The notes under the pieces were generated by a model. The model was given only the letters and a program-made list of their open reading frames with translations, made no database searches and was not told where the DNA came from. Below, in pieces: positions 1 to 64,000 of a DNA stretch of 64,000 nt (positions are counted from its first letter, which is position 1; the number at the start of each line of letters is the position of its first letter). Origin of the DNA: a virus (taxonomy: Duplodnaviria; Caudoviricetes); the IMG/VR virus record IMGVR_UViG_3300028626_000002, positions 1-64,000 of that record. One strand, given 5' to 3'. The position numbers and the translations under genes are program-made.

Positions 1-2951
1 GAGTTCACCTTGGACCGGAACGTATTTTTCACGGTCTCGGGGGCGCTGGACCGGTCGATGACGTCGTTCGCCACCTTGCGCAGATGTCCGCCCACCTCGG
101 CGACCCTGTCGTCCCAGGAGGAGCTGGCGCCCATCCGGCGCACCTCGTCCGACACTGCGGCAGCAACGGTCGTGCCGAGCCCGTTGTCGTTCAAGTCGCT
201 GAGGTCGACGGACCGAATGCTTGCCATCGTGCCGGCTACCTGGCTGACCGGCAGTGCAGAGGTCCAGTTGGCTGCGTCGACCCCCAGGAGGCCGAGAGAC
301 AGCGTGTTCGCCGTAGCCGACGACCATGCCAGGCCGGCGGCAGTCTGGCCGATGCCGTACGCTCGCAGGTAGGGCTCCTCCCCCTCGTAGTCGCGCACGC
401 GCCCAACCTGCGCCCCGTGTGCACGCACCAGCAGCGTCGCGGCCGAGCTCAGGGTAGAGGTCTGCAGGTCGCGGTAGGTGGACACCCCCTCCCACGCGCC
501 CAGCCCGACGGACAGGCCGATGCCCACGATGGGGTTCGCCAGCAGCTGGCCCACCCGGCCCACCGTGGCTCCCCCCACCCTTGCCGCCCACCCGGCTGCG
601 CGGGGGGCAACTCCGGCCACCTGTGCAGCCCTTCCTCCGAGTGCACGGAGGAATCCCCCTCCCTGCGCCTCGGCACCCCAGGCCTTGGCACCCGAAAGCC
701 ACGTCCCCGCCGACTTGAGGGGGGAGGCCACCAGCCTCCCCACGGCCCCGCCGTAGAGTGTTTCCCCGCCCGCGGCTCCGCGCAGCGGGTACGAGAGAAG
801 GCGGTTGAACAGCCGCGGTGCCTCCTTCCCGCCGACCCGGACAGACCCCACGGTAGCGCCCCAGGCAAGCCCTCCGCCCAGGCTGGCGGAGAGTCCGGGG
901 CTGATGCCGGCGTAGTTGGGGGTACGCGCCATGAACTCGTTCGGGGCGCCGCCCGGCATCACCAGCGCACCGATGGCGTTCTGCATGACTCCCTGGGAGT
1001 CGGCCGAGTACCCCGACATGAACGAGGGCGCGGTGGCCTGCTGCAGGCGGTCCCACTGCTCCGGACGCCCTCCCTGCATCGCCTCGTACGCGTCGCTGAC
1101 AGCAGGGGAGATGCTGTACCGGTGGACCCCCATGATGTCTTCCACGGCAGACTGGATGCCCTGGTTGATGTTCATCATGATGCTGGCCCCGGCCTCGCGA
1201 ATCGGTCTGCGCACCCGTTCGATGGTGGCACGCTCGATCTTCCGCATCACGGCGCCGACGTTGACATTCTCCCGGTAGTCCGCCTCCGCCTGGACCTTGC
1301 GCAGCTCCTCGGACGCCGCCTGCCGGGTCATCTCCTTCAGCCGGGGGGCCTGGTTGGCGAGGTTTCGGAGCAGGTGGCTCTCGCGCTGGCCAACGCCGGT
1401 GAGGCGCTCGATGAGCAGGTCGCTGATTTCGGTGTTGCCCCCGGACATGCGGTCGGTGTAATCGGCGATGGAGTTCAGCACGCTTCCGGCGAACACGTCA
1501 GGACCCTGCTCGCTGATCGCCTGCTGCCCGATGCGGCCGCGGTGGAGCTTCCACCGCACGATGCCACCCCGTGTGCGCATGGCATCCCGCGCCCCGCCCA
1601 GCATGCCCCCCACGCTGCCCATGTACCCCGCCCTGGCAGAGTCGTACTCCCCCGTCGTCGGGTTCATCATGGCCATGGTGATCCAGCGCCCGAACCTGGA
1701 GTTCAGCAGGCCCTGGGCAGTGCCGGTCATCTGCTGGGCCAGCGACGCCCGGCCGGCCTCCCCGAACTGCCCCGTCATCTCGAACACGCGGTCGTCCGAG
1801 AGGTACCCCTGCTGGTTGGCGTACCCCACGCGCCCGGCGAACTCCATGCTGCGCAGTACACTGCTGCGGATCTGGTCGGCGCTCGCGCCGGCGGACAGTG
1901 CGTGCTGCATGCCCATCCGGCCCATCCCCATCATGGTCTCGGGGGAAGTGCCGGACGGGACGCCGAGTCCTCGGGCCATCTGGGCCACGTTGGCAGCGGC
2001 CCCGAAGTCTCGGAACCCCATGTCCCGGGCACCCTGGAGGTAGGGGATGGCCCCGGACAGCGTGGTGTTGAACGTGCGCGCGGTGTCCTTCAGGGCACCG
2101 ACCAGCTCCTTCAGGGCGGACTGCAGCTCTCCGGTGTTGCGCACGTTGCGGAACATCCCGGCCTGCATCCCGCCGGCGAGGACCTGGTTGATATCTCCAG
2201 GGTCGGTCCAGAGGTTCTGCTCGGAGACGTCGTAGACCGTGCTCTCCATGGCCCGCATGTCACCGTAGTTCCACTGGTGCCCGGCCATCCCCGGCATGTT
2301 CATGCGGGTGCCGTAGTTCAGTAGCGTGGAGTTGACTGCCAGCTGCTCCTCGGCCCCGGCCATCAGGTTGTTCACGCCGAACGTCGCGGCCTTGTACCCG
2401 GCGTAGTACCCGGCGGCGATGGGCAGGGCCCCGGCGGCCCCGGATACCATGCTGCGGCCGAGCGTTCCGAAGCGCCCCTTCTTGACGGCGTTGAAGGCCC
2501 CTCCCCACCAGCCCTGCTGTGCGGTGGCCAGCCCGGCCCGCCGGAACGTACCGGCACCGGCGCTACCGAAGGCCCCCAGGACCGAGGTGAACGGGTCGAA
2601 GGCGTTGAACGCGTGGTTGAACATCCCGGCCCACATGAGGCCGCCCATGGCCAGGGCACCGGCTTCCTTCGCGCCCTGCATCAGCCCCATGCTGGCGCCA
2701 GAGAGCTGGCTCTCCCGCTCCCACTGCGACCCGACGGGGTTGCCGTACACGAACTGCCCGGGCGGGGGCCCGAAGAATCCGCCGACCGCCCTCGGGTCCT
2801 GCATGGGTGCGCCGCCGCCGCCGTCCCCCGCGCTGGCGTAGGGGTTCCCACCGCCGTAGCGGGACGACAGGTACCCCGCGTAGTTCGCGTTCTGCGCCAA
2901 CTGGCCCTGCTGGTTGGCGATGATCCCGGAGACTTCACTCGAGTAGATCAT
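1..2951 (-). CDS. Probable tail tape-measure protein (>980 aa, 3' end beyond window)
   Basis: ATG at 2951 overlaps the TGA of the upstream gene (ATGA). Manual translation gives MIYSSEVSGIIANQQGQLAQ... and the frame was open wherever checked down to base 3 (...HLRKVANDVIDRSSAPETVKNTFRSKVN). Gly/Ala/Met-rich helical sequence with hydrophobic segments (ANPIVGIGLSVGLGAW). Absent from the ORF track because it has no stop in the window; + ORF 84..2324 is its antisense shadow. Confidence 0.7.
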   Translation of the reverse strand, partial: MIYSSEVSGIIANQQGQLAQNANYAGYLSSRYGGGNPYASAGDGGGGAPMQDPRAVGGFFGPPPGQFVYGNPVGSQWERESQLSGASMGLMQGAKEAGALAMGGLMWAGMFNHAFNAFDPFTSVLGAFGSAGAGTFRRAGLATAQQGWWGGAFNAVKKGRFGTLGRSMVSGAAGALPIAAGYYAGYKAATFGVNNLMAGAEEQLAVNSTLLNYGTRMNMPGMAGHQWNYGDMRAMESTVYDVSEQNLWTDPGDINQVLAGGMQAGMFRNVRNTGELQSALKELVGALKDTARTFNTTLSGAIPYLQGARDMGFRDFGAAANVAQMARGLGVPSGTSPETMMGMGRMGMQHALSAGASADQIRSSVLRSMEFAGRVGYANQQGYLSDDRVFEMTGQFGEAGRASLAQQMTGTAQGLLNSRFGRWITMAMMNPTTGEYDSARAGYMGSVGGMLGGARDAMRTRGGIVRWKLHRGRIGQQAISEQGPDVFAGSVLNSIADYTDRMSGGNTEISDLLIERLTGVGQRESHLLRNLANQAPRLKEMTRQAASEELRKVQAEADYRENVNVGAVMRKIERATIERVRRPIREAGASIMMNINQGIQSAVEDIMGVHRYSISPAVSDAYEAMQGGRPEQWDRLQQATAPSFMSGYSADSQGVMQNAIGALVMPGGAPNEFMARTPNYAGISPGLSASLGGGLAWGATVGSVRVGGKEAPRLFNRLLSYPLRGAAGGETLYGGAVGRLVASPLKSAGTWLSGAKAWGAEAQGGGFLRALGGRAAQVAGVAPRAAGWAARVGGATVGRVGQLLANPIVGIGLSVGLGAWEGVSTYRDLQTSTLSSAATLLVRAHGAQVGRVRDYEGEEPYLRAYGIGQTAAGLAWSSATANTLSLGLLGVDAANWTSALPVSQVAGTMASIRSVDLSDLNDNGLGTTVAAAVSDEVRRMGASSSWDDRVAEVGGHLRKVANDVIDRSSAPETVKNTFRSKVN

Positions 2952-4042
2952 TCGCCCTTCACCTTGTTGATCATGGACCGCATGATCTGCCCGATGGTCG
3001 GGAACTTCGTGTCAGCCGTCATGCCGAGGCCGGAGCGCATGCGCACGGCCGTCAGCTTCGCCGTCAGCAGCGGGGCGCTGCGGGTGCTCTGGAGGTCCGA
3101 CAGGATCCTGGGGTTCTCGGCGGCCGCCTCGCCCACTGCCCGCCACATCTTCGGGCTGATGAGCTTGATGCCGCGTCGTGACAGGTGCCCCTTCAGGCCA
3201 CCCTGAGGGCCGAGGGCCAGGTCCACGACATCCTCGTACACGCGCTTCGCGACGACGGGGTTGTGCTCCAGCTCCTTGCGGAAGGCGAACCCCATGTCCC
3301 GTACCTCGGCGTCGAAGGTGCCCAGCCCGTACTGGCCCACTCGGCTGGCAGACAGCTCGTGCCCGCTCCGGAGGGACACCACAGGGGTCTTCCTCCCCGC
3401 GATGCCCCGCACGAAGCTCGTGGTCATGGCCCCTTCGTGGCTGCCGCTGCGCGCGGCGAGGCGCAGGAACCGCCCGACGTCAGCGGCCAGCACGGTGGGT
3501 GCGCCGGCGGCGCCGGCTCCCAGCCGACCTGCGGTGAACACCCGGCTCATTGCCCGCACCGCCTTGTCCTCGGACACCGGTACGATGCCGGCCTTGGGCA
3601 GCTTGTGCATGCTGCTCCCGAACACCCCCGCGGCGGCCTCGGGGTGCAGCAGCTCGTGGTCCTTGACCTTGCTGAGCACGTCCCGGAGGTCCCCGGTGAT
3701 GGGCGCGTCCTTCAGGTACTTGGACTTCTCCAGGTCGGTACGCAGTCGGTGCACCAGGTGCACACGTTCGCTGGGGGGCAGCTTGCTGAGGTGCGCCCCC
3801 ATGGCCCGGATGGCGTCGTAGCTCTGGAGGGTGGGATGGCCGTAGAAGCTGGAGAACAGCGCGGAGGAAACCTTGCGCTGGGTCTTCCCGGCGAGCCCGT
3901 GGATAAACGCCTCGCGACCGAACCCGCCGATGAGCCCGTGCCCGATTTTCCTGCGGGCGGCCACAGCGACGTTGCCAGCGAGGTGGCTCCCCAGCCCGGA
4001 GGCTGCGGCCATGACTGCGGTGGAGACGGCGGTCTTCTGCAC
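2948..4042 (-). CDS. Hypothetical basic Gly/Ala-rich protein, probably virion-associated
   Basis: 364-aa ORF, GTG start with GGAGG RBS, coupled to the tape-measure-like gene; begins MQKTA (K-x-A motif). Confidence 0.7.
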   Translation of the reverse strand: MQKTAVSTAVMAAASGLGSHLAGNVAVAARRKIGHGLIGGFGREAFIHGLAGKTQRKVSSALFSSFYGHPTLQSYDAIRAMGAHLSKLPPSERVHLVHRLRTDLEKSKYLKDAPITGDLRDVLSKVKDHELLHPEAAAGVFGSSMHKLPKAGIVPVSEDKAVRAMSRVFTAGRLGAGAAGAPTVLAADVGRFLRLAARSGSHEGAMTTSFVRGIAGRKTPVVSLRSGHELSASRVGQYGLGTFDAEVRDMGFAFRKELEHNPVVAKRVYEDVVDLALGPQGGLKGHLSRRGIKLISPKMWRAVGEAAAENPRILSDLQSTRSAPLLTAKLTAVRMRSGLGMTADTKFPTIGQIMRSMINKVKGE

Positions 4043-4080
4043 GCGGTACCTCCCGCGTCGATTCTACCCCAAGCCCTTGA

Positions 4081-4091
4081 CGTGCTACAAT
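4081..4091 (+). promoter_or_regulatory. Extended -10-like motif CGTGCTACAAT
   Basis: Intergenic, upstream of 4118; the same CGTG(C/G)TAnnnT pattern recurs at 10846, 15591 and 31873. Confidence 0.55.
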
Positions 4092-4117
4092 CTTCGAGGG
4101 AGCCACCAGAGGTCGAC

Positions 4118-5356
4118 ATGCCCAGTGGACAGGTGGTCGTTGAGTTCACTCGCGAGGACTTCGGGGCAGCCCGGCAGCTGGTGATCTCCGAGGCTCACAG
4201 CGAAATGGCCCCGCCGGGCGCCCGCAACAAGATGATGCACGGCAGCCCACGGAACATGCAGTGGCGCCGGCCCAACATGGGGGTGCGCCTGGGGGAGAGC
4301 GGGTACATCTCCTGGGGGGAGCAGCCCTCCTCCATCTCCGTGTTGACCAACGACGGCAAGCCCCTGAACCTCATGCGGCAGTGCCTGGGCAGGAACGACG
4401 CCTACGAGAAGAGCGTCAACGCGCTGGCCAAGGCCACCGCCAAACGGGACGCCAAGCCCGAGCCCGCCCACATCGACACCACAATGAGCGCGGTGTTCAC
4501 CGACTTCATCCTGACGTCGGCGCACATCTCGGCGGCGGAGAAGAGCCAGATCGTCGAGACCTTTGGCGAGTCCTACTTCTACTTCTTCGGCAAGCACGCC
4601 CAGGTGCTGCGCTGCGAGGCCGTGCTCATCAACACGGCCGACTACCCGTGGTTCTACGAGTGGGTCTACAACTTCGACAACGTCCTGCGTGGCAGCCAGC
4701 TGATGTCCATGAAGGCGCGCGCGTACCTGTCCATCGGCCTCGACGTCTACGAGGGGTACTTCGCGAACTACGAGATCCTCCGCACCGCGGCGGACGAGTA
4801 CAAGGTTCCCCTGAGCTTCACGTTCTACGTCACCAACGTCACGCACGTGGCCGAGACCATGTTCGGGTCGTGGTACGACCGGATGGTGAAGCCCGAGACC
4901 TACACCCAGGCGGACAAGGAGAAGGAGGACGCCGGCACGGCCCTGGGCAAGAAGATGCTCCGTACCCTCACTGCCCAGGCCTGGGGGCTGCTCACGGACC
5001 CCAGCCGCCTGATGCGGATGGGGCAGGCCGACACGTGGGCCGGGTTCGGCATCCAGACGGGGTCCGCGCTGGCGGGCGACATGCTCTCCGCCGTGGCCAA
5101 CTCCTCCCCCGACTGGGCGGCCGTGCTGGGCTTCACCGCCAGTGCCGCCGGCAGCCTGCTGGGCACGCCGACGGCGGAGAACGCCATCGGGCTGGGGACC
5201 GGGTTCGCCTCGGACATGATGAATGGGCTCGTGACCGCGCCGGACTCCAACGGCTTCGACAGCAACGGGAACGCGATGGTCACCACGCTGGGTGTCAACG
5301 GGCAGGCCTCCGGCGCGGCCAAGTCCGGCTATCTTCCCAGCGCCGGCTCGTGGTGA
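4118..5356 (+). CDS. Virion structural protein (tail tube initiator/baseplate-type)
   Basis: Start reassigned to MPSGQVVVEF (GAGG RBS); beta-rich core (EKSQIVETFGESYFYFFG...VPLSFTFYV); sits directly before the hub-like gene. Confidence 0.55.
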   Translation: MPSGQVVVEFTREDFGAARQLVISEAHSEMAPPGARNKMMHGSPRNMQWRRPNMGVRLGESGYISWGEQPSSISVLTNDGKPLNLMRQCLGRNDAYEKSVNALAKATAKRDAKPEPAHIDTTMSAVFTDFILTSAHISAAEKSQIVETFGESYFYFFGKHAQVLRCEAVLINTADYPWFYEWVYNFDNVLRGSQLMSMKARAYLSIGLDVYEGYFANYEILRTAADEYKVPLSFTFYVTNVTHVAETMFGSWYDRMVKPETYTQADKEKEDAGTALGKKMLRTLTAQAWGLLTDPSRLMRMGQADTWAGFGIQTGSALAGDMLSAVANSSPDWAAVLGFTASAAGSLLGTPTAENAIGLGTGFASDMMNGLVTAPDSNGFDSNGNAMVTTLGVNGQASGAAKSGYLPSAGSW

Positions 5357-5359
5357 CGC

Positions 5360-8300
5360 ATGGCCATCGGCCGCCAGCTCCGATTGAGGCTGTTCCTCGA
5401 GGGCGTCGAGGTCCCCGTCATCAGTGCCGCCGTCCAGTTCGGGGTGAATCAGCCGGCCTCGGCCAACATCCAGGTCGTGCCCTCGACGCGGGTCCGCCGG
5501 TTCAAGGCCAGGACGGTGACCCACTTGTTCTACCTCGATGACCGCGAGGCGTTCAACCCGCCCAGCGACGAGGCCGTCTTCTACGATGACCCCCGGTGGA
5601 AGTTGCTGTTCACGGGGGAGGTGCACGGCTACAGCTGGATGAAGTCCGACGAGAATCGCACGGCCTCCCTCGTCTGCTACGACGACACGACCTACTGGGA
5701 CCTCGTCAAGCGCTACTACTACGACGAGCTGTCGTTCAACTACCACCAGAAGCTGGCCAGCAAGTTCCAGGACGGCGTGGCCATGCCCTACGACGTCGTG
5801 CTCGGGCCGGCCGCGTCGCTGGCCAGCATCATCCGGAAGGAGTGCCGCACCTACCCGAAGATGAAGGGGCTGCTCAGCGGCATCATCCGGCTGCTGGAGA
5901 GCCTCGGCGGGTATCACGAAGGCACGGACGCTACGGGGAAATCGCTCCACAGCCGTGGCGTGGGGGACTTCTTCACCGTCAGCCAGCTGCGCCTGAAGTT
6001 CTACCAGCAGCTCGGGGCGTCCGACTTGGACGACTCCTGCGTGAAGCTGCTGGACAGCAAGGAGTTCTACAACTGGGTCAGGAACCTCGTGTCGCAGGGC
6101 GGCAACATGTTCACCCTGCGCCAGGTCCTCGACGCCCTGCTCAACGTCATCTTCTACCAGTACACCTCGAACCCTGTGGCCGAGTACCGCACGACTGCCG
6201 GGGCGACCATCACCAAGACCGGCGTGATCGAGGCAGCGCCGGCCGACGTCTGTGCCAAGGTGCTGGCGATCATGAACCAGATCGGCGACATCCTCGTCAG
6301 CCCGGAGGCCTTCCCGAGGGCCATCACGGCGCCGCTGCCGGACCCCGAGGACTCTCGGTTGACGACAGCCCAGGCGAGTCTGCTGCGCAGCGCAAACGGT
6401 GGCGTGAACGCGTACCACCAGGGGTACCGGGACTACCGGGAGAAGACCCGCCGGGACACCGAGGGCGGCACCGAACTCACCATCACGGAGTACGCGGAGG
6501 CGGATCGGGCCGCTCAGCAGGACGCAGTCGCCCAGTCGAAGGCGGGGAAGGCTCTGCTGGAGCGCGCGCTCGACCAGTACAACTCGTTCCTGAAGAAGTA
6601 CTCCACCGACCGACAGTGGGTGGGCGAGACCAAGACGGAGCCCAAGGAGCGGCTCTACACGACGCTGCTCACGCCGGACATCTTCTTCGTCCCGCCGCCG
6701 CTCTGCAACATCGTTTTCCCCGACGACTACTCGCGGCTGGACGGCAGTCGCATGATGACGCAGGAGACCTCCAGGCTCATGCTAACCACGCCGACGGTCC
6801 TGCTGGGCGAGGAGAGCGCGCTGCCGTTCAACAACAAGCTGTACCACTTCGCCCCCATGGTGGACACCGTCGATGGGCTGCCCATCAAGGAGGCGTTGGC
6901 GAAGACCCGGCGGTTCCTGCTGCCGCACGAGGTCTACACCGGGCCCATCCCGTTCATCGACTGGTTCTCCGACATCCGGCACTACGACCCCCTACTGCAG
7001 TGGCAGGAAGGGTCCATCATCAAGAGCATCCACCAGGAACAGGCCACCGCACAGCAGAAGGAACGGGGTATCGCCGACAACATCCCGTACCTGCAGCATG
7101 TCGCGAACTTCACCCTGGCCCGGATGCGCTACTCGGCTCGTGGCATGACGGTCCCGATGCGCTTCAAGCCGCACCTGGTGGCCGGCGTGCCGGCGCTGGT
7201 CATCGACAAGTACGTGCCGCCGGTGCTGGACAGCAGGACCGGCGAGATCGTACCGGTCGTACCCGACCCCGAGAACCGGGCGGAGCACTGGCTCTGCGTC
7301 CCGATGCAGGTGACCCACAACCTCACCCAGGTGAGCGCCCAGACGGTCGCCCAGATGGGCTACGTCCACAGCCACACCGAGATCGACGAGTTGTTCGACA
7401 ACACTGCGGTGGCCAAGGAGCGCACCGGGACGGCCAAGAAGCGCGTCAAGTACACCGTCCCCCTGCAGGTTCTCCTTGCTGGCGGCATCCCGCAGTATGA
7501 TGGCGGCAAGGTGGTGTCCCTGAAGGCGAAGGCCACTGGCAAGCAGTACGTGAGCGACCTGGCCACAGCCATCTCGGAGGCCATTGCCGACTACCGCACG
7601 TACAAGGCTCAGGCCGTGCAGCAGAGCAACAAGGAGGGCGACGTCGCAGGAGCACTCCGGAACGTCGGTGACTCGGCCAAGGACGCGCTTCTGTCGGGGG
7701 CGGCTGCGGCGGCGGAGACCTTGGCGTCCGCCGGGAGCGCCCTTGCCTCCCTGGCCGGCACCGCGGGGGCCACCATCGGGTTCTTGTACAAGTTCGAGGT
7801 CACGGAGGAAGTGGCGTACGGCACGTTCACCGACCGCACCATCGAGGTGCCCTTCGAGGACCAGGTGCGGCCACCGTGGCTCTCCACGTGCTTCCACAAC
7901 TCGAACATCACCAAGTACTACAAGGACTTGCTTGGCGTCGGGTCCATCATGGACTTCGGGACGAAACTCGAGGGGGAGGTGAAGGAGGGCGTGGGGAACG
8001 CCGGTGTTCTCACGACCGCTTCGAGCGCGATGACCGTGCAGACCGCCGTCGAGAACATTGCTCACCTCTACTCCGTGGCCCGGGCGTCGGGTGACACTCA
8101 GGTGGTCGACGACCTGTCCTACAGCCTGACGAAGCGGCCCGTCGCCACCATGCTGCAGATGCTGGGGTCGTTCGACCTGAAGTACGACGAGAAGGGAAAG
8201 AAGGTCGGTGATGGGGTCGAAGGCTTCCACAGCAAGGCGTTCGGGGGGGCCATCTACGGGGCGATGTCCGGCGTCAGCGACGCAACCGGGAAGGCCGACC

Positions 8301-8398
8301 TGGCCATCAACCTGAACATCGACCCCCGCCGTACTCGACGGGAGGCCATCGTGAACTACATCGTGTCGCTCCAGGACGAGGCATCACTGCGGGGGTAG
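5360..8398 (+). CDS. Baseplate hub-like structural protein (1012 aa)
   Basis: N-terminal LRLFLEGVEVPV...ASANIQV and LLFTGEV pattern resembles gp27/VgrG-type hubs; structural context. Confidence 0.55.
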   Translation: MAIGRQLRLRLFLEGVEVPVISAAVQFGVNQPASANIQVVPSTRVRRFKARTVTHLFYLDDREAFNPPSDEAVFYDDPRWKLLFTGEVHGYSWMKSDENRTASLVCYDDTTYWDLVKRYYYDELSFNYHQKLASKFQDGVAMPYDVVLGPAASLASIIRKECRTYPKMKGLLSGIIRLLESLGGYHEGTDATGKSLHSRGVGDFFTVSQLRLKFYQQLGASDLDDSCVKLLDSKEFYNWVRNLVSQGGNMFTLRQVLDALLNVIFYQYTSNPVAEYRTTAGATITKTGVIEAAPADVCAKVLAIMNQIGDILVSPEAFPRAITAPLPDPEDSRLTTAQASLLRSANGGVNAYHQGYRDYREKTRRDTEGGTELTITEYAEADRAAQQDAVAQSKAGKALLERALDQYNSFLKKYSTDRQWVGETKTEPKERLYTTLLTPDIFFVPPPLCNIVFPDDYSRLDGSRMMTQETSRLMLTTPTVLLGEESALPFNNKLYHFAPMVDTVDGLPIKEALAKTRRFLLPHEVYTGPIPFIDWFSDIRHYDPLLQWQEGSIIKSIHQEQATAQQKERGIADNIPYLQHVANFTLARMRYSARGMTVPMRFKPHLVAGVPALVIDKYVPPVLDSRTGEIVPVVPDPENRAEHWLCVPMQVTHNLTQVSAQTVAQMGYVHSHTEIDELFDNTAVAKERTGTAKKRVKYTVPLQVLLAGGIPQYDGGKVVSLKAKATGKQYVSDLATAISEAIADYRTYKAQAVQQSNKEGDVAGALRNVGDSAKDALLSGAAAAAETLASAGSALASLAGTAGATIGFLYKFEVTEEVAYGTFTDRTIEVPFEDQVRPPWLSTCFHNSNITKYYKDLLGVGSIMDFGTKLEGEVKEGVGNAGVLTTASSAMTVQTAVENIAHLYSVARASGDTQVVDDLSYSLTKRPVATMLQMLGSFDLKYDEKGKKVGDGVEGFHSKAFGGAIYGAMSGVSDATGKADLAINLNIDPRRTRREAIVNYIVSLQDEASLRG

Positions 8399-8403
8399 AG
8401 CCT

Positions 8404-8928
8404 TCAGACGGGCTGCACGCTGCCCTCCACGCAAGCATGCCTGCACCCACAGAGAGGGCAGACGTGCGGCTGCCCGTCCTTGGCCTGCCGTCGTACCTCG
8501 TTCATGATGCCGGAGGACAGCAGCTTTGCGTGGTCGCCGGCCGACAGCAGCACCAGGTTCTCCGGGCGGTTGTCCAGTCCATCCCCGTTGAGATGATGGA
8601 CGTGCTCATCACGACGCAGCTTTCGCCCCAGCTGCTGCTCCATGACGTACCGGTGCTCGAGCGGCCACCGCTTTTCTCCGGGCACCTTGATGACCCAGTA
8701 CTTGCAGCCACGTCCTTTGTGCGACACCCTGCGAGAGAACTCCGGCTTGGAGTGAGCGGCGCGGGCTGCCTCCAGGGTCTTCAGGTGCACCTCACGGTGC
8801 GGCAAGTGAGCACACCCCTCCGCGTAGCGGTAGTACCCCTTGTGCTTGCCGCCGCTCATGTTGGTCTTGGCCGGCCTTCCGCACCCACACTTGCACAATG
8901 GCTGCTTTCTCCTGTCACCCTTGCGCAT
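8404..8928 (-). CDS. Free-standing HNH homing endonuclease (HNH_3 type)
   Basis: CKCGCG N-terminus; EHRYVMEQQLGRKL...VHHLNGDGLDNRPENL motif; antisense to flanking genes. Confidence 0.9.
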   Translation of the reverse strand: MRKGDRRKQPLCKCGCGRPAKTNMSGGKHKGYYRYAEGCAHLPHREVHLKTLEAARAAHSKPEFSRRVSHKGRGCKYWVIKVPGEKRWPLEHRYVMEQQLGRKLRRDEHVHHLNGDGLDNRPENLVLLSAGDHAKLLSSGIMNEVRRQAKDGQPHVCPLCGCRHACVEGSVQPV

Positions 8929-9001
8929 GGTATCCTTCCGGTAGGGGCCTGATGCCGTTTGTATCATCAGGTCATCGGTAGTGTCAACTGGAGCAGACGG
9001 T

Positions 9002-9199
9002 ATGCCCTACAAAAGCAAGGCCCAGGCCAGGTTCATGTTCGCCGCGGAGGCCCGGGGGGAGCTGGAGCCCGGCACCGCACGTCGGTGGGCGCACCACACC
9101 AAGAACATCAAGCGTCTGCCGGAGAAGGTGAAGAAGACCGGCCATGAGAAGAAGGCCGCGATCATCCGCGCGGTGCGAGAGGCGTACTCGGAGACCTGA
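9002..9199 (+). CDS. Small basic phage protein (MPYKSKAQARFMFA... type)
   Basis: 65 aa, GGAG RBS; recognisable MP(F/Y)KSKAQ...W...T...LPE(K/R)V pattern of small phage proteins. Confidence 0.75.
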   Translation: MPYKSKAQARFMFAAEARGELEPGTARRWAHHTKNIKRLPEKVKKTGHEKKAAIIRAVREAYSET

Positions 9200-9593
9200 C
9201 CCCGTTCAGGTACAGGTTCAGGTGTTGGACGTCTGCCATCCACGGCGAGACGGGCTCTCCCAGGCAGTTCACCAGGCATACCCCCTGCGCCCGGCGGAAG
9301 CGCATGCCGACCGGCGTGAACCACGCGTGCAAGCGTTCCAGCTGCTCGCTGACGTGCGTCAGGCTGGCATGGAGCTGGCGGCCTCCGGGGCTCGACATGG
9401 GGTCGTCGACGACCTCGTAGTAGAGGGGGTCGATGTCGGCGGTCTCCACGACGAGCCGCTTGAGAACGTGGGAGGGCGGGCTGGCCCGGCCGGCGAGCCA
9501 CGCGACCAGCACCTGGGCGTCGATCCCCAGGCGCCTTCCGAGCAGCTCCATGCCCAGCATCATCGTGCGTGACTTCAACTCCTGGCCGTCCAT
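9162..9593 (-). CDS. Hypothetical protein, possible N-terminal HTH
   Basis: 143 aa, AGGAG RBS; ELLGRRLGIDAQVLVAWLAGRASP resembles an XRE-like helix-turn-helix. Confidence 0.6.
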   Translation of the reverse strand: MDGQELKSRTMMLGMELLGRRLGIDAQVLVAWLAGRASPPSHVLKRLVVETADIDPLYYEVVDDPMSSPGGRQLHASLTHVSEQLERLHAWFTPVGMRFRRAQGVCLVNCLGEPVSPWMADVQHLNLYLNGVRSPSTPLAPRG

Positions 9594-9605
9594 GGCGTGC
9601 TCCTG

Positions 9606-9806
9606 CTAGGCCCCGGCGGGGGCCGTCTCCTCGGCTTCCCTCTGCCGGATGAGCCCCTCGTACTCGAGGCAGTTCGTGAAGGCCTCCTGGATCATCGGGT
9701 GCATCTTCGTCAGGTCGGTGCCCAGCATGACCAGCGGGCCCGGCACCCCGCGCAGCACCACCCCCTCGCTCCACGGGCAGATGGGGAGGATGGTCAGGTT
9801 CTTCAC
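9606..9806 (-). CDS. Hypothetical protein (66 aa)
   Basis: GTG at 9806 overlaps the upstream TGA (GTGA); typical codon usage. Confidence 0.55.
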   Translation of the reverse strand: MKNLTILPICPWSEGVVLRGVPGPLVMLGTDLTKMHPMIQEAFTNCLEYEGLIRQREAEETAPAGA

Positions 9807-10279
9807 GAAGCGTCCGAGTCCGGGCTCGGACCAGGTTCCGAAGAACTCCCGGGCGTCGGAGAGGGTGTGGGTTCCGTCTCCGTTGCTTCCGGTGTGGACT
9901 CCGAAGTAGCTTCGACCTCCAGCTCCTCCGAGGGCAACGCACCAGATTCCGTCTGCGGGCTGCACGACTCGACCTCCTGCTCGGGGACCTTGTACTCCGC
10001 CGTGCCCTCCTGGCCCTTGGCGGACGACTCGACGTCCTTGCGGACGAGGAACGACTGGAGCCAGGGCTCCAGCTTCGCGAAGAACTCCTGGCGCGCCCTC
10101 AGAACGGCGTCCTGCGGCGCCCGGCCGACCATGTTCACGAATCGGACGTAGGTGTCCAGCACCTCCTTGTGCGGCAGCCCACGCCCGAGGAACGTCTCGA
10201 GCTGGGCGACCTTCTCCTTCAGCTTCGCGTTGTCCCTGCGCAGCCGCCGGAGCTCCTGCATGTGGTTCAGCTTCTTCAC
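9803..10279 (-). CDS. Hypothetical coiled-coil protein with acidic Ser/Pro/Glu tail
   Basis: GTG at 10279 with AGGAG RBS, overlapping the RuvC stop. Confidence 0.65.
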   Translation of the reverse strand: MKKLNHMQELRRLRRDNAKLKEKVAQLETFLGRGLPHKEVLDTYVRFVNMVGRAPQDAVLRARQEFFAKLEPWLQSFLVRKDVESSAKGQEGTAEYKVPEQEVESCSPQTESGALPSEELEVEATSESTPEATETEPTPSPTPGSSSEPGPSPDSDAS

Positions 10280-10800
10280 GGGGCGTCTCCTCCTGAAAGC
10301 TTGAGGCCGAAGAACGCGATCAACAGGGCGTCGGCCCTGCCGTTCGACTTCACCAGGCGCTCGGCCTTGGGGTACATGCGGCGGGCGACCAGCACCGCCC
10401 TCTCCTTCCCGTCCCCGGCCTGCCCTGCCAGCATGGTCTTGGTCCAGGACTGCGCCGTGATCACCCGGCTCGGCTGCCCCAGCCCGGAGAGCATGCCCTC
10501 CAGCATTCCGAAGCCGTAGCCGGTGCTGAACATCGACGTCACGCCCTGTCCTCTCATGGCGTGCTGCTGCTCGTAGACGACGACTCTGGGACGCAGGCGG
10601 GTGATGATGTCGCGGAGGTCGTTCACGAGGTAGCGGTCCTTCTTCCCGTCCTTCCCGCTCTTCGTCTTGCGCCCGGTCTTGACCGTCTCTGTCGGGATGT
10701 CGTCCAGCTCGATGATTTCTCCGTCCTCGTCGAGGGCGGCGTACGCTCCGCTCAGGCCGGGGTCGATGCCCAGAACCGCCACCTTGCTGCGTGTCGGCAC
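10276..10800 (-). CDS. ruvC: RuvC-like Holliday junction resolvase
   Basis: VLGIDPG, VVYE, SMFSTGYGFG, WTK and GRADALLIA motifs of phage RuvC. Confidence 0.9.
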   Translation of the reverse strand: MPTRSKVAVLGIDPGLSGAYAALDEDGEIIELDDIPTETVKTGRKTKSGKDGKKDRYLVNDLRDIITRLRPRVVVYEQQHAMRGQGVTSMFSTGYGFGMLEGMLSGLGQPSRVITAQSWTKTMLAGQAGDGKERAVLVARRMYPKAERLVKSNGRADALLIAFFGLKLSGGDAP

Positions 10801-10921
10801 TTGCCACCTCTCGAGTGTCACCCGGATTTTCTGCTCAAGCTCCCACGTGCTAAGATAGCACTTGTGGTCTTGGCTGAGAGAAGTATTCTCCAGCCAAGTT
10901 GAGGCGTCAAGGGGGAAGTCG

Positions 10922-11074
10922 ATGAAGAAGTTCAGCGCGGCGGCGGCGGACTCTCTGGAGAAGAAGGCGGCCAGCGTCAAGTTCCGGCCGGGTGCGGCCA
11001 AGGTCAACACGAAGAGCATCGAGAACCTGAAGCAGTTCGCCAAGGGCCGCATCAGGAAATTCAAGAAGCGGTAA
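10922..11074 (+). CDS. Small basic protein (50 aa)
   Basis: ATG with GGGGA RBS downstream of the CGTGCTAAGAT motif; contains LEKKAA. Confidence 0.55.
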   Translation: MKKFSAAAADSLEKKAASVKFRPGAAKVNTKSIENLKQFAKGRIRKFKKR

Positions 11075-11126
11075 GCGGCCTTTCGGAGCGGAGCGGCCGT
11101 GGTCTATAATCGCCCAGGAGGGCGGC

Positions 11127-12515
11127 GTGAGCGGCTACCAGGAGTTCCTCAAGCAGGCCACGAAGGATTACGCCCCCGGCCTGCCGTCGAAGAGCCGCAT
11201 CCTTCCGATTCCCGTCGCCTCCGGCCAGACCTGGACGTTCTCCGTACAGCAGCACGACGCTGACCGCGCCGGCCGGCACCTCGACCTCCGGCTGACCGAC
11301 CCCCGGGGCCGTGCCCACAGCTGGGCGCTTCGCGGGGGGCTGCCTGCGCCCGGGCAGAAGGTCGGCATCCACCAGCAGCCCACGCACCGTGGCAGCTACG
11401 CCGGGTGGTCCGGTACCATCGAGTCCGGGTACGGCAAGGGCGACGTGAAGAGCTTGCGGCACGAGCCGGTGGACGTGCTCGAGTCCGGCAGGGATCGGGT
11501 GTCGTTCGTGGTGCCCCGCGGCCGCACTGCCGAGGAGCTGAGCGTCATTCGGGCGGGCAAGGGCTGGCTGCTCGTCAACCACACGACCACCCCAGGGAAG
11601 TTCCCCATCCTTCACCACAAGCCCAAGTACAGGGAGACCGCCTTCGAGGCGGTCAAGCCCGATACCCCCGGCACGGTGCTCGGCGCCAAGATCGACGGTG
11701 CTCACGCCGTCGCTTTCCTCGAGCCCGGGAAGCACCCCAGGCTCTTCTCGTACCGGCAGTCGAAGCGCAATGTGCCTCTCGAGTACACCCACAAGATGAG
11801 CATGGGCTTTCGCACGGCCCGCTGGCCCAAGGGCAAGCCCAGCATGATGGTCCGCGGCGAGGTCTACGCCGTCGACCGTCAGGGGCGCGCTGTGCCCGAG
11901 AACGAGCTGGGTCGCCTGCTCAACTCCACCGTCGAGAAGGCCCAGACCCTCGTCAAGGAGAAGGGCTGGACCATGCGGTTCGCGCCGTTCCAGCTGGAGA
12001 AGGTTCGTGGCCGGTCGAAGACGGACGTGCCGTACCTGGAGCAGCTGGAGGTCCTCAAGACCATCCCCGGTGCCCTCCCGGACACCAAGCTGCCTACCTA
12101 CGCCCTGACGCCCAAGGCCAAGGCCGAGCTGCTGATGGCCATCCGAAGCGGCCGGCTGAAGGAGACCAACGAGGGTGTGGTAGAGTGGGGGCCGAAGGGC
12201 CCAACGAAGGCCAAGATCCGCCCTGACTTCGACGTCTACGTCCGAGAAATGTTCCTCGAGGTCGGTAAGCGCAGGGGGCTGGCCGGGGGGTTCCGGTACA
12301 GCCTGACCCCGAAGGGCCCCATCGTGGGGCGAGTGGGGTCCGGCTTCAGCCACACCCTCAAGAAGTACATGGCCGAGCACCCTGACAGGGTGAAGGGGCT
12401 GGTGGCGCGGGTGAAGGCCCAACACCAGTTCGCCTCGGGCGCGTTGAGGGCGCCGGCGTTCAAGGGTTTCCACCAGGCGAAGAGCGGGCCCAGGGCGGCG
12501 GAGGTTCCTGGATGA
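11127..12515 (+). CDS. LigD-type 3'-phosphoesterase fused to ATP-dependent DNA ligase and OB domain
   Basis: PE motifs QQHDA..RHLDLRL, SWAL, H..Y..W.G.I..GYGKG.V; ligase KIDG, RGEVY, EGVV; OB motif VGRVGSGFS; AGGAGG RBS and upstream TATAAT. Confidence 0.85.
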   Translation: MSGYQEFLKQATKDYAPGLPSKSRILPIPVASGQTWTFSVQQHDADRAGRHLDLRLTDPRGRAHSWALRGGLPAPGQKVGIHQQPTHRGSYAGWSGTIESGYGKGDVKSLRHEPVDVLESGRDRVSFVVPRGRTAEELSVIRAGKGWLLVNHTTTPGKFPILHHKPKYRETAFEAVKPDTPGTVLGAKIDGAHAVAFLEPGKHPRLFSYRQSKRNVPLEYTHKMSMGFRTARWPKGKPSMMVRGEVYAVDRQGRAVPENELGRLLNSTVEKAQTLVKEKGWTMRFAPFQLEKVRGRSKTDVPYLEQLEVLKTIPGALPDTKLPTYALTPKAKAELLMAIRSGRLKETNEGVVEWGPKGPTKAKIRPDFDVYVREMFLEVGKRRGLAGGFRYSLTPKGPIVGRVGSGFSHTLKKYMAEHPDRVKGLVARVKAQHQFASGALRAPAFKGFHQAKSGPRAAEVPG

Positions 12516-13249
12516 CGGATGATCTCGAGGGCTTCGACAAGCAGGCCGACGAGGCACGGGCGGCGGAGGACCTGACCCTCTGGAAGCAGTGGGACCAGAC
12601 CGGTCGCAAGCCCCAGCAGCTCCGACCGCTTCTGACGCGGTTCGAGCCCATGATCATGGACCGGGCCAGGGTGTACACCGGCAAGGACCTGTCCATCCCG
12701 CCGGCAGCTATCGAAGCGGAGCACAAGAAGCAGTTCCTCAAGGCGCTCGAGACCTACGACCCGAAGAAGGGCACGCTGGGCACCCACGTCTACGGGACGC
12801 TCCGGGCGTCGTCGAGGTTCGTGACCACCCACCAGAACTTCGCCCGCATTCCCGAGACCCGCATCTTCAACATCGGCGCGATGAACCGTGCCGTGGCCGT
12901 GCTGGACGCCAAGAACGACCGCCCGCCCACGCCGACCGAGACCGCCAAGTACCTGAAGTGGCGGGTGTCCGATGTTGTCCGGCTGCAGCACGAGATGCGC
13001 AAGGACCTGCGGGCCTCGAAGTTCCCCCTGGAGCTGCACGTGCACCAGCCCAGCCGCGTGCCGCAGGCCATCGGGTTCGTGAAGAAGGAGCTGGCCCCGC
13101 AGGACCGCAAGGTGCTCGCAGGGATCATGCAGAAGGAGAAGATCCGCGAGACCGCGGCCAGGCTGCACATGAGCCCGTCCGCAGTGTCCCGCAGCAAGGT
13201 TCGCATCGCCAAGCGGCTGAAGAGGTACCTCGATGGTCGAAACACCTGA
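12512..13249 (+). CDS. Phage sigma70-family RNA polymerase sigma factor
   Basis: Region 2 (FLKALETYDPKKGTLGTHV), region 3 (RPPTPTETAKYL), region 4 HTH (ETAARLHMSPSAVSRSK). Confidence 0.88.
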   Translation: MTDDLEGFDKQADEARAAEDLTLWKQWDQTGRKPQQLRPLLTRFEPMIMDRARVYTGKDLSIPPAAIEAEHKKQFLKALETYDPKKGTLGTHVYGTLRASSRFVTTHQNFARIPETRIFNIGAMNRAVAVLDAKNDRPPTPTETAKYLKWRVSDVVRLQHEMRKDLRASKFPLELHVHQPSRVPQAIGFVKKELAPQDRKVLAGIMQKEKIRETAARLHMSPSAVSRSKVRIAKRLKRYLDGRNT

Positions 13250-13544
13250 CGCCGGCAGCGTGGGCGGGAGCATCTCGTCGGACGACGCCTCCAAGGCCGC
13301 GGCGGAGGCGCAGGCGAAGGCTGACGAGGAGGCCCGGCAGAGGCAGATCGAGGCCAAGGCCCTGGTGTGGCGGGCGGAGACGCAGAAGGACGTGGTCGCG
13401 AAGAAGAAGGCCCTGGCCGAGGAGCTCGCGGAGACCAAGGAGGTCCAGGCGAAGGCCGTGTACGCGGACACCCTGCGCCGGGCGAAGGAGGCCGAGAACG
13501 AGGCCAACTGGCTGATCGCGAAGGCCGGAGGAGTGCTGACATGA
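13233..13544 (+). CDS. Hypothetical coiled-coil protein
   Basis: 103 aa Ala/Glu/Lys-rich, GAGG RBS, overlaps both neighbours. Confidence 0.7.
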   Translation: MVETPDAGSVGGSISSDDASKAAAEAQAKADEEARQRQIEAKALVWRAETQKDVVAKKKALAEELAETKEVQAKAVYADTLRRAKEAENEANWLIAKAGGVLT

Positions 13545-15037
13545 GGGTCGCCATCAAGCAGGACCCGTACTTCCGGGCCATGTACTGCAGCCAGCTGGAG
13601 GAGATCGCCGGGCTGCGGCTGGACGTCTACTACGCGGACAACCCCACCCCCGTCGAGACGGTTACGCCCGTCCCGAGCGTGGAGGCCCCTGGGCTGCAGT
13701 CGGCCTCTATCACGTTCGAGAACACGGGCACCTACCGTCTGCACTGGCGGGCGACGGACCCCGGGTTCTCCGTGTGGGATGAGGTCAACGTCATCGCCAG
13801 CGCCGACGTGCCGTACACGGCCGTCTCGACGTTCGCCGTGGGCTCCCCGTGGTACGGGACGTTCCCCATCGGCTCTCACGGTACACCCATCTACGCCGAG
13901 GTGCGCGCGCCCGACATGAGCGTGGTCACCCACGATGTGGCGGACAGCGGCGTCATCACCCACCCGGCGCCCGACCAGTGGCCCATCCTCCTGACTACCG
14001 ACAACGTGAACCTCGTCGAGCACGGGGTGTGCGTCGGCGATACGGTGGTGCTGGGCCCCGAGGCGGGCGACACGGTCTACGTCCAGTCGGTGACCTCCCC
14101 GTCCGCCATGCTCCTCACGAGCGACGCCGTCGACGTCCCGGCGGAGGGCGCCGCGGACTTCACCGTGGCCGCCTCGGCGTTCGGCGCCACGGAGGCTGAC
14201 CCGAACTTCCGGTTCGTCGATCCGGCGGTACCCCGGACTTCCGGCGGGTACCTCATCCGCTGGTACGAGGGCGGCGAGCCCCTCATCTCGCGGTTCATCG
14301 GTTACATCGCGCAGGACTTCTTCTTCTCGTCCGACCTGCGCCCCGTCACCATCGCGCTGAAGAACCCGCAGGGTCAGCCCCTGCCCAACGTCTACGTCAC
14401 CCTGACGAGTGACGGCGGCACGTGGTCCGTGACCCGCCTGACCGACGCTGGCGGCATGGCCTACTACCAGGTCGCCCAGGGGGGCTACTACGTCACGCTG
14501 ACGGACATCGAGCACCCGGACCGGGTGTTCGACTCCAACAACATGGCCATCACCGTGACGGGCACGCTGGAGGGCGAGCCCGTGTACGACGAGCAGGGCA
14601 ACCTCGTCCCCCAGATGCCGGACAACCCGACGTGGGTCTACACGGTCAGCTGGCTGGATCTGCCGAGCCCCGTGGTGCCGACGTTGGCGGTGCCGTCGGC
14701 GCGCAGGTCGTGGATGCACGTCGCCGTGGCGACCGGCCCCTCCGGCGTGCCGGCGCAGTTCCGTCGGTTCGTGGTGGAGCTGCTGACCCCCGTTCGGCTG
14801 GACAACGGCTTCATTATCACGAGCGGTTCCTCCACGTACTCGCTCGATTCCGCTGGCCTGGCCAGCATCCCGCTGGTGCGGGGGTCGCGGGTGCGGGTGT
14901 CGTTCTCGCAGGCCCCGCTCGCGATGACCTTCAACGTCCCGGACCAGGCGGACTTCAACCTGGTGGACATGGAGTCGAGCGATCCGTTCGGGGTGACCCT
15001 GCCGAAGGTGTTCTACCCCTACAGGTGCTCGCCATGA
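13541..15037 (+). CDS. Virion structural protein with carboxypeptidase-regulatory/prealbumin-like beta domain
   Basis: Start at MRVAIKQDPYF (GGAGG RBS); GQPLPNVYVTL...TDAGG...GGYYVT pattern. Confidence 0.6.
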   Translation: MRVAIKQDPYFRAMYCSQLEEIAGLRLDVYYADNPTPVETVTPVPSVEAPGLQSASITFENTGTYRLHWRATDPGFSVWDEVNVIASADVPYTAVSTFAVGSPWYGTFPIGSHGTPIYAEVRAPDMSVVTHDVADSGVITHPAPDQWPILLTTDNVNLVEHGVCVGDTVVLGPEAGDTVYVQSVTSPSAMLLTSDAVDVPAEGAADFTVAASAFGATEADPNFRFVDPAVPRTSGGYLIRWYEGGEPLISRFIGYIAQDFFFSSDLRPVTIALKNPQGQPLPNVYVTLTSDGGTWSVTRLTDAGGMAYYQVAQGGYYVTLTDIEHPDRVFDSNNMAITVTGTLEGEPVYDEQGNLVPQMPDNPTWVYTVSWLDLPSPVVPTLAVPSARRSWMHVAVATGPSGVPAQFRRFVVELLTPVRLDNGFIITSGSSTYSLDSAGLASIPLVRGSRVRVSFSQAPLAMTFNVPDQADFNLVDMESSDPFGVTLPKVFYPYRCSP

Positions 15038-15540
15038 CGATGACGTGGTTTGCCCTTCTGGGGTCGATCCTGGTGCTCGGTGGTGGAGAGCGGGCACCGG
15101 CCGTAGAACCCGAGGGACAGGTTGCAGTTGTGGCAGAGCACTCTGTACCCGGGCGGGTAGCCCTCTTTGCGCAGTCGGTACGCCAGGTCCGTGCTCCTCT
15201 CTCGACCGTAGGAGGCCATGCGCACGTTCTCGCCGTTGATGTGGTCCAGGGAGAGGTGTTCTGCCGGGTGCGGTCCGCACTGCTGCCCGCCGTGGTCGCA
15301 GGAGCACACCAGTCCGCCGTACGCGTTCAGGGCCTCGAGTCTGACGTCACGCGCCTTTTGGGCGCACCGCTCCCGGTAGAGTGTCCGCTTATCCGGGTTG
15401 CGCGCGAGCCATTCCTTCTTCTTGCTCGCGCGCTTGCGCCCCCGTTCCCGTTCACGCTCAACCCACTCGGGATCCTTCCGGTGGGTGTGGTAGTACGCAC
15501 GTGCGTATGCCCTGGCAGCGGACCGGGCCTCCTCAGTCAT
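15019..15540 (-). CDS. Free-standing HNH endonuclease
   Basis: AYGG..C.C...LSLDHING...YRVLCHNCN; GGAGG RBS; antisense to the structural operon. Confidence 0.88.
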   Translation of the reverse strand: MTEEARSAARAYARAYYHTHRKDPEWVERERERGRKRASKKKEWLARNPDKRTLYRERCAQKARDVRLEALNAYGGLVCSCDHGGQQCGPHPAEHLSLDHINGENVRMASYGRERSTDLAYRLRKEGYPPGYRVLCHNCNLSLGFYGRCPLSTTEHQDRPQKGKPRHRHGEHL

Positions 15541-15617
15541 CGTGGCACCTCCTCACGAGGAGGATACCTCGATGGTCTTTCCGCTGTCAACGTGGTACCG
15601 TGTGGTTGGAGGCTGTC

Positions 15618-16523
15618 ATGATCACGACCGTCGCGTTCCTGGACACTCAGGTGGTGCCTCAGCCGGTGGAGGGCGTGCAGGCCAAGCTGTACCAGGGCAC
15701 GACGTTCATCACCGCGGCGACCACTGGCCCCTCCGGTGTCCTCACCTGGGACCTCGCCGCCGGCAACTACGACATGATCGTGTCCCTGCCCGGCCGCCCC
15801 GGGTACAGCGTCACGAACCCCTACAGGCTCGCAGTGCTTGGGCCGCCCAACACCAACAGCTTTCAGGTCAGCGTCGAGCTGTACCAGCTCCCCGTGTCGG
15901 ACGACCCCACCAACTTCTGCCGCTGCTCCGGGTTCGTCAACACGCTGAGCGGGGACAGGTTCAACGGCGTCATCCGGTTCTACCTGGACGAGGCCCCCCA
16001 GCTGTTCCTCGACCCCTCCGGGTTCCCTCTCGCGGGGCTGGGCGACCACGTGGACTGCGACATCTTCCGGGGCTACGCCGAGGTCAACCTCATCCGCGGT
16101 GCCCGGTACCGGGTGGACATCCCGGGCTTCCGATCCACCGAGTGGTTCGTGCGCATCCCCGAGCGCTCGTCGGCGCACCTGCCAGACGTGCTGTTCCCCG
16201 TGCCACTGTCGGTGGACTTCACCCTGACGGACCTGTCCATCGCCGTGGGCGAGATCCGTACGCTTCACCCCAGCGTGACGTTCCGCAGCGGGGTGGTCGT
16301 GTCCGGCGCCGACCTCGAGCAGGCGGACTGCTGGCCTGTCACGTTCAGCGTCGACAACCCGGAGGTGGTCAGTGTCACCGCTCGAGCCGATGGTTCTCTT
16401 GAGGTTGCCGGGATCGCAGCGGGCTCGGCCGTCGTCACGGCGAGTCGGTACGTTGGTGACGACACGCTTCTCGTTCGGCCCGCGCCCGGAGTTTCAGGGG
16501 AGCTCGACGTCACGGTCGGCTGA
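15618..16523 (+). CDS. Structural protein with prealbumin-like and C-terminal Ig-like (Big_2) domains
   Basis: PVEGVQAKLY...TTGPSG; VTFSVDNPEVVSV...GIAAGSAVVTA; GGAGG RBS. Confidence 0.7.
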   Translation: MITTVAFLDTQVVPQPVEGVQAKLYQGTTFITAATTGPSGVLTWDLAAGNYDMIVSLPGRPGYSVTNPYRLAVLGPPNTNSFQVSVELYQLPVSDDPTNFCRCSGFVNTLSGDRFNGVIRFYLDEAPQLFLDPSGFPLAGLGDHVDCDIFRGYAEVNLIRGARYRVDIPGFRSTEWFVRIPERSSAHLPDVLFPVPLSVDFTLTDLSIAVGEIRTLHPSVTFRSGVVVSGADLEQADCWPVTFSVDNPEVVSVTARADGSLEVAGIAAGSAVVTASRYVGDDTLLVRPAPGVSGELDVTVG

Positions 16524-16527
16524 CGGC

Positions 16528-16776
16528 GTGGACGGCAGCTTGGAGCTGTTCCAGGTCATGCTGGTCGACGCCATCCACCTGTTCGTGCGAGCGAGGGGCG
16601 ACCAGGGGCGGGCGGAGGAGTGGGAGGAGGTGAGGGACTGGTTCATGGACGACGACAGGGACGCCGGCAGCTACCGGCACACCTGCGAGTGCCTGGACCT
16701 GCCCTACACCCAGCTGAGGGAATACGTCCTCCAGGCACGGCCGGAGGACCTGGCGGAGCTGAAGCTCGATGTCTGA
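16528..16776 (+). CDS. Hypothetical phage protein
   Basis: 82 aa; WF.....GSY..TC..LDL pattern; overlaps the next gene. Confidence 0.6.
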   Translation: MDGSLELFQVMLVDAIHLFVRARGDQGRAEEWEEVRDWFMDDDRDAGSYRHTCECLDLPYTQLREYVLQARPEDLAELKLDV

Positions 16777-18580
16777 CTTGACCGAAGCCCTGGACGGCGC
16801 GACGGGTGAGAGCGCTCTCCAGGACAACGTCTCCCGCATCCGCACGGCGGCGGCCTACTTCCTGCTGACCGACGGCGACGCCACCTTGCACATGGTGCGG
16901 TACCTCTACAAGTTCATCCTCGCGGACATCGACACGGCCGTGGGCTACCTCGAGCAGATGCAGGACATCCTCTACACGAGGATCACCCCGGGCGCGACGG
17001 TGGACTTCTCCCAGGACGTCGAGGATCTCGGCCGCCTGAACAGCACGCGCACCCAGATCGGCACCATCGTGCTGAACCGCATTCTCGCGCACATCGACGA
17101 GGCCGGCGCCGCGGTCAACGGGGTGCAGCTCGACTCGCTGGTTGCCCGGATGACTTCCATCCGCCCCGGGTTGGACACCGCTCTGTCCCGCATGGCCGAA
17201 GGTGCCGGGTACCTCATGGCGAGCCTGGGGTACCCGCTTGACGCGGCGGAGGTGTACTACACGACCACCCGCTCTCGCGTGGCGCAGGGCTACCTGAGCA
17301 GTGCTCAGCAGTTGGCCTCCGAGGGGCGTTACGACGAGGCCATGCGCTACATGGCGGCATCAGCTGCAGGCCTGATCATTCCCGCCGGGGTGACCCCTGG
17401 CGTCAAGAGCCCCGTCGCCGTGACCCCGAGCCCCGCGGGCGCTCGACCCATCGAGGTCACTGGCACGTCCCCCGTGTTCCCGCTGTTCAACGACAACGCC
17501 TCGTTGACGCTGGACCTGGAGATTGACGGCGTGGCCCTGAGCCTGCCGTTCCCGCCCTCCATCGCGGCCGAGGCCGTGACGGTACCGCTGCCCGCCAGCA
17601 TCACGTTCGCTGTGGACGCGTACGAGGTGCTGGACTACCCCGGCGGGCCCATGACCGCGGCTTTCCCTGCTGGTACGTACACCCCGGGTCAGGTGCGGGT
17701 GATCTTGGCCGCGGTCAGCCCGTACGGCGCCACCCTGGACGCCAACAACGCCGTTCACGTGGTCGGGGCGCGCGGACCCGGCGCATTCTTTGCCGTGGAC
17801 GAGGGCGCCTCGACCGCAGACGCCGTCCTCCAGATGTCGTGCTACCCGGGCAGGGATGTCACGGTGCACGACGTGACGGAGTTGTGGGCCGGAACGCCTG
17901 GCGTCACCTTGAGTGACACCGGCGGGGTGGCCACCCTCACGGCGGAGAACTGCATCGAGCTCGACCTGCCCGCTGGCCCCGTCCAGGCGTTGCTGGCGCT
18001 GCCGGTCGACACCTATATCGCCTACACGGACAGGGTGGTCGGCACCGGGCTTACGGTGGGCGACGTGGTGTACGGGGATGATCCTCACGTGGGCGCCGAG
18101 GTGCTGCGGCGCTACGACGGGTTCTGGCTGCTCAAGGAGTTCATCCGCGTACCCGAGGGTGGGCAGTTGACGGTCTCGGTGCCCGCGGCCGCGCAGCACC
18201 AGGCCATTGTGCAGGTGCTCAGTGAGGCCGAGTCGGTCGCTGCCTTCGCGTACTTCAAGAACGGTTTCCCCGACCAGGCCTGGAACAAGGCGGTGTATCT
18301 CCTGCCGCTGGCCGACCGCAGCGAGGCGCTGAACTTCGTCGCGGGCACCATCAGCCAGCTGGAGCAGCTCAAGACGACGCTGCAGACCTACACTCCGACA
18401 CCCGTTCCGGACGTCGACAAGTTGTTCGACCGCATGACCCGGTACGGGCTGGACCTTGCCGCGTGGTATCTTGCGACGTTGCAGCTCGACCTGTTCTTCA
18501 ACGCGCCGACGTCGCAGCTGTCGAGCATCGGTAGGATCGCAGCCCTCGGCAGGGACGTCATGTCCAGCCTGGAGGGGTAG
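16769..18580 (+). CDS. Virion/baseplate structural protein (603 aa)
   Basis: Long ORF with typical codon usage inside the baseplate block. Confidence 0.65.
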   Translation: MSDLTEALDGATGESALQDNVSRIRTAAAYFLLTDGDATLHMVRYLYKFILADIDTAVGYLEQMQDILYTRITPGATVDFSQDVEDLGRLNSTRTQIGTIVLNRILAHIDEAGAAVNGVQLDSLVARMTSIRPGLDTALSRMAEGAGYLMASLGYPLDAAEVYYTTTRSRVAQGYLSSAQQLASEGRYDEAMRYMAASAAGLIIPAGVTPGVKSPVAVTPSPAGARPIEVTGTSPVFPLFNDNASLTLDLEIDGVALSLPFPPSIAAEAVTVPLPASITFAVDAYEVLDYPGGPMTAAFPAGTYTPGQVRVILAAVSPYGATLDANNAVHVVGARGPGAFFAVDEGASTADAVLQMSCYPGRDVTVHDVTELWAGTPGVTLSDTGGVATLTAENCIELDLPAGPVQALLALPVDTYIAYTDRVVGTGLTVGDVVYGDDPHVGAEVLRRYDGFWLLKEFIRVPEGGQLTVSVPAAAQHQAIVQVLSEAESVAAFAYFKNGFPDQAWNKAVYLLPLADRSEALNFVAGTISQLEQLKTTLQTYTPTPVPDVDKLFDRMTRYGLDLAAWYLATLQLDLFFNAPTSQLSSIGRIAALGRDVMSSLEG

Positions 18581-18589
18581 AGGTGGCCT

Positions 18590-18853
18590 GTGGCTGACGC
18601 AGAAGAGTGTAGGGGCGTTGCCGACACCACGCTGAGCGCCGTCGCGGACCAGCTGGCGTTCCTCGAGGGCGAGCAGATCACCGAGGAAGGCCGCACCCTG
18701 TCGGTGGGCGTGAACATGGATCGGCGCCTGAGCGAGGACATCAGCGTTGCGACCGACGGGCGCGGCATTCGCCCGTCGCAGACCCAGGTGCAGGACATGC
18801 GGCTTGCCGCGGTGGATGCTATTCTGCTGGCGGCCGGTCTCGAGGTGGCGTGA
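18590..18853 (+). CDS. Hypothetical protein
   Basis: 87 aa, GAGG RBS, coupled to the next gene. Confidence 0.6.
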   Translation: MADAEECRGVADTTLSAVADQLAFLEGEQITEEGRTLSVGVNMDRRLSEDISVATDGRGIRPSQTQVQDMRLAAVDAILLAAGLEVA

Positions 18854-19563
18854 TGAAGGACCTCTGCTTCCTCCGGTACAAGAAGCTGGCGCAGGTCGGC
18901 AACGTCAGCATTGTGCGGCAGGAGGTCACGTACCTGCTGGTGCAGAGCTCCTCCGACATGACGTACACGCTGGACGTCCGAGTTGGGGTGACGAGGGCCG
19001 ATGGCAGCGTGGTGTCCTACCCGTCCCCGCGGTTCGAGGTGCAGGATCCGCACATGGTCAAGGCGTTCCTGCCTGTTCAGCTGCTGACCCAGAACCGAAC
19101 AGACCCCATCACCACCGTCGACGTCTACGTGGACGTGCCCGAGTCCTCGGAATCCGACGACCTGGAGTTCGCACTCACCCACGACATGCGCGCAGGGCAG
19201 GCCAAGCTCGTCCAGACGTACATCAAGCTGCTGTTCACCAAGCCTGGCAGCGACAAGTTCGACATGGACTCCGGCGGGGGACTGAAGCAGGCCATCCAGG
19301 GTGTCTCCCTGGACCAGCCCTCCATGGTCGCCGGCGTGGTCACCGGCGCGGTGCAGCGCACCACCCAGCAGATCATCGCCGACCAGAACGGCCTCAGCCT
19401 TCCGCCCGAGGAGATGTTGGTCAGCGCCAAGGCCATCGAGGTGACTACCGACAAGACTTCCCTCAGTGTTACCATCAGCTTGCTCATCCTGTCGCGTGGC
19501 GGTACCGCGCAGGTGACGTTCACGGCCGCCAGCGAGCAGGCCCTGGGAGGGGGTGACGCATGA
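18850..19563 (+). CDS. Baseplate wedge/sheath initiator (gp25/GPW-like C-terminal domain)
   Basis: G.AKLVQ..IKLLFT.PGSD.F....GGGL motif; directly precedes the baseplate-J-like gene. Confidence 0.75.
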   Translation: MMKDLCFLRYKKLAQVGNVSIVRQEVTYLLVQSSSDMTYTLDVRVGVTRADGSVVSYPSPRFEVQDPHMVKAFLPVQLLTQNRTDPITTVDVYVDVPESSESDDLEFALTHDMRAGQAKLVQTYIKLLFTKPGSDKFDMDSGGGLKQAIQGVSLDQPSMVAGVVTGAVQRTTQQIIADQNGLSLPPEEMLVSAKAIEVTTDKTSLSVTISLLILSRGGTAQVTFTAASEQALGGGDA

Positions 19564-22500
19564 CCCGGAGCGACACGGAAGACCTGGTGGTCAGCCTCTT
19601 CGAGGAGTACCGCCCCGGCGTTGACACCAGCGAGGGTTCCGATTTCCAGACGCTGTTCCTGCAGCCCTTGCTGGACAAGGTGGCGGTCGACGACACGACC
19701 GCCGACGCGTACGTGCTGGACAGGCTGGAGCAGGCCTTCCCGGACGTGGACTTCCGTTCCCGCGGTGGCGCTCTCGGGGACCTGTTCCGCAAGGCCCCCA
19801 GTGCCCTGCTCGACGGAGTCCTCCAGAACCTGCGCCTGCTGCGCCTGGAGCGCGCGGGTCTCTCCGACCCCTCGAGCCTGACGACCGACAGCGCCAACGA
19901 TCTGGCCGGCAACTTCTTCGTGAGTCGCGTGACGGCCGGCTACTCGCTGGTCGCCGTTCGCATGTACTTCTCCACCCCGATTCGCACGGTGCTGTTCACC
20001 GAGAACACGGCGCGCACGGCCGACGGCCTGCTCTTCATCCCGTCGACGGTCACCGAAATCTCGACGGACACGATGAAGCGCGACGGGTCGCTCTACTACA
20101 TCGACGTGCTGTTCGTGGCGCAGAAGCCCGGCACGGACTACGAGATCGACGCCAAGACCATCTTCACGGTGGACGGCGTGCCGGGGCTGGTCAAGGCCAC
20201 GAACCTCGCGCAGTCCACCCGCGTGAACGACGACGAGACCACGGAGGCCCTGGCCCAGCGGGTGCTCGACAGCATCACCGACCGCTCGCAGGTCATCAAG
20301 CGGGGCATCGCCACGGCCGTCACCGAGGCCATCCCGTCGGTGGCGCAGGCCCAGGTCATCGGGTTCAACGACCCCGAGATGCACCGGGACGTGCTCACCG
20401 CCGACATCGAGTGGCTCACCTCGGAGCGGCCCACCCAGCTGGTCGCAGCCGGAGGAGCTGCGTACCCCATCCCCTTGTTCTACAGCAGCCCCCCCTACTA
20501 CGCGTATTTCCCGTTCACCAACCAGGTCATCCTGGGCGGCTCGGTCGAGGTGGTCCCCGCCATCGGCGAACTCACCGACGACACCCTGACCATCCTCACC
20601 CCGCTCCCCCCGGACGGCAACTACGGCATGCAGCCCGTTGTCGTGACGAGATTGTTCGACGGGGAGACGTTCACGAGCCTGGTTCGGTTCTCCACGGGCC
20701 CGACCACGTTGGTGTTGACGGATGACCCCGGGTGGGCTCCTGGCGAGTCGGTGGTTGTCAGCCTCACCAGCGCCACCATGGCTGAAATCGTCACGTTCCA
20801 GAAGGACCCCGACAAGGCAGCCTACCTGACGTTCACCGACAACCTCGTCCTCCGGGACAGGGAAATCACCGGTACCTCCGAGTGGACCCCCATGCCCGGC
20901 ACGACGCTCCCGGTGCAGAACCTCGGGGACTTCTTCGTCGGGCACGCGCAGGACATCACCACCACCCACTACGCGGTCGACCCCGGGGACGGCGCCGACC
21001 TCATCCAGAGCCCCAAGGCGGAGTGGACGGGCGCCCCCATCTACACCAGCAGCCTCTACCTGGCATCCCCCGGCGACGAGCTGTTCTACTGGGAGACCCT
21101 CTGGAGCGCTGGCGGGGAGCACGCGGCTCTCGCGCAGTACGACACCGGCACGGGCCTCTGGCTGCAGAGCACCTTCAACGTCATCGCCTTCGGTGGGTCC
21201 ACCGCGCCCACCGAGGCCACCGTCGCCTCCCCGTACCTCGGTGACCCCCGCATCTGGGTGCGGGTGCCCGGGTACCTGCAGCTGATCACCGCGGGCGGGG
21301 CATCCCCGAACCTGACCCTCGTTCGCAAGACTGGCTCACCGCCTCGGTGGATGGAGTTCAGTGGGGCGCACGGCGTTCTGGAAGCTGTCCAGCTGCCCAG
21401 CGACCCGGGGTACACCTACATGCGCCTCGAGGACTTCCCGGCGTACGGGTTCGATGAGGGGTCGGCCACCCTCGACACCTACGGGTCCATCGGGTACACC
21501 GTCACCGCCGGCGACACCTACCTCTGGACCTACTGGGTCGCGGACACGGACCGCATGTTCCCGCCCTCCCCGCAGCGGGGTACGTCGCTGGTGCTCCACG
21601 CCACCGTGCTGCGGGCGTCCACGGACGTCGACAACTTCCTGACCCTCGACGAGCCTCTCAGCCACCGCGGGTGGGTGCTGCGGGAGGAGACCAGCAGCCA
21701 GATGAACTACGTGATCTCCGTGTCGCACGCGCCGGGTGGCATCCTGTTCCCGACCGTGCCGATCACCGAGGACTCCCCCGAGGGCCGCCTCTACTGCGAG
21801 CCCGACAGCGTGCACATCGGGGGCAAGACCGACGTCTACGTGGCGCTGCGCACCGACTACTACAACGTGGGAACGCAGATCAGCGAGACGCGGGACATTG
21901 CCCCGACGATCTCCGGCGAGGACGCCCAGATCGGTTACTACCTCGTCAACAGCGCCGAGTTCACCCCCAGCAACCTGGACGACGTGGTGTTCAAGTGCGC
22001 CACGCTGGCCGTGTACAACGAGCCCTCGTTCGTTCCGCACCGACTCATCGCCGGGGCCGCTGGCGCGGTGCTTCTCGACTACGCGGCCACCGACTACGCG
22101 GACCCGCCCGCGGCTCCCACGAGCTTCTACGTCAGCTCGCCGTACCTCACGTACGACCTGCTCAACCCGCGCATCGTGCGGACGAGCGGGTCCGACCTCG
22201 AGACCTTCGTGTTCAGTCGGGTCGTGCGGACGAGCGCGCCCCTGGACACCGTCGTGCCTCAGTCGTCCGCGGATGCCGGCGACGTGCTTCGCATCCTGAC
22301 GCAGGGGCAGAACACCGGGACCTACACCATCGTCGGGGTCAACACCACCGACAACACCCTGACGCTGGATCGTGAGCCACCCGTGGCGACGACGGACCAG
22401 TCGTTCGAGGTCTGCCGCACGTCGGCGAGCTTCCCGTTCCCGATCATGCGCTGCACCGACGTGCAGATGGCCGACGCCGGGGGCTCCCTGAGCATCCCCC

Positions 22501-24065
22501 ACGGCAAGCCCCTGGGCGTCATGGCCCACAGGGACTTCGTGGACGGCTGCGGCACGCTGCGGGTCTACTTCAAGGACCCGACGTTCTTCTACGCCAGGCA
22601 CGCGATCTTCCGCTCGAAGGGCCGCGACTACGTGTGCCCCACGAAGTCCACGCTCTACACCAGCTCGTCGCTGTTCGACGACACGTACGTGGTCGGCGGC
22701 ACCAGCACGCTGGTCATGAACAACGCGACCTCGGCGCAGAACTCGCTGCTGGCCAACGCAGCATTCCTGGGCGACGTGGATGTCGGCGGGGTGATCGAGA
22801 CCGGAGCGCACGCGCAGCTGCGCATCCTCTACCGGCCCATCTGTCTGCCCTACGTGAGCATGGCGACGGCCAAGGCCGGGGTGGTCGGGCTCAGCCTGCG
22901 TCTCCGAGTCGGTGTCGGCGGGCCGATGCGCACCCTGGTCTTCACGGGGGCCAACCCGCTGGACTTCGACGCCGTCGGCAGCCCTGGCGGCATCATCCAG
23001 CAGATCAACACGTTCTTCCCCGGGGTGACCGCGACCACCGAGACCAACGGCGGGTCGGTTCGTATCAAGCTCTGCAGCGACCAGCCCGTGGTCGTCGGGA
23101 ACGGCACGGCCAACGCCCTGCTGGGGCTCACGGAGGGTCAGGACAACACGGCGGTGAATGCCGGGCGCACTTTCGGCATCAGCACCTTGGCGCCCTACCC
23201 CGCCTGGAGCCCCACCGCCTGGGGCGGCGGCACCGAAATCACGGTGGCGGACGGAGTGCTGTTCGCCGACGAGGGCACCACCGGCATCGTGTTCGTCATC
23301 GAGGACGAGGGCCCCATCGTCTTCCCGTCCAGCATGCAGCTGGACCTCGAGACGGGCCTGTACTACGCCGAGGTCTACGTCACGCCGCACCCCGACCAGC
23401 TCGTGCCGGACAGCCCCGGCACCGACCTGGACGCCGTGCGGGACGACTCGTTCGAACTCCTCATGGACCCGTACGGCGGGGATGACGACGGGATGATCTA
23501 CTTCGGGTACCACCTGAGCAGCGAGGAGGAGTCCCTCACGTTCTCGCTGGCGGACAACCTGAAGCTGAAGGTCTCCGCCTGGTTCTTTGCGCCGGGGGCC
23601 ACCAACATCCTGAGCGACAAGCTCTACCCCGCCAGCCAGCAGCTGACGGTCTACTGCGACTACTGCCCGGCCACGTCCGCCACGCAGGAGTTGCTGGTGA
23701 ACAACGACTCCCGCATCGTGGTCGCCGACCCGTTGGCCAAGGCTGCGGTGCCGGTGTGGGTGCTGGGCGCCGTGATCTACTCGGGCGGCGAGGACGAGAC
23801 CACCACCTTGACTGCCCTCAAGGACTACGTGAGGACCAGGAGCTTCGGGCAGTACCTCGACATCTCGGGGGTGCGCAGCGTCTTCGAGAGGTACGGGGCT
23901 ACGGACTTCGCGGACCCGACGACGCTGGTGATGGTGAAGCAGGACCGGGGGCGGGAGTTCTCGATGGCGAGGCTGACGGACCGCTTCTACCCGGAGAGGA
24001 CGGCCCGGCTGATGCCGGAGACGTTGCCGTCGTGCAAGCTTCGCTCTGTGAGGTCTTCGCTGTAA
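19560..24065 (+). CDS. Baseplate J/gp6-like wedge protein with large insertions (1501 aa)
   Basis: N-terminal J-like region (D.LAGNFFVSR, A.KPG..Y, ETTEALAQR), GGKTDVYV, C-terminal wedge-like region. Confidence 0.75.
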   Translation: MTRSDTEDLVVSLFEEYRPGVDTSEGSDFQTLFLQPLLDKVAVDDTTADAYVLDRLEQAFPDVDFRSRGGALGDLFRKAPSALLDGVLQNLRLLRLERAGLSDPSSLTTDSANDLAGNFFVSRVTAGYSLVAVRMYFSTPIRTVLFTENTARTADGLLFIPSTVTEISTDTMKRDGSLYYIDVLFVAQKPGTDYEIDAKTIFTVDGVPGLVKATNLAQSTRVNDDETTEALAQRVLDSITDRSQVIKRGIATAVTEAIPSVAQAQVIGFNDPEMHRDVLTADIEWLTSERPTQLVAAGGAAYPIPLFYSSPPYYAYFPFTNQVILGGSVEVVPAIGELTDDTLTILTPLPPDGNYGMQPVVVTRLFDGETFTSLVRFSTGPTTLVLTDDPGWAPGESVVVSLTSATMAEIVTFQKDPDKAAYLTFTDNLVLRDREITGTSEWTPMPGTTLPVQNLGDFFVGHAQDITTTHYAVDPGDGADLIQSPKAEWTGAPIYTSSLYLASPGDELFYWETLWSAGGEHAALAQYDTGTGLWLQSTFNVIAFGGSTAPTEATVASPYLGDPRIWVRVPGYLQLITAGGASPNLTLVRKTGSPPRWMEFSGAHGVLEAVQLPSDPGYTYMRLEDFPAYGFDEGSATLDTYGSIGYTVTAGDTYLWTYWVADTDRMFPPSPQRGTSLVLHATVLRASTDVDNFLTLDEPLSHRGWVLREETSSQMNYVISVSHAPGGILFPTVPITEDSPEGRLYCEPDSVHIGGKTDVYVALRTDYYNVGTQISETRDIAPTISGEDAQIGYYLVNSAEFTPSNLDDVVFKCATLAVYNEPSFVPHRLIAGAAGAVLLDYAATDYADPPAAPTSFYVSSPYLTYDLLNPRIVRTSGSDLETFVFSRVVRTSAPLDTVVPQSSADAGDVLRILTQGQNTGTYTIVGVNTTDNTLTLDREPPVATTDQSFEVCRTSASFPFPIMRCTDVQMADAGGSLSIPHGKPLGVMAHRDFVDGCGTLRVYFKDPTFFYARHAIFRSKGRDYVCPTKSTLYTSSSLFDDTYVVGGTSTLVMNNATSAQNSLLANAAFLGDVDVGGVIETGAHAQLRILYRPICLPYVSMATAKAGVVGLSLRLRVGVGGPMRTLVFTGANPLDFDAVGSPGGIIQQINTFFPGVTATTETNGGSVRIKLCSDQPVVVGNGTANALLGLTEGQDNTAVNAGRTFGISTLAPYPAWSPTAWGGGTEITVADGVLFADEGTTGIVFVIEDEGPIVFPSSMQLDLETGLYYAEVYVTPHPDQLVPDSPGTDLDAVRDDSFELLMDPYGGDDDGMIYFGYHLSSEEESLTFSLADNLKLKVSAWFFAPGATNILSDKLYPASQQLTVYCDYCPATSATQELLVNNDSRIVVADPLAKAAVPVWVLGAVIYSGGEDETTTLTALKDYVRTRSFGQYLDISGVRSVFERYGATDFADPTTLVMVKQDRGREFSMARLTDRFYPERTARLMPETLPSCKLRSVRSSL

Positions 24066-24153
24066 TGTAGGGGGTGAGGATGCGGAGGACGTCCTCCTCA
24101 TCCATGGCCAAAACGGTGGGTGTGGGCGTGCCAGCCATGCCGAGGATTGTAGC

Positions 24154-27100
24154 ATGATTCCGTTCTCCGAAGGCGGCGACTGGGACCTGCTGGACTGGAC
24201 GTCCACCGGTACGCCCATCGACGACCCCACTCGGGGTTTCATCGCGCAGATCGGCTCGGTCGCGACTGCCAGCCGCCCCGGGCTGATCACCCCTGGGGCC
24301 GGGAGCGTGACCCTCCTGAGCGAGGACGGGCTGCTGACCGATTACGTCCTCTCCCTCACGGTGCCCGAGAGCTTCACCTTCGAGTTCACGGCGGCCATCA
24401 CGGCCCCGAGTGGTGCGTTTGCTGGCAGCGGGTTGCTCATGTCCCTCGGCGCGCAGGACCGCGGCGGTCACGCAGGGCTGCTGTTCTTCAGCGGCTCCGA
24501 CGACCGGGCCTACCTGCAGACCCCGCCCAGCGGTACGCAGGTCGACCTCGGAGACGCGGCCACGGCGATGCACGCCGGCGCCTCCGTGACTTTCCGCATG
24601 GTCGTGAACGGCACGACGCGCGTGATGGACGTCTACGCCACGGCCACGTCCGAGATCCCCACCCACGGGCACAAGTACCGCGGCACCTTCGTGGCGGTGA
24701 CCGCCGACGCTGCGATGGACTTCCTGTCCGTCTACGCCAAGGGCATCGCCGGAAACCCCGCCCGCGTCACGATCTACTCCATGGGGCTGTCCCGGAAGCT
24801 CTTGAACACGGTCCGCCTCAGCAGGGCGGTCATCTCCGCACAGCAGGCCGCGGGCATCAACGAGCGGGTGGTCCTGAACGGCCTCTCCAGCATCGACTAC
24901 AACGGCCTGCCGCTGTCCTATTCCTGGCGGGTCATCGACCAGCCCTCCGGCTCCAACGTCGTCCTCCCCGGCATGCGGCGGGCCACGGTTGACGTGGACC
25001 CGGTGAGGTTCACCGCCCGGGCCACCGCGAACCTCGGCAACGGCATGCAGGTCTGGTTCGACAGCGGCGGGCCTGAGCTGAAGCTGGCGCACGCCCGGGT
25101 CAGCGGGGTCGACCGCATCGTCATCACCCCGAAGCTCGAGAGCGGCTTGCCGGTCAGTCTGGTCCGGGATCTGCTGGACGCGCTGTCCAACCGCTCGAAC
25201 CCGGCGTACAACACCGTGGTGTCCACCCTCATCACCGCCGCGCCGCTCATCCCCGGCGACCTGCTGGCCGGCCTGCCGGTCAACGATATCGACAACGTCA
25301 TGTCCGGGGGCACGTGGTCCACCCTGCCCATCGTGTCGTTCGTGCCCAGCGTGCCGGGGAGCTACCAGTTCGGCCTGACGGTCAACAACGGCGTGCTGTC
25401 CTCTCTGGAGGCCGTGACGGACATCCAGGTGACGGGGGCCAGCCTGTTGACCGGGTACACCCCGGACGCGTCGTACCTCTGGACCTACCTGTCGGATGTC
25501 TGGGGGATGGTGCGGGGCAAGGGGGAGGTCACGACTTTCTGGTCGTCCCTCATTCAGCGAGTGGCCGCGCACCTCATCGACGTGCTGCAGGCCATGGACG
25601 AGCGGTCCATCGCGACCTTCCCGTCCAAGCTCCTGAAGCGCTGGGAGCCCATCACGCTCCGCGAGGCTCTCCCGCCCTCCACCCTCGTCTCGAACCCGTT
25701 CGAGGACTACTCGTACTCTGTCCAGCCGTACGGGTACACCGGGCACGAGGAGGTCACGGACAAGTTCACCCACAACCTGCCCAGCGTGAACTTCACCGTG
25801 GGCAGCAAGTTGGCCTGGAACGGCCACGCCCTGACGGTCATCGACATCCATGATGACCCTGGCCAGACGCAGCGGCTGTACCAGGTGGACCAGAACGTCC
25901 TCCCGGTCTACGTGGTCATCGCGGCGGGCAACGGCGCCCAGGCAGTGGACAACTTCGGGAACGAGACTTACACCAGCCACATCGGCAAGAGCCCCATCAT
26001 CGAGGCCCGAGCCGACTTGTTCGGCGTGCCGTCCGGCACGGCCTACATCGACTTCGACGGCATGCTCCGCGAGATCGCCACCATCACGGCGGACGAGCTG
26101 CGCCTGGCGAACGTGTCCGAGTACGTGCCGGTGGCCAAGGCCCACAGCCCGTACTGGACCCCGCTGAACCTGAAGTCCGTGCTGTTCGTGGCAAAGGCCG
26201 ACGGCACCGCCGGCGAGGGGATCACGGCAACGCCCATCACGGTGACCCGCGGCACCTCCACCGACACCTACACCCTCGGCTCGCGCCTGTACTCGTTCCT
26301 CTCCGGCGGCCTGCCGATCTTCGACTTCGTGGCCGCCGGCATCATGCCGGGGGACAGCGTGTGGCTCAACGCCGGTGCGTCCGAGGAGTGCCGCATCGTC
26401 CAGGTGTTCCCCGACTTCCTGGGGCTGGACGCGGAGCCTACGGACCAGGGCCCCATCACGACCGCCACGTTCTACGCCGAGCCGGGGCGCATGTGGGTGC
26501 TGCCGAACTCCAAGGCCATCCAGTACTACCGTGGGCACCACCTCCCGACCATCTCGGAGGTCTGCAACGCCATCAACGACCCGGGGGATGCCCGGTACTG
26601 CCCGGCCGCCGGCGTGCTCGTGACCGCCTACGGCAAGCCTGGGCTCGAGGCCGATGTCATCCCGAACGACATCTTCACGACGTCCGACAGCTACGAGGCG
26701 AGGAGCCTGCCCTGGCGGCTGCTGCAGGAAGCCGGACCGCAGACCGTGACGATGGCCAACGAGGTCGTGTTCGCAGAGCCCTGGGAGGGGCTGCCCGCCG
26801 ACGTGGCGCGCCCGGTCGACTTCGTGGAGTACACCAGCGACCACATCAAGGTGGCCGTGGCCAACGTCCTGGGCTTCTCCTCCGGTCGGCTCCTCGTGGG
26901 CCCGCCCACGGTCGACAGGCGCACTCCGATCACGGGCGACTGCCAGGTCAACTACAAGTTCGTGCTGACCGACAGCAGCGCGTTCTTCCAGGGCAACGGG
27001 GTGGTCGCCGGGGACACCGTAGTTCTGCGGGTCGGCAGCCTGGCCCCGGCGCAGGCCTACGTCGTCGAGGTGCTCAGCGAGACCCAGCTGCAGCTCGCGA

Positions 27101-29877
27101 GCGACACGGCGCTGCCGCCGCGCACGACGGTGGCCGCGCACTACAGCGTCGGCAGCGTGCTGCTCCCCTCCGACGCAGTGGCCGAGAGCCTCGTGCACAC
27201 CGGCGCCGTTCCCGTGGACGCCACCGTCGCGTCCATGCCCTACCTGCAGCAGCAGCTCGTGGTCGACCCCGCGCTGCTCAACGTCCAGAAGGACCCGGCG
27301 AACCCCACCACCCCGTACGATCCCCGGCTGTACGAGGGCATCGACTTCTACATCGGCGACGGCTGGCTGACGTTCACCCCACTGCTCGGCACCACCGACG
27401 CGAAGGGTCCGAGCGGCGTGGACTTCCCGGACAGGCTGTGGGCGGAGGTCGTGTTCTACGATAACCGCGAGACCCTCGACAACAACTTCGGCGTGGTCGT
27501 CGGTCTCCCGAGGAGTGCCTTCGAGGAGGCCGCGGCGAGCACCTCGTACCTCTCGGCCATCCGTGGGCTGATGTTCGTGCTGTTCCGCGGGCCGACCATG
27601 ACCAACTTGCGCATCGGCGGGCAGATCTTCTGCAACCTGCCGTTCGCCGAGGCCGTCGGCGTCGTCCTGGACATCGACATCGACTTCGACCTGGTCAACG
27701 GCCTCTCCCGCATCGCGGTGCAGGACTGGGGCGGCGCCACCGACGCCAACGGCCGGCCGCTCGTGGCCCAGGACGCGCTCATCCGGTACTACACGTTCCC
27801 GACGTACTTGGGGGTGGAGGTCAACCCCAGCACCGGGGCCCTGCTGGCGGTGGGCGACACCGTCTCGCAGTTCCAGCCGCTCTGCAAGGGCGTGCAGATC
27901 CAGGACTACATCTCGGACCCCAACTGGTTCCACGGCATGCAGTTCCTGGACAGGGCCGCCACCGCGCCCACGCAGCTGCTGTACGTCACCACCTCGTTCA
28001 GCCAGACGTCCGAGCCGTACGGGTACGCCTACCCCACCTTGAACGCGCAGTCGCTCATCGCCACCGTCGACGACAGCGTGGCGGGGTACTGCCTGGACCA
28101 CGTGGACATCCACCTCACGTCGTTCCCCGGCACGGGGCTGACCGTGCAGGCGTGGGTACTGCCCCTGGGGGAGACCCTCCCCGTCAGCGCAAGCGCCCTG
28201 ACGGAGGTGACCTCCGCCAACTCGACGCTGGGGCTGTTGTTCTACCCGCGGCGGCTCGAGCCGGGCGACTCGTTCTACCTCGAGTTCTCGACGACGGGTG
28301 GCCTGCGCACCCTCACTGGGTCCGCCGACCTGTGGCTGCGTCCCATGGTGCCGCCGGCCGACTACGCCGTCGCCAGTGCGTTCAACGAGGTGCAGAAGTA
28401 CCACGTCTTCCAGGTGCGCGTGGACAGCGGACTGCTCACGGAGCAGACGAGCGAGCTGCTGACCACGTTCGTGAAGACGGTGAAGCCGGCCCACACGGAG
28501 GTTGCCGTCTGCGTCACGCACGGGACCAGCGACGAGATCGACCTCACCCTCGAGATGTCCTCGGCGGTGCACGTCTACTTCCGCGACGACCGGTACACCT
28601 GCGAGGATGCAGCTCCGCCCAGCCCCACGACGGCCGGCTACGCCCACCTGAACGACCACTACGACGGCGCCGCCCGGTTGCCCGTGCAGCACGACGGGTC
28701 CAGCGGGGAGCTGCCGTTCAGCTGGACGCGTGCGTACGGCACCGGCACGACGGCCGCGTCCGTGCTCACCGACACCGTCGCGTCGTTCATCAGCAACGGG
28801 GTGAAGGTCGGGGACATCGTCTTCGCATGGGACGTCGCGGGGAACTACGAGTACTTCTCCATCGTCTCGTTCACCCAGACCACCCTGACGGTCAACGGCT
28901 CCTTCACCATCGCGGCGCCCGCGTACGACGTCGGCCCCAAGGTCTCCGGACCGCCCACCGTGGTCGACGCGCACCTGAGGGGGATGCACCGCACCCTGCT
29001 GGCCAACGCCGGGCGGCAGTTCGACTACGTCTGCGACGCCGTAGGCCGCGGCCACGCGTACAAGAACCGGCAGAAGAACTACTACGACCGCTTGCTGCAG
29101 CTCGGACCCGAGTGCCTGGTGGACGCCCGGGTGTGCACGTACATCACCGGGGACGATGTGTACCCCACCGTGCGCTTGACTTCGAGCGGGGTGCTGCTCG
29201 GCAACGTCATCACTGACGCCGCCGTGGACTTCCTGGACGGCCTCGGGAACTACATCCAGGACGCTCGCCCGGGCTGCTTCGTGTACCTCGACCCGGACGG
29301 GGCCCCTGAGTGGATCGAGATCGACTCGGTGGGGCTGCACACCATCACGTTGGTGAGCGCGCCCGTGCACGCCCCCGGCATGGTCGACTACCGAGTCCTG
29401 CCGAGGCTCGGGGGCATCCAGGCCGGCATCGACCGCATCAAGGCCTACTCGGTGCCGCTGGGCGAGTTCCCGCGGTACGACACCATCTTCCACTACGACC
29501 ACCTGAAGCGGTACCCGGGCAGCCGGTTGAACCCGGACGACTACCCGAACTGGAAGGGGCCGCGGCCGGTGGTGGAGTTCTTGCTCAACAGCATCCCGGA
29601 CTTCGACACCGGCTTCTACGTCTGGAGCGACGTGAAGGTCTCGGACTTCACCGGCGAGACGCCCCCGTACTTCGACAGGGACCCGCCCGGCCCCGGTGTT
29701 GATGTGCCGGTGAACGACAGGCTGGAGCCGCGGTGGGAGTACAACCCGCTCACGGCCACGGTGCTGAGCGGGGTCGTGGCTTGCTCCATCGAGCCGCTGT
29801 CCAAGGAGAGGGCGCCGCAGTCCGGCATCAGCAAGTACCCGGCGCCGCTGCCGCTCGAGATCGAGCTGGGGACGTGA
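24154..29877 (+). CDS. Large baseplate/tail protein with PKD-like domain (1907 aa)
   Basis: PKD-like VVLNGLSSID.NG.PLSYSW...P.GS / F.P.VPGSYQFGLTVNNG; gp7/tail-I-like GPT..NL and VKPAHT motifs. Confidence 0.72.
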   Translation: MIPFSEGGDWDLLDWTSTGTPIDDPTRGFIAQIGSVATASRPGLITPGAGSVTLLSEDGLLTDYVLSLTVPESFTFEFTAAITAPSGAFAGSGLLMSLGAQDRGGHAGLLFFSGSDDRAYLQTPPSGTQVDLGDAATAMHAGASVTFRMVVNGTTRVMDVYATATSEIPTHGHKYRGTFVAVTADAAMDFLSVYAKGIAGNPARVTIYSMGLSRKLLNTVRLSRAVISAQQAAGINERVVLNGLSSIDYNGLPLSYSWRVIDQPSGSNVVLPGMRRATVDVDPVRFTARATANLGNGMQVWFDSGGPELKLAHARVSGVDRIVITPKLESGLPVSLVRDLLDALSNRSNPAYNTVVSTLITAAPLIPGDLLAGLPVNDIDNVMSGGTWSTLPIVSFVPSVPGSYQFGLTVNNGVLSSLEAVTDIQVTGASLLTGYTPDASYLWTYLSDVWGMVRGKGEVTTFWSSLIQRVAAHLIDVLQAMDERSIATFPSKLLKRWEPITLREALPPSTLVSNPFEDYSYSVQPYGYTGHEEVTDKFTHNLPSVNFTVGSKLAWNGHALTVIDIHDDPGQTQRLYQVDQNVLPVYVVIAAGNGAQAVDNFGNETYTSHIGKSPIIEARADLFGVPSGTAYIDFDGMLREIATITADELRLANVSEYVPVAKAHSPYWTPLNLKSVLFVAKADGTAGEGITATPITVTRGTSTDTYTLGSRLYSFLSGGLPIFDFVAAGIMPGDSVWLNAGASEECRIVQVFPDFLGLDAEPTDQGPITTATFYAEPGRMWVLPNSKAIQYYRGHHLPTISEVCNAINDPGDARYCPAAGVLVTAYGKPGLEADVIPNDIFTTSDSYEARSLPWRLLQEAGPQTVTMANEVVFAEPWEGLPADVARPVDFVEYTSDHIKVAVANVLGFSSGRLLVGPPTVDRRTPITGDCQVNYKFVLTDSSAFFQGNGVVAGDTVVLRVGSLAPAQAYVVEVLSETQLQLASDTALPPRTTVAAHYSVGSVLLPSDAVAESLVHTGAVPVDATVASMPYLQQQLVVDPALLNVQKDPANPTTPYDPRLYEGIDFYIGDGWLTFTPLLGTTDAKGPSGVDFPDRLWAEVVFYDNRETLDNNFGVVVGLPRSAFEEAAASTSYLSAIRGLMFVLFRGPTMTNLRIGGQIFCNLPFAEAVGVVLDIDIDFDLVNGLSRIAVQDWGGATDANGRPLVAQDALIRYYTFPTYLGVEVNPSTGALLAVGDTVSQFQPLCKGVQIQDYISDPNWFHGMQFLDRAATAPTQLLYVTTSFSQTSEPYGYAYPTLNAQSLIATVDDSVAGYCLDHVDIHLTSFPGTGLTVQAWVLPLGETLPVSASALTEVTSANSTLGLLFYPRRLEPGDSFYLEFSTTGGLRTLTGSADLWLRPMVPPADYAVASAFNEVQKYHVFQVRVDSGLLTEQTSELLTTFVKTVKPAHTEVAVCVTHGTSDEIDLTLEMSSAVHVYFRDDRYTCEDAAPPSPTTAGYAHLNDHYDGAARLPVQHDGSSGELPFSWTRAYGTGTTAASVLTDTVASFISNGVKVGDIVFAWDVAGNYEYFSIVSFTQTTLTVNGSFTIAAPAYDVGPKVSGPPTVVDAHLRGMHRTLLANAGRQFDYVCDAVGRGHAYKNRQKNYYDRLLQLGPECLVDARVCTYITGDDVYPTVRLTSSGVLLGNVITDAAVDFLDGLGNYIQDARPGCFVYLDPDGAPEWIEIDSVGLHTITLVSAPVHAPGMVDYRVLPRLGGIQAGIDRIKAYSVPLGEFPRYDTIFHYDHLKRYPGSRLNPDDYPNWKGPRPVVEFLLNSIPDFDTGFYVWSDVKVSDFTGETPPYFDRDPPGPGVDVPVNDRLEPRWEYNPLTATVLSGVVACSIEPLSKERAPQSGISKYPAPLPLEIELGT

Positions 29878-29884
29878 GGTAGGG

Positions 29885-31852
29885 ATGGGCATTTCGTACA
29901 TTCGCCCTTCGGGTCCACCGGGTCCCGGGGTCTATTCGACCTGGTCCGCCTGGGCCGCAGACGGCGCGCGCGCGCCGGGCGACGTGGGCATCCAGGACGA
30001 GGCCAGCATCCAGACAGATGCAATCGTGCTGCCAGCGCTGGCCGGGCTCGAGATGCTGTTCGTGGCGGACGTCACGATCCAGCACGCGACCATGTCGCCG
30101 CTCGTGGTCCCGACTGGCTGCACCGGCTTGGTCATTGCGGCTGACGCCGGGCACCTGCTCACGCTGTCGCAAACGGGCGGCGGGGTTGTCCCGGCGATGA
30201 CGTACGGCACTGGATCCGGATTCTCCGCGACACGCATCCGCTGCGAGGGGACGAGCACAGCCGTGCAGGGGCCCGCGGTGTCGACCGGGGCGGTGCGCTG
30301 CTCTCACGTCGTGGCGGTTGCGACCGGGACGGCCTGGTCCTGCGCGAGGATGGAGGACGTCGTATTCGAGGACGTCACGCTCCGCGGCGACGGCGTCGCC
30401 CTGCGCTGCAACACCTGGGCGGGGCGTATGGAGCGGGTCGTCCTGCGCGGCGCATACCCGTGGGCACCATGCGCATATCAGTGCGGGTGGTGCGGTGATG
30501 CCGAGATGCGCTCGGTGGACCTTCGCTGCACTGACATCGGCGGCGGGATCTGTGCGTGGAACGTGGACCGGTCCACGATTGCAGTCGGAACGACCGTCAG
30601 AATTGCGAACGTCAACCTAATCGGCGCCACGGCACAGACACTCGCATCTGACTACGGCCTCTATCTCGACAGCACACCTGGCGGGACACTCGTCGTGCGC
30701 AACCTTCAGGTCAAGGGGTTCAAGTACCCCTGGCGCACGCTGTGGTCCGGGGACGGCCACGACTACTGCAACGTGCCTGGCGTGCCGCTGAACGGGGTGG
30801 CGCCGGCGGACGACGTCTACGTGAACAAGGCGTGGTCGGTAGGGGCGCATGATCTCGTCCCCGGCGTCGACCCCTTGTTCGTAGACGAGGGGGCCGAGGA
30901 CTACCGCCTCTCTGCCGCCTCCCAGTGCCTCGGCGCGGGCTTCGACACGGGAGTCGCCCGGGACGTCTACGGAACACCGCTGGCGGCCCCATACCCGATT
31001 GGAGCGTACGCGCAGGCCGCGGTTCCCCCCAAGGTGTTGGCCGCGGCCACCCCCATCAGCTCCAACCTCACGCTCGTCGAGTTCGACCTGCCCATGCTGG
31101 AGGACGCGGCGTTCACCTCTCCGACCAGCTACTCCGGCGGGGTGCTCACCCCTGTCGGGTCGGGGGCGGCCGCGGCGGTGACGTCCGTCCTTCCGCAGTA
31201 CACGGGGCCGGACCTGCTCGGGGCGCTCCTTCTGCACGAAGAGACCACGGGGGGAGCGGACTACACCTGCACGGTCAGCGGGGTGCAGTCCGCCCTGGGC
31301 GCGCCGGTGGACCCCGGCGCCGACACCGCTGCCTGGGTCGGGCTCGGCACTCTGCCGACGGTCGTGAGCTGCATGCAGGACGCCGAGGACGCGGTCCTGG
31401 TGACGTACAGCGAGCCCATGGGGGACGTCGGGAGCCCGGCCGACTACCGGATCACCTGGGATGTGCCCGGGGCCGACGTGACCATCCTGGCCGTGACGCA
31501 GCCCTCCCCGGACTCGGCACGCCTTCAGGTGAGCCCGTCCTTGTTCCCGGGCATTAACTACACCGTGTACGTGGTGGGCTCGTCCGTGGTGGACGTTGCG
31601 GAGAACCCGGTCGACCCCGGCGCCTCGTCGGCGACGTTCCTCTCCTCCGGCCCGTGTGCACGGCTGCGGGGGCACTACATGACGCGGGCGTCTGCCGTGC
31701 AGCTGAGCACCGTGTCCGCCCGCACCGCCTTTGCCGACAGCGGGGAGTTGCTGGTGGAGGTGCCCAGCCCCTTCCCTCCCGCGGGGGACGTTGACGTGAC
31801 GAACCCGGACGGGCAGACTGGGACCTTGACGGACGGCTGGCCTCCCCCGTAG
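29885..31852 (+). CDS. Tailspike-like protein: right-handed beta-helix plus Ig-like domains
   Basis: DPLFVD..AEDYRL...SQCLGAG...D..G...PIGAY (typical end of a beta-helix domain); repeated V.F/YSEPM..YR Ig-like modules; C-terminal DV.VTNPDGQ (IPT-like). Confidence 0.7.
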   Translation: MGISYIRPSGPPGPGVYSTWSAWAADGARAPGDVGIQDEASIQTDAIVLPALAGLEMLFVADVTIQHATMSPLVVPTGCTGLVIAADAGHLLTLSQTGGGVVPAMTYGTGSGFSATRIRCEGTSTAVQGPAVSTGAVRCSHVVAVATGTAWSCARMEDVVFEDVTLRGDGVALRCNTWAGRMERVVLRGAYPWAPCAYQCGWCGDAEMRSVDLRCTDIGGGICAWNVDRSTIAVGTTVRIANVNLIGATAQTLASDYGLYLDSTPGGTLVVRNLQVKGFKYPWRTLWSGDGHDYCNVPGVPLNGVAPADDVYVNKAWSVGAHDLVPGVDPLFVDEGAEDYRLSAASQCLGAGFDTGVARDVYGTPLAAPYPIGAYAQAAVPPKVLAAATPISSNLTLVEFDLPMLEDAAFTSPTSYSGGVLTPVGSGAAAAVTSVLPQYTGPDLLGALLLHEETTGGADYTCTVSGVQSALGAPVDPGADTAAWVGLGTLPTVVSCMQDAEDAVLVTYSEPMGDVGSPADYRITWDVPGADVTILAVTQPSPDSARLQVSPSLFPGINYTVYVVGSSVVDVAENPVDPGASSATFLSSGPCARLRGHYMTRASAVQLSTVSARTAFADSGELLVEVPSPFPPAGDVDVTNPDGQTGTLTDGWPPP

Positions 31853-31901
31853 TTTTACGGGGAAATCGCCGTCGTGGTAAGATTCTGCGAGGAGGTGCTG
31901 G

Positions 31902-32660
31902 ATGTTCCTGCGGAGCCATTTCGAGTGCCAGTCGGACATCACGCTGCGGACGCGTGACCGGGACGGGCGGGTTGTCCAGGAAGTCCGCAGCTCGAACATC
32001 ATCATCAACACCGGCCGGAAGTACTTGCGGGACGTCGTGAGCGCCAAGTCCTACGGTAGCTCGTCCCTGGCCGCGCCGCCCGTGGTGCCCACGTACACGG
32101 ACATCGTGCCCTGGACCTACCACCGCACGCGCTTCGTGGCCCTGGGCACCGGCGGCATCCTCCAGACGGCCAGCTACCCCGGCGTCGGTACGTACGTCGA
32201 GCAGGTGTCCACCCGCGGTCTGGAGCGCCCCGTGCCGGTCACGTACCGGCCGACCGGCCTGCCCGGGCATCCGGAGTGTCAGTGGCAGTGGGTGAAGCAG
32301 GTCGAGCCGCAGGACGGCGCGGAGGAACTGCCCGACGACTTCTCGGCGGTCTACCGGGCGATCTTCGGCTACAACGAAGTGTCCTTCGCCTCGCAGATCG
32401 GGGAGTTCAACAACGTCATCCCCATCGCCGAGGTCCTGCTAATGACGTCGGCCGCGGAGGCGTACGTCACCGCTCCCACGTCGGCGGCGCAGTACCAGCT
32501 GGCGATGCGGGACGGTTCGACGTACCCGTGGCCCGACCTGAGCGGGTTCTTCCCCGGGTGCAACGGTGACGTGCCGGGGGCCATGGCGTACAACCTGACG
32601 ACGCCCATCTTCAAGACGCCGAACGTCACCCTGGAGATCCTCTGGGAGCTGAGGAGTTAG
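31902..32660 (+). CDS. Baseplate/tail-fibre attachment protein
   Basis: NIIINTGR.YL, ALGTGG, I.E..L and IFKT....LEI.WEL pattern of tail collar/gp8-like proteins; GGAGG RBS. Confidence 0.65.
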   Translation: MFLRSHFECQSDITLRTRDRDGRVVQEVRSSNIIINTGRKYLRDVVSAKSYGSSSLAAPPVVPTYTDIVPWTYHRTRFVALGTGGILQTASYPGVGTYVEQVSTRGLERPVPVTYRPTGLPGHPECQWQWVKQVEPQDGAEELPDDFSAVYRAIFGYNEVSFASQIGEFNNVIPIAEVLLMTSAAEAYVTAPTSAAQYQLAMRDGSTYPWPDLSGFFPGCNGDVPGAMAYNLTTPIFKTPNVTLEILWELRS

Positions 32661-32663
32661 CAC

Positions 32664-35600
32664 ATGTCGAACGACACGAAGTTCCGCCAGCTTGGCGAGC
32701 TGATCGGCCGCTGCAACTACGAGGAGGGCGAGTCCCCCCAGAACAAGTTCGACAACGGCGACGACCCGCAGCCGCAGCCCGACGGCACGCGATTCATCTC
32801 GTTCGGTGAGGACGTTCTCTCGGCCTCGGCCAACCGCGGCCTCGTGGCCCTGGCCGCCAACACCGACCTGCTGCACGTCCTGGGCAAGCAGTACTCGCCG
32901 AAGATCGTGCAGGTCGCGGCGCTGTACGACGCGGCATGGGCCGGCCAGACGAAGTTCAACGTGGCCACCCTCGTCGCCCGCGTCTGGCCCAAGAAGGTCA
33001 CCGGCAACGCCGACTCCGCCGCGAACACGTCCATCACCGACGCCGACGTCGACTTCATCGACCTGGGGGTGATGAACGGCGACCGCGTCATCTTCGACCC
33101 CGAGACCGCGAACGAGGAGATCGTGACGGTCACGGGCGTGGCCCAGCACGTGCTGACCACCACGCTGATCGCGAACGCCGCGCACAAGGGCACGCCGCCG
33201 GCGAGCCCCGGGTACGCCGTGCTCACGCTGCCGTGGGTGCACCTCGACGACGGCTCCGACAACTCCGGGACCGTCCCGTTCGAGCACAACCTGACGCTGC
33301 GAGACTCCTCCGGCCGGCTGCTGGTCGAGTCGTCGAGCGGCGATCTCCTCCAGTTCAACGGCTACCTGATCGACGGGCTGGTCGGCGCCACGTCGAGCGA
33401 CGTGCTGCTCACCGGCACCATCAAGGACGACGGCATCCACCGGCACTACGTGGAGATCGAGTCGGGCGACTTCAACTCGCGGAACATCCAGCCGGGGTGC
33501 TGGGTGGAGCTGACGAACGTCAAGCCGTCCCCCGACTGGGACCACCTGAACGGCTTCTACCCCGCCCTCCGGGCGGACGGCGCCAAGGTGTACCTGGGCC
33601 CGCGGATCGGCGCCACGCTCCCGACCGAGTCCATGCTGCAGGAGTACGTGCGGCTCTACGGGGATCTCGAGACCCCCGCACCTCTCATCTCCTACCCGGC
33701 GGAGGAGCCGCCGACGATGCTCCCCGGCGACGTCCGCGGCACCGTCAACGTCTACCCGGGGTGGTTCTACCCTCTCGGCAACGACCAGTTCGACCTCTGG
33801 GCGTCGATGAGCAGGGCCATCCCGTCGGACACGGAGTGCCCGCAGTTCGGCGACGGCCTGCAGCTGTTCCTGACCGCCATGTGCCCCGCGGCCATGCCCC
33901 GTTCCAGCGGGGAGGTCGCGTTCGAGGACCTGCAGAACCTCCGCGGGCAGTGGGAGGTCAACCTCAACCTCCAGTCCGCGTACAACGGCCTCCGAGAGGC
34001 CAATGACCTTCGCTCCAGCGGCCGCGTCATCGACGCGAGCGACTACGGCCCGGTGGAGATCACGGGAGACCCGGAGAGGTCTGCCACCACGGAGTCGCAG
34101 TACCCGACGCTGTTCCTCGTGAACAACCAGGCGTCCACCAGCGGGTACACCGCTCTCCTGGTCGACGATGCTTCGCTGGGCGATGGGTCGTCGACCTCCC
34201 GGGCGATGGCCGCGCTGCGCCTGTTCGCGATGGGAAGCTACTCGGCCGTCGGGGACCTCATCACGCTCGCGGACACCACCCAGCTGTTCACATACGCTCG
34301 CGGAGTCATCGGGGGGGACACGTCGGGCCCGGCTACCCTGGTCACCCTGGCGTCCTCCGGCGGCGCCCTGGTCGGGACGTACCTCGTGCACCAGCGTACC
34401 GCCGCGGGGGCTGCCAGCACTCTCGCCCTGCGTGGCCTGGACGGGTCGACTCCTGTGCTGGCCGCCGACACCTACACGGTGAAGGGGTTCGAGCCCATCT
34501 TCGAGATCGGGCCGATGAGTAAGAACAGCGTGGCTCTCCCGAACGGGCACGTCGTCGCGGTGGTCGAGCCGGCTGACGCCCGGTGGAGGAGCGCCAAGAC
34601 GGCCACCACTCTCCTGCACGCCCAGCACTGCCGGGGGCGGTGGGACGGGGCGAACGACGGTGACGCGGCCGCGGTGGCGTCCCTGCGTGTGGAGGCGTCG
34701 GGTGCGTTCGGCCCCGGAAGCATGTACCTCGAGGGCGTCGAGGTGTATCCCCAGCGGTTCCAGGTGCGGCAGAACCTGTCCAAGTCCAAGATCGCCGCCG
34801 ACGACGCTGACCGGTACGCGACCGTGTCGTTCATCAACGACGCGGCGTACACCTCCCCGTACCCGGACGACACCCCGAACCGGGGGGTCATCGAGCTGGC
34901 CGCCGGGGAGGACCTTCGGATGCACGTGGGGGACGGGTTCATCCGCGCACAGGCCTCCGAGGGGCTTCTTCTCGCCGGCTTGACGCCGACGGAGGCGACG
35001 TCGGTTCGCGTGCACAGGGGGCTCGCCCAGCACGGTCTCGCGGTGGGTGCGGGGTACTTCGCCATGCAGCTGGCGCTGGGGCGCATCGGGGATGCGGACG
35101 TCCCGCTTGCTGCCTCCTTCGGTACGGGTGTGGCGCAGCAGACGACCGGTGTGTACGGAGGCACCAGCGCGACTCCCCCTGGGGGCATGACCGCCGGATG
35201 CCTGGACATCCCGTCGGCGTCTGCGGTGCAGTTCGTCGTGTGGTCCCCCCTGATTTCGCTTTTTCGTCGACCGGCGCTGCCGCAGATCACGCTCTACTCG
35301 GGGGCCGCGGGCATCCTGCTGTCGCTGGTGGGCATCGACTACCCTGACCCTGCGACGGACGGGGTGTACTCCGCGATCCCGCCGACGGGCGTGGACGAGT
35401 TCTTCTTGACCGGCCTCACGGTGAACAACACCGACGACGGGTGCCTGTACTACGAGGTGCTCGACACGGGCGGCGGCGGTCGCACCATCAACCTGTACAG
35501 CGACAGGGGCAAGACGGCGCTGGTCGCGCACCTCTCGGTAGTGAACACCCCCGCCGCGGGTGACCTGCCTCTGGTGGAGGACAACGGCAGCGGGGTGGGG

Positions 35601-35789
35601 GGCACGTTGCACTTCGACGGCACGGACGTGGATGCGGAGACGTTCGACCCGGACGTGCGGTTCTTCTCGATGAACTACTTCACGGTGACCGTGTACAACC
35701 ACGACGCGGGAACGGCCGCGCAGGACTGGTACGCTTCGGTGTACCTCCCCGCGGTGCGCGACATGGTGGGGCTGCCGCCCGCAACGTAG
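32664..35789 (+). CDS. Tail fibre/receptor-binding protein (1041 aa)
   Basis: GE.V....ANR....LA.NTD N-terminus and LQSAYNG motif; last large gene of the tail block. Confidence 0.62.
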   Translation: MSNDTKFRQLGELIGRCNYEEGESPQNKFDNGDDPQPQPDGTRFISFGEDVLSASANRGLVALAANTDLLHVLGKQYSPKIVQVAALYDAAWAGQTKFNVATLVARVWPKKVTGNADSAANTSITDADVDFIDLGVMNGDRVIFDPETANEEIVTVTGVAQHVLTTTLIANAAHKGTPPASPGYAVLTLPWVHLDDGSDNSGTVPFEHNLTLRDSSGRLLVESSSGDLLQFNGYLIDGLVGATSSDVLLTGTIKDDGIHRHYVEIESGDFNSRNIQPGCWVELTNVKPSPDWDHLNGFYPALRADGAKVYLGPRIGATLPTESMLQEYVRLYGDLETPAPLISYPAEEPPTMLPGDVRGTVNVYPGWFYPLGNDQFDLWASMSRAIPSDTECPQFGDGLQLFLTAMCPAAMPRSSGEVAFEDLQNLRGQWEVNLNLQSAYNGLREANDLRSSGRVIDASDYGPVEITGDPERSATTESQYPTLFLVNNQASTSGYTALLVDDASLGDGSSTSRAMAALRLFAMGSYSAVGDLITLADTTQLFTYARGVIGGDTSGPATLVTLASSGGALVGTYLVHQRTAAGAASTLALRGLDGSTPVLAADTYTVKGFEPIFEIGPMSKNSVALPNGHVVAVVEPADARWRSAKTATTLLHAQHCRGRWDGANDGDAAAVASLRVEASGAFGPGSMYLEGVEVYPQRFQVRQNLSKSKIAADDADRYATVSFINDAAYTSPYPDDTPNRGVIELAAGEDLRMHVGDGFIRAQASEGLLLAGLTPTEATSVRVHRGLAQHGLAVGAGYFAMQLALGRIGDADVPLAASFGTGVAQQTTGVYGGTSATPPGGMTAGCLDIPSASAVQFVVWSPLISLFRRPALPQITLYSGAAGILLSLVGIDYPDPATDGVYSAIPPTGVDEFFLTGLTVNNTDDGCLYYEVLDTGGGGRTINLYSDRGKTALVAHLSVVNTPAAGDLPLVEDNGSGVGGTLHFDGTDVDAETFDPDVRFFSMNYFTVTVYNHDAGTAAQDWYASVYLPAVRDMVGLPPAT

Positions 35790-35798
35790 GAGGGTCTC

Positions 35799-36224
35799 AT
35801 GCACTACTTCCTGCTGCCCCTGCTGGCCCTGGCCGCTTGCGGTGAGGTGCCGGAGGGCATCGCCGTCGACCCGGGCATCATCGGCGGGGTGCCCGACGGG
35901 GTGACGCTGACCGGCGCCGCAGGTGTCTTCATGGTCTTCGTCACCGGCGTCCTGAAGCTGCTGGCCGGCCTGACCAAGGTGGCCCCCCTGATGGCCAAGG
36001 TCTGGTTCCGTGCCCTGGTGCCAGCGGCCACGTTGCTGCTGTCGGCGGCGGTGTGGATCATGCTGGCCGCGCTGGGGCAGGTCACCTGGACCGCGGCCAT
36101 CAACTCCTTGCTGGCCATGGGGGCGGGCGCCGTCACCTGGTGGGAGCTGGTGGGGCAGTACATCTTCCTGAAGCCGAAGGCGCGCGCCCCGGCCCCGCCC
36201 GCACCGACCAACCCTCCCGGTTGA
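35799..36224 (+). CDS. Holin-like multi-TM membrane protein with N-terminal lipobox-like sequence
   Basis: Three hydrophobic segments after MHYFLLPLLALAAC; GGAGG RBS; follows the tail genes. Confidence 0.55.
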   Translation: MHYFLLPLLALAACGEVPEGIAVDPGIIGGVPDGVTLTGAAGVFMVFVTGVLKLLAGLTKVAPLMAKVWFRALVPAATLLLSAAVWIMLAALGQVTWTAAINSLLAMGAGAVTWWELVGQYIFLKPKARAPAPPAPTNPPG

Positions 36225-36303
36225 TGATATAATCCCTCTGCTAGAGCGGCCCTCGTGGCCGTTGACGGGTCACTTCGACCACGTCTTCAACAGGAGGAAC
36301 GAG

Positions 36304-36714
36304 ATGCGTACGACCCTGTGGATCCTGGTGGCGGCCATGGCCGCGGTGTTCGCAGCCTGCGACGGCTGCAAGATGACCCCGGAGGAGCAGCAGGCGGCCA
36401 TCGCCGACGGCATCCTCTGCGGGACGACCGTCACGACGTCCATCACGCAGTGCGTGGTGGCCTGCAAGCCCGACCCGAAGACCACGCTGTGCAAGGACAC
36501 CTGCGTGAAGGCCTTCCTGGCCAACACGGGCGCCGCGAAGGTCTGCACGGATGGTCTGGGAGCGGACTTCCTCAAGAACCCGAAGATCGTGACGGCCATC
36601 AACAAGGGCTACGAGCTGGGCCTGGCGATCTACGAGGCCACCAAGCCGGTCGTCCCGCAGCCCCCGCCGCCCGCCCCGGATGTTCCGCCGCCGGCCCCCA
36701 CCCCCGACCCGTGA
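36304..36714 (+). CDS. Cys-rich lipoprotein
   Basis: Signal MRTTLWILVAAMAAVFAA-C; further Cys residues; Pro-rich tail; AGGAGG RBS; upstream TGATATAAT. Confidence 0.75.
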   Translation: MRTTLWILVAAMAAVFAACDGCKMTPEEQQAAIADGILCGTTVTTSITQCVVACKPDPKTTLCKDTCVKAFLANTGAAKVCTDGLGADFLKNPKIVTAINKGYELGLAIYEATKPVVPQPPPPAPDVPPPAPTPDP

Positions 36715-36721
36715 GGCCGGC

Positions 36722-37039
36722 ATGGACGGGAACACCACCGCGATCATCATCATTCTGGCCGTCCTGATCGCAGCCTTGCTGGCCAGCACCATCACCTTCA
36801 TCGTCTTCTACGTGAAGCAGATCGGGAAGACGGACAAGGTCCAGGCGCTGTACAACGAGACCTGCGACAGGCTGGGGGCCGCCACGAGGGAGGCGGAGAG
36901 CCTCAAGGTACAGCTGGCGGCCAAGGAGAAGGCGCTCGAGGCGGCGAAGAAGACTGCCGAGGAGCTGATCCATGACGCGACCACTGCTCACCCTCCTGGT
37001 GGCCCTCTGGCTGGTCCTCCCGAGCCCGACCCGGGCTGA
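36722..37039 (+). CDS. i-spanin-like protein (N-terminal TM plus coiled coil)
   Basis: AIIIILAVLIAALLASTITFIVFYV followed by heptad coiled coil. Confidence 0.55.
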   Translation: MDGNTTAIIIILAVLIAALLASTITFIVFYVKQIGKTDKVQALYNETCDRLGAATREAESLKVQLAAKEKALEAAKKTAEELIHDATTAHPPGGPLAGPPEPDPG

Positions 37040-37430
37040 CCCGCCGCCGGCCCCGGAGAACTACCTGTCCATGTCCACGGGGTGCACGTACACCTGCCAG
37101 GGGCAGAAGCGCACCATCCTGCAGGACGTCATCTGCGTCACCCCCGACCAGCTGGCGGCCATCCAGCGGGACCTGGAGGTGTGCCAGGCGGAGAACACGT
37201 CCTACTCCTCCAGCGCCACGCTGGCTGCTCAGAAGCTGGCGGACGCGTCCATCGAGATCCAGGAGCTCGAGGCCCTCGTTGCGGACCTCGAGGAGCGGCT
37301 GGCCGACCAGGCCAAGACCATCGCGGAGCTGCGCAGCAAGCTCTGGGTGGTGGGTCTGGCCTCTGGCCTCGCTGGCGGGGTACTCGGTGGAACCGCTACC
37401 GGCCTCATCATGCACTACGGCACCCGCTGA
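36972..37430 (+). CDS. Secreted coiled-coil protein with C-terminal TM (spanin-like)
   Basis: Signal peptide, Cys cluster, coiled coil, Gly-rich hydrophobic C-terminus; overlaps the previous gene by 68 nt; GGAG RBS. Confidence 0.55.
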   Translation: MTRPLLTLLVALWLVLPSPTRADPPPAPENYLSMSTGCTYTCQGQKRTILQDVICVTPDQLAAIQRDLEVCQAENTSYSSSATLAAQKLADASIEIQELEALVADLEERLADQAKTIAELRSKLWVVGLASGLAGGVLGGTATGLIMHYGTR

Positions 37431-37535
37431 CAACTTCCAAGCGATTGATGTCATAAGAGAATTGGACGAATCAGTCATCGTCCTGCTTGCGGTTGTCCTG
37501 GCAGTGGTTCCTGGCACCCGGTACGGAGGTCCCTC

Positions 37536-37604
37536 ATGAAGCGGCTGTGGTCCATCGCATCGAGCGACGACCTGGTCGACGACATCCTCGACATCCTGGA
37601 CTGA
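37536..37604 (+). CDS. Putative 22-aa peptide MKRLWSIASSDDLVDDILDILD
   Basis: GGAGGT RBS 5 nt upstream; typical codon usage; below the ORF-track cutoff. Confidence 0.4.
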   Translation: MKRLWSIASSDDLVDDILDILD

Positions 37605-37635
37605 CGGGGGTCGAGGGCATCAGCGTGTAGTCCGG

Positions 37636-37663
37636 CGGGCCCCCGGGGAAACTCGGGGGCCCG
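37636..37663 (+). terminator. GC-rich hairpin with GAAA tetraloop
   Basis: CGGGCCCCCG-GG-GAAA-CT-CGGGGGCCCG; no U-tract. Confidence 0.45.
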
Positions 37664-37714
37664 TCATCCCGCGGCCGGCGGTCCCGGCCCATCGTCAACG
37701 CCACAGGAGGAAAG

Positions 37715-37879
37715 ATGTGGTGGAAGTCTGTTGTCTGGCCGGTGGTGAAGACCCTCGGAGCGGTCTTCCTTGTCAGCGGAACGGTCGGCACGGTGGCATA
37801 CCTGGTGAGAACCTGCAGCACGGACCCCAACGTCCTGCAGAGCATCCAGGGGCTGCTGAGCCTGCGTCTCGATGACTGA
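37715..37879 (+). CDS. Small single-TM membrane protein (54 aa)
   Basis: AGGAGG RBS; MWWKSVVWPVVKTLGAVFLVSGTVGTVAYLVRTC... Confidence 0.6.
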   Translation: MWWKSVVWPVVKTLGAVFLVSGTVGTVAYLVRTCSTDPNVLQSIQGLLSLRLDD

Positions 37880-37928
37880 CGGCCAATGGGACCCGGACTG
37901 TCGCCGGGAGCCCCAACACGGGCTTCAT

Positions 37929-39833
37929 TTAGATGAGCGACTTGCTGGGGTCACGCCGCGGCGGCAGTCTGTCGGGGAGAGGTCGTCCGCCCGCGGCGTC
38001 GGACATCCCCTTGTTGGCCAGCAGCTCGGCGACGGCCGAGGCCACGCCGGGCATCTGCTGCCGGATGTTCTGCATGGCCTGCGTCTGCTGCAGCGGCGGC
38101 AGGGTGGACAGCTGGTTGTACAGGAAGTTCGCGTACTCGGTGGGCACCATGCCCATGACGCCCTGGGCCAGCGGGCTCTCGTAGCTCGCCACCGCCTGTT
38201 CGGCGGAGACCGGCTGCTCGCCCTCTTCCTCACCGCCCATCCCCGGCTGAACCGCCGACGGGACGGGCATGCCCCCGGGCTGCATCTGCCCCTGAATTTT
38301 AGCCACCTGCACGTTGTACTGCGACGCGATCAGGTTGGCCGCGCCCTGGGCGCGCGCCTGGAGAATGGCCTGCTGCTGGATCAGCTCACCGTAGATGGGG
38401 ATCTCCTTCTTGATCTGCGAGGCCTCACCCTCGGGGTCGTAGTCGCGGGACTGCAGCATCGTGCTCTTGGAGAGCATGTTCTGCGCGACGAGGCTGGCGT
38501 CGAACGCTGCCCGCTGGAGGTCGTCCGCCATCTTGAAGGGCTTCTGCCGCAGCTGCACCGTGGGCCAGCCCATGAACCAGGCCACCTGGTTCGCGATGTA
38601 CTGGAGGAGGTCTTCGTTGTCGGCGAAGTTGAACAGGAAGTCGTTCTCGACGATGCGCAGGGACACGTTCGAGCCGCTGTAGGACACGCCGCCCATCAGG
38701 AACTCGGGCGGGAACCCCATGGCGACGCAGATCAGTTCGGCCTGCTGACGGATCTCAGGGTTCAGCAGGAGCGCCCGGCCCTTCCCGCCCAGCTCGTCCA
38801 GAACGACCTGCACGGGGAACACAATGACGCGGTTCTGGTCCCGGCGCCACTCGCGCATCTGCATGGCGATGTTCTGCTGCAGGTCGCTCAGGTCGATGGC
38901 CTGGGCGAGGTCCATGGCGTTCGCGGGGAAGGCGAAGCGCATGGGCACGATGTGCTCGAACATGATGGATTCCTGGGCCTTGCGCATGATCTGCATCAGG
39001 AACGCGTCCTTCTGCGCGGCCATGCCCAGGGGGACTCCGTAGCCCCTGTAGGTCTGGTTCGACGGGCCCAGGCGCTTGGAGCAGAACACCGCGCCGCCGG
39101 GCATGCGGTCGCCGTCATCGAACTTCAGGTCCTTCTTCTCACGGATGGCGTCGATGAGCTCCTGCGGCGTCTGGTTGATGATGGACCTGCGGGTGATGCG
39201 CAGGGCGTTCTCCAGGGTCGCCGGGGGGCGCAGGTAGTACGTGCAGCGGCCGGCGTGATCCTCCTCGACCGTGATGTGCTGGGGGTTCCACCGGATGAGC
39301 CGCATGCCACGGGTGGTGCGGTAGTACTTGTCCTTCACCTCCGCCCGGGCCCGCTGGAAGCACTTCGGGCACCGCGGCAGAAGGAACTCGAGGTTCTCGA
39401 GGGCGTATTCGACCTGGTCTGCCCGAACCACGTGCCCGCACTTCTTGCACTTGAGCAGCTTCACGAAGGGGAAGCCCACGCTCGCGTAGGCGTTGCCGAA
39501 TGTGTTGTAGTCCATGTTGAAGGCCGCCAGGAACCCGCGGACCTTCAGCACCCGCTCCATGACCTCCGTGTAGCGCAGCCGTGTTTCGCTGTCCGTGGTC
39601 TCGTACACCGGGCGCGTGACGACGTAGGTCGACTTCTTCTGGATGAGGGGCGCGATCACCGGGTGGGTGATCGCGTAGTACAGGCTCATGTTCCAGAGGC
39701 TGCGGAGGTCCTTCGGCAGGACGCGCGAAGCGACATCGAGGTAGGGGTCCCAGTAGCGGCTGCGGATGACGTCCGACGCCGCAGTGCCGATCTGCGAGAA
39801 CGCAGTGTCGATGCCGTACCCGCTGTCACCCAC
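37929..39833 (-). CDS. Portal protein with Zn-ribbon insertion
   Basis: DYNTFGNAY, LIRWNP, GYGVPL and ICVAMGFPPEFLMGG.SYS match the portal pattern; CKKC...CPKC insertion. Confidence 0.75.
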   Translation of the reverse strand: MGDSGYGIDTAFSQIGTAASDVIRSRYWDPYLDVASRVLPKDLRSLWNMSLYYAITHPVIAPLIQKKSTYVVTRPVYETTDSETRLRYTEVMERVLKVRGFLAAFNMDYNTFGNAYASVGFPFVKLLKCKKCGHVVRADQVEYALENLEFLLPRCPKCFQRARAEVKDKYYRTTRGMRLIRWNPQHITVEEDHAGRCTYYLRPPATLENALRITRRSIINQTPQELIDAIREKKDLKFDDGDRMPGGAVFCSKRLGPSNQTYRGYGVPLGMAAQKDAFLMQIMRKAQESIMFEHIVPMRFAFPANAMDLAQAIDLSDLQQNIAMQMREWRRDQNRVIVFPVQVVLDELGGKGRALLLNPEIRQQAELICVAMGFPPEFLMGGVSYSGSNVSLRIVENDFLFNFADNEDLLQYIANQVAWFMGWPTVQLRQKPFKMADDLQRAAFDASLVAQNMLSKSTMLQSRDYDPEGEASQIKKEIPIYGELIQQQAILQARAQGAANLIASQYNVQVAKIQGQMQPGGMPVPSAVQPGMGGEEEGEQPVSAEQAVASYESPLAQGVMGMVPTEYANFLYNQLSTLPPLQQTQAMQNIRQQMPGVASAVAELLANKGMSDAAGGRPLPDRLPPRRDPSKSLI

Positions 39834-39840
39834 AGCAACC

Positions 39841-40407
39841 TCACTCGAGCCTGGACGTGTCCCAGGCCAGCACGTGCCGGGCCTGCTCCACCATCATGGT
39901 GTGGCGGGCCCTGCGGTACTCCTCGTCGTCCACCGCGTTGTCATTCGGCTCGGTCTTCGGGACGTACTCCCGGCAGAACGCCAGAACGTCGGGGACCGGG
40001 TAGATGGCGTCTTCGCGGACGACCGCGGCGACGTAGATGCGCACGTCATCGGCCAGCGGCACCGGCCGGATGATCTGGAGGGCGTCGACCGCGGCCATGA
40101 TCTGCCCCACGGTGGGCTTCTGCCCCACGAGGAAGTCCACGGGGACGTTGTTCAGCCCCATGACCACCTTCTCGAACAGGTACCAGTCACTGGCGAAGGT
40201 GTCGGAGCAGTGGATGAGCCTGACGGTCTGGATGGCGTCGCGGTTGTACTGCGGAGGGGACGCCCTCATGCCGCGCTCCAGTTCCAGGAACAGCGTCTCG
40301 GGCTCCCACCCGTAGCACTCGGGCCCGTAGGCCCGCAGCAAGAGCATGTCCAGGGCCACGGGGTGGGCCGGACCCTCGTTCAGGAAACTGTCCGGGGTCC
40401 AATTCAT
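39841..40407 (-). CDS. Hypothetical head-associated protein
   Basis: 188 aa (MNWTPDSFL...WEPETL), coupled to the upstream gene and next to the portal. Confidence 0.7.
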   Translation of the reverse strand: MNWTPDSFLNEGPAHPVALDMLLLRAYGPECYGWEPETLFLELERGMRASPPQYNRDAIQTVRLIHCSDTFASDWYLFEKVVMGLNNVPVDFLVGQKPTVGQIMAAVDALQIIRPVPLADDVRIYVAAVVREDAIYPVPDVLAFCREYVPKTEPNDNAVDDEEYRRARHTMMVEQARHVLAWDTSRLE

Positions 40408-41360
40408 CACGCACCGTCGTTGTTGCGGTACTCCCCGTAGGTGGCGAGGATGATGTTCCGATGGACCTCGGGCACGCTGTCGATGGTGCCCAGCGGGTCC
40501 TCGGCCAGCTTCTCCAGCAGGTCGGCGGACAGGGCGCTGGCGGCCAGCTCGCTGGCGGCGAACTTCCGCAGGTCCTCCACGGCCGCCTCGGTGTCGGCCT
40601 CGACCGGCAGACCGAAGGTGGCCTTGTACGCGTCGGTCAGCTTGGTGTCGTACAGCTCGACGAGGCCGGCCTCCTTGTCGAACTCGTACAGCGCGGAGGC
40701 GAACTCGTCGGGGTCGGTGGTGAAGGCGGCCTTCTCGAAGTCGTCGAGGATGTCGAGGCCCTCCTCGAGACCGGCGCGCTTCAGGATGAACTTCCGCCGT
40801 TCCAGCTCGTCGCTCAGCTCCGGGTTCCAGGCGTTCGAGGCGTAGCGCGCGATCTCGACGGGCACCTCGGTCAGCCCCATGTCCTCGGCGGTCTTCACGA
40901 TGTCCAGGCAGACCTCCCGGCGCCGCGGGGGCTCGTACTCGGCCTGCTTTTCGGTGAAGTGGCGGATGGCCTGGTGAAGGTTCGCCTCGGAGGCGTTGAC
41001 CGTCGGGCGCTGGGAGGGGCTGGAGGACACCGCCTGGGCCAGCTTGACCAGCGGCTTGGGTGGATTCAGCTCGAACCTCACGCAAGCGTCCACGAGCCGC
41101 CTGGCGACCTTCTGGAGGTCCCCCTGCGGCACGTCGGTCATCCCGTCCATGAAGTAGATGACGGAGGTGGCGACGTGGCCACGGTCGACCAGTGGGTAGG
41201 CCCGCTCTCCCGCCCTCACGAAAGCGAAGCTGTCGTTGGGGAGGCTCTCGAGGTCCTCCGGCTCCAGCAGCGCCGCGTTCTTCACGAAGTCCGGAAGGTC
41301 GTCACCGTAGTTGTTCACCAGGTGCTCCCCGTTGTCCCGGTAGATGTCAACGATGCTCAT
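40407..41360 (-). CDS. Acidic head protein with DUF6582-like motif and many K-x-A motifs (scaffold/internal protein candidate)
   Basis: Start MSIVDIY (AGGAG RBS); LPNDSFAF...YPLVD..HV..S..YF motif. Confidence 0.7.
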   Translation of the reverse strand: MSIVDIYRDNGEHLVNNYGDDLPDFVKNAALLEPEDLESLPNDSFAFVRAGERAYPLVDRGHVATSVIYFMDGMTDVPQGDLQKVARRLVDACVRFELNPPKPLVKLAQAVSSSPSQRPTVNASEANLHQAIRHFTEKQAEYEPPRRREVCLDIVKTAEDMGLTEVPVEIARYASNAWNPELSDELERRKFILKRAGLEEGLDILDDFEKAAFTTDPDEFASALYEFDKEAGLVELYDTKLTDAYKATFGLPVEADTEAAVEDLRKFAASELAASALSADLLEKLAEDPLGTIDSVPEVHRNIILATYGEYRNNDGA

Positions 41361-41387
41361 GCGTCTCCTCGCAGCCACGCTGGGTTT

Positions 41388-41417
41388 ATCGTACCCGCCC
41401 AGCCCTCCCACGGTCAA
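41388..41417 (-). promoter_or_regulatory. Sigma70-like promoter TTGACC-N18-TACGAT
   Basis: Directly upstream of the 41360 start. Confidence 0.5.
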
Positions 41418-41453
41418 GTCACGGTCGGGGCTAAAGAAAGGGGGGCCACGCAG

Positions 41454-41488
41454 CCCCTGACCTGCAGCATGATACTGCAGGTCAGGGG
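41454..41488. repeat. Perfect 14-bp inverted repeat
   Basis: CCCCTGACCTGCAG-catgata-CTGCAGGTCAGGGG, just after the DUF932 stop. Confidence 0.85.
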
Positions 41489-41501
41489 AGCGTGTCACCC
41501 A

Positions 41502-42551
41502 CTATGCGGGGAGGGCGTCCTGGGGGGCGGTCAGGTCGAAGGCGATCTGGACGGCCGAGTCCTTCATCTCGGACCCGGCACCGAACCACGCGCTGTAGAG
41601 GCGCGAGTCGGGGGAGATGGTCTTGCCACGAACGTGGTCCACGTACTGCGTGACGGTGTTCACGAAGGCGTACGCGGTGCCGGGCACGCCGGGCATCTGC
41701 TGGATGGTCGGGGACGTGCTGTAGATGTCCCACAGCGCGGTGCGGATGTTCTGGGCCCTGGCGGGGTTGGCGGGCGCCGGCGGGTTCGGGACCAGCAGCT
41801 CGAAGGCCTCCTTGATGAGGTTCTCACCCATGGGCAGGCCGGCCAGCGCGCGGAAGATTTCTTCCTGCTGCTGGAACTGCTTCTCGACCAGGCCCAGCAC
41901 CCGCTGCGCCTCCTCGAGCTTGGTGCTCGGGTCGCCGGTGTGCCGGATGCTGATGAACTTGCCGCTCCCCTTCGCCAGGTCGATGGCGCCCATCAGGGTG
42001 TTCGCGCAGACGATGCGCATGGTGGACGCGCCGGCGCCGAACTGCATCGTGCCGTTGTGGCTGTTGAACGCGAAGAAGTTCAGGTCGATGAGGTCTCCGG
42101 GGATGACTTCGATGGTCTTGGGGTAGCGTCCCATGATCCACACGACGGTGTTGCCGCGGAGGCTGCCCGCGGTGTGGATGCGGATGCCACCCTCCTTCAC
42201 GAGGTTCGCGAGGAACGCGGCCATTTCGCGCTGCTGGATGGGCCGGTACTTCGAGCCGACGACGCCGAGGGTGCGGAACACCCCGTTCTTCTCGTACTCC
42301 CCGTCGTCCCCGCGTCTCGGGGTACGCACGGTGGCCTGGTGGCCGGTCACGGGGAGCGCGGTGCCCTTGTCGCGGCCCTTGGGACAGGCGGCGACGAGGG
42401 GCCACAGCTCGACCGGCCAGTCGAGGCCGGCGACCTCCAGGCACTCCTCCGGTGGCAGAGGGTCGACGATGGGCGTGCCCATTCCGTGCCAGGGAACCCC
42501 CTCGTTCTTCACGTAAAAGCTTGTATCGGTGGTCTCGATTCCGTGAGCCAT
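41502..42551 (-). CDS. DUF932 / phage-plasmid-like protein
   Basis: MAH.....PWHGMG, AGLDWPV, LGVVGSKYRPIQ, TAGSLRG, NSHNG, RIVCANTL, RHTG, GTAY..VN.VT.Y.DH. Confidence 0.92.
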   Translation of the reverse strand: MAHGIETTDTSFYVKNEGVPWHGMGTPIVDPLPPEECLEVAGLDWPVELWPLVAACPKGRDKGTALPVTGHQATVRTPRRGDDGEYEKNGVFRTLGVVGSKYRPIQQREMAAFLANLVKEGGIRIHTAGSLRGNTVVWIMGRYPKTIEVIPGDLIDLNFFAFNSHNGTMQFGAGASTMRIVCANTLMGAIDLAKGSGKFISIRHTGDPSTKLEEAQRVLGLVEKQFQQQEEIFRALAGLPMGENLIKEAFELLVPNPPAPANPARAQNIRTALWDIYSTSPTIQQMPGVPGTAYAFVNTVTQYVDHVRGKTISPDSRLYSAWFGAGSEMKDSAVQIAFDLTAPQDALPA

Positions 42552-42590
42552 TTTCGCTATACTCCCTTTTGACTTGCATGGCGGTTGTTG

Positions 42591-43232
42591 ATGAACGTCA
42601 AGACCTGCAAGATGTGCAGGGCGGAGAAACCACTGTCCGCGTTCAACAAGGATCCGACGCGGCGCGATGGGCACCATCCGTACTGCACTCAGTGTAAGAG
42701 AATCACGTTCAAGGACAAGCCTCGCCCCGGTAGGAAGCGAAAGCCGAAGGGCACCGCGCGCCGGGAGGCCTTACGGAGCGCCAGGGCCTCCCGGACGGAG
42801 AAGGTTTGCTCCGGGTGCGGGGAACTGAAGCCGCTCGCTTTGTACCACAAGCAGGCGTCTGTGCTGGACGGCCACGCCTCTCGGTGTAAGGCATGCGTCC
42901 ACGAGAGCACGGTTGCCAGGTACGACCCCGCCCGCAGCCGCGTGTACTACCTTGGGCGCCGGGCCGAGCTGCTACGGAAGACGAAAGACAGCAGGGACTC
43001 CAGGAAGCGCGCCTTCATCTTGAGGCTGGGGGGTTGTTGCGCCGATTGCGGCACGTCCCCCGACAACCCGTGGCCGCTGGCCAGCTTTTGCTTTCACCAC
43101 CCGGAGTCGGACAAGAAGGAGGCTGGTGTAGCGTCCATCATGGCCAGGCGGGGGGAAGAACGGGCGTGGGCAGAGGCGCAGAGGTGCGTCGTGCTCTGCA
43201 ATAACTGCCACGCGCGACGGCATGCCACCTAA
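42591..43232 (+). CDS. Free-standing HNH endonuclease with two Zn-ribbon DNA-binding repeats
   Basis: KTCKMC..EKPL..F / KVCSGC..LKPL..Y; LGG.C.DCG, FHH, C.VLCNNCH; antisense to flanking genes. Confidence 0.9.
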   Translation: MNVKTCKMCRAEKPLSAFNKDPTRRDGHHPYCTQCKRITFKDKPRPGRKRKPKGTARREALRSARASRTEKVCSGCGELKPLALYHKQASVLDGHASRCKACVHESTVARYDPARSRVYYLGRRAELLRKTKDSRDSRKRAFILRLGGCCADCGTSPDNPWPLASFCFHHPESDKKEAGVASIMARRGEERAWAEAQRCVVLCNNCHARRHAT

Positions 43233-43236
43233 CGCC

Positions 43237-43722
43237 CTACCCGGGCTTCCTCTTCTTCTCCCGGCCCCTCTGCTTGGCCTTCTCGGCCTTGTGGGCCTTG
43301 CGGACCTCGATGCACTCGGCCACTCGCTGCTTCAGGCTCTTGTCCCGCAGCGCCGTGACGGTGAAGTCCAGCTCGAAGCACTGGCCGTCCTGGAAGTACC
43401 AGACCCAGCTGAGCTGGTCCTCGGACGTCATCTGGATGTAGCAGTCGTCCTCGACGAAAGGCGCGATGGCGAAGAGCACGTACTCCAGTCCGTAGTGGGT
43501 GTCGCTCTCGCTCCAGACTCGGGTGATGCCGCCGTCAGCGTCGATCTCCGCCGCGTACCCCACCTGCCCGAGCAGCTCGGGCAGGCTCATCTGGGTGTCG
43601 ACCATGTCGCTGCCGATCTCTCGGCGGACGGTCCTGTCCCGGCAGGCCTTGCGGAAGGCAGGCTCTACGTTCCGGGCCAGGATGCGGATGTTGGACTCGA
43701 CCTCGTAGGTGTGATAGCTCAC
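43237..43722 (-). CDS. Hypothetical phage protein
   Basis: 161 aa; IAPFVED.CYI....ED...W.W.F.DG; GGAGG RBS. Confidence 0.75.
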   Translation of the reverse strand: MSYHTYEVESNIRILARNVEPAFRKACRDRTVRREIGSDMVDTQMSLPELLGQVGYAAEIDADGGITRVWSESDTHYGLEYVLFAIAPFVEDDCYIQMTSEDQLSWVWYFQDGQCFELDFTVTALRDKSLKQRVAECIEVRKAHKAEKAKQRGREKKRKPG

Positions 43723-43761
43723 GTGCCCTCCGCCCTCTCGATGAGCACGGCGCGCCGTTGG

Positions 43762-44574
43762 TCAGTCAGCTGCTCCCTCCTCTTCTCCTTCTCCGGAGAC
43801 CGCTTCGGGTACTCCATCTTCTTCCTCCTCCGCCGGCGCGATGTCCGGCGTCTCGTCCTCCTCGTCGATGAGGTGGCACTCGTCGGGGGTCACCCGCGGG
43901 AACATCTGGATGCGGGACGGCCTGGAGAACACGTACTCGCCCCTCTGCTTGATGACGTCCCCGAAGTAGGCGTTCGCCAGCTGATCAGCCCACCGTACGA
44001 GCTGCTGCATGGCCCACAGCTGCCAGTGACCATGGGAGTCCTTGCCGTAGGAGTTCTCGCGCCGGATGAACGCCGGGTTGGCGATGACGCCGACGGGGAT
44101 CTTGTAGGGCACCACGGCGCCCGGGATCTCGGCGACGACGATCCGGCCGTAGTTGTGGGTCACCGCCCCCTCCATCTCGGCCAGGGAGTCCACCGCGGAC
44201 CCGCCCATGGCGATGACCAGCACCGGGTCGATGGAGCGGATGACCTGGTGCAACCACTTCACGCAGGCCTTCAGCTCCTTGGCGGTGGGCTCGCGACCCT
44301 CCGGTGGGGCGCACATGACGGCGTTGGCGATGTAGACCTCCTTCCGGTCGACCCCGATGCGGTTCAGCAGGGTGTTGAAGTACTCCCCGACGACGCCAAT
44401 CATCGGGCGACCACGTTCCACCTCGCGGTCTCCAGGCCGCTCGGCGATAAAGATGATGCGGGCGTCGGCCGGGCCCTCCCCGAACACGACCCGCTCCTTC
44501 GAGCCGCGGTTGACCCCCAAGGGGCACTCACGGCAGTCGCGGCACTCCTGGCGCAGTTGCTCCAGCGTTTTCAC
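43762..44574 (-). CDS. Uracil-DNA glycosylase family 4-like protein (divergent)
   Basis: C..C.L, VFGEG...A.I.FIAERPG, YIANAV.C.PP..R.P...E...C. Confidence 0.85.
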   Translation of the reverse strand: MKTLEQLRQECRDCRECPLGVNRGSKERVVFGEGPADARIIFIAERPGDREVERGRPMIGVVGEYFNTLLNRIGVDRKEVYIANAVMCAPPEGREPTAKELKACVKWLHQVIRSIDPVLVIAMGGSAVDSLAEMEGAVTHNYGRIVVAEIPGAVVPYKIPVGVIANPAFIRRENSYGKDSHGHWQLWAMQQLVRWADQLANAYFGDVIKQRGEYVFSRPSRIQMFPRVTPDECHLIDEEDETPDIAPAEEEEDGVPEAVSGEGEEEGAAD

Positions 44575-44598
44575 AGGTACCTCCGCTCTCCCACGTAT

Positions 44599-44630
44599 TT
44601 ATACCCAGGAACTCAGGTACTTACCGCCTG
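44599..44630 (-). promoter_or_regulatory. Repeated promoter-like motif CAGGCGGTAA-N6-GAGTTCCTGGGTATAA
   Basis: 26 of 32 nt identical to 60457..60488; lies upstream of the UDG-like gene. Confidence 0.7.
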
Positions 44631-45989
44631 CCGGGGTCGAACGACCTCGTACTCGTACCCGTTGGCCTTGAGCTTGGACATGAGCTTGCGACAGAGCCTC
44701 TCCGCGTACTCGATGCCGTCGTCGTACAGGATGATGGCCCGGGCCGGCTGCTTGCCTTCCTTGGGCCGCTGGGCTCGCCCGGTGCCCTGCTTGATGGGGA
44801 TCCACGCCTGGAAGGGCGTGACGAAGAAGATGGTGTCGAGGTCGGGGGCATCCAGTGCCTCCGATGCCACGTTGATGGTCGCGAACACCACCGGGAACTC
44901 TCGCAGGGCCTGGAGTCGCTTGGGCCGCGGCGTGTCCCCATAGATGTAGGTCGAGTCCTCCTGCCGGCCGGCGTGCAGCAGCTTGACGTGGTCGATGGAG
45001 TGGGACAGCACCAGGACCTTGCGGCCCTTCTGCCTGGCTTTCTCCACCTCCCCCAGGATGAGGTCGTTGCGCGCCGGCAGCTTCGCCAGGAACGACCGCA
45101 GCTTTCCGATGTTGATGTCACCTAGCTGCCAGACGTTGTCGACCTTCACGCGGCTGCGGATAGCCCCCGAGTGGGGATTCACCTTGGCGCTGGTCGCCAG
45201 GAACCTGATGCCGATGGGCACCGGCTGGCTGTCATCCGAGTAGAAGACCGGCCCCACGTGGTAGTACACGATGGGCTCCAGGCAGTCCTCCCGCTGCGGA
45301 GTGGCCGTCAGCCCAAGGCGCTGCCCCCAGAACATCGGGAGGGCCTTCTTGAGCGTCGTGGCGGCCACGTGGTGGCATTCGTCGAACAGGATGGACTGGA
45401 ACCAGTGCCGGGCCTCCACGGGCAGGAACGGCCGGCGCACGAGAGTGCTGATGGAGGCGAACACCACTGGCCTCTTCCAGTCCATCTGGTTGTCCTGGAT
45501 GACCCCGATCTTCCCCCGGTAGTCCGTGAACTGCCTGATCGCACCCTCCCACTGCGCGAACGTGCCGGTGTCGTACACCACGACGAGGATGGGCCCGCCG
45601 TTGTTCACGGCCCACTTGATGGCCAGGGCCGTCTTCCCCGTGCCGCACGACAGGTGCAGAATGCCCCCGGACGTTCTCTGGAGGGCCTCCCAGGCCTTGA
45701 CCTGACGTTCGTCACGAAACTCCATGCGGTCGTCGATGCACGTCTGCGTGTAGCGCGTGGGCGTGAGGTCGACCACCTCAACGCCCTTCGGCACGGGGTA
45801 CTCACGGGGCACCCGGAAGTGCGGCCCGCAGGAGTCGAAGACGGTGTGGATGACGGGGTCTCTTCCAAAACTGCCAGCGACCACGAAGCGCAGGTCGCTG
45901 GCCAGCTTGTTGGTGTCGACGCAGCTCTTGGGCAGCCACAGCAGGTTGCCGCGGTACGCCAGGTCGGGCTCTTTGACGGTGAACTTCAC
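44613..45989 (-). CDS. Superfamily 2 DNA helicase (DExH)
   Basis: CGTGKT, DECHH, GLTATP.RED, EALDAP.LD, Q.TGRAQR. Confidence 0.93.
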   Translation of the reverse strand: MKFTVKEPDLAYRGNLLWLPKSCVDTNKLASDLRFVVAGSFGRDPVIHTVFDSCGPHFRVPREYPVPKGVEVVDLTPTRYTQTCIDDRMEFRDERQVKAWEALQRTSGGILHLSCGTGKTALAIKWAVNNGGPILVVVYDTGTFAQWEGAIRQFTDYRGKIGVIQDNQMDWKRPVVFASISTLVRRPFLPVEARHWFQSILFDECHHVAATTLKKALPMFWGQRLGLTATPQREDCLEPIVYYHVGPVFYSDDSQPVPIGIRFLATSAKVNPHSGAIRSRVKVDNVWQLGDINIGKLRSFLAKLPARNDLILGEVEKARQKGRKVLVLSHSIDHVKLLHAGRQEDSTYIYGDTPRPKRLQALREFPVVFATINVASEALDAPDLDTIFFVTPFQAWIPIKQGTGRAQRPKEGKQPARAIILYDDGIEYAERLCRKLMSKLKANGYEYEVVRPRQAVST

Positions 45990-46122
45990 GTGTCACCTCG
46001 TGCGAGAAAAATACCTCTGAACGGCCCGCTTGCCAAGCCGACCAGATCGGCTCAAGCTGGGTATAACGACCATGCGGACGAATAACCGCTTGTTTGTTCC
46101 ATCTCGAACGTGAGGAGTACCC

Positions 46123-46587
46123 ATGCCCACGAAGCCCACCAAGTCCACCGGCGACATCGTCGCCAACGAGGCCGTCAAGCGCGCCATCCAGGCCCGGGAG
46201 GAGGCCAAGAACGTCCTGCTCGAGTACATGGCGGAGAACGCCGAGGTCATCCAGAACTACCGGGCCATGGTCGAGGCCCACGGCCGGCTCGAGGACGAGG
46301 TCAAGACGGCCATCCGGTCCGCGGCCGCCTTCAACCCCAAGCTGAAGTCCTTCGAGTTCGCGCCGGGCTACAAGTTCCTCCGGCCCATCGAGCGCAAGGT
46401 CAACACCCTCAAGCTGCTGGAGTTCGTGCCCGACTTCATCACCGAGCACCCCGAGGTCGTCACCATCAAGGCCGGCGACCTGGACACCCTGGTCGACTCC
46501 GGGGAGCTGGCCGCCACGGTGCGCAACGACGTCGTCGTGGAGGACCTCGGCAGCCCGCGCTGCTACGTGCCGCCGGCGGAGAAGTAG
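46123..46587 (+). CDS. Hypothetical protein
   Basis: 154 aa, GAGGAG RBS, preceded by CTGGGTATAAC. Confidence 0.8.
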   Translation: MPTKPTKSTGDIVANEAVKRAIQAREEAKNVLLEYMAENAEVIQNYRAMVEAHGRLEDEVKTAIRSAAAFNPKLKSFEFAPGYKFLRPIERKVNTLKLLEFVPDFITEHPEVVTIKAGDLDTLVDSGELAATVRNDVVVEDLGSPRCYVPPAEK

Positions 46588-46595
46588 GAGGCAGC

Positions 46596-46781
46596 ATGTT
46601 CATCGTCATCCGGCGAACTGCGCAGGCGACGATGTCGTCTGAGGTGCTCATGGCCATGGCGAAGTCCATCTTTCGGCTGGGTGGGTTCACCTTCGAGGTG
46701 ATCCGCCACGCCGTGCCCCTGGAGGACATGCGCCAGGCCGACTGGGTGTTCGAGGTCAAGAAGAACAGGTACGATCTGTAG
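46596..46781 (+). CDS. Hypothetical protein (61 aa)
   Basis: AGGAGG RBS; MFIVIRRT... Confidence 0.65.
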   Translation: MFIVIRRTAQATMSSEVLMAMAKSIFRLGGFTFEVIRHAVPLEDMRQADWVFEVKKNRYDL

Positions 46782-46789
46782 GAGGCACC

Positions 46790-47146
46790 GTGGGGACGAA
46801 GACGGTCAGCATCCAGACGAAACAGAGCGGCGCGGACCCCAGCGAGACCGGGCCTATCGCGTCGCCGTTCGATGATCTCGACCCTGACGGCGAGCTGCGG
46901 ATCACCCGGTCGGCCGAGGCCAGTGTGTCGGTGGCCCCGACCAACTTCATGTGGCTGGGGGTCAAGGTCTTCTGCAGCATCGAGGTCCGGTGCCGCAAGG
47001 ACCAGTGGAAGGAGGCGTCCCAGGTGGCCATCGCGACCGCCGTGTCCGAGGTCTCCGACGACTCCGAATGGGTGGCGCCCATGTGGCGTGAGAAGGCCGA
47101 CAAGATCAAGGCTGCACTGGAGGCCAAGTGGCGGCAGACGACCTGA
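46790..47146 (+). CDS. Hypothetical protein
   Basis: AGGAGG RBS, GTG start. Confidence 0.7.
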   Translation: MGTKTVSIQTKQSGADPSETGPIASPFDDLDPDGELRITRSAEASVSVAPTNFMWLGVKVFCSIEVRCRKDQWKEASQVAIATAVSEVSDDSEWVAPMWREKADKIKAALEAKWRQTT

Positions 47147-47448
47147 AGGTGAAGCTGCGCTGCATGCACGACGGGGTGGAGCTGGCCGCTGCGAGGGTGG
47201 AGTTCAGCCCGCGGCCGCACGTCGTCCTTGAATTTACCCTCAAGGTCGGACGTGCGGCCGCAGGCACGCTCTACGTGGACTCCGCCAACATCAATCCGAT
47301 GCTCGCCGCGTCAGAACACGTCGCCGACTTGAATACGGCCCTCTCGGCCTTCAAGGACGCCATGGAGCGCATCTTCCTGAAGCATCAGGGCGTGATGACC
47401 GGTGCTCCCGATGTCGACGAGGAACCCCAGGACCCCATTGAGGTCTGA
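47128..47448 (+). CDS. Hypothetical protein
   Basis: GGAGG RBS, overlaps the previous gene. Confidence 0.65.
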   Translation: MAADDLKVKLRCMHDGVELAAARVEFSPRPHVVLEFTLKVGRAAAGTLYVDSANINPMLAASEHVADLNTALSAFKDAMERIFLKHQGVMTGAPDVDEEPQDPIEV

Positions 47449-47469
47449 AGGAACTTCCTGACGACCCCC

Positions 47470-47499
47470 TTGACAGGGTTTTGGGGGCTGTCCTACCCT
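47470..47499 (+). promoter_or_regulatory. Sigma70-like promoter TTGACA-N18-TACCCT
   Basis: Intergenic, upstream of the helicase-primase-polymerase operon. Confidence 0.6.
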
Positions 47500-47580
47500 C
47501 GGAGCATCCGGCCCAGGGACCCTCCCCTCGAGGATCTCTGGCCGCCCGAACTCGAATTGAGCCAGTCGAAGGAGTAGCGC

Positions 47581-48993
47581 ATGTCCAGGGAACTGGAGCT
47601 CGTCTCCCTTGTCCTGGAGACGGGGGACCTTACCCTCATCCGAGAGCACGGCATCACCCCTCAGAAGCTCGTTGGGTCTCCCGAGGCCCAGCTGGTTCTG
47701 CAGATGATCCTCGACTACGCGGCGGACCCGGCCCACGGCGGCCGGCCTCCGTCGCGGGTCACGGTGCAGCGCAGGCACAAGAACATCGAGCTGCCCCCAG
47801 TGGACGGCCTGGAGATGGTCGACCTCGTGACGAAGGTCGACTCCAACTACCTCGCATCCCGCGTCAATGCCATGCTGGCGCAGGCAAATTCCATCGCGCT
47901 GAAGCAGAACATCAAGCAGGCCGTCCAGTACATCGCCGCGGAGTCGGGGAAGCTCCTGCGGGAGGGGGGCACCAAGGAGGACATCATCTTCGAGGCTTCG
48001 GCCGAGCAGATGATCATGGACGAGTACGCTCGCATCCTCAGCACCGACGGTCTTCCCGGCATCCCGTGGCCATGGGACGTCCTCAACGAGAACACCCAGG
48101 GCGTGATGCCGGAGCAGTTCTACGTGTTCTACGGCCTCACCAAGGCCATGAAGACCTGGGTGGTGCTTGCCATCCTCGAGCACATCACCCGGGTGTCCGA
48201 CGCCAGAGTTCTGGTCTACATCAAGGAGATGCCCAAGCTGGAGATCATCCAGCGCCTCGCCCTGCTTCGGGCCAAGATCAACGACAAGAGGTTCAGCAAG
48301 GGCAAGCTGGAGCCGGAGGAGCTCGACAGGCTCCGCGACAGCATGTCCGACATGCGGAAGAAGTTCAGCGACGACCCGCGGAAGGGGCAGATCATCCTGG
48401 CAAGTACCAAGGAGCACCTCTCCGCGGAAGGCATTCGTGCGCTCATCCAGAAGTGGGGCGTGCAGGGGTTCTTCGCGGACTCCATGTACCTGATGGCCGA
48501 CGACAGAACGAAGGGCTCTCGTAGCACCACGTGGACGTCCGTCGGCAACGTGTCCGGAGACCTGCGGGACATCATCCAGCAGGAAGGCGTCTGGGGGATG
48601 GTCACGACTCAGGAGCACGAGCGCACGGGCAAGCAGCACGGGCGCTTCGGCACTGCGTCCGTCGGCTACGCCCACAAGATCATCGAGGACGCGACGATGT
48701 GCTTCCACATCTTCAAGTTCCTCGACCCCAAGACCAAGCTGCCCGAGATCGGGTTCGACTTCCCCGGCACCCGCCAGTTCGACATCCCGCAGTTCACCAT
48801 CCATGCCATCCCCGCGGAGAACTTCAGCTTCAAGCGGAAGGGCATGCGTAACCCGAAGGACGAGGAGGGTCAGGAGAAGGGAGTGCCGCAGGACATGTCC
48901 GGTCTGTCGTCGGACGAGTCCATCACCGACGGGCTGGACACGCAGGCCGCGTTCTTCCAGCTCGCGCAGACGGGCAGTAAGACGGTGAACTGA
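47581..48993 (+). CDS. dnaB: DnaB-like replicative helicase
   Basis: GIPWPW..LNE.T.G..P, Walker-A-like GLTKAMKT, KEMP, FFADSMYLM, I..DA; adjacent to primase. Confidence 0.8.
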   Translation: MSRELELVSLVLETGDLTLIREHGITPQKLVGSPEAQLVLQMILDYAADPAHGGRPPSRVTVQRRHKNIELPPVDGLEMVDLVTKVDSNYLASRVNAMLAQANSIALKQNIKQAVQYIAAESGKLLREGGTKEDIIFEASAEQMIMDEYARILSTDGLPGIPWPWDVLNENTQGVMPEQFYVFYGLTKAMKTWVVLAILEHITRVSDARVLVYIKEMPKLEIIQRLALLRAKINDKRFSKGKLEPEELDRLRDSMSDMRKKFSDDPRKGQIILASTKEHLSAEGIRALIQKWGVQGFFADSMYLMADDRTKGSRSTTWTSVGNVSGDLRDIIQQEGVWGMVTTQEHERTGKQHGRFGTASVGYAHKIIEDATMCFHIFKFLDPKTKLPEIGFDFPGTRQFDIPQFTIHAIPAENFSFKRKGMRNPKDEEGQEKGVPQDMSGLSSDESITDGLDTQAAFFQLAQTGSKTVN

Positions 48994-49937
48994 TGGCAGA
49001 TGTTGCCACTATCCTGCGGCGGCACATGCCCGGCCGCATCCCTGCAACGGCCAGGGGGACGGAGATGGACCTGTGCTGCCCGTTCCACAAGGGTGGGTTG
49101 GAGTCCCACCCATCGTTCCGCGTCAACGTGGTGACCGGCCTCTCCTGGTGCAACGTGTGCAAGGAGGGCTGGAACCTCAAGAGCCTGCTCATCGCGCTGG
49201 GTCTGTCGAGGGAAGAGGCCGAGGCGGAGGTTGACGGCGCGGAGCTGTCCGACCCCAACCTGACCGAGGTCGAGATCGAGTACCTGCCGAACGTCCTCCT
49301 GTCGGCGTACAGGAAGTGTCCGGTGGGCATGCTCAGGGCTGGCTTCAGCAAGGAGGTGCTACAGGACTACGAGATTGGCTGGGATCGCATCAACAAGCGC
49401 ATCGTGTTCCCCATCCGCGACCACATCGGCCGGCTGGTCGCGCTGCAGGGGAGAAACACCGTGGGCAAGGACCTGCGGTACGTCACTTACAAGGAGGAGT
49501 TGAAGGAGGTCGTCGGCCACGAGCTGATGCACGTGAAGGTCCATCACTTCCTCTGGGGGCTGGAGAGGCTCTACGCCACCGGCTTCTACGGGGGGCTGGA
49601 CTACCTGGTCCTGGTCGAGGGCATCAAGAAGGCCCTCTGGCTGAAGCAGTTCGGCTGGGACAACGTCGTCTCGCTGAACGGCTCCTACATGTCCGATGAG
49701 CAGCAGAAGCTCATCAGCAGGCTCAACATCGACAAGCTCGTCCTGATGCTCGACGGGGACAGCGCGGGCAAGTTGGGGATTGCACGGATCGCCGGCGTCT
49801 TCGGGGGGATTATCCCTCTGGCCATCCCGGCGTACCCCGAGGGCAAGACCCAGCCCGACGACCTGTCAGTGGACGAACTAGATGAAATGCTCTCTGCGGA
49901 GGGCAGGAGATGGCAAACATGGGAAACCCTGAACTGA
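48993..49937 (+). CDS. dnaG: DNA primase (CHC2 Zn finger plus Toprim)
   Basis: CPFH....HPSF...C..C; RIVFPI; LVEG; LDGDSAG. Confidence 0.92.
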   Translation: MADVATILRRHMPGRIPATARGTEMDLCCPFHKGGLESHPSFRVNVVTGLSWCNVCKEGWNLKSLLIALGLSREEAEAEVDGAELSDPNLTEVEIEYLPNVLLSAYRKCPVGMLRAGFSKEVLQDYEIGWDRINKRIVFPIRDHIGRLVALQGRNTVGKDLRYVTYKEELKEVVGHELMHVKVHHFLWGLERLYATGFYGGLDYLVLVEGIKKALWLKQFGWDNVVSLNGSYMSDEQQKLISRLNIDKLVLMLDGDSAGKLGIARIAGVFGGIIPLAIPAYPEGKTQPDDLSVDELDEMLSAEGRRWQTWETLN

Positions 49938-51094
49938 CCGACTACCACATCGAAGGTGTCGACGAGCCCGGGCTCGCTGGCATGGCCCAGGCGGAGGACG
50001 ACCGCCGCGCCGCCCTCTGGGCGAAGCGTGACCTGTTCCAGGAGTGGCGCCCGTCGTCCGAGCCCGAGACCGTCGTGTTCATCCCCGGGAAGTACGGGCC
50101 CAAGCAGCAGGACCCGGCGCACACGAACTTCTGCACGTTCGTCAAGACCGCCGGCAAGCGCCGGAACGGGGCCGTCGTGCACTGCCGCTGCCAGGGCGGG
50201 AAGCTGAAGGGCACGCCCTGCGTCATCTGCCACGAGGCGAAGAAGGACCTCGTGGTCAAGCAGGCCGCGTACGACAAGCTCAAGGCCGAGGGCCACGGCA
50301 AGGACGCCAAGCGCCCCCGGTCCATGCTCGAGGCCAGCGCCCACTACGCCTTCACGGTCGTCCGGCTGTCGTGGTTCCACAAGGTGGAGCACCCCGGCAA
50401 GGACGGCGGGCGCGGCTGGACCGACTACGAGCGGTGCCCGGAAGCCGACGAGATGGTGGCGCGGGACGCCACCGACTGCCCGCACTGCCTCAACGGCGTG
50501 CCCCGCGTGTTCGGGCAGCGCCGGTTCTTCAACGCGGGCTACGGCTACTACGAGGCGCTCCTGGACATCGAGCACGACGTGGGCAAGAAGTGCAAGACCT
50601 GCGGCGGCCAGATCATCGTCCAGAAGTACCTCTGCCGGCACTGCCACGCCGAAGGGAAGATGACGGTGCTGATGGACCCCAAGACCTCCGGGATGAAGGC
50701 CGAGGACAAGGCCAAGTTCTGGAAGACCCGGGTCCGCTGCGCCGTGTGCGACCGCGAGGCGAAGCCCCTCGAGGTCATCAAGTGCAAGGACAACTGCGGG
50801 CAGCCCCGCAGGCGCAAGCTCTGGGACGTGTGGCTCACCGTGCACCGCCAGGGCGGCGAGAAGACCTCCACCATCGTGAAGGACGCCGAGTTCGAGGCCC
50901 CCGCCGAGTACCCCGAGAACATCGCCAAGCTCATGAAGCCCTACGACTTCGAGCGGATGTTCCAGGTCACCTGCGAGGAGCAGGCCGAGCAGCTCCACTG
51001 CCCGAACCCCTTCGACGGGTCCGGCACGGAGGAGCCCCCGGTCGAGTCCACGACGAGCGCGCCCAACGGCACGACGGAGGCGGTCGACTACTAG
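49910..51094 (+). CDS. Putative ssDNA-binding protein with multiple Zn ribbons
   Basis: Between primase and polymerase; several CxxC pairs; acidic C-terminal tail ending in an aromatic residue. Confidence 0.5.
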   Translation: MANMGNPELTDYHIEGVDEPGLAGMAQAEDDRRAALWAKRDLFQEWRPSSEPETVVFIPGKYGPKQQDPAHTNFCTFVKTAGKRRNGAVVHCRCQGGKLKGTPCVICHEAKKDLVVKQAAYDKLKAEGHGKDAKRPRSMLEASAHYAFTVVRLSWFHKVEHPGKDGGRGWTDYERCPEADEMVARDATDCPHCLNGVPRVFGQRRFFNAGYGYYEALLDIEHDVGKKCKTCGGQIIVQKYLCRHCHAEGKMTVLMDPKTSGMKAEDKAKFWKTRVRCAVCDREAKPLEVIKCKDNCGQPRRRKLWDVWLTVHRQGGEKTSTIVKDAEFEAPAEYPENIAKLMKPYDFERMFQVTCEEQAEQLHCPNPFDGSGTEEPPVESTTSAPNGTTEAVDY

Positions 51095-51116
51095 GGGCTG
51101 AGCTGCGGGGGTTCCG

Positions 51117-53060
51117 ATGTCGTCCTACCCCATGGAGTGGGTCTCCGTGCCGCGTCCGCGGTGGGTGGAGACCCCGACTCAAGCGTACGAGCTGCTCGGC
51201 TACCTGAGCGACTCGGACAGCATGCCCGTTGCGGTTGACACCGAGACCAACGGGCTGGACCGCAGCCAGTCGGTGGTGCAGTGCTGGTCGCTGTCGGACG
51301 GTCGCCGACGGTACGTTCTCACCCGGGAGATGCTGCCGCTGTTCGAGCGGTGGTTCCAGGAGACCAAGTCGCCACTCGTGTTCCACAACGCGAACTTCGA
51401 CACCGCCATGCTTCTGAACAGCGGCGTCGACCTCCAGGTGCGCAAGCGCATGGGGCGCCGCGTGGACACGATGGTGATGCACCACTGGATCGACCAGAAC
51501 CTCCCCCATGACCTCGAGTGGGTTGCCGACCATGAGCTGGGCCTCTGGAAGGTCGGCTACACGGACACCTTCGGCAAGGAAAAGCGGAGGAAGGGGGAGG
51601 CTGCCAAGGCCCCGATCATCGACCCGCTGCTGTTCGGTGACACCTCCTACAGGGACAAGGTCGCGGAGTACGCGTCGTGGGACGCCTACCTCACGTACCT
51701 CGCCTGGATGAAGTTCGACAGCGTCCTCAAGGACAAGGGCCTGTGGAACGCCTACTACGGCTACGAGACCAGGTTTCAGGACGCCGTGTACATCATGGAG
51801 CGCAACGGGATCCTGGTCGACAAGGAGCGGTTGGCGAGCTACGTGCCCCTGTACGAGGGGATGCTGGAGGAGATCCAGTCCAGGTTCAACGAGGAGGCCG
51901 GGTTCCACGTGAACCTCGAGTCTCCTCTGCAGCTCCGCACCTTCTTCTACGAGGTGCTGGGGCTGCAGCCCCCGCGGCTGCCCCGCAAGAAGGGCGGCAC
52001 CAAGGGGCTGTCGACGGCAGCCGCCGTACTCGATGTCTGGGCGAAGGAGGGCAACAAGTTCGCCCAGATGCTGCTGCGTCACCGCAACCTGAGTCAGCAG
52101 CACGAGACGTACGTCACCGGCCTGCTCAAGCGCGTGCACGGCGTCACCGGCCGCCTCTACACGGACTACACCCTGGACGTGGCGGACACCGGGCGCCTGT
52201 CTTCCAAGAACCCGAACCTCCAGAACATCGTCAACGACGACAAGATTCTCCCGGAGCTGAAGGCCCGGGGCGTGTCGTTCCGCGACGTGTTCGTGGCCCC
52301 CGAGGGCTACGAGTTCTGGGACTTCGACTACAGCCAGCTGGAGATGTGCATCGGTGCGCACTTCAGCCAGGAGCCGAAGCTCATCAACGCCATCCGTAGC
52401 GGGATGGACCTCCACAGCCTCACCGCGGCCGGTCTGCTGGGCGTGCCCTACGAGGCCGTGCTGGCGGCCAAGAAGAAGTCCGAGGACAAGGACGCGGTGC
52501 TCACCGACGCTGAGGTCAAGTACCTGAAGGCCAGGAAGGTGGCCAAGGTCGTCAACTTCGGCGTGCTGTACGGCGAGGGGCCCCAGGGCCTTGCCCACAG
52601 TGCCGGCATCTCGGAGCAGGAGGCCGAGGCCTACATCAAGCGCTTCTTCGACACCTACCCTGGAGTGCTCCACTACACCGAGGAGATGAAGAAGCAGGTC
52701 TTCCACAAGGGGTACGTGATGACCTTGCTGGGCCGCCGCCGCATCATCGAGGGCGGGCGCAGCCTGGACCGCAACACCCGCGGCTCCGCGGAACGCGCGG
52801 CCATCAACACCCCCATCCAGGGCACCGCGTCGGACATCCTGCGCCGGGCCATGATTCCGCTGGCGAACGACAGGCTGCTGGAAGCCAACAACGTCAGGGT
52901 CTGCCTGCAGGTGCACGACGAGCTGCTCTTCGAGGTCCCCAAGGGTACGGACCCTCGGGTGATCAAGCACATCCAGGACACCATGTCGAACTGCGTCCAG
53001 TTGCGCGTCCCGCTGCGGGCAGAGGGCCACTGCGGGCCCACGTGGGCGAGTGCCAAGTGA
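51117..53060 (+). CDS. polA: Family A DNA polymerase with 3'-5' exonuclease
   Basis: DTET, HNANFD, YA..DA; TGRLSS.NPNLQNI, DYSQLE, R..AK.VNFG.LYG, NTPIQGTASD, VHDEL. Confidence 0.97.
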   Translation: MSSYPMEWVSVPRPRWVETPTQAYELLGYLSDSDSMPVAVDTETNGLDRSQSVVQCWSLSDGRRRYVLTREMLPLFERWFQETKSPLVFHNANFDTAMLLNSGVDLQVRKRMGRRVDTMVMHHWIDQNLPHDLEWVADHELGLWKVGYTDTFGKEKRRKGEAAKAPIIDPLLFGDTSYRDKVAEYASWDAYLTYLAWMKFDSVLKDKGLWNAYYGYETRFQDAVYIMERNGILVDKERLASYVPLYEGMLEEIQSRFNEEAGFHVNLESPLQLRTFFYEVLGLQPPRLPRKKGGTKGLSTAAAVLDVWAKEGNKFAQMLLRHRNLSQQHETYVTGLLKRVHGVTGRLYTDYTLDVADTGRLSSKNPNLQNIVNDDKILPELKARGVSFRDVFVAPEGYEFWDFDYSQLEMCIGAHFSQEPKLINAIRSGMDLHSLTAAGLLGVPYEAVLAAKKKSEDKDAVLTDAEVKYLKARKVAKVVNFGVLYGEGPQGLAHSAGISEQEAEAYIKRFFDTYPGVLHYTEEMKKQVFHKGYVMTLLGRRRIIEGGRSLDRNTRGSAERAAINTPIQGTASDILRRAMIPLANDRLLEANNVRVCLQVHDELLFEVPKGTDPRVIKHIQDTMSNCVQLRVPLRAEGHCGPTWASAK

Positions 53061-53068
53061 AGGAAAAG

Positions 53069-53320
53069 ATGGAAAACGCGAAGAACAACGACGAAGCTGC
53101 CCGCGAGTGGGACGTCCTCTGCGAGGTGCTGCGAGACCAGGACCCGAAGGAGGCCGCCCACGCTCTGGACGTCCGCATGAGCGACGCCGGCATGGCTGCT
53201 ATCATGGGCATGTCGGTGGCGATGCTGCTGGTGGCCGTGAAGGAGAAGCGCGGAGCTCTGCTGGGCATGCTCAAGCAGTTCTACGTCACGGCCTACGAGG
53301 AGATGGACAGCTTCCCGTAG
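53069..53320 (+). CDS. Hypothetical protein
   Basis: AAGGA RBS, ~83 aa. Confidence 0.6.
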   Translation: MENAKNNDEAAREWDVLCEVLRDQDPKEAAHALDVRMSDAGMAAIMGMSVAMLLVAVKEKRGALLGMLKQFYVTAYEEMDSFP

Positions 53321-53334
53321 GCGAGGAGGAGACC

Positions 53335-53514
53335 ATGGAGAAGTACGGCGTGAGCACCGATCCCGGGGACCTGACGAAGCAGGGCTCCGAGGGCGTCGTG
53401 TGTCCCAGGTGCGGGGCCAAGGCGGAGAAGCACGGCGACGTCTACAAGTGCCCGACGCATGGCACCGAGCCGTTTGAGAGGAGGCAGCATGGCGAAGCCG
53501 AAGGCTCCAAGTGA
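53335..53514 (+). CDS. Small Zn-ribbon protein
   Basis: MEKYGV...CPRCG...CPTHGTEPFE; GAGGAGG RBS. Confidence 0.7.
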   Translation: MEKYGVSTDPGDLTKQGSEGVVCPRCGAKAEKHGDVYKCPTHGTEPFERRQHGEAEGSK

Positions 53515-54661
53515 CCGTGCCGCCAAGGTGATGGAGGAGCTGAACGCCAAGTACGGCGGGAAGGCCGTCATCGTCCCGGCGCGGCAGATCAACACCTGCG
53601 ATGACCTGCGGCGGCCGACGGGCATCACCTCGCTCGACCTGGCTCTCGGGGGCGGTCCGCAGGGCGGCCGGCTCGTCGTCATCTCCGGGGAGGCGGGGCT
53701 GGGCAAGGACTACCTGCTCGACCGCATCATGGCCAACATCCAGACCAACTACGGGGAGGATACCCGCATCTGCCTGGCGTCGTTCGGGGCCGAGCACGAC
53801 GCGCTCTTCGCACAGTCGAACGGCGTGGCGTTCCCGATCTCGGACGACGCCCTGGCACGGCTGGAGAAGGACTCCATCGACCGCGGGGATGGTCCGCTGC
53901 CTCCGGAGATGAAGGCGGCCCTGCAGTACGAGATCGGCAAGATCATCACGCCGGTGGTGAACTACGACGACCCGGAGGTCGCCAAGAACCCTGCCGGCTG
54001 GCTCGCCAAGGTCCTGCTCGACGTGGTCAAGTCGGGCGTCTTCCAGCTCGTCGTCCTCAACGAGGTGGGCGGGCAGACGTCCAAGGACCGGGCCGCGCGG
54101 GAACTCGACGGCGAGGATAAGAAGCAGGTGGGCGAGGTCGCCAAGTTCTACGACGACTTCATGGCCAGGTACTGCCTGTACATGAAGCAGTCGACCGTGG
54201 AGGCGGCGAACGAGACGACCCTCATCTTCCTGTCCCAGGTGCGCATCACGAACATCGGCCCCGGGCGCAACCCGTTCTTGGCGTCTGTGGGCGGCAACCA
54301 CCTGAAGCACGTCAAGAGCATCGAGCTGATGCTGTCGTCGGGCGGGCCGGTGGAGCGCTCCGGTGAGATCGTCGGCAAGACCATCAAGTGGAAGGTCGTG
54401 AAGGGAAAGCACGGCATCCACGACGGCGAGACCGGCGAGTACGACTACTTCAATGGCCTGGGCGTCGACCTCGCCGACGACACGGTGAAGACCGCGGTGA
54501 AGATGGGGGTCGTCGCGAAGGATCCGCCGTGGTTCACGTGGCGGAACCTCCACATCAAGGGCCTGGCGAACTTCCAGAAGAAGGTGTCCGACGACAACCT
54601 TCTCGACCGTCTCAGGGCCGACGTCTTCAACAAGGCCGGCCTGATGTTCCGCGTGAGGTGA
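53489..54661 (+). CDS. RecA/UvsX-like recombinase (divergent Walker motifs)
   Basis: TGITSLDLALGGG..GR.V.I.G..GLGKD; IFLSQVR; GGN.LKH; K.KVVK.K. Confidence 0.88.
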   Translation: MAKPKAPSDRAAKVMEELNAKYGGKAVIVPARQINTCDDLRRPTGITSLDLALGGGPQGGRLVVISGEAGLGKDYLLDRIMANIQTNYGEDTRICLASFGAEHDALFAQSNGVAFPISDDALARLEKDSIDRGDGPLPPEMKAALQYEIGKIITPVVNYDDPEVAKNPAGWLAKVLLDVVKSGVFQLVVLNEVGGQTSKDRAARELDGEDKKQVGEVAKFYDDFMARYCLYMKQSTVEAANETTLIFLSQVRITNIGPGRNPFLASVGGNHLKHVKSIELMLSSGGPVERSGEIVGKTIKWKVVKGKHGIHDGETGEYDYFNGLGVDLADDTVKTAVKMGVVAKDPPWFTWRNLHIKGLANFQKKVSDDNLLDRLRADVFNKAGLMFRVR

Positions 54662-54663
54662 AG

Positions 54664-55494
54664 ATGGACTCCACCAAGTTCGAACGTCTCGTGCCCGGGT
54701 TCCTCGATACGCTGCCGGAGAAGGTGGCCCAGATCGAGGCCCAGGCCGACCTGAGTCACGTCCGCGATGTGGTGGACGACCTCTACAAGCACCTGCGCTC
54801 CATGGAGGGCAAGACCTCGATGAGCCGCTCGCGGGGGTACTACCACCCTTCGTCCGTGGCCAGCGAGTACTTCTGCCCCTTCGAGGCAGTGCAGGCCCGC
54901 CTGAAGAGGCCCCTTGCTGACAACAAGGACCCGCGTGGCAGGCTCATCGTGACCGAGGGCAGCGCCCTCCACGACATCCTCCAGGGGTACCACAGGGCCA
55001 TCTACGGGGACGCCTTCCAGCCGGAAGTGCCGACCAAGGACGAGACCCTGCACATGGCCGGCAGCTGCGACGGGGTACTCACCGTCGAGCAGCCGTTCCG
55101 CATGGTCATCGAGTACAAGAGCATCAGCTCCACCACCGGGCTCCCGGCGATGGGGAAGCTGGCGCACGTCCTGCAGGCGCACTGCTACGAGTTCATGCTC
55201 GGCATCGGCGCCGGCATGGTGGTGTACTGGGACAAGTCCACGAACAACATCGTCGGATTCCCGCACGTGTTCGACTTCCAGAGGTTCCAGGCGGTGATCG
55301 ACCGGATCCTGATGATGGAAGCGTGCGTGCAGGAGAACCGGATGCCCACGCCGAAGCCCCACGCGTTCTGCTCGGGGTGCTCGGCGCGGGACATCTGCCC
55401 CTCGTGGGCGGACAAGGTGGCTCGTCGCGGTGGCGGCGCTCGCATCCACGAGCCCTACGACCACCACGCGTCCATCGCGGAGGACCTGGCATGA
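54664..55494 (+). CDS. Cas4-like PD-(D/E)XK exonuclease
   Basis: HPSS....CP, G.ALH, GSCDG, IEYKS, Q..CY, C..C.....C (4-Cys Fe-S pattern). Confidence 0.85.
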   Translation: MDSTKFERLVPGFLDTLPEKVAQIEAQADLSHVRDVVDDLYKHLRSMEGKTSMSRSRGYYHPSSVASEYFCPFEAVQARLKRPLADNKDPRGRLIVTEGSALHDILQGYHRAIYGDAFQPEVPTKDETLHMAGSCDGVLTVEQPFRMVIEYKSISSTTGLPAMGKLAHVLQAHCYEFMLGIGAGMVVYWDKSTNNIVGFPHVFDFQRFQAVIDRILMMEACVQENRMPTPKPHAFCSGCSARDICPSWADKVARRGGGARIHEPYDHHASIAEDLA

Positions 55495-56042
55495 GCAAGT
55501 CCGCGGAGATCGTGAACCTGGACGAGGGTCTCGACCTGTACGACGACACCCGCGTCTGGAAGGACCTGACGGACCTGCTCTGGAGGCCCGCACCACCCCC
55601 GCTCTACCCCGGGCAGACCGAGGACGACGCGGGTGACCCCGAACTGCCCTCCAACCTCGACCTCATGTGGGTCGACGACCTGCGGAAGGTCCAGAAGGAC
55701 TTCGGCCGCTGGCTGGGGTACCGCAGCGACCAGAAGACGCTCCTGATGACCACGTCGGTCAAGCTGAAGGCCCAGCTGGACTTCGTCGAGAACCTCCTCT
55801 ACACGCAGGTCTACGTCAAGGGCTCCCAGAAGGCACGGGAGGCTGCACTCCGCACCGACCGCGCCTACGTGGAGGTGCACAACAACTACATCGACACGAA
55901 GGCTCTGCTGGCGGCCATCAACAACCGCATCGACACCCTGACCCGGCATCTGGACATCGTGTCGAGGCAGATCACGGTGGTGATGGGGAACCCGGAGAAC
56001 GACCCCATTCCGAGGAGCACCCACCATGGCGAAGAGGACTGA
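55491..56042 (+). CDS. UvsY-like recombination mediator (putative)
   Basis: Helical protein with D..Y and ..SRQIT end-motif, downstream of recombinase and exonuclease. Confidence 0.5.
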   Translation: MSKSAEIVNLDEGLDLYDDTRVWKDLTDLLWRPAPPPLYPGQTEDDAGDPELPSNLDLMWVDDLRKVQKDFGRWLGYRSDQKTLLMTTSVKLKAQLDFVENLLYTQVYVKGSQKAREAALRTDRAYVEVHNNYIDTKALLAAINNRIDTLTRHLDIVSRQITVVMGNPENDPIPRSTHHGEED

Positions 56043-56583
56043 CCAGGTATCACCGGACCCCGACTCCTCGGGCATCACGGTCCGGCTGGACGTGGAGTCG
56101 CCCCCGGAGCCGAAGAAGAAGCGCGCCAAGGCCAAGAAGGAGCCCAAGCGCGTCGTCCTGTCGTCCGCCGAGGAGGCGGACCTCAAGTACGAACAGCTGC
56201 TCCAGGTGATGAACCACTCGGAGCTGGTCGAGGCCTGTCGCCTCGCCGGCCTCAAGGCCGACAGGACCATGGAGCAGTCCGTCCTTCGGGAGGCGCTGCG
56301 GACGGGAGTGCTCGTCTACGACAAGCCGTCGTCCGTCTGGAGGATGCGTGACCAGCTGCAGGAGTATCTGGACGCGCACCCGAAGGTCCCGGTCAACCCG
56401 AAGGTCTGCCCGAAGGATTGCTCGCAACACCCCGACCTCATCGTGATGCAGTGTCACCGCAGCATGGTGACCGTCATCGCGTCGTCGAGGTCTACGGACG
56501 TGCGGAAGAACGCGTTGGAACGCTCCAGTCACATGGGGCCGAAGAAGGGCCGCGGGCCCAAGGAAGAAGGAGAAGACAGATGA
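56026..56583 (+). CDS. Hypothetical protein
   Basis: 185 aa, GAGGAG RBS, C...C..H.......C cluster. Confidence 0.7.
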   Translation: MAKRTDQVSPDPDSSGITVRLDVESPPEPKKKRAKAKKEPKRVVLSSAEEADLKYEQLLQVMNHSELVEACRLAGLKADRTMEQSVLREALRTGVLVYDKPSSVWRMRDQLQEYLDAHPKVPVNPKVCPKDCSQHPDLIVMQCHRSMVTVIASSRSTDVRKNALERSSHMGPKKGRGPKEEGEDR

Positions 56584-57434
56584 CCAAGAACGAGCTGAAC
56601 GAGTGCAAGCAGGGCCAGCTGGCGGACCTGGCGGTTGCGTGCGGGTGGAAGCCCCTGCGGCCGGGGCTGCCCCCGGTGATGGACGCGCGCATGGCCAACA
56701 AGGACGCGCTCATCACGTTCCTGCTGAAGGTGCAGGACCAGGGCTTCGAGATCACCGTCGGCGACGACGGGAAGCTGCAGGCCCAGCCGTCCTCGGGGGA
56801 CGAGGACAACGAGGCCACCGTCGTCGAGGGCGACGAGGGCGGCGAGGCCGTGACCGACGAGGAGGGCGTCCCCTCCGGCGAGGCCCTGGCCGAGCCCGAG
56901 GACGAGCCGGAGCCCGAGCCGGCCCCGGCCAAGGCGCCCAGGAAGACCCGGTCGGCCAGCGCGCCGCAGACCGCGGACGCCCAGCTGGACGACATCATCG
57001 CCAGGCTGCGCGAGGCGCACGGGGACATCGCCAAGACCTACGGCATGGTCTCCAGGCTCCTCACGATGGTCGAGGAGCAGAACGCCGTCATCACCAAGCA
57101 GGCCGCCATCATCACTCGCACCTTCAACGCCGTGGGCTGGATGTTCACGACGGAGATGGGCATGGGCCTGCTGAAGCCCGAGTTCTTCGACAACCCCTAC
57201 TTCGACCCGAAGTCCCCCGACGAGTACGCGGTGGGGGACGGCGACATCGAGCCGGAGCCCGAGCCGGAGCCCGCGTCGGCGAAGAGCGCGAGCAAGGGCC
57301 CTTCCGTGGCCCCCTCGACCGCGCCGAAGGCGGCCAAGGCCCCGCAGCTGCCGGGGGCGGTCTCGGGGGCGAGCACCGGGGCGCAGAGCGGCGGGGCGGC
57401 CAAGCGCCCGCAGCTCCCCGGGGCCAAGAAGTAG
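56580..57434 (+). CDS. Hypothetical acidic low-complexity protein
   Basis: Start MTKNELNE (ATGA overlap); EPEPEPA twice and PQLPGA twice. Confidence 0.75.
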   Translation: MTKNELNECKQGQLADLAVACGWKPLRPGLPPVMDARMANKDALITFLLKVQDQGFEITVGDDGKLQAQPSSGDEDNEATVVEGDEGGEAVTDEEGVPSGEALAEPEDEPEPEPAPAKAPRKTRSASAPQTADAQLDDIIARLREAHGDIAKTYGMVSRLLTMVEEQNAVITKQAAIITRTFNAVGWMFTTEMGMGLLKPEFFDNPYFDPKSPDEYAVGDGDIEPEPEPEPASAKSASKGPSVAPSTAPKAAKAPQLPGAVSGASTGAQSGGAAKRPQLPGAKK

Positions 57435-57562
57435 TCCGGCTGGACCCGGAGCGCAGCCACCCGACTGCTCTCCTGCTGTCCTTGGGCGTGGCCAGCAAGG
57501 CGGCCAACTCGTCCAAGGATACGGTCAAGGCCGAGCTGTTCCTGATCGCGGAACCTGACTGA

Positions 57563-57591
57563 CCCTCCCCCGGGCCCGCTCCGGGGGAGGG
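57563..57591 (+). terminator. GC-rich 11-bp hairpin
   Basis: CCCTCCCCCGG-gcccgct-CCGGGGGAGGG; no U-tract. Confidence 0.45.
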
Positions 57592-57604
57592 CACAGGAGG
57601 CGTC

Positions 57605-57976
57605 ATGCACCGAAGCCTGGGCACCATCCTACCGGCCCTGCTGGACCTCTGGTTCTGGGAGCCGCCCGGGTGGACATCTGTCGTCGCGGACGACATGTTC
57701 GTGGTGTACGACGGGGACAACAACGTCGCGGCCTGTGCGCCGCTCGCGAATGCCCACGCCGTACGCCGGCTGAAATCCCTGATGGACACCGTCAACCTCA
57801 TCAACGACCACGTCGAGAAGTTCCGCAACCCATACGACGCGGACAGCTGGTTCAACACCACGCTGGAGCGTCTGCGGGAGGCGGAGGGCGAGGCGTCCGA
57901 GCTGCGTACGGAGAACGCCCGTCTTCACACCCTTCTGGCGAAGTACGGGCACCACGACCACGACCCGCCCTTCTGA
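57605..57976 (+). CDS. Hypothetical protein
   Basis: AGGAGG RBS, 123 aa. Confidence 0.7.
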   Translation: MHRSLGTILPALLDLWFWEPPGWTSVVADDMFVVYDGDNNVAACAPLANAHAVRRLKSLMDTVNLINDHVEKFRNPYDADSWFNTTLERLREAEGEASELRTENARLHTLLAKYGHHDHDPPF

Positions 57977-57998
57977 GCGGGGCGCAACGGAGGTACTC

Positions 57999-58919
57999 AT
58001 GGCCCCTCCCCTGATCCTGTATCACCGCGTCGATGACGACGGAGTGGCATCGGCCGTCATCGCCATGCGGAGGTACCCCGACGCGGTGCCCTACGGCATC
58101 AACTACGGTGACCCGATCCCCTGGGACCTCATGACCGAGGGCAGGCTGGTCATCATCGTCGATTGGTCCGCCCTGGACCAGCAGGCTCCCGTCGGCAAGC
58201 GGTGCGAGCCGATGCGCAGGATTCAGGTCCGCGGCCCGCTGGTCTGGATCGACCACCACGTCACCGCCATCGAGGATGCCGAGGCCGAGGGCTTCGACTG
58301 TGAGGGTCTGCGGCAGGTCGGCCTGGCCGGCTGTGAGCTGACGTGGCGGTTCTTCTTCGGCGCCCTGCCCATGCCCCCGGTCGTTCGGCACATCGGTCGG
58401 TGGGACGTCTGGGACCACGCCGACGAGGAGACCACCCTGGTCCACTTCGGCCTGATGAGCCAGGACGCCCGGGTGGACAGCCCAATCTGGTGGAAGCTCC
58501 TGCCGGCCACCCCGGAGGAGCGCTCCACCCCCATGTACCGGGCGGACTACATCTCCCTGCTGCACGACGGTGCGATCCTGCGTCGGTACAAGACGGTGCA
58601 GGATGCCCGCACGGCCAAGGCAGGGTACTTCACCACGACGCTGGACGGGCACACCGTGCTGGCGATCAACGCCGGCGGGAACTCCGATCTCCTGGCCAGC
58701 GTCTGGGACCCGGCGAAGTGGGAGTTCGTGCTCCTCTTCTCTCTGAACCACCGGGGGTGGAAGGTCTCGATCTTCCACTCCGCCGGCGGGGCCGACGTTC
58801 ATCTGGGGGAGATCGCGAAGCGCTACGGTGGCGGTGGCCACCGCGCCGCGGCCGGGTTCACCGTTCTGGCCGGGCAGCCCCTCCCGTTCAAGACCCCCGC
58901 TGACGCGGATTTCTGGTGA
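57999..58919 (+). CDS. DHH/DHHA1 phosphoesterase (nanoRNase-like)
   Basis: YH..D.DG, IVD.S, WIDHH, D.W, GGGGH..AAGF. Confidence 0.93.
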   Translation: MAPPLILYHRVDDDGVASAVIAMRRYPDAVPYGINYGDPIPWDLMTEGRLVIIVDWSALDQQAPVGKRCEPMRRIQVRGPLVWIDHHVTAIEDAEAEGFDCEGLRQVGLAGCELTWRFFFGALPMPPVVRHIGRWDVWDHADEETTLVHFGLMSQDARVDSPIWWKLLPATPEERSTPMYRADYISLLHDGAILRRYKTVQDARTAKAGYFTTTLDGHTVLAINAGGNSDLLASVWDPAKWEFVLLFSLNHRGWKVSIFHSAGGADVHLGEIAKRYGGGGHRAAAGFTVLAGQPLPFKTPADADFW

Positions 58920-58921
58920 CC

Positions 58922-58964
58922 GGCCGTCCGCCGGCTCAGGCACTTCCTGGGCCGGCGGACGGCC
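58922..58964 (+). terminator. 19-bp GC-rich hairpin
   Basis: GGCCGTCCGCCGGCTCAGG-cactt-CCTGGGCCGGCGGACGGCC directly after the DHH stop. Confidence 0.55.
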
Positions 58965-58992
58965 ACATGGCTTTCCTCTAGTCGGAGCTGAA

Positions 58993-59436
58993 GTGGATGT
59001 CTACTTCGTAGCTGCCTTCACGGCCTTGCACGCTCTCGGTGCTACGCCGGAGGAGGAGCGAACTCTCAAGTGGCTGGTGGACGTCGAGAGCCACTGGCAC
59101 CCAGAGGCCGTGAACGGCCCCTGCTGCGGCCCGTGGCAGACGAACTACCACATCGCGTCCCGTCTGCTGGGCGAGCCCGTCACCTGCGAAGACCTGCAGA
59201 CGAAACCGGACGTGGCGGCGCGCGCGGCCCTGGCGTTCCTGCAGAAGATGCGTGAACCGAGGGTGTGTGGACCCAACTGGTACTGCGGATGGAGGCACGG
59301 GCCCTACTCGGACAGCTGCAAGCACAAGTGCAAGCAGCCGAAAGAGAAGCCCAAGAGGAAGAAGCATGGGAAGGCGAAGACAAAAGCGGCTGTACGACCG
59401 CTTCACCGAGTTCCTGGGCTACCCGTACGCCCGTGA
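58993..59436 (+). CDS. Lytic transglycosylase (SLT)-like protein
   Basis: L..VES.W.P.A.....G.WQ motif, N/D...AA..L; basic C-terminus; start uncertain. Confidence 0.65.
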   Translation: MDVYFVAAFTALHALGATPEEERTLKWLVDVESHWHPEAVNGPCCGPWQTNYHIASRLLGEPVTCEDLQTKPDVAARAALAFLQKMREPRVCGPNWYCGWRHGPYSDSCKHKCKQPKEKPKRKKHGKAKTKAAVRPLHRVPGLPVRP

Positions 59437-60220
59437 CCGCAATCGCCGGCCCTTCTACGGGCTGTGCGGCGCGCGCGACCACACCTACGTCACCCGCGAG
59501 GACGGGTTCATCTACATCGTGTACCACGGCACGAGCATCGTCTGCCTGTCACCGAACGGGGACATCACGCTGTCCACCGGGGGGTGGCGCTCGTTCACCA
59601 CGAAGGCCAGGATCAACGAGGTTCTCCCGCGCGGCTGGTCGCTCTACAGTGACCTGGGGGTCTGGTACCTGTCGGACCCCTGGAAGCGGAAGCACGTCTT
59701 CGCCGACGGCATGACCATCAAGTACCGCGGAAAGAAGGTCATCGGCGCCGGGCAGCCCATCCGGCCCAAGGACCTGAAGAACCTCAAGGCGAAGATCCGC
59801 AACTACGCCGTCGAGTACGTGCGGCGTCTCCGGGGGTGGCAGCTGATGGAGCCCAGTGACACCGAGTGCCCGCACTGCCACGAGCGGCTTCACCGGGACC
59901 TCCACGACGCCCCGCCCACCTCTCTCCAGTGCCTGGCCCACCACGGAAACACGAAGGGGCTGGGTAGGCCGAAGGGGGACGTCCTGGGGGACATCACCCA
60001 CATCCAGCAGCACATCTACGAGGCGGTGTGCCCAAGCTCGATGATCATCAACGCGGCTCTCGAGCTCGGCGCCGGCCCCGTCGCTCGCACCTTGATCGTG
60101 GAGCGGCTGAGCTCGTCTGTCATCAACACGCTGAGCAACTACACCGAGGACGTGGCGGCGATCCAGTTGGAGCGCACGTTGACCCGCTACCTGCGGCGCA
60201 GGTACGGGATGGAGGCGTAG
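59366..60220 (+). CDS. Conserved-looking hypothetical phage protein
   Basis: YHGT.IV...ITLSTGGW.S.TTK.RIN motif; CPHC. Confidence 0.75.
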   Translation: MGRRRQKRLYDRFTEFLGYPYARDRNRRPFYGLCGARDHTYVTREDGFIYIVYHGTSIVCLSPNGDITLSTGGWRSFTTKARINEVLPRGWSLYSDLGVWYLSDPWKRKHVFADGMTIKYRGKKVIGAGQPIRPKDLKNLKAKIRNYAVEYVRRLRGWQLMEPSDTECPHCHERLHRDLHDAPPTSLQCLAHHGNTKGLGRPKGDVLGDITHIQQHIYEAVCPSSMIINAALELGAGPVARTLIVERLSSSVINTLSNYTEDVAAIQLERTLTRYLRRRYGMEA

Positions 60221-60466
60221 ATGCCGACCGATTCTCCTCTCATCGCTCTCGCGGTACCGGAGGTCGTTCTGGGGACCGTTCTGGAGGCTGCCCGGGAACA
60301 CGCCCGCTACCTGCAGCTGCGGGCCCACGTCTCTGACGATGCCCCCCACGGCGCAAGGACTGGCGTCGAGCCCCTGCTGGGGCACCGCAACCGCGAGGCG
60401 GCCTGCTCGGAGGCGCAGGAGATCATGCAGGCCGCCAGGCACATCGCTTCCCTCGTCAGGCGGTAA
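60221..60466 (+). CDS. Hypothetical protein
   Basis: GGAGG RBS, 81 aa. Confidence 0.55.
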   Translation: MPTDSPLIALAVPEVVLGTVLEAAREHARYLQLRAHVSDDAPHGARTGVEPLLGHRNREAACSEAQEIMQAARHIASLVRR

Positions 60467-60488
60467 TATCGCGAGTTCCTGGGTATAA
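60457..60488 (+). promoter_or_regulatory. Repeated promoter-like motif CAGGCGGTAA-N6-GAGTTCCTGGGTATAA
   Basis: Second copy of 44599..44630; lies upstream of the RAMP-like gene. Confidence 0.7.
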
Positions 60489-60541
60489 CGTGAATGCTTA
60501 GGGGCACTTTCGTCCCCTACCCTTTCAGGAGGAGCACACCC

Positions 60542-61210
60542 ATGGCACCGCGCAAGAAGAACCCCGTGGACCTCAAGCCCGAGGGCGCACTCGAAGCGAA
60601 GGGCGGGACCGGCGTCACCAACGCCGCGGCCTTCGCCCCGTACCGGGTGGAGATGGAGCTGACCGGCACCGCCGACATGCTCATGCACCGGTACGACGTC
60701 GAGGAGGTCGAGAGCAAGAGCGCCGGCACGAGCAAGGGCGGCAAGTCCAAGAAGACCGACAACGTCGAGTCCTACCTGTACCGCGGCAAGGACGGGATGC
60801 TCCGGCTGCCCGGCGAGGTCGTCAAGGCGTGCATCGTGGACGGCGCCAAGTTCCTGCAGGACCCGCGCTCGCCCCGCAAGGCGGCGAAGGACCTCTTCAA
60901 GGCGGGCATCCTGGCCGCGGCCCCCACGGAGTTCCAGAACCACGAGGGGAAGCAGGTCCGGGAGTGGGACTACCTCGACAAGCGCCGGGCCGTCGTCCAG
61001 CGCAACGCCGTGCTGCGGGTCCGCCCGGCGTTCATGGCCGGCTGGCGGGTCAAGGCCACGTTCGACGTCATCGCGTCGGATCTCATCACCGAGGACTTCT
61101 TCCGCAAGGCCGTCGACAACGCCGGCCGGTTCTGCGGCATGTGCGACTTCAGGCCGGATTTCGGCAGGTTCCGCGTCGACAGCTGGCGCGTGACCCCCTT
61201 GACCGTGTGA
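60542..61210 (+). CDS. Stand-alone RAMP/Cas7-like protein
   Basis: Beta1 VEMELTGTADMLMH; LPGEVVKACI (cf. RAMP IPGSSLKG); thumb-like hairpin DKRRAVVQRNAVLRVRP; terminal Gly loop AGRFCGMCDFRPDFGRF; AGGAGG RBS. Confidence 0.6.
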   Translation: MAPRKKNPVDLKPEGALEAKGGTGVTNAAAFAPYRVEMELTGTADMLMHRYDVEEVESKSAGTSKGGKSKKTDNVESYLYRGKDGMLRLPGEVVKACIVDGAKFLQDPRSPRKAAKDLFKAGILAAAPTEFQNHEGKQVREWDYLDKRRAVVQRNAVLRVRPAFMAGWRVKATFDVIASDLITEDFFRKAVDNAGRFCGMCDFRPDFGRFRVDSWRVTPLTV

Positions 61211-61251
61211 CACGGTCGGACTACCATCCACCCTTCGCCTCTCCAAGGAGG

Positions 61252-61371
61252 ATGACCGTGGCGAACAAGAACCTGTTCAAGTCCCTGTCCTCGAAGCGCC
61301 CCCCGACCACCGTCAAGAACGACGCTGGCGGGCGGGCCTACCCGCGGGGCCCGAAGCTGGCAACCGGTTGA
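61252..61371 (+). pseudogene. Truncated duplicate of the Ro60/TROVE N-terminus
   Basis: (M)ANKNLFKSLSSKRPPTTVKNDAGGRAYPRGPKLATG* is 25/35 identical to the TROVE start; AAGGAGG RBS. Confidence 0.85.
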
Positions 61372-61396
61372 CACCTGTGCGGCAACAGGTTACCCT
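61368..61396 (+). promoter_or_regulatory. Sigma70-like promoter TTGACA-N17-TACCCT with palindromic spacer
   Basis: -35 overlaps the remnant's TGA; ACCTGT-N6-ACAGGT at 61373..61390. Confidence 0.65.
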
Positions 61397-61414
61397 CTGG
61401 GCGGAGGTGACAAG

Positions 61415-61903
61415 ATGGCCACACCAGAGGAACTTGCGTACTGCGCAGGGGTAATTGACTCGGATGGGTGCATCCGAGTGGGTCGCGGGGTCAAGCGTGA
61501 CAAGCGAGCGGGCAAACACAGCGCTTACGCTGACTACCACCCCGCTGTCCACGTCGGCCAGGTGGAACCACAAGCGGTTGACCTGCTGAAGCGGGTATTC
61601 GGAGGAAGCATCTACCTGCGCAAGCGCGACAAGAAGGCCCACCGCACCTTGATGGTGTGGCGAGTGAGGGACAACCTTGCGGCGGAATGCGCCAGGCAGT
61701 TGCTGCCCTACCTGCGCATCAAGAAGGCGCAGGCACTGAACTGTATTGCCCTGCAGGACTACCGCCACGAGTACGGCAGGCAGTCAAGGGCGGTGAAGGG
61801 GAGGGCCGGTACTACATTCCGCACAGCCGACGTGATACAGAGGCTCGAGGAGTTCTACGCGGAGTCGAGGAGGCTCAACGCAGGGAGCACGGAGGAACCA
61901 TAA
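61415..61903 (+). mobile_element. Free-standing single-motif LAGLIDADG homing endonuclease
   Basis: LAYCAGVIDSDGCI, FGGSI, LLPYLRIKKAQA; atypical codon usage; GGAGGT RBS. Confidence 0.92.
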
Positions 61904-63678
61904 TGGCCAACAAGACGCTGTTCAAGTCCACGAGTAGCAAGCGTCCCCCCACGGACACGACCAACGAGGCCGGGGGCCGGGCATACAACAGGGACTCTCG
62001 CCTCGCGCTCGCGCAGCTCAGTGCAACCGGCTGCCTCGGCGGCACGTTCTACACGAGCCCCGAACAGGAGCTGGCGACCATCCTGGACCTCTGTGGCCAG
62101 AACTCCCCCGAGTTCGTGGCCAAGGCCGCCGTCTACGCCCGCAAGCGCGGGTTCATGAAGGACGCCCCCGCCCTGATGGTGGCGCACCTGGCGTCGCTGC
62201 AGACCGCGGAGGGCCGGAACGCCTTCACGCAGGCGTTCCCGCTCGTCATGGACAACGCGAAGATGGTCCGGAACTTCGTCCAGATCATCCGTTCCGGGCA
62301 GGCCGGCCGCAAGTCGTTCGGTTCCCGGCCCAAGAAGCTGATCCAGGCGTGGTTCAACAACATCCCGGACCACGCGCTGTTCAACTCCAGCATCGGGCAG
62401 GACCCGTCGCTGGGGGACATCATCAACCTGGTCCACCCGCTGCCCAAGACGGACTCCCGCCGGGCCTTGTACGGCTACCTGAAGGGCACCGAGGGCATCA
62501 CCCGGGAGGCGTTCGACCGGCTGCCGCAGGCCGAGCGGTTCAACCGGCATGGCGACCCGCGCTTCTACTTCTCCGACGACCTGCCGCCCCTGGTGCAGGC
62601 CTACGAGCAGCTGAAGCGCGGCGCGTGGGACGGCGAGCAGCTGCCGCGGGTCAACTTCCAGATGCTGACCTCGCTGAAGCTGTCGAAGGACCAGTGGGCC
62701 GAGGTGGCCATGACGATGTCGTGGTACGCCCTGCGGATGAACCTGAACACCCTGCTGCGGCATGGCGTGTTCGACATCCCGGGGATGACGCCGAAGATCG
62801 TCGCCCGGCTGACGGACCCGGAGGCCATCCGCAAGGCCAAGGCCTTCCCGTACCAGCTGCTGACCGCGTACCTCTACGCGGACGACAAGCTGCCGCGCGC
62901 GGTCAAGAACGCCCTGCAGGACGCCATGGAGGTGGCCTGCGAGAACGTCCCGCTCATCGGGAGCGGCCGCATCCTCATCTGCCCGGACGTGTCCGGGTCG
63001 ATGCGCGAGCCCATCACCGGCAAGCGGGACCAGGTGTCGAAGATCAACCGCATCCACGTGGCGGCGCTCATCGCCGCGGCGCTGATGCGGAAGAACCCGG
63101 ACGCGGACATCCTGCCGTTCGCCAACGACGTGCGCGGGGACATCCAGTTCAACCCCCGCGACAGCATCATGACGAACGCCCAGCGCGTCTACGACGCGGC
63201 CGCCGGCGGAACCCGCATGGCCGCGCCGCTGCTCCTGGCCAACCGGGAGCAGCGGAAGTACGAGGCGGTGGTCTTCGTCTCGGACAACGAGTCCTGGATG
63301 GACAGCGAGGGTCGGCACTACGGCCCCTGCGGGAAGCAGCTGTGGTCGAACCCCCTGTTCCAGCACCCGACCACCAAGGACTGGGGGGCGACGCAGACCC
63401 TGGAGGAGTGGAACACCTTCTCCCGGCGCAACCACGGCGCCAAGCTGGTGTGCGTCGACCTGACGCCGGACACCACCGTGCAGTGCATCGACCGGGCGGA
63501 CATCCTCAACGTCGGCGGCTTCTCCGACGCGGTGTTCGACGTCATCGACTCGTTCGCGAAGGGCGACCTGACCCCGGAGCACTGGGTGGGCGAGATCGAG
63601 CGCATCAACCTGCACCAGTTCGACCCGACCCCACACGAGGTGGGCCAGGTCGAGGAATCGGCCGAGCCGCTGGCCTAA
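61903..63678 (+). CDS. Ro60/Rsr TROVE-domain RNA-binding protein with vWA domain
   Basis: NEAGG.AY, LAQ...TG....TFY, MKD.PA, LRMNLNT..RHGVF, FPYQL, DVSGSM (MIDAS), SDNESW, GGFSDAVF. Confidence 0.95.
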   Translation: MANKTLFKSTSSKRPPTDTTNEAGGRAYNRDSRLALAQLSATGCLGGTFYTSPEQELATILDLCGQNSPEFVAKAAVYARKRGFMKDAPALMVAHLASLQTAEGRNAFTQAFPLVMDNAKMVRNFVQIIRSGQAGRKSFGSRPKKLIQAWFNNIPDHALFNSSIGQDPSLGDIINLVHPLPKTDSRRALYGYLKGTEGITREAFDRLPQAERFNRHGDPRFYFSDDLPPLVQAYEQLKRGAWDGEQLPRVNFQMLTSLKLSKDQWAEVAMTMSWYALRMNLNTLLRHGVFDIPGMTPKIVARLTDPEAIRKAKAFPYQLLTAYLYADDKLPRAVKNALQDAMEVACENVPLIGSGRILICPDVSGSMREPITGKRDQVSKINRIHVAALIAAALMRKNPDADILPFANDVRGDIQFNPRDSIMTNAQRVYDAAAGGTRMAAPLLLANREQRKYEAVVFVSDNESWMDSEGRHYGPCGKQLWSNPLFQHPTTKDWGATQTLEEWNTFSRRNHGAKLVCVDLTPDTTVQCIDRADILNVGGFSDAVFDVIDSFAKGDLTPEHWVGEIERINLHQFDPTPHEVGQVEESAEPLA

Positions 63679-63697
63679 CCCACCAGCAGCTCAGTCA

Positions 63698-63738
63698 CCC
63701 CGGCCCCGTGGCGCGTGCTCCCGCTCACGGGGCCGGGG
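63698..63738 (+). terminator. 13-bp GC-rich hairpin after TROVE
   Basis: CCCCGGCCCCGTG-N15-CACGGGGCCGGGG. Confidence 0.5.
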
Positions 63739-63774
63739 AGTCCCCTCTCCCCATCCCTTCACCATGAGGACACT

Positions 63775-64000
63775 GTGAGCAGCGACTCGAAGTCCACCTT
63801 CGTTCAGGACCTCCGTACGAAGTTCGGCACGGAGCCGTTCACCGACAGCAAGGACCCCAAGAACGGCAGCATCCTGTACCTCCGGGTCGGCAAGGGCGCC
63901 GACACCTGGATCGTGACCGTCAACTACCAGCTCTACGCCCCCCGGAAGCCGCAGGGCAGCCACCTCGTCACGTACGGGGTGTCCGTCCGGAACCCCCGCG
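63775..64000 (+). CDS. Hypothetical protein (runs off window)
   Basis: GAGGA RBS, GTG start, frame open to the window end (MSSDSKSTFVQDL...YGVSVRNPR). Confidence 0.65.
   Translation, partial: MSSDSKSTFVQDLRTKFGTEPFTDSKDPKNGSILYLRVGKGADTWIVTVNYQLYAPRKPQGSHLVTYGVSVRNPR

What the first reader, a model, noticed from the sequence alone, without database searches (positions are those of the whole stretch)
60457..63738. Orphan RAMP/Cas7-like gene operonic with Ro60: candidate phage RNA-guided or RNA-handling module without a CRISPR array
Seen: a 222-aa ORF (60542..61210) with RAMP-like hallmarks (N-terminal strand ending ..LMH, LPGEVVK, thumb-like hairpin, C-terminal G..DFRP.FGRF loop). It has a dedicated repeated promoter-like motif upstream, and before the endonuclease insertion it lay ~40 nt from the Ro60/TROVE start. 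No cas1/2/3/5/6/8/10, CRISPR array or short-period tandem repeat is present in the window. Known: Cas7-group RAMPs polymerise on guide RNAs; Ro60 binds Y RNAs and is usually found with RNA repair/decay genes. From memory (unverified), some viral stand-alone RAMPs use short-period GGY-NN repeat RNAs; I looked for such an array beside this gene and found none. Inference: two co-transcribed RNA-binding proteins could form a phage ribonucleoprotein system, e.g. a filament on a non-CRISPR guide encoded elsewhere in the genome, a crRNA sponge (anti-CRISPR), or an RNA-guided repressor.
Basis: partly seen in the sequence, partly recalled or inferred. Interest (0 to 1): 0.85.

Follow-up and report, generated by a model that had tools for sequence, protein, structure and literature searches.

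The report
Phage VIPR protein with distant guide array
The lone Cas7-like gene is a Vipr protein of the VIPR phage system (CRISPR-like, described in 2026), its missing guide-RNA array lies 49 kb away in the same phage genome, and the neighbouring Ro60 gene belongs to a separate Ro60/Y-RNA module.

Summary
Window 60542-61210 (+) encodes a 222-aa RAMP protein, and the window has no CRISPR array and no 5-nt repeat.

The protein is not an orphan of unknown kind. A profile of its family hits the solved SUSP1 Vipr protein (E 8e-15). The predicted fold matches Csm3/Cas7. The residues that hold the GGY bases in SUSP1 Vipr are kept.

The guide array exists but lies outside the window, at genome 109,872-110,732 (+). 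It has 12 modules of NN-GGY pentamers, each ending in GGGTC[A/G/C]AA. Position 1 is G in 95% of pentamers, position 2 is G in 79%, position 3 is a pyrimidine in 76%, and the NN positions are near-random. Simulated genomes give nothing comparable.

Most of 80 viral-contig relatives (about 76) have such arrays right next to vipr, and none has Ro60 within 10 kb. Only one 92%-identical sister contig shares the vipr-Ro60 layout.

Ro60 has its own RNA partners just downstream: a tmRNA and three YrlA-like Y RNAs.

Guide targets remain unresolved. Two guides give exact or near-exact gapped matches (an ImmA-type peptidase gene, a SNF2 helicase motif) at near-chance frequency.

Verdict: a new member of the known VIPR kind with an unusually split locus. 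This scan has noted VIPR-like systems in at least 231 other genomes.

The parts
60467..60541 (+). 75-nt gap upstream of vipr with the ribosome-binding site. It holds no vrRNA-like repeat.
   Evidence: Sequence. No YNNGG run. The fold is not better than shuffles (z -0.64). No sigma-70-like site. The heptamer AACGTGA at 60487 is also found upstream of the distant array.
60542..61210 (+). vipr: 222-aa Vipr protein, the RAMP subunit that polymerises on vrRNA.
   Evidence: The family profile hits PDB 36pp 'SUSP1 Vipr protein' at E 8e-15. BLASTP to SUSP1 Vipr gives 1e-12. The fold matches Csm3/Cas7. SUSP1 contact residues are kept: H17/H49, R138/R161, D177/D202, W178/F203, R179/R204, E71/E92, C173/C198. 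It matches phrog_4652.
61252..61371 (+). 39-codon Ro60 5' fragment: a diverged duplicate of the Ro60 start, left upstream of the endonuclease insertion.
   Evidence: Translation. Direct repeat 61259-61284 versus 61904-61929, 88%. The same layout is seen in sister contig L011.
61415..61903 (+). Free-standing homing endonuclease gene, LAGLIDADG-like, 162 aa.
   Evidence: phrog_5046, E 1.4e-17. Weak Pfam LAGLIDADG_1 match, E 0.078.
61903..63678 (+). Ro60 (TROVE plus vWA), 591 aa. A neighbour of vipr, not a conserved part of VIPR.
   Evidence: Pfam vWA_Ro60 1.2e-15 and TROVE 2.7e-8. phrog_850. The best phage relative is Myxococcus phage Mx1, 41.6% identity. Its RNA partners lie just beyond the window: tmRNA at genome 64,941-65,307 and YrlA-like RNAs at 65,747-65,880, 65,893-66,031 and 66,378-66,488.

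Best explanation
The 222-aa gene is vipr, the single effector protein of a VIPR system (Viral Interference Programmable Repeat). Its guides are encoded in trans, in a 12-module vrRNA array at genome 109,872-110,732 on the same strand, 48.7 kb downstream and outside the window.

**Likely mechanism, by analogy with the characterised SUSP1 system.**
1. The array is transcribed as one unit. A very stable hairpin ends the upstream gene and a 9-bp hairpin follows the last module.
2. The precursor is cut into 63-95-nt vrRNAs at or near the invariant junction GGGTC[A/G/C]AA.
3. One Vipr protomer binds each GGY, giving filaments of about 8-14 protomers.
4. The exposed NN dinucleotides read double-stranded DNA with one base skipped per unit (NNx), forming an R-loop that blocks transcription of a competing phage, prophage or satellite.

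No homologue of SUSP1/DSL-LC04 vap1 was found in the genome, and no known nuclease or defence family in the two ORFs upstream of vipr. Silencing is therefore more likely than cutting.

Ro60, the tmRNA and the Y RNAs form a separate RNA-quality-control module that merely abuts vipr in this phage lineage.

**Shown here:** homology, fold, conserved contact residues, the array and its statistics, and the locus comparison.
**Inferred:** that protein and RNA assemble, how the array is processed, that DNA is silenced, and what is targeted.
For: **Protein.**
- Profile hit to solved SUSP1 Vipr, E 8e-15 over nearly the full length; pairwise BLASTP 1e-12.
- The Foldseek hits listed are all Csm3/Cas7-type chains.
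- All SUSP1 residues reported to hold G1, G2 and Y3 are identical or conservative, per 10.64898/2026.04.26.720927 (read) and the mapping.

**Array.**
- My scan of both strands of the 125,326-bp genome finds 12 of the 13 runs scoring 4 or more inside one 860-nt block.
- 30 Markov-simulated genomes never exceed score 5, against up to 10.5 here.
- In the register anchored at the 3' end, 121 pentamers have G 95%, G 79%, Y 76%, then near-uniform NN that use all 16 dinucleotides. NN are 49% GC in a 67% GC genome.
- The block fills a 1.19-kb gene-free gap.
- A -41.6 kcal/mol hairpin (z -6.4) lies upstream.

**Cognate relation.**
- There is only one vipr in the genome.
- In most of 80 IMG/VR relatives (about 76) the same kind of array directly abuts vipr on the same strand.
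- Close relatives have compact multi-guide arrays with short junctions: L097 (54% identity) has about 14-nt ACA-type linkers, L098 has YYTC junctions.
- SUSP1 vrRNAs also end in ..TGGGT.
- No self-target exceeds the shuffled-guide null, as reported for natural VIPR systems.

**Ro60 is separate.**
Against: - The array is not next to vipr, unlike nearly all relatives, so the pairing rests on co-residence and shared architecture, not on an experiment.
- The short tail shows no conserved secondary structure, unlike the pseudoknot tail of SUSP1 vrRNAs.
- Several modules have degenerate units or one-base register shifts.
- No convincing natural target was found.
- The contig may be incomplete, so another array could lie in unassembled sequence.
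Confidence: 0.85

Rival explanations
1. One reading: Vipr and Ro60 are co-transcribed partners of one ribonucleoprotein system, with Ro60 as a new accessory protein, for example in guide maturation or quality control.
For: Before the endonuclease insertion, only 41 nt separated the vipr stop from the Ro60 start, with no predicted terminator between them. The layout is kept in a 92%-identical sister contig.
Against: No TROVE gene lies within 10 kb of vipr in 82 of the 83 related loci tested by tblastn, and none is listed among the called genes of three further relatives. Ro60 has its own cognate RNAs downstream: a tmRNA and three full-length YrlA-like matches. The published accessory proteins are described as DNA-interacting. 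Phage genes are tightly packed in general, so close spacing says little.
Confidence: 0.06
2. The distant array is a 'solo' array not meant for the phage's own Vipr. It might redirect or decoy the Vipr of rival phages, as described for satellites and VIPR-null phages. The local vipr would then work with other guides or be inactive.
For: Solo vrRNAs are documented in 10.64898/2026.10.15.759431. The array is a separate transcription unit far from vipr.
Against: The vipr gene is intact with all contact residues. No other guide run exists in the genome. The array architecture resembles arrays that abut the closest relatives' vipr. A resident Vipr would load these RNAs in any case.
Confidence: 0.07
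3. The protein is an anti-CRISPR crRNA sponge or a remnant of a CRISPR-Cas effector, and the pentamer block is unrelated low-complexity DNA.
For: The fold is Cas7-like.
Against: Sequence homology is to Vipr, not to any Cas7 family: no Pfam or PADLOC hit. The residues kept are those that read GGY. The block is far beyond chance and has the exact vrRNA signature.
Confidence: 0.02

Closest known systems
Type II VIPR of Escherichia phage SUSP1 (Vipr + vap1 + four vrRNAs); bioRxiv 10.64898/2026.04.26.720920 and .720927; PDB 36pp
   Same: Homologous effector (27-28% identity, profile E 8e-15). Same RAMP fold and same GGY-contact residues. Guides built of GGY-NN pentamers, 8-14 per guide, ending in ..TGGGT. 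It sits in the DNA-metabolism region of a lytic-type phage genome. No CRISPR array and no cas genes.
   Different: Here the guides are not at the vipr locus but 48.7 kb away. There are 12 guides in one compact block with 8-16-nt linkers, not about 100-nt RNAs with a 40-nt pseudoknot tail. No vap1 homologue is found. The protein has a roughly 30-aa disordered basic N-terminal extension. The genome is 67% GC and the host is unknown.
Compact or 'staggered' vrRNA arrays of other VIPR types (fig. S18 legend of 10.64898/2026.04.26.720920), as seen in relatives L097 and L098
   Same: Many guides lie head to tail with only a few bases between repeat tracts, which implies processing from one precursor. 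L098 and the array here share a GG|TC junction; L097 has short ACA-type linkers.
   Different: In those loci the array abuts vipr. The junction here is the longer invariant GGGTC[A/G/C]AA.
Solo (orphan) vrRNAs of F5 satellites and VIPR-null SUSP1-family phages (bioRxiv 10.64898/2026.10.15.759431)
   Same: Guide genes lie away from any vipr gene.
   Different: Here the same genome keeps an intact vipr, and the distant element is a full 12-guide array, not a single guide.
Cas7/Csm3 backbone subunits of class 1 CRISPR-Cas
   Same: RRM core, thumb and glycine-rich loop. One protomer per fixed RNA step, with periodic base flipping.
   Different: No CRISPR repeats and no Cas5/6/8/10/11 partners. The step is 5 nt, with three bases sequestered and two read. 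It is a sequence-unrelated family.
Ro60 (Rsr) with YrlA-type Y RNAs, as in bacteria and large actinophages
   Same: TROVE plus vWA protein next to tRNA-like Y RNAs and a tmRNA.
   Different: It is split off from a duplicated 5' end by a homing endonuclease, and it lies directly after vipr.

Membership tests
VIPR system | Effector homologous to characterised Vipr proteins | tested here: met
   hmmsearch of the family profile against PDB gives 36pp_D SUSP1 Vipr, E 8e-15, covering 172 of 210 profile positions. BLASTP gives 1e-12.
VIPR system | Minimal RAMP fold: RRM core, thumb, glycine-rich loop | tested here: met
   The model has pLDDT 81.8. The Foldseek hits listed are all Csm3/Cas7-type chains, E about 1e-5.
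VIPR system | Residues that hold G1, G2 and Y3 of the repeat (SUSP1 H17, R138, D177, W178, R179, E71, C173) | tested here: met
   They map to H49, R161, D202, F203 (aromatic kept), R204, E92 and C198. Most are invariant in 46 family members. K33 has no clear counterpart in the alignment.
VIPR system | vrRNA genes: at least 4 tandem YNNGG units with conserved GGY and variable NN | tested here: met
   12 modules of 8-14 units at genome 109,872-110,732. Position statistics.
VIPR system | vrRNA genes flank the vipr gene | tested here: not met
   No run lies within the window except a weak one at 53,684. The array is 48.7 kb from vipr. Most of 80 relatives (about 76) do have flanking arrays.
VIPR system | Conserved 3' tail after the repeat tract | tested here: inconclusive
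   The invariant sequence GGGTC[A/G/C]AA ends all 12 modules, but no conserved structure or covariation is seen. The SUSP1 tail is a 40-nt pseudoknot.
VIPR system | Accessory vap gene beside vipr | tested here: not met
   No homologue of SUSP1 or DSL-LC04 vap1 is found in the genome. The upstream 81-aa and 322-aa ORFs have no PADLOC hit, and Pfam and PHROGs give the 322-aa ORF only weak or unnamed matches (Kyano_Gp96-like, phrog_554). Not every published type has a vap.
VIPR system | Vipr-vrRNA filament binds DNA by the one-base-skip rule and silences it | not testable with these tools
   Needs RIP-seq, binding or reporter assays.
Class 1 CRISPR-Cas (Cas7 subunit) | CRISPR repeat-spacer array and partner cas genes | tested here: not met
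   No such repeats in the window. No cas family in PADLOC or Pfam. There is a single RAMP gene in the genome.
   tblastn of Ro60 against 83 related loci hits only the near-identical sister contig L011. L096-L098 list no TROVE family among their called genes.
Ro60/Y RNA module | TROVE plus vWA protein with adjacent Y RNA genes | tested here: met
   Pfam TROVE and vWA_Ro60. Three full-length YrlA matches at E 1.9e-8 to 1.2e-6, below Rfam's gathering score.

The most novel reading that the evidence does not exclude
The tight vipr-Ro60 junction is functional. The phage would couple its VIPR effector to the Ro60/Y-RNA machinery, for example by using a Ro60-tethered exonuclease to trim the 12-guide precursor at the GGGTC[A/G/C]AA junctions or to clear misassembled vrRNAs. 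That would make Ro60 a new, RNA-directed kind of VIPR accessory and would explain why the array can sit far from vipr.
Probability: 0.05. Interest if true: 0.65.

Novelty: new member of a known kind. Interest (0 to 1): 0.33.

Why it matters
It settles an apparent puzzle, a Cas7-like protein with no guide, by finding the guide array elsewhere in the genome.

It also gives a natural example of a fully split VIPR locus in a high-GC, 125-kb phage that is otherwise poorly characterised.

For anyone annotating VIPR systems, searching only the flanks of vipr can miss the array. Here a single 860-nt block 49 kb away carries all 12 guides. The compact junction motif and the lack of a structured tail may help define how such arrays are processed.

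The Ro60 link, which made the finding look exciting, is most likely an accident of gene order.

Tried and rejected
- **Near-identical DNA in GenBank phages:** none.
- **Pfam and PADLOC on the protein:** no family.
- **Conserved hairpin in the 12 tails:** none. Only 3 invariant pairs and no covariation.
- **Rfam on the array region:** nothing.
- **Self-targets of the 12 guides in the 125-kb genome:** none above the shuffled-guide null.
- **Targets in 83 related VIPR loci and 7 other loci:** none above the null.
- **Exact gapped-pattern scans of public collections.**
  - Guide 4 matches 22 of 22 read letters in one 46% GC viral contig, in a 283-aa ORF of no known family beside a terminase (the same contig came up again).
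  - Guide 4 also matches in an ImmA/IrrE-type peptidase gene beside an XRE repressor, in an alphaproteobacterial MAG.
  - Guide 5 matches 22 of 24 letters antisense to motif II (DVVIVDEAH) of a SNF2/ResIII helicase, in two identical 34% GC contigs.
  - Guides 3, 6 and 8 gave no hit. Two order-reversed control patterns also gave none.
  - By my rough estimate each scan would give about 0.02-0.2 hits by chance. The two guide-4 hits fall in unrelated proteins and in low-GC DNA, so I do not claim a target.
- **Shared promoter for vipr and the array:** only a common AACGTGA heptamer. Not convincing.
Full report
**1. What is in the sequence**

Window 60542-61210 (+) is a 222-aa ORF with a strong ribosome-binding site. 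It is followed by three features:
- a 39-codon fragment that duplicates the start of Ro60 (61252-61371);
- a 162-aa LAGLIDADG-like endonuclease gene (61415-61903);
- a complete 591-aa Ro60 gene (61903-63678), with TROVE and vWA_Ro60 domains.

The window holds no tandem repeat of period 5. PADLOC finds no cas or defence family in the four proteins tested here. Only the 'repeated promoter-like motif' could not be confirmed.

**2. What the protein is**

The protein has no Pfam family but belongs to phrog_4652. It has at least 400 relatives in metagenomes, and 386 stretches in viral contigs encode a relative.

- A profile of 46 members hits one solved structure, 36pp 'SUSP1 Vipr protein', at E 8e-15. 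Pairwise BLASTP to SUSP1 Vipr gives 1e-12.
- Vipr is the effector of VIPR systems, described in three 2026 preprints. It is a minimal RAMP that polymerises, one protomer per 5-nt repeat, on vrRNAs made of GGY-NN units. The NN dinucleotides read double-stranded DNA with one base skipped per unit, and this silences transcription of rival mobile elements.
- The AlphaFold model (pLDDT 81.8) matches Csm3/Cas7-type chains only.
- The SUSP1 residues reported to hold the GGY bases map onto identical or conservative residues here: H17, R138, D177, W178, R179, E71 and C173 become H49, R161, D202, F203, R204, E92 and C198. Most of these are invariant in the family.

The gene is a bona fide vipr.

**3. 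Where the guides are**

The window is the first 64 kb of a single 125,326-bp contig. I scanned both strands for runs of YNNGG units.
- 12 of the 13 runs scoring 4 or more fall in one block, genome 109,872-110,732 on the + strand. The only other run is a weak five-unit stretch inside a gene at 53,684.
- Thirty simulated genomes with the same dinucleotide statistics never exceeded score 5, against up to 10.5 here.
- The block has 12 modules spaced 63-88 nt apart, each ending in the invariant GGGTC[A/G/C]AA.
- In the register set by that motif, 121 pentamers read G 95%, G 79%, pyrimidine 76%, then two near-random positions. These use all 16 dinucleotides and are 49% GC in a 67% GC genome.
- The block fills a 1.19-kb gene-free gap.
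- A -41.6 kcal/mol hairpin (z -6.4) directly follows the upstream gene, and a 9-bp hairpin follows the last module. The block looks like its own transcription unit.
- There is only one vipr in the genome.
- A first-stage note on the neighbouring window describes the same block. I had found it independently.

**4. Comparison with relatives**

- In most of 80 IMG/VR loci that encode relatives (about 76), the same scanner finds arrays directly against vipr, upstream and/or downstream, on the same strand. This validates the scanner and shows that the layout here is the exception.
- Close relatives with DNA available have flanking arrays of compact, head-to-tail guides with short junctions. L097 (54% identity) has about 14-nt ACA-type linkers. 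L098 has roughly 20 modules joined by YYTC.
- SUSP1 vrRNAs also end in ..TGGGT.
- The distant array is thus of the clade's own type, which argues that it serves this Vipr.
- Two lineages lack flanking arrays: this phage with its 92%-identical sister contig L011, and L009/L010.

**5. Ro60**

- Ro60 was not detected by tblastn in any of the related loci tested except L011, and L096-L098 list no TROVE gene.
- Just past the window lie a tmRNA (genome 64,941-65,307) and three full-length YrlA-like Y RNAs, at E 1.9e-8 to 1.2e-6, below Rfam's gathering score. ARAGORN also calls a tRNA-like element inside the first one.
- The nearest phage Ro60 is that of Myxococcus phage Mx1. No Myxococcus phage appears among the Vipr matches.
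- Ro60 therefore has its own RNA partners and its own evolutionary company. Its position after vipr is best read as gene order in one lineage.

**6. Targets**

- The guides do not match the phage's own genome above a shuffled-guide null, as reported for natural systems.
- Exact gapped scans gave a few hits:
  - Guide 4 matches all 22 read letters, in codon phase, in an ORF of no known family beside a terminase in a 46% GC contig.
  - Guide 4 also matches in an ImmA/IrrE peptidase gene of a lysogeny module in an alphaproteobacterial MAG.
  - Guide 5 matches 22 of 24 letters antisense to helicase motif II of a SNF2/ResIII gene.
- Three other guides and two reversed-order controls gave nothing.
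- By my rough estimate the chance expectation is about 0.02-0.2 per scan. The hits are in unrelated proteins and low-GC DNA.
- An earlier follow-up in this scan that claimed motif targeting was later marked down.
- I treat the targets as unresolved, with odds of perhaps 0.2 that the ImmA-type or helicase matches reflect real target classes.

**7. Verdict**

This is a VIPR system whose two parts lie 48.7 kb apart, next to an unrelated Ro60/Y-RNA module.
- The kind is known, and this scan has notes on VIPR-like systems in at least 231 genomes. Dispersed or solo guides are in print and appear in earlier notes.
- Particular to this case: a full 12-guide array separated from an intact vipr, the GGGTC[A/G/C]AA junction without a structured tail, no vap1 homologue, and a high-GC phage of unknown host that also encodes its own RNA polymerase subunit.

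Noticed in passing
outside the window: genome 64,941-66,488 (L005:941-2488): A phage tmRNA gene (108.7 bits) is followed by at least three YrlA-like Y RNAs. The first contains a tRNA-like element that ARAGORN calls tRNA-Ser(GCT). A first-stage note claims nine Y-like units; I confirmed three with Rfam.
   Followed up: partly
window 61252-61929: The endonuclease cassette sits between a diverged 39-codon copy of the Ro60 start and the real Ro60 start; the first 26 nt compared are 88% identical. The endonuclease stop overlaps the Ro60 ATG (TAATG). The same arrangement is found in the 92%-related contig L011.
   Followed up: partly
window 61359-61404: A 22-nt direct repeat (2.1 copies, consensus GGCAACAGGTTGACACCTGGGC) lies in the gap just upstream of the endonuclease gene. 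It could be its promoter/operator or a remnant of the homing site.
   Followed up: no
outside the window: genome 72,932-77,518 (L005:8932-13515): A 1528-aa protein matches phage RNA polymerase beta-subunit families, so the phage probably has its own multisubunit RNA polymerase. Most large ORFs tested have no PHROG match.
   Followed up: no
outside the window: genome 86,008-88,206, site 87,235-87,269: The best (non-significant, 16/24) self-match of guide 5 falls, antisense and in codon register, on the Walker B motif (DVVVVDEVS) of the phage's own RecD2-like helicase. The guide itself spells the DEAH-type version of that motif.
   Followed up: partly
L041:10990-11080 (IMG/VR relative): Inside a vrRNA array of a related phage there is an element with a tRNA T-arm-like sequence (GGTTCGATTCCGG) between repeat tracts. 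It could be a processing signal.
   Followed up: no
L097:1631-3103: In the closest relative with an adjacent array, a DEAD/ResIII/SNF2 helicase gene directly follows the array. It could be a helicase-type accessory gene or an ordinary phage helicase.
   Followed up: no
outside the window: genome 114,996-115,072 (L007:10996-11072): A tRNA gene with anticodon TCA. ARAGORN calls it tRNA-SeC and Rfam scores it as a tRNA at 66 bits. It could be a UGA suppressor or selenocysteine tRNA in the phage.
   Followed up: no

What the first reader, a model, noticed from the sequence alone, without database searches (positions are those of the whole stretch)
61252..62035. LAGLIDADG cassette that invades Ro60 and supplies a recoded replacement N-terminus
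Seen: the order is [RBS + ~37 codons of TROVE N-terminus + stop] - promoter - LAGLIDADG ORF - [RBS + complete TROVE, TAATG-coupled]. The two N-termini are 25/35 aa identical but differ at many synonymous sites (tcc tcg vs agt agc; gcc vs gca). The functional copy's first ~40 codons use atypical codons (agt, cgt, agg, tct, gca) like the endonuclease, unlike the rest of TROVE. No intein signature (separate ORF with own RBS and stop) and no room for a group I intron core. Known: free-standing homing endonucleases in fungal mitochondria restore target genes by carrying duplicated gene ends. Inference: a splicing-independent intragenic homing element that repairs its host gene with a cleavage-resistant 5' end and takes over its transcription.
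Basis: partly seen in the sequence, partly recalled or inferred. Interest (0 to 1): 0.8.

Follow-up and report, generated by a model that had tools for sequence, protein, structure and literature searches.

The report
Homing endonuclease cassette replacing Ro60 start
A selfish DNA-cutting gene sits inside the start of a large phage's Ro60 RNA-binding gene and keeps that gene whole without splicing, because it arrived with a foreign copy of the first 43 codons and left the original start stranded upstream; related endonuclease genes show the same layout in at least 13 other phage contigs.

Summary
The order is: native promoter-like site and RBS, a 37-codon Ro60/TROVE start ending in TGA (61258-61371), a 43-nt leader, a 162-aa LAGLIDADG ORF (61415-61903), then the complete TROVE gene (61903-63678) joined by TAATG.

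New evidence:
- Two uninterrupted relatives of the TROVE protein (87% and 78% identical) carry the remnant's type of N-terminus (32/35 identical for the closer one), not the working copy's.
- The working copy's first 40 residues are 68% identical to the closer relative, against 90% for the rest. They also hold most of the gene's A/T-ending codons.
- The endonuclease folds like I-CreI/I-MsoI and keeps their conserved active-site positions. No intron or intein signal was found.
- 92 other TROVE loci have no such endonuclease, and none of the 82 tested has such a duplicate.
- Among 77 phage contigs with related endonucleases, at least 13 show the same layout, mostly in DNA methylase genes cut at the SPPY motif.

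Best reading (0.8): the endonuclease gene and a replacement 5' end entered as one DNA segment by break repair at the Thr-Gly|Cys codons. Cleavage, mobility as a unit and promoter use are inferred, not shown.

The kind is known from fungal mitochondria. This scan has also noted it on other DNA (several archaea and one phage dNMP kinase gene). I found no paper describing it for phage gene starts.

The parts
61199..61227 (+). Native promoter-like site (TTGACC-17-TACCAT) upstream of the stranded TROVE start
   Evidence: The only site in 60400-64000 that passes the promoter scan. One of two TTGACN-N17-TANNNT matches in the 125-kb record.
61245..61251 (+). Native ribosome-binding site AAGGAGG of the original TROVE start
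   Evidence: Read from the sequence. It lies 6 nt before GTG 61258.
61258..61371 (+). Stranded native 5' end of TROVE: 37 codons plus TGA, with 6 codons missing near its end
   Evidence: 32/35 identical to the N-terminus of P0092, an uninterrupted TROVE protein 87% identical overall. GC3 is 0.92, typical of the host genome.
61367..61370 (.). Left junction, where homology between the remnant and TROVE ends (ACCGG|TTGACA)
   Evidence: Codon alignment. This point lies 2 nt to the right of the centre of the corresponding near-palindrome in the working copy.
61368..61414 (+). Cassette leader: TTGACA (61368-61373), 17 nt holding the inverted repeat ACCTGT/ACAGGT, TACCCT (61391-61396), GGAGG (61403-61407)
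   Evidence: Sequence and pattern count. It fails the promoter tool's threshold, so promoter function is inferred.
61415..61903 (+). Single-motif LAGLIDADG homing endonuclease gene, 162 aa
   Evidence: phrog_5046 at 1.4e-17. AlphaFold2 model with pLDDT 90.2. Foldseek top matches are I-CvuI, I-MsoI and I-CreI, TM 0.65-0.71. GC3 is 0.765 and the CAI-like index 0.50, below the 5th percentile (0.53) of the genome's genes.
61903..62031 (+). Foreign replacement 5' end of TROVE (codons 1-43), start overlapping the endonuclease stop (TAATG)
   Evidence: 27/40 identical to P0092 here against 494/551 downstream (Fisher p 2.7e-4). Lowest GC3 of the 13 windows in the gene. 6/43 A/T-ending codons against 10/548 in the rest.
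62023..62034 (.). Near-palindrome GCAACC|GGCTGC at the end of the duplicated segment; presumed core of the endonuclease target
   Evidence: 5 of 6 pairs are complementary; 0.65% of positions in TROVE reach this. Its role as target is inferred.
62032..63678 (+). Native-type body of the Ro60/TROVE gene, including the vWA domain
   Evidence: Pfam TROVE 33.9 bits and vWA_Ro60 58.2 bits, both above cut-off. 90% identical to P0092, and 97% over residues ~60-110. GC3 is 0.98.

Best explanation
An I-CreI-like single-motif LAGLIDADG homing endonuclease gene lies inside what was once a continuous Ro60/TROVE gene of a large high-GC phage.

Proposed steps (all inferred):
1. The enzyme, presumably as a homodimer, cuts endonuclease-free TROVE alleles at the near-palindromic DNA that encodes Ala-Thr-Gly-Cys.
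2. The break is repaired from a donor that carries, as one compact segment, a short leader with promoter-like and ribosome-binding signals, the endonuclease gene, and the donor's own first 43 TROVE codons.
3. On the right, repair resolves in the TROVE body at or just after the cut. On the left, the segment is joined to the cut end of the recipient gene.
4. The recipient's own start codon, RBS and first 37 codons are thereby stranded as a dead stub.

Consequences: the gene stays whole without RNA or protein splicing. TROVE is now translated from a new start coupled to the endonuclease stop (TAATG). The bases to the left of the cut differ in the new copy, which would protect it from re-cutting.

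Shown here: the anatomy, the native identity of the stub, the foreign nature of the working 5' end, the fold of the enzyme, and the recurrence of the layout in the enzyme's family.

Inferred: the cut site, the repair route, the immunity of the new copy, and promoter use.
For: 1. Anatomy and the size of the duplication.
2. Uninterrupted relatives P0092 (87%) and P0093 (78%) begin MTVANKNLFKSQSSKRPPTTVKNAAGGRAYERGPKLALAQMAATGCLGG and a like sequence. The stub matches P0092 at 32/35. The working copy matches at 27/40 before ATGCLGG and 494/551 after it (Fisher p 2.7e-4).
3. The composition changes at the same codon. A/T-ending codons are 6/43 against 10/548 (p 4.8e-4), the last at codons 40-41. 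GC3 is 0.86 in the first window against 0.95-1.0 in the other twelve. The endonuclease gene itself has GC3 0.765.
4. The enzyme has the motif LAYCAGVIDSDG, and D17, Q49 and K103 are invariant or nearly so in the family alignment. By my reading of the alignment these correspond to I-CreI D20, Q47 and K98. Model pLDDT is 90.2, and the top Foldseek matches are I-CvuI, I-MsoI and I-CreI.
5. No Rfam family matches at E <= 1 in 56000-64000. The endonuclease is a separate ORF in another frame with its own GGAGG.
6. Stub homology ends 2 nt to the right of the centre of a 12-bp near-palindrome. A LAGLIDADG top-strand cut would leave the end there (the cut geometry is from my own knowledge of the family).
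7. Specificity: none of 92 other TROVE loci carries the endonuclease family, and none of 82 tested has an upstream N-terminal duplicate.
8. Recurrence: 13 of 77 phage contigs with family members show [stub][endonuclease, sense or antisense][second copy][gene body]. Most are in PF01555 DNA methylases, with the stub ending at or up to about 27 nt before the SPPY motif; one is in a protein with a PP-loop-like motif. The endonuclease ORF's start (sense) or stop (antisense) lies within about 0-50 nt of the junction. In 14 of 14 loci the second copy's GC3 is less host-like than the stub's.
Against: - No DNA of an endonuclease-free relative could be fetched, so both junctions are mapped at protein level only.
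- The one close endonuclease relative (P0001, 93% identical, on a 2986-bp contig) has no recognisable close TROVE fragment of 30-324 aa in the protein collection. That contig may therefore hold the gene in another context, or the gene may lie at the contig's end.
- The 6-codon gap inside the stub is not predicted by a simple cut-and-join.
- The first 43 TROVE codons are not compositional outliers against the whole genome.
- The endonuclease scores below Pfam's LAGLIDADG_1 cut-off (14.3 against 23.1 bits).
- Cleavage, target, immunity and promoter activity are all untested.
Confidence: 0.8

Rival explanations
1. One-off by-product of ordinary intronless homing. In the donor, a free-standing endonuclease gene sat just upstream of TROVE. 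It cut the recipient's TROVE near codon 43. The right end was repaired by homology, and the left end, lacking homology upstream, was joined illegitimately. The stub is an accident, and the unit is not a self-contained mobile cassette.
For: One-sided homing with illegitimate junctions at microhomologies is documented in phage T4 (Parker et al. 1999, as reviewed in PMC2988022). The same genome holds a plain free-standing LAGLIDADG gene directly upstream of another gene with no duplication (72223-72885), and Streptomyces phage Gilson gp9 overlaps the thyX start in the same way. Stub ends are ragged in several family loci and in the window, where 6-9 codons are missing.
Against: In the family loci the left junction lies within about 0-50 nt of the endonuclease ORF's own start or stop, with little or no donor filler. 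Random illegitimate joins should capture variable lengths of upstream donor DNA. The layout recurs in at least 13 loci and three host gene families. This rival differs from the best explanation only in whether the unit goes on to home as a cassette.
Confidence: 0.12
2. A local tandem duplication of the TROVE 5' end arose within this phage lineage. The endonuclease gene landed later in the spacer, and the two copies have since diverged in place.
For: The two copies are in the same frame. Within every family locus the two copies are closer to each other (53-83% identical) than to copies in other loci.
Against: The downstream copy is the divergent one, yet it is the copy under selection. The dead upstream copy is 32/35 identical to a relative's N-terminus. 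Synonymous sites between the copies are near saturation (14 of 26 same-residue codons differ), while the adjoining gene body is 97% identical in protein to P0092 over residues ~60-110. The downstream copy carries endonuclease-like codon usage.
Confidence: 0.04
3. The interruption is removed by splicing. Either a group I or II intron carries the endonuclease ORF, or an intein does, so the stub is a real first exon or extein.
For: LAGLIDADG genes are most often intron- or intein-borne. The stub and TROVE share a reading frame.
Against: No Rfam family matches at E <= 1 in 56000-64000. Only 43 nt of the interval lie outside the ORF. The endonuclease is in another frame with its own RBS, start and stop, and the stub ends in TGA. 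A complete second N-terminus directly joined to the body makes splicing unnecessary.
Confidence: 0.02

Closest known systems
Mobile endonuclease ORFs of fungal mitochondria that travel with a replacement gene end. The Allomyces macrogynus atp6 hybrid gene and LAGLIDADG insertions in rps3 are from my own knowledge. [quoted passage not shown]
   Same: The endonuclease gene lies inside a protein-coding gene without an intron or intein. A foreign copy of the gene end keeps the gene whole. The native end is stranded as a pseudogene.
   Different: Here the host is a phage and the replaced end is the 5' end, with new RBS, start codon and promoter-like signals. In the family the endonuclease occurs in either orientation. 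The targets are Ro60/TROVE and DNA methylases rather than respiratory genes.
Free-standing homing endonucleases of T4-type phages (Seg and Mob proteins, 'intronless homing'; PMC2988022)
   Same: A separate endonuclease ORF with its own expression signals in a phage. Spread is by break repair with co-conversion of flanking host sequence. The carrier genome is immune through sequence differences at the target.
   Different: [quoted passage not shown] Here a LAGLIDADG enzyme sits inside the former coding region, the inferred cut is at the insertion point, and a gene stub is left behind.
Endonuclease insertions that split phage genes: Aeh1 nrdA/mobE, and T4 gene 39/60 with mobA (PMC2988022). That mobA and the 50-nt bypass element of gene 60 form one mobile cassette is from my own knowledge (Bonocora et al. 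2011).
   Same: An endonuclease gene inserted at a functionally critical, conserved part of a phage gene. The element brings extra sequence that lets the host gene keep working.
   Different: Those cases leave two polypeptides that reassemble, or need ribosomal bypass. Here a single full-length protein is encoded because the 5' end is duplicated.
LAGLIDADG 'domain' reported in cluster F actinophage DNA methylases (Taj gp79; PMC9957025)
   Same: A LAGLIDADG endonuclease sequence within actinophage methylase genes, outside any intein, with signs of horizontal transfer.
   Different: That paper describes it as an in-frame domain and reports no N-terminal duplication. In the distant relative I examined (DotProduct gp64) the endonuclease match is out of frame with the annotated ORF, and I found no duplicate.
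I-CreI, I-MsoI and I-CvuI (homodimeric single-motif LAGLIDADG enzymes of algal chloroplast group I introns)
   Same: Size, fold, the LAGLIDADG helix with its acidic residue, and the conserved K and Q positions.
   Different: About 20% sequence identity. Those enzymes are intron-encoded; this one is not.

Membership tests
LAGLIDADG homing endonuclease, single-motif (I-CreI type) | LAGLIDADG helix ending in a conserved acidic residue, plus conserved Gln and Lys of the active-site pocket | tested here: met
   The motif is LAYCAGVIDSDG. D15 and K103 are invariant, and D17 and Q49 are at least 90% conserved, among 49 family members. HMMER aligns the motif and LLPYLRIKKAQA to the matching I-MsoI and I-CvuI segments. 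Correspondence to I-CreI D20, Q47 and K98 is my reading of that alignment.
LAGLIDADG homing endonuclease, single-motif (I-CreI type) | alpha-beta-beta-alpha-beta-beta-alpha core fold | tested here: met
   The AlphaFold2 model (pLDDT 90.2) has H4-17, E18-29, E36-49, H52-62, E65-69, E79-85, H86-99. Foldseek top matches are I-CvuI, I-MsoI and I-CreI, probability 1.00, TM 0.65-0.71.
LAGLIDADG homing endonuclease, single-motif (I-CreI type) | Score above the Pfam LAGLIDADG_1 gathering cut-off | tested here: not met
   14.3 bits against a cut-off of 23.1, E = 0.078. The protein is a divergent member recognised by fold and by phrog_5046 (1.4e-17).
LAGLIDADG homing endonuclease, single-motif (I-CreI type) | Site-specific cleavage of the endonuclease-free allele, leaving 4-nt 3' overhangs | not testable with these tools
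   Only indirect evidence: stub homology ends 2 nt to the right of the centre of the near-palindrome GCAACC|GGCTGC.
Ro60 / TROVE RNA-binding protein | TROVE domain followed by the Ro60-type vWA domain, at full length | tested here: met
   PF05731 at 33.9 bits (cut-off 23) and PF25045 at 58.2 bits (cut-off 27.7). phrog_850 at 3.2e-35 over residues 6-559. Aligns end to end with more than 100 homologues.
Ro60 / TROVE RNA-binding protein | Partner Y RNA encoded nearby | not tested
   No Rfam match within 56000-64000. Earlier notes of this scan place a Y-RNA array just beyond the window's end; I did not check them.
Endonuclease ORF carrying a replacement gene terminus (fungal mitochondrial type) | Two copies of one gene end flank the endonuclease gene: one contiguous with the gene, the other stranded | tested here: met
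   Score 120, against at most 95 in reversed-flank controls and at most 40 in 82 endonuclease-free TROVE loci.
Endonuclease ORF carrying a replacement gene terminus (fungal mitochondrial type) | The stranded copy is the native type and the working copy is foreign | tested here: met
   Stub against P0092 is 32/35. Working copy against P0092 is 27/40 before the site and 494/551 after it. The composition switches at codons 41-43.
Endonuclease ORF carrying a replacement gene terminus (fungal mitochondrial type) | Uninterrupted, endonuclease-free alleles exist in relatives | tested here: met
   P0092 (600 aa) and P0093 (597 aa) are single ORFs with a native-type N-terminus joined to the body.
Endonuclease ORF carrying a replacement gene terminus (fungal mitochondrial type) | Endonuclease plus replacement end moves as one unit between genetic backgrounds | tested here: inconclusive
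No close TROVE fragment accompanies it in the protein collection. Family loci are too diverged to test this (endonucleases at most 68% identical).
Group I intron or intein | Ribozyme core, or in-frame Hint splicing domain, around the endonuclease | tested here: not met
   No Rfam match at E <= 1. Only 43 nt of the interval are non-ORF. The endonuclease is in a different frame from TROVE, with its own start and stop. Pfam finds nothing but a weak LAGLIDADG_1 match.
Free-standing phage homing endonuclease (T4 Seg/Mob type) | Lies between intact genes and leaves no fragment of its target gene | tested here: not met
   A 37-codon TROVE stub lies upstream of it. By contrast, the paralogue at 72223-72885 of the same record meets this feature.

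The most novel reading that the evidence does not exclude
This LAGLIDADG clade may be a widespread class of self-contained phage homing cassettes that invade the 5' part of genes at conserved catalytic or binding motifs, always carrying a replacement gene start. In some members, 4-8-nt inserts that begin with a stop codon sit exactly at the target (for example UGG-UAG-UGG and UGG-UAA-CG-UGG in two methylase loci). These could be immunity inserts that the ribosome must hop or shift across, a miniature version of the T4 mobA/gene 60 arrangement.
Probability: 0.25. Interest if true: 0.8.

Novelty: new variant of a known kind. Interest (0 to 1): 0.62.

Why it matters
- It shows a third way, besides introns and inteins, for a homing endonuclease to live inside a phage gene without destroying it, and it is not a one-off. 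The same layout recurs across a sizeable endonuclease family in phage DNA methylases, one PP-loop-like gene, and here Ro60.
- It bears on annotation. Stubs fused to endonucleases are called as chimeric 'methylase' or 'hypothetical' proteins, and the true gene start is foreign.
- It bears on phage mosaicism. Gene starts, ribosome sites and possibly promoters are swapped together with the selfish gene.
- It suggests a search method. Each cassette marks the enzyme's natural target at the end of the duplicated segment, so targets of uncharacterised meganucleases can be read from genomes.

Tried and rejected
- DNA search of 60900-62600 against 50,697 phage records found no match.
- Single-protein endonuclease scan of IMG/VR found no relative. 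The alignment-based scan then found 80 loci.
- TROVE scans of IMG/VR and JGI metagenomes returned only 37-48% relatives. The 87% relative's contig was not returned, and the single metagenome scan is now spent.
- Relatives cannot be drawn for a virus record.
- A search for short TROVE fragments, meant to find what accompanies P0001, found nothing above 54% identity.
- Synteny: the upstream gene (phrog_4652) and the endonuclease are absent from 12 IMG/VR TROVE loci.
- Group I intron and intein readings are rejected (frames).
- 'Selected recoding' is rejected as unproven. The shortage of identical codons is significant only if both copies are assumed to share host codon usage (P = 0.0024), and not when endonuclease-like usage is allowed for the second copy (P = 0.18).
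- The genome-wide codon-usage outlier test for the first 43 codons was not significant.
- A universal replacement N-terminus travelling with the endonuclease is rejected. Within each locus the two copies are each other's closest relatives.
- Several high-scoring flank matches (L155, L172, L159, L109, L122) were low-complexity artefacts and were dropped.
- One Pfam call was wasted on wrong coordinates.
- Cultivated-phage relatives showed no duplication: Gilson gp9 upstream of thyX, and DotProduct gp64.
Full report
**The setting.** The window is the first 64 kb of a 125-kb IMG/VR virus record with 66.9% G+C, estimated 68% complete. The same TROVE protein is on record on a 184.8-kb contig.

**Anatomy.**
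- A promoter-like site TTGACC-17-TACCAT lies at 61199-61227. It is the only site in 60400-64000 that passes the scan.
- It is followed by AAGGAGG (61245-61251) and a 37-codon ORF from GTG 61258 to TGA 61369-61371. This ORF reads VANKNLFKSLSSKRPPTTVKNDAGGRAYPRGPKLATG.
- A 43-nt spacer follows, holding TTGACA-17-TACCCT and GGAGG.
- Then comes a 162-aa ORF (61415-61903).
- The 591-aa TROVE gene (61903-63678) starts with an ATG that overlaps the preceding TAA (TAATG). It begins MANKTLFKSTSSKRPPTDTTNEAGGRAYNRDSRLALAQLSATGCLGG.
- The stub and TROVE share a frame; the middle ORF is in another frame.

**The duplication.** The two N-termini are 24/35 identical over residues 1-35. Over 38 aligned codons, 12 are identical, 14 differ synonymously and 12 differ in residue; 73/114 nt are identical. 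The stub lacks six codons just before its last codons, and homology ends at 61367-61370.

**Is it more than chance?** The local alignment score between the flanks of the endonuclease gene is 120. In 156 controls with one flank reversed, the median was 38 and the maximum 95; those high scores were low-complexity matches. In 82 endonuclease-free TROVE loci tested the same way, the best upstream match to the gene's own N-terminus scored 40, with a median of 28.

**The middle ORF.**
- Pfam's LAGLIDADG_1 model scores below its cut-off (14.3 bits). phrog_5046 matches at 1.4e-17.
- HMMER aligns the protein to I-MsoI and I-CvuI through both the LAGLIDADG helix and the LLPYLRIKKAQA segment.
- 90 homologues were found, and an alignment of 49 has Y9, A11, G12, D15, G18, P98, L100 and K103 invariant, with D17 and Q49 nearly so.
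- The AlphaFold2 model has pLDDT 90.2 and the expected alpha-beta-beta-alpha-beta-beta-alpha core. Its best Foldseek matches are the homodimeric enzymes I-CvuI, I-MsoI and I-CreI (TM 0.65-0.71, probability 1.00).
- It is thus an intact-looking single-motif LAGLIDADG endonuclease. Activity and dimerisation are inferred from the family.

**Which copy is native?** The decisive evidence comes from the two closest TROVE proteins in the large protein collection: P0092 (87% identical, 600 aa) and P0093 (78%, 597 aa).
- Both are single uninterrupted ORFs. Both begin with the stub's type of N-terminus; P0092 reads MTVANKNLFKSQSSKRPPTTVKNAAGGRAYERGPKLALAQMAATGCLGG.
- The stub matches P0092 at 32 of 35 positions.
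- The window's working copy matches P0092 at only 27 of 40 before ATGCLGG but at 494 of 551 after it (Fisher p 2.7e-4). Over residues ~60-110, just after the site, identity is 97%.
- The stub is therefore the lineage's own start. The working first 40-43 codons came from a more distant allele, and the switch lies at the Thr-Gly|Cys codons where the stub ends.

**Composition agrees.**
- The endonuclease gene has GC3 0.765 and a CAI-like index of 0.50. The genome's genes average 0.90 and 0.74, with a 5th percentile of 0.53 for the index.
- The TROVE body has GC3 0.98. Its first 43 codons have 0.86, the lowest of 13 windows in the gene.
- A/T-ending codons number 6/43 in the first 43 codons against 10/548 in the rest (p 4.8e-4), the last at codons 40 and 41.
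- A caveat: against all 43-codon windows of the genome the first 43 codons are unremarkable.

**Splicing readings.** No Rfam family matches at E <= 1 in 56000-64000. Only 43 nt of the interval lie outside the ORF. The endonuclease has its own RBS, start and stop in a different frame, and the stub ends in a stop codon. A complete second N-terminus joined to the body makes splicing unnecessary. I reject the group I intron and intein readings.

**The likely target.**
- The duplicated segment ends in the working copy at GCAACC|GGCTGC (62023-62034). This is a 12-bp near-palindrome with 5 of 6 pairs complementary; only 0.65% of positions in TROVE reach that.
- Stub homology ends at ...AACCGG, 2 nt to the right of the palindrome's centre.
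- A LAGLIDADG enzyme cutting with a 4-nt 3' overhang across CCGG would leave the top strand ending exactly there. The cut geometry is from my own knowledge of the family.
- In the working copy the bases just left of this core encode QLS instead of the native QMA. That change could make the copy immune.
- All of this is inference.

**Expression signals.** Only two TTGACN-N17-TANNNT motifs occur in the 125-kb record, where 0.7 are expected. One lies upstream of the stub and one starts exactly at the left junction. Both have a 6-bp inverted repeat in the spacer. The cassette may thus bring a promoter of the same type as the native one. No terminator is predicted between the native site and TROVE, so 'adds a promoter' is a safer statement than 'takes over transcription'.

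**Specificity.** An HMM of the endonuclease family finds no member in 92 other TROVE loci totalling 715 kb. The second LAGLIDADG gene of the same phage (72223-72885) is an ordinary free-standing gene upstream of another gene, with no duplication.

**Generality.** A scan of IMG/VR with the family alignment gave 80 loci, and 77 were testable.
- Nine scored above every control with compact, stop-free alignments next to the endonuclease: L120, L157, L106, L103, L096, L097, L098, L137 and L135.
- Four more scored above the 99th percentile of the controls with the same geometry: L175, L126, L099 and L117.
- On the host gene's strand the order is always stub, endonuclease, second copy, gene body. The endonuclease is in the sense orientation in 5 loci and antisense in 8.
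- Twelve loci are in a DNA methylase gene (PF01555 confirmed for eight of them; L126, L135, L137 and L117 were not scanned and L103's short ORF gave no match). There the stub ends at, or up to about 27 nt before, the catalytic SPPY motif. One host (L157) is a protein with a PP-loop-like SFGGGVQS motif.
- The units are very compact. In antisense loci the endonuclease's stop codon abuts the junction. In sense loci the stub is fused in frame to the endonuclease (L103, L099) or ends within about 50 nt of its start.
- Several database proteins of the family likewise carry a methylase start (...GDCREVL...VTSPP) fused to the LAGLIDADG motif.
- In all 14 loci, including the window, the second copy's GC3 is further from the host's bias than the stub's.
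- Within each locus the two copies are closer to each other (53-83% identical) than to copies in other loci. The replacement start therefore comes from a related allele, not from a universal module.
- Identical codons at same-residue positions are fewer than expected under shared host usage (96 against 118.6, P = 0.0024). They are not fewer once endonuclease-like usage is allowed for the second copy (103.4, P = 0.18). 'Recoded' therefore describes the data, but selection for recoding is not shown.

**An unexplained feature of the family, not of the window.** In six methylase loci, 4-8 extra nucleotides that begin with a stop codon separate the second copy from the WGLRDYG body:
- L120: TAT TGA T TGG
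- L098: TAT TGA C TGG
- L135: TAC TGA AT TGG
- L097: TAT TGA AT GGG
- L175: TGG TAG TGG
- L137: TGG TAA CG TGG

L126 has a longer, unidentified insertion at the same point. Some of these look like tandem copies of the 4-5 nt that straddle the presumed cut. Two (L175, L137) have identical Trp codons on both sides of the stop, which would allow tRNA hopping. They may be misrepair scars, end-joined junctions, or immunity inserts that need recoding. I could not decide among these.

**How it most likely works.** The enzyme cuts endonuclease-free TROVE alleles at the Ala-Thr-Gly-Cys codons. The break is repaired from a carrier genome, so that leader, endonuclease gene and the carrier's first 43 codons are copied in. 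The right side resolves at or just after the cut. The left side joins the cut end of the recipient, stranding its start. One-sided repair with illegitimate junctions is documented for T4 (PMC2988022, citing Parker et al. 1999). Once formed, the stub itself supplies left-hand homology for further homing into related naive alleles. The compactness and recurrence of the units favour an evolved cassette over repeated accidents, but mobility as a unit is not shown. The only close endonuclease relative (P0001, 93%) lies on a contig I could not read, and no close TROVE fragment is on record with it.

**Comparison with what is known.**
- The kind is known from fungal mitochondria: an endonuclease ORF that carries a replacement gene terminus and leaves the native one as a pseudogene. 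PMC7487136 reports free HEGs with partial atp6 and cox1 duplicates and with the atp9 N-terminus. The Allomyces atp6 and rps3 cases are from my own knowledge.
- Phage endonucleases are known as free-standing genes between genes, as intron or intein passengers, or as gene-splitters (PMC2988022).
- A LAGLIDADG 'domain' in actinophage methylases has been reported without mention of a duplicated start (PMC9957025).
- Four literature searches found no description of 5'-end-replacing endonuclease cassettes in phages. That is absence of evidence in an incomplete library.
- Earlier notes of this scan describe similar cassettes in several archaea and in one phage dNMP kinase gene. The scan has therefore found this kind before on other DNA.
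- Other notes place a Y-RNA array and a tmRNA just beyond the window's end. That fits a working Ro60, but I did not check it.

**Verdict.** Novelty is a new variant of a known kind. Interest is moderate to high, because the arrangement turns out to be a recurrent strategy of a phage endonuclease family and marks each enzyme's natural target.

Noticed in passing
L120, L098, L135, L097, L175, L137 (IMG/VR loci; junction between second methylase N-terminal copy and WGLRDYG body): 4-8 extra nucleotides that begin with a stop codon sit exactly at the Tyr/Trp codons of the SPPY-W motif, the presumed cut site. Most shift the reading frame. Two loci have UGG on both sides of the stop (UGG UAG UGG; UGG UAA CG UGG). 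They could be misrepair scars, end-joined junctions, or immunity inserts that need ribosome hopping.
   Followed up: partly
L126 (IMG/VR locus), after the second TSPPY copy: The second methylase N-terminal copy ends in TAA and is followed by a longer unidentified insertion rather than the WGLRDYG body. This may be a second element at the same site.
   Followed up: no
G000:C1:72223-72885 (beyond the window's end): A second LAGLIDADG gene in the same phage (30% identical, 220-codon open frame with a C-terminal extension, GC3 0.75). It is free-standing, lies just upstream of a 557-codon ORF, and has no flanking duplication.
   Followed up: yes
window 61199-61227 and 61368-61396: These are the only two TTGACN-N17-TANNNT motifs in the 125-kb record. 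Each has a 6-bp inverted repeat in the spacer (CCGTGT/ACACGG and ACCTGT/ACAGGT), which could be an operator shared by the native and imported promoters.
   Followed up: partly
L176 (Mycobacterium phage DotProduct, NC_042336.1 41819-43810, gp64): The annotated 663-aa C5 DNA methyltransferase ORF reads through an embedded LAGLIDADG-like gene that lies in another frame (match at 42204-42641), between the ENV motif and the later motifs. The annotated translation there is low-complexity, and no N-terminal duplicate was found. It may be an intron, a split gene, or a mis-annotation.
   Followed up: partly
window 60494-61210: The gene just upstream of the TROVE locus matches phrog_4652 (6.5e-19, unknown function) and is absent from 12 other phage TROVE loci. 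Another first-stage note calls it RAMP/Cas7-like; I did not test that.
   Followed up: no
window 58911-58971: A short hairpin-forming stretch gives weak, sub-threshold Rfam matches on both strands (P35, mir-4529). This is probably a terminator-like palindrome.
   Followed up: no
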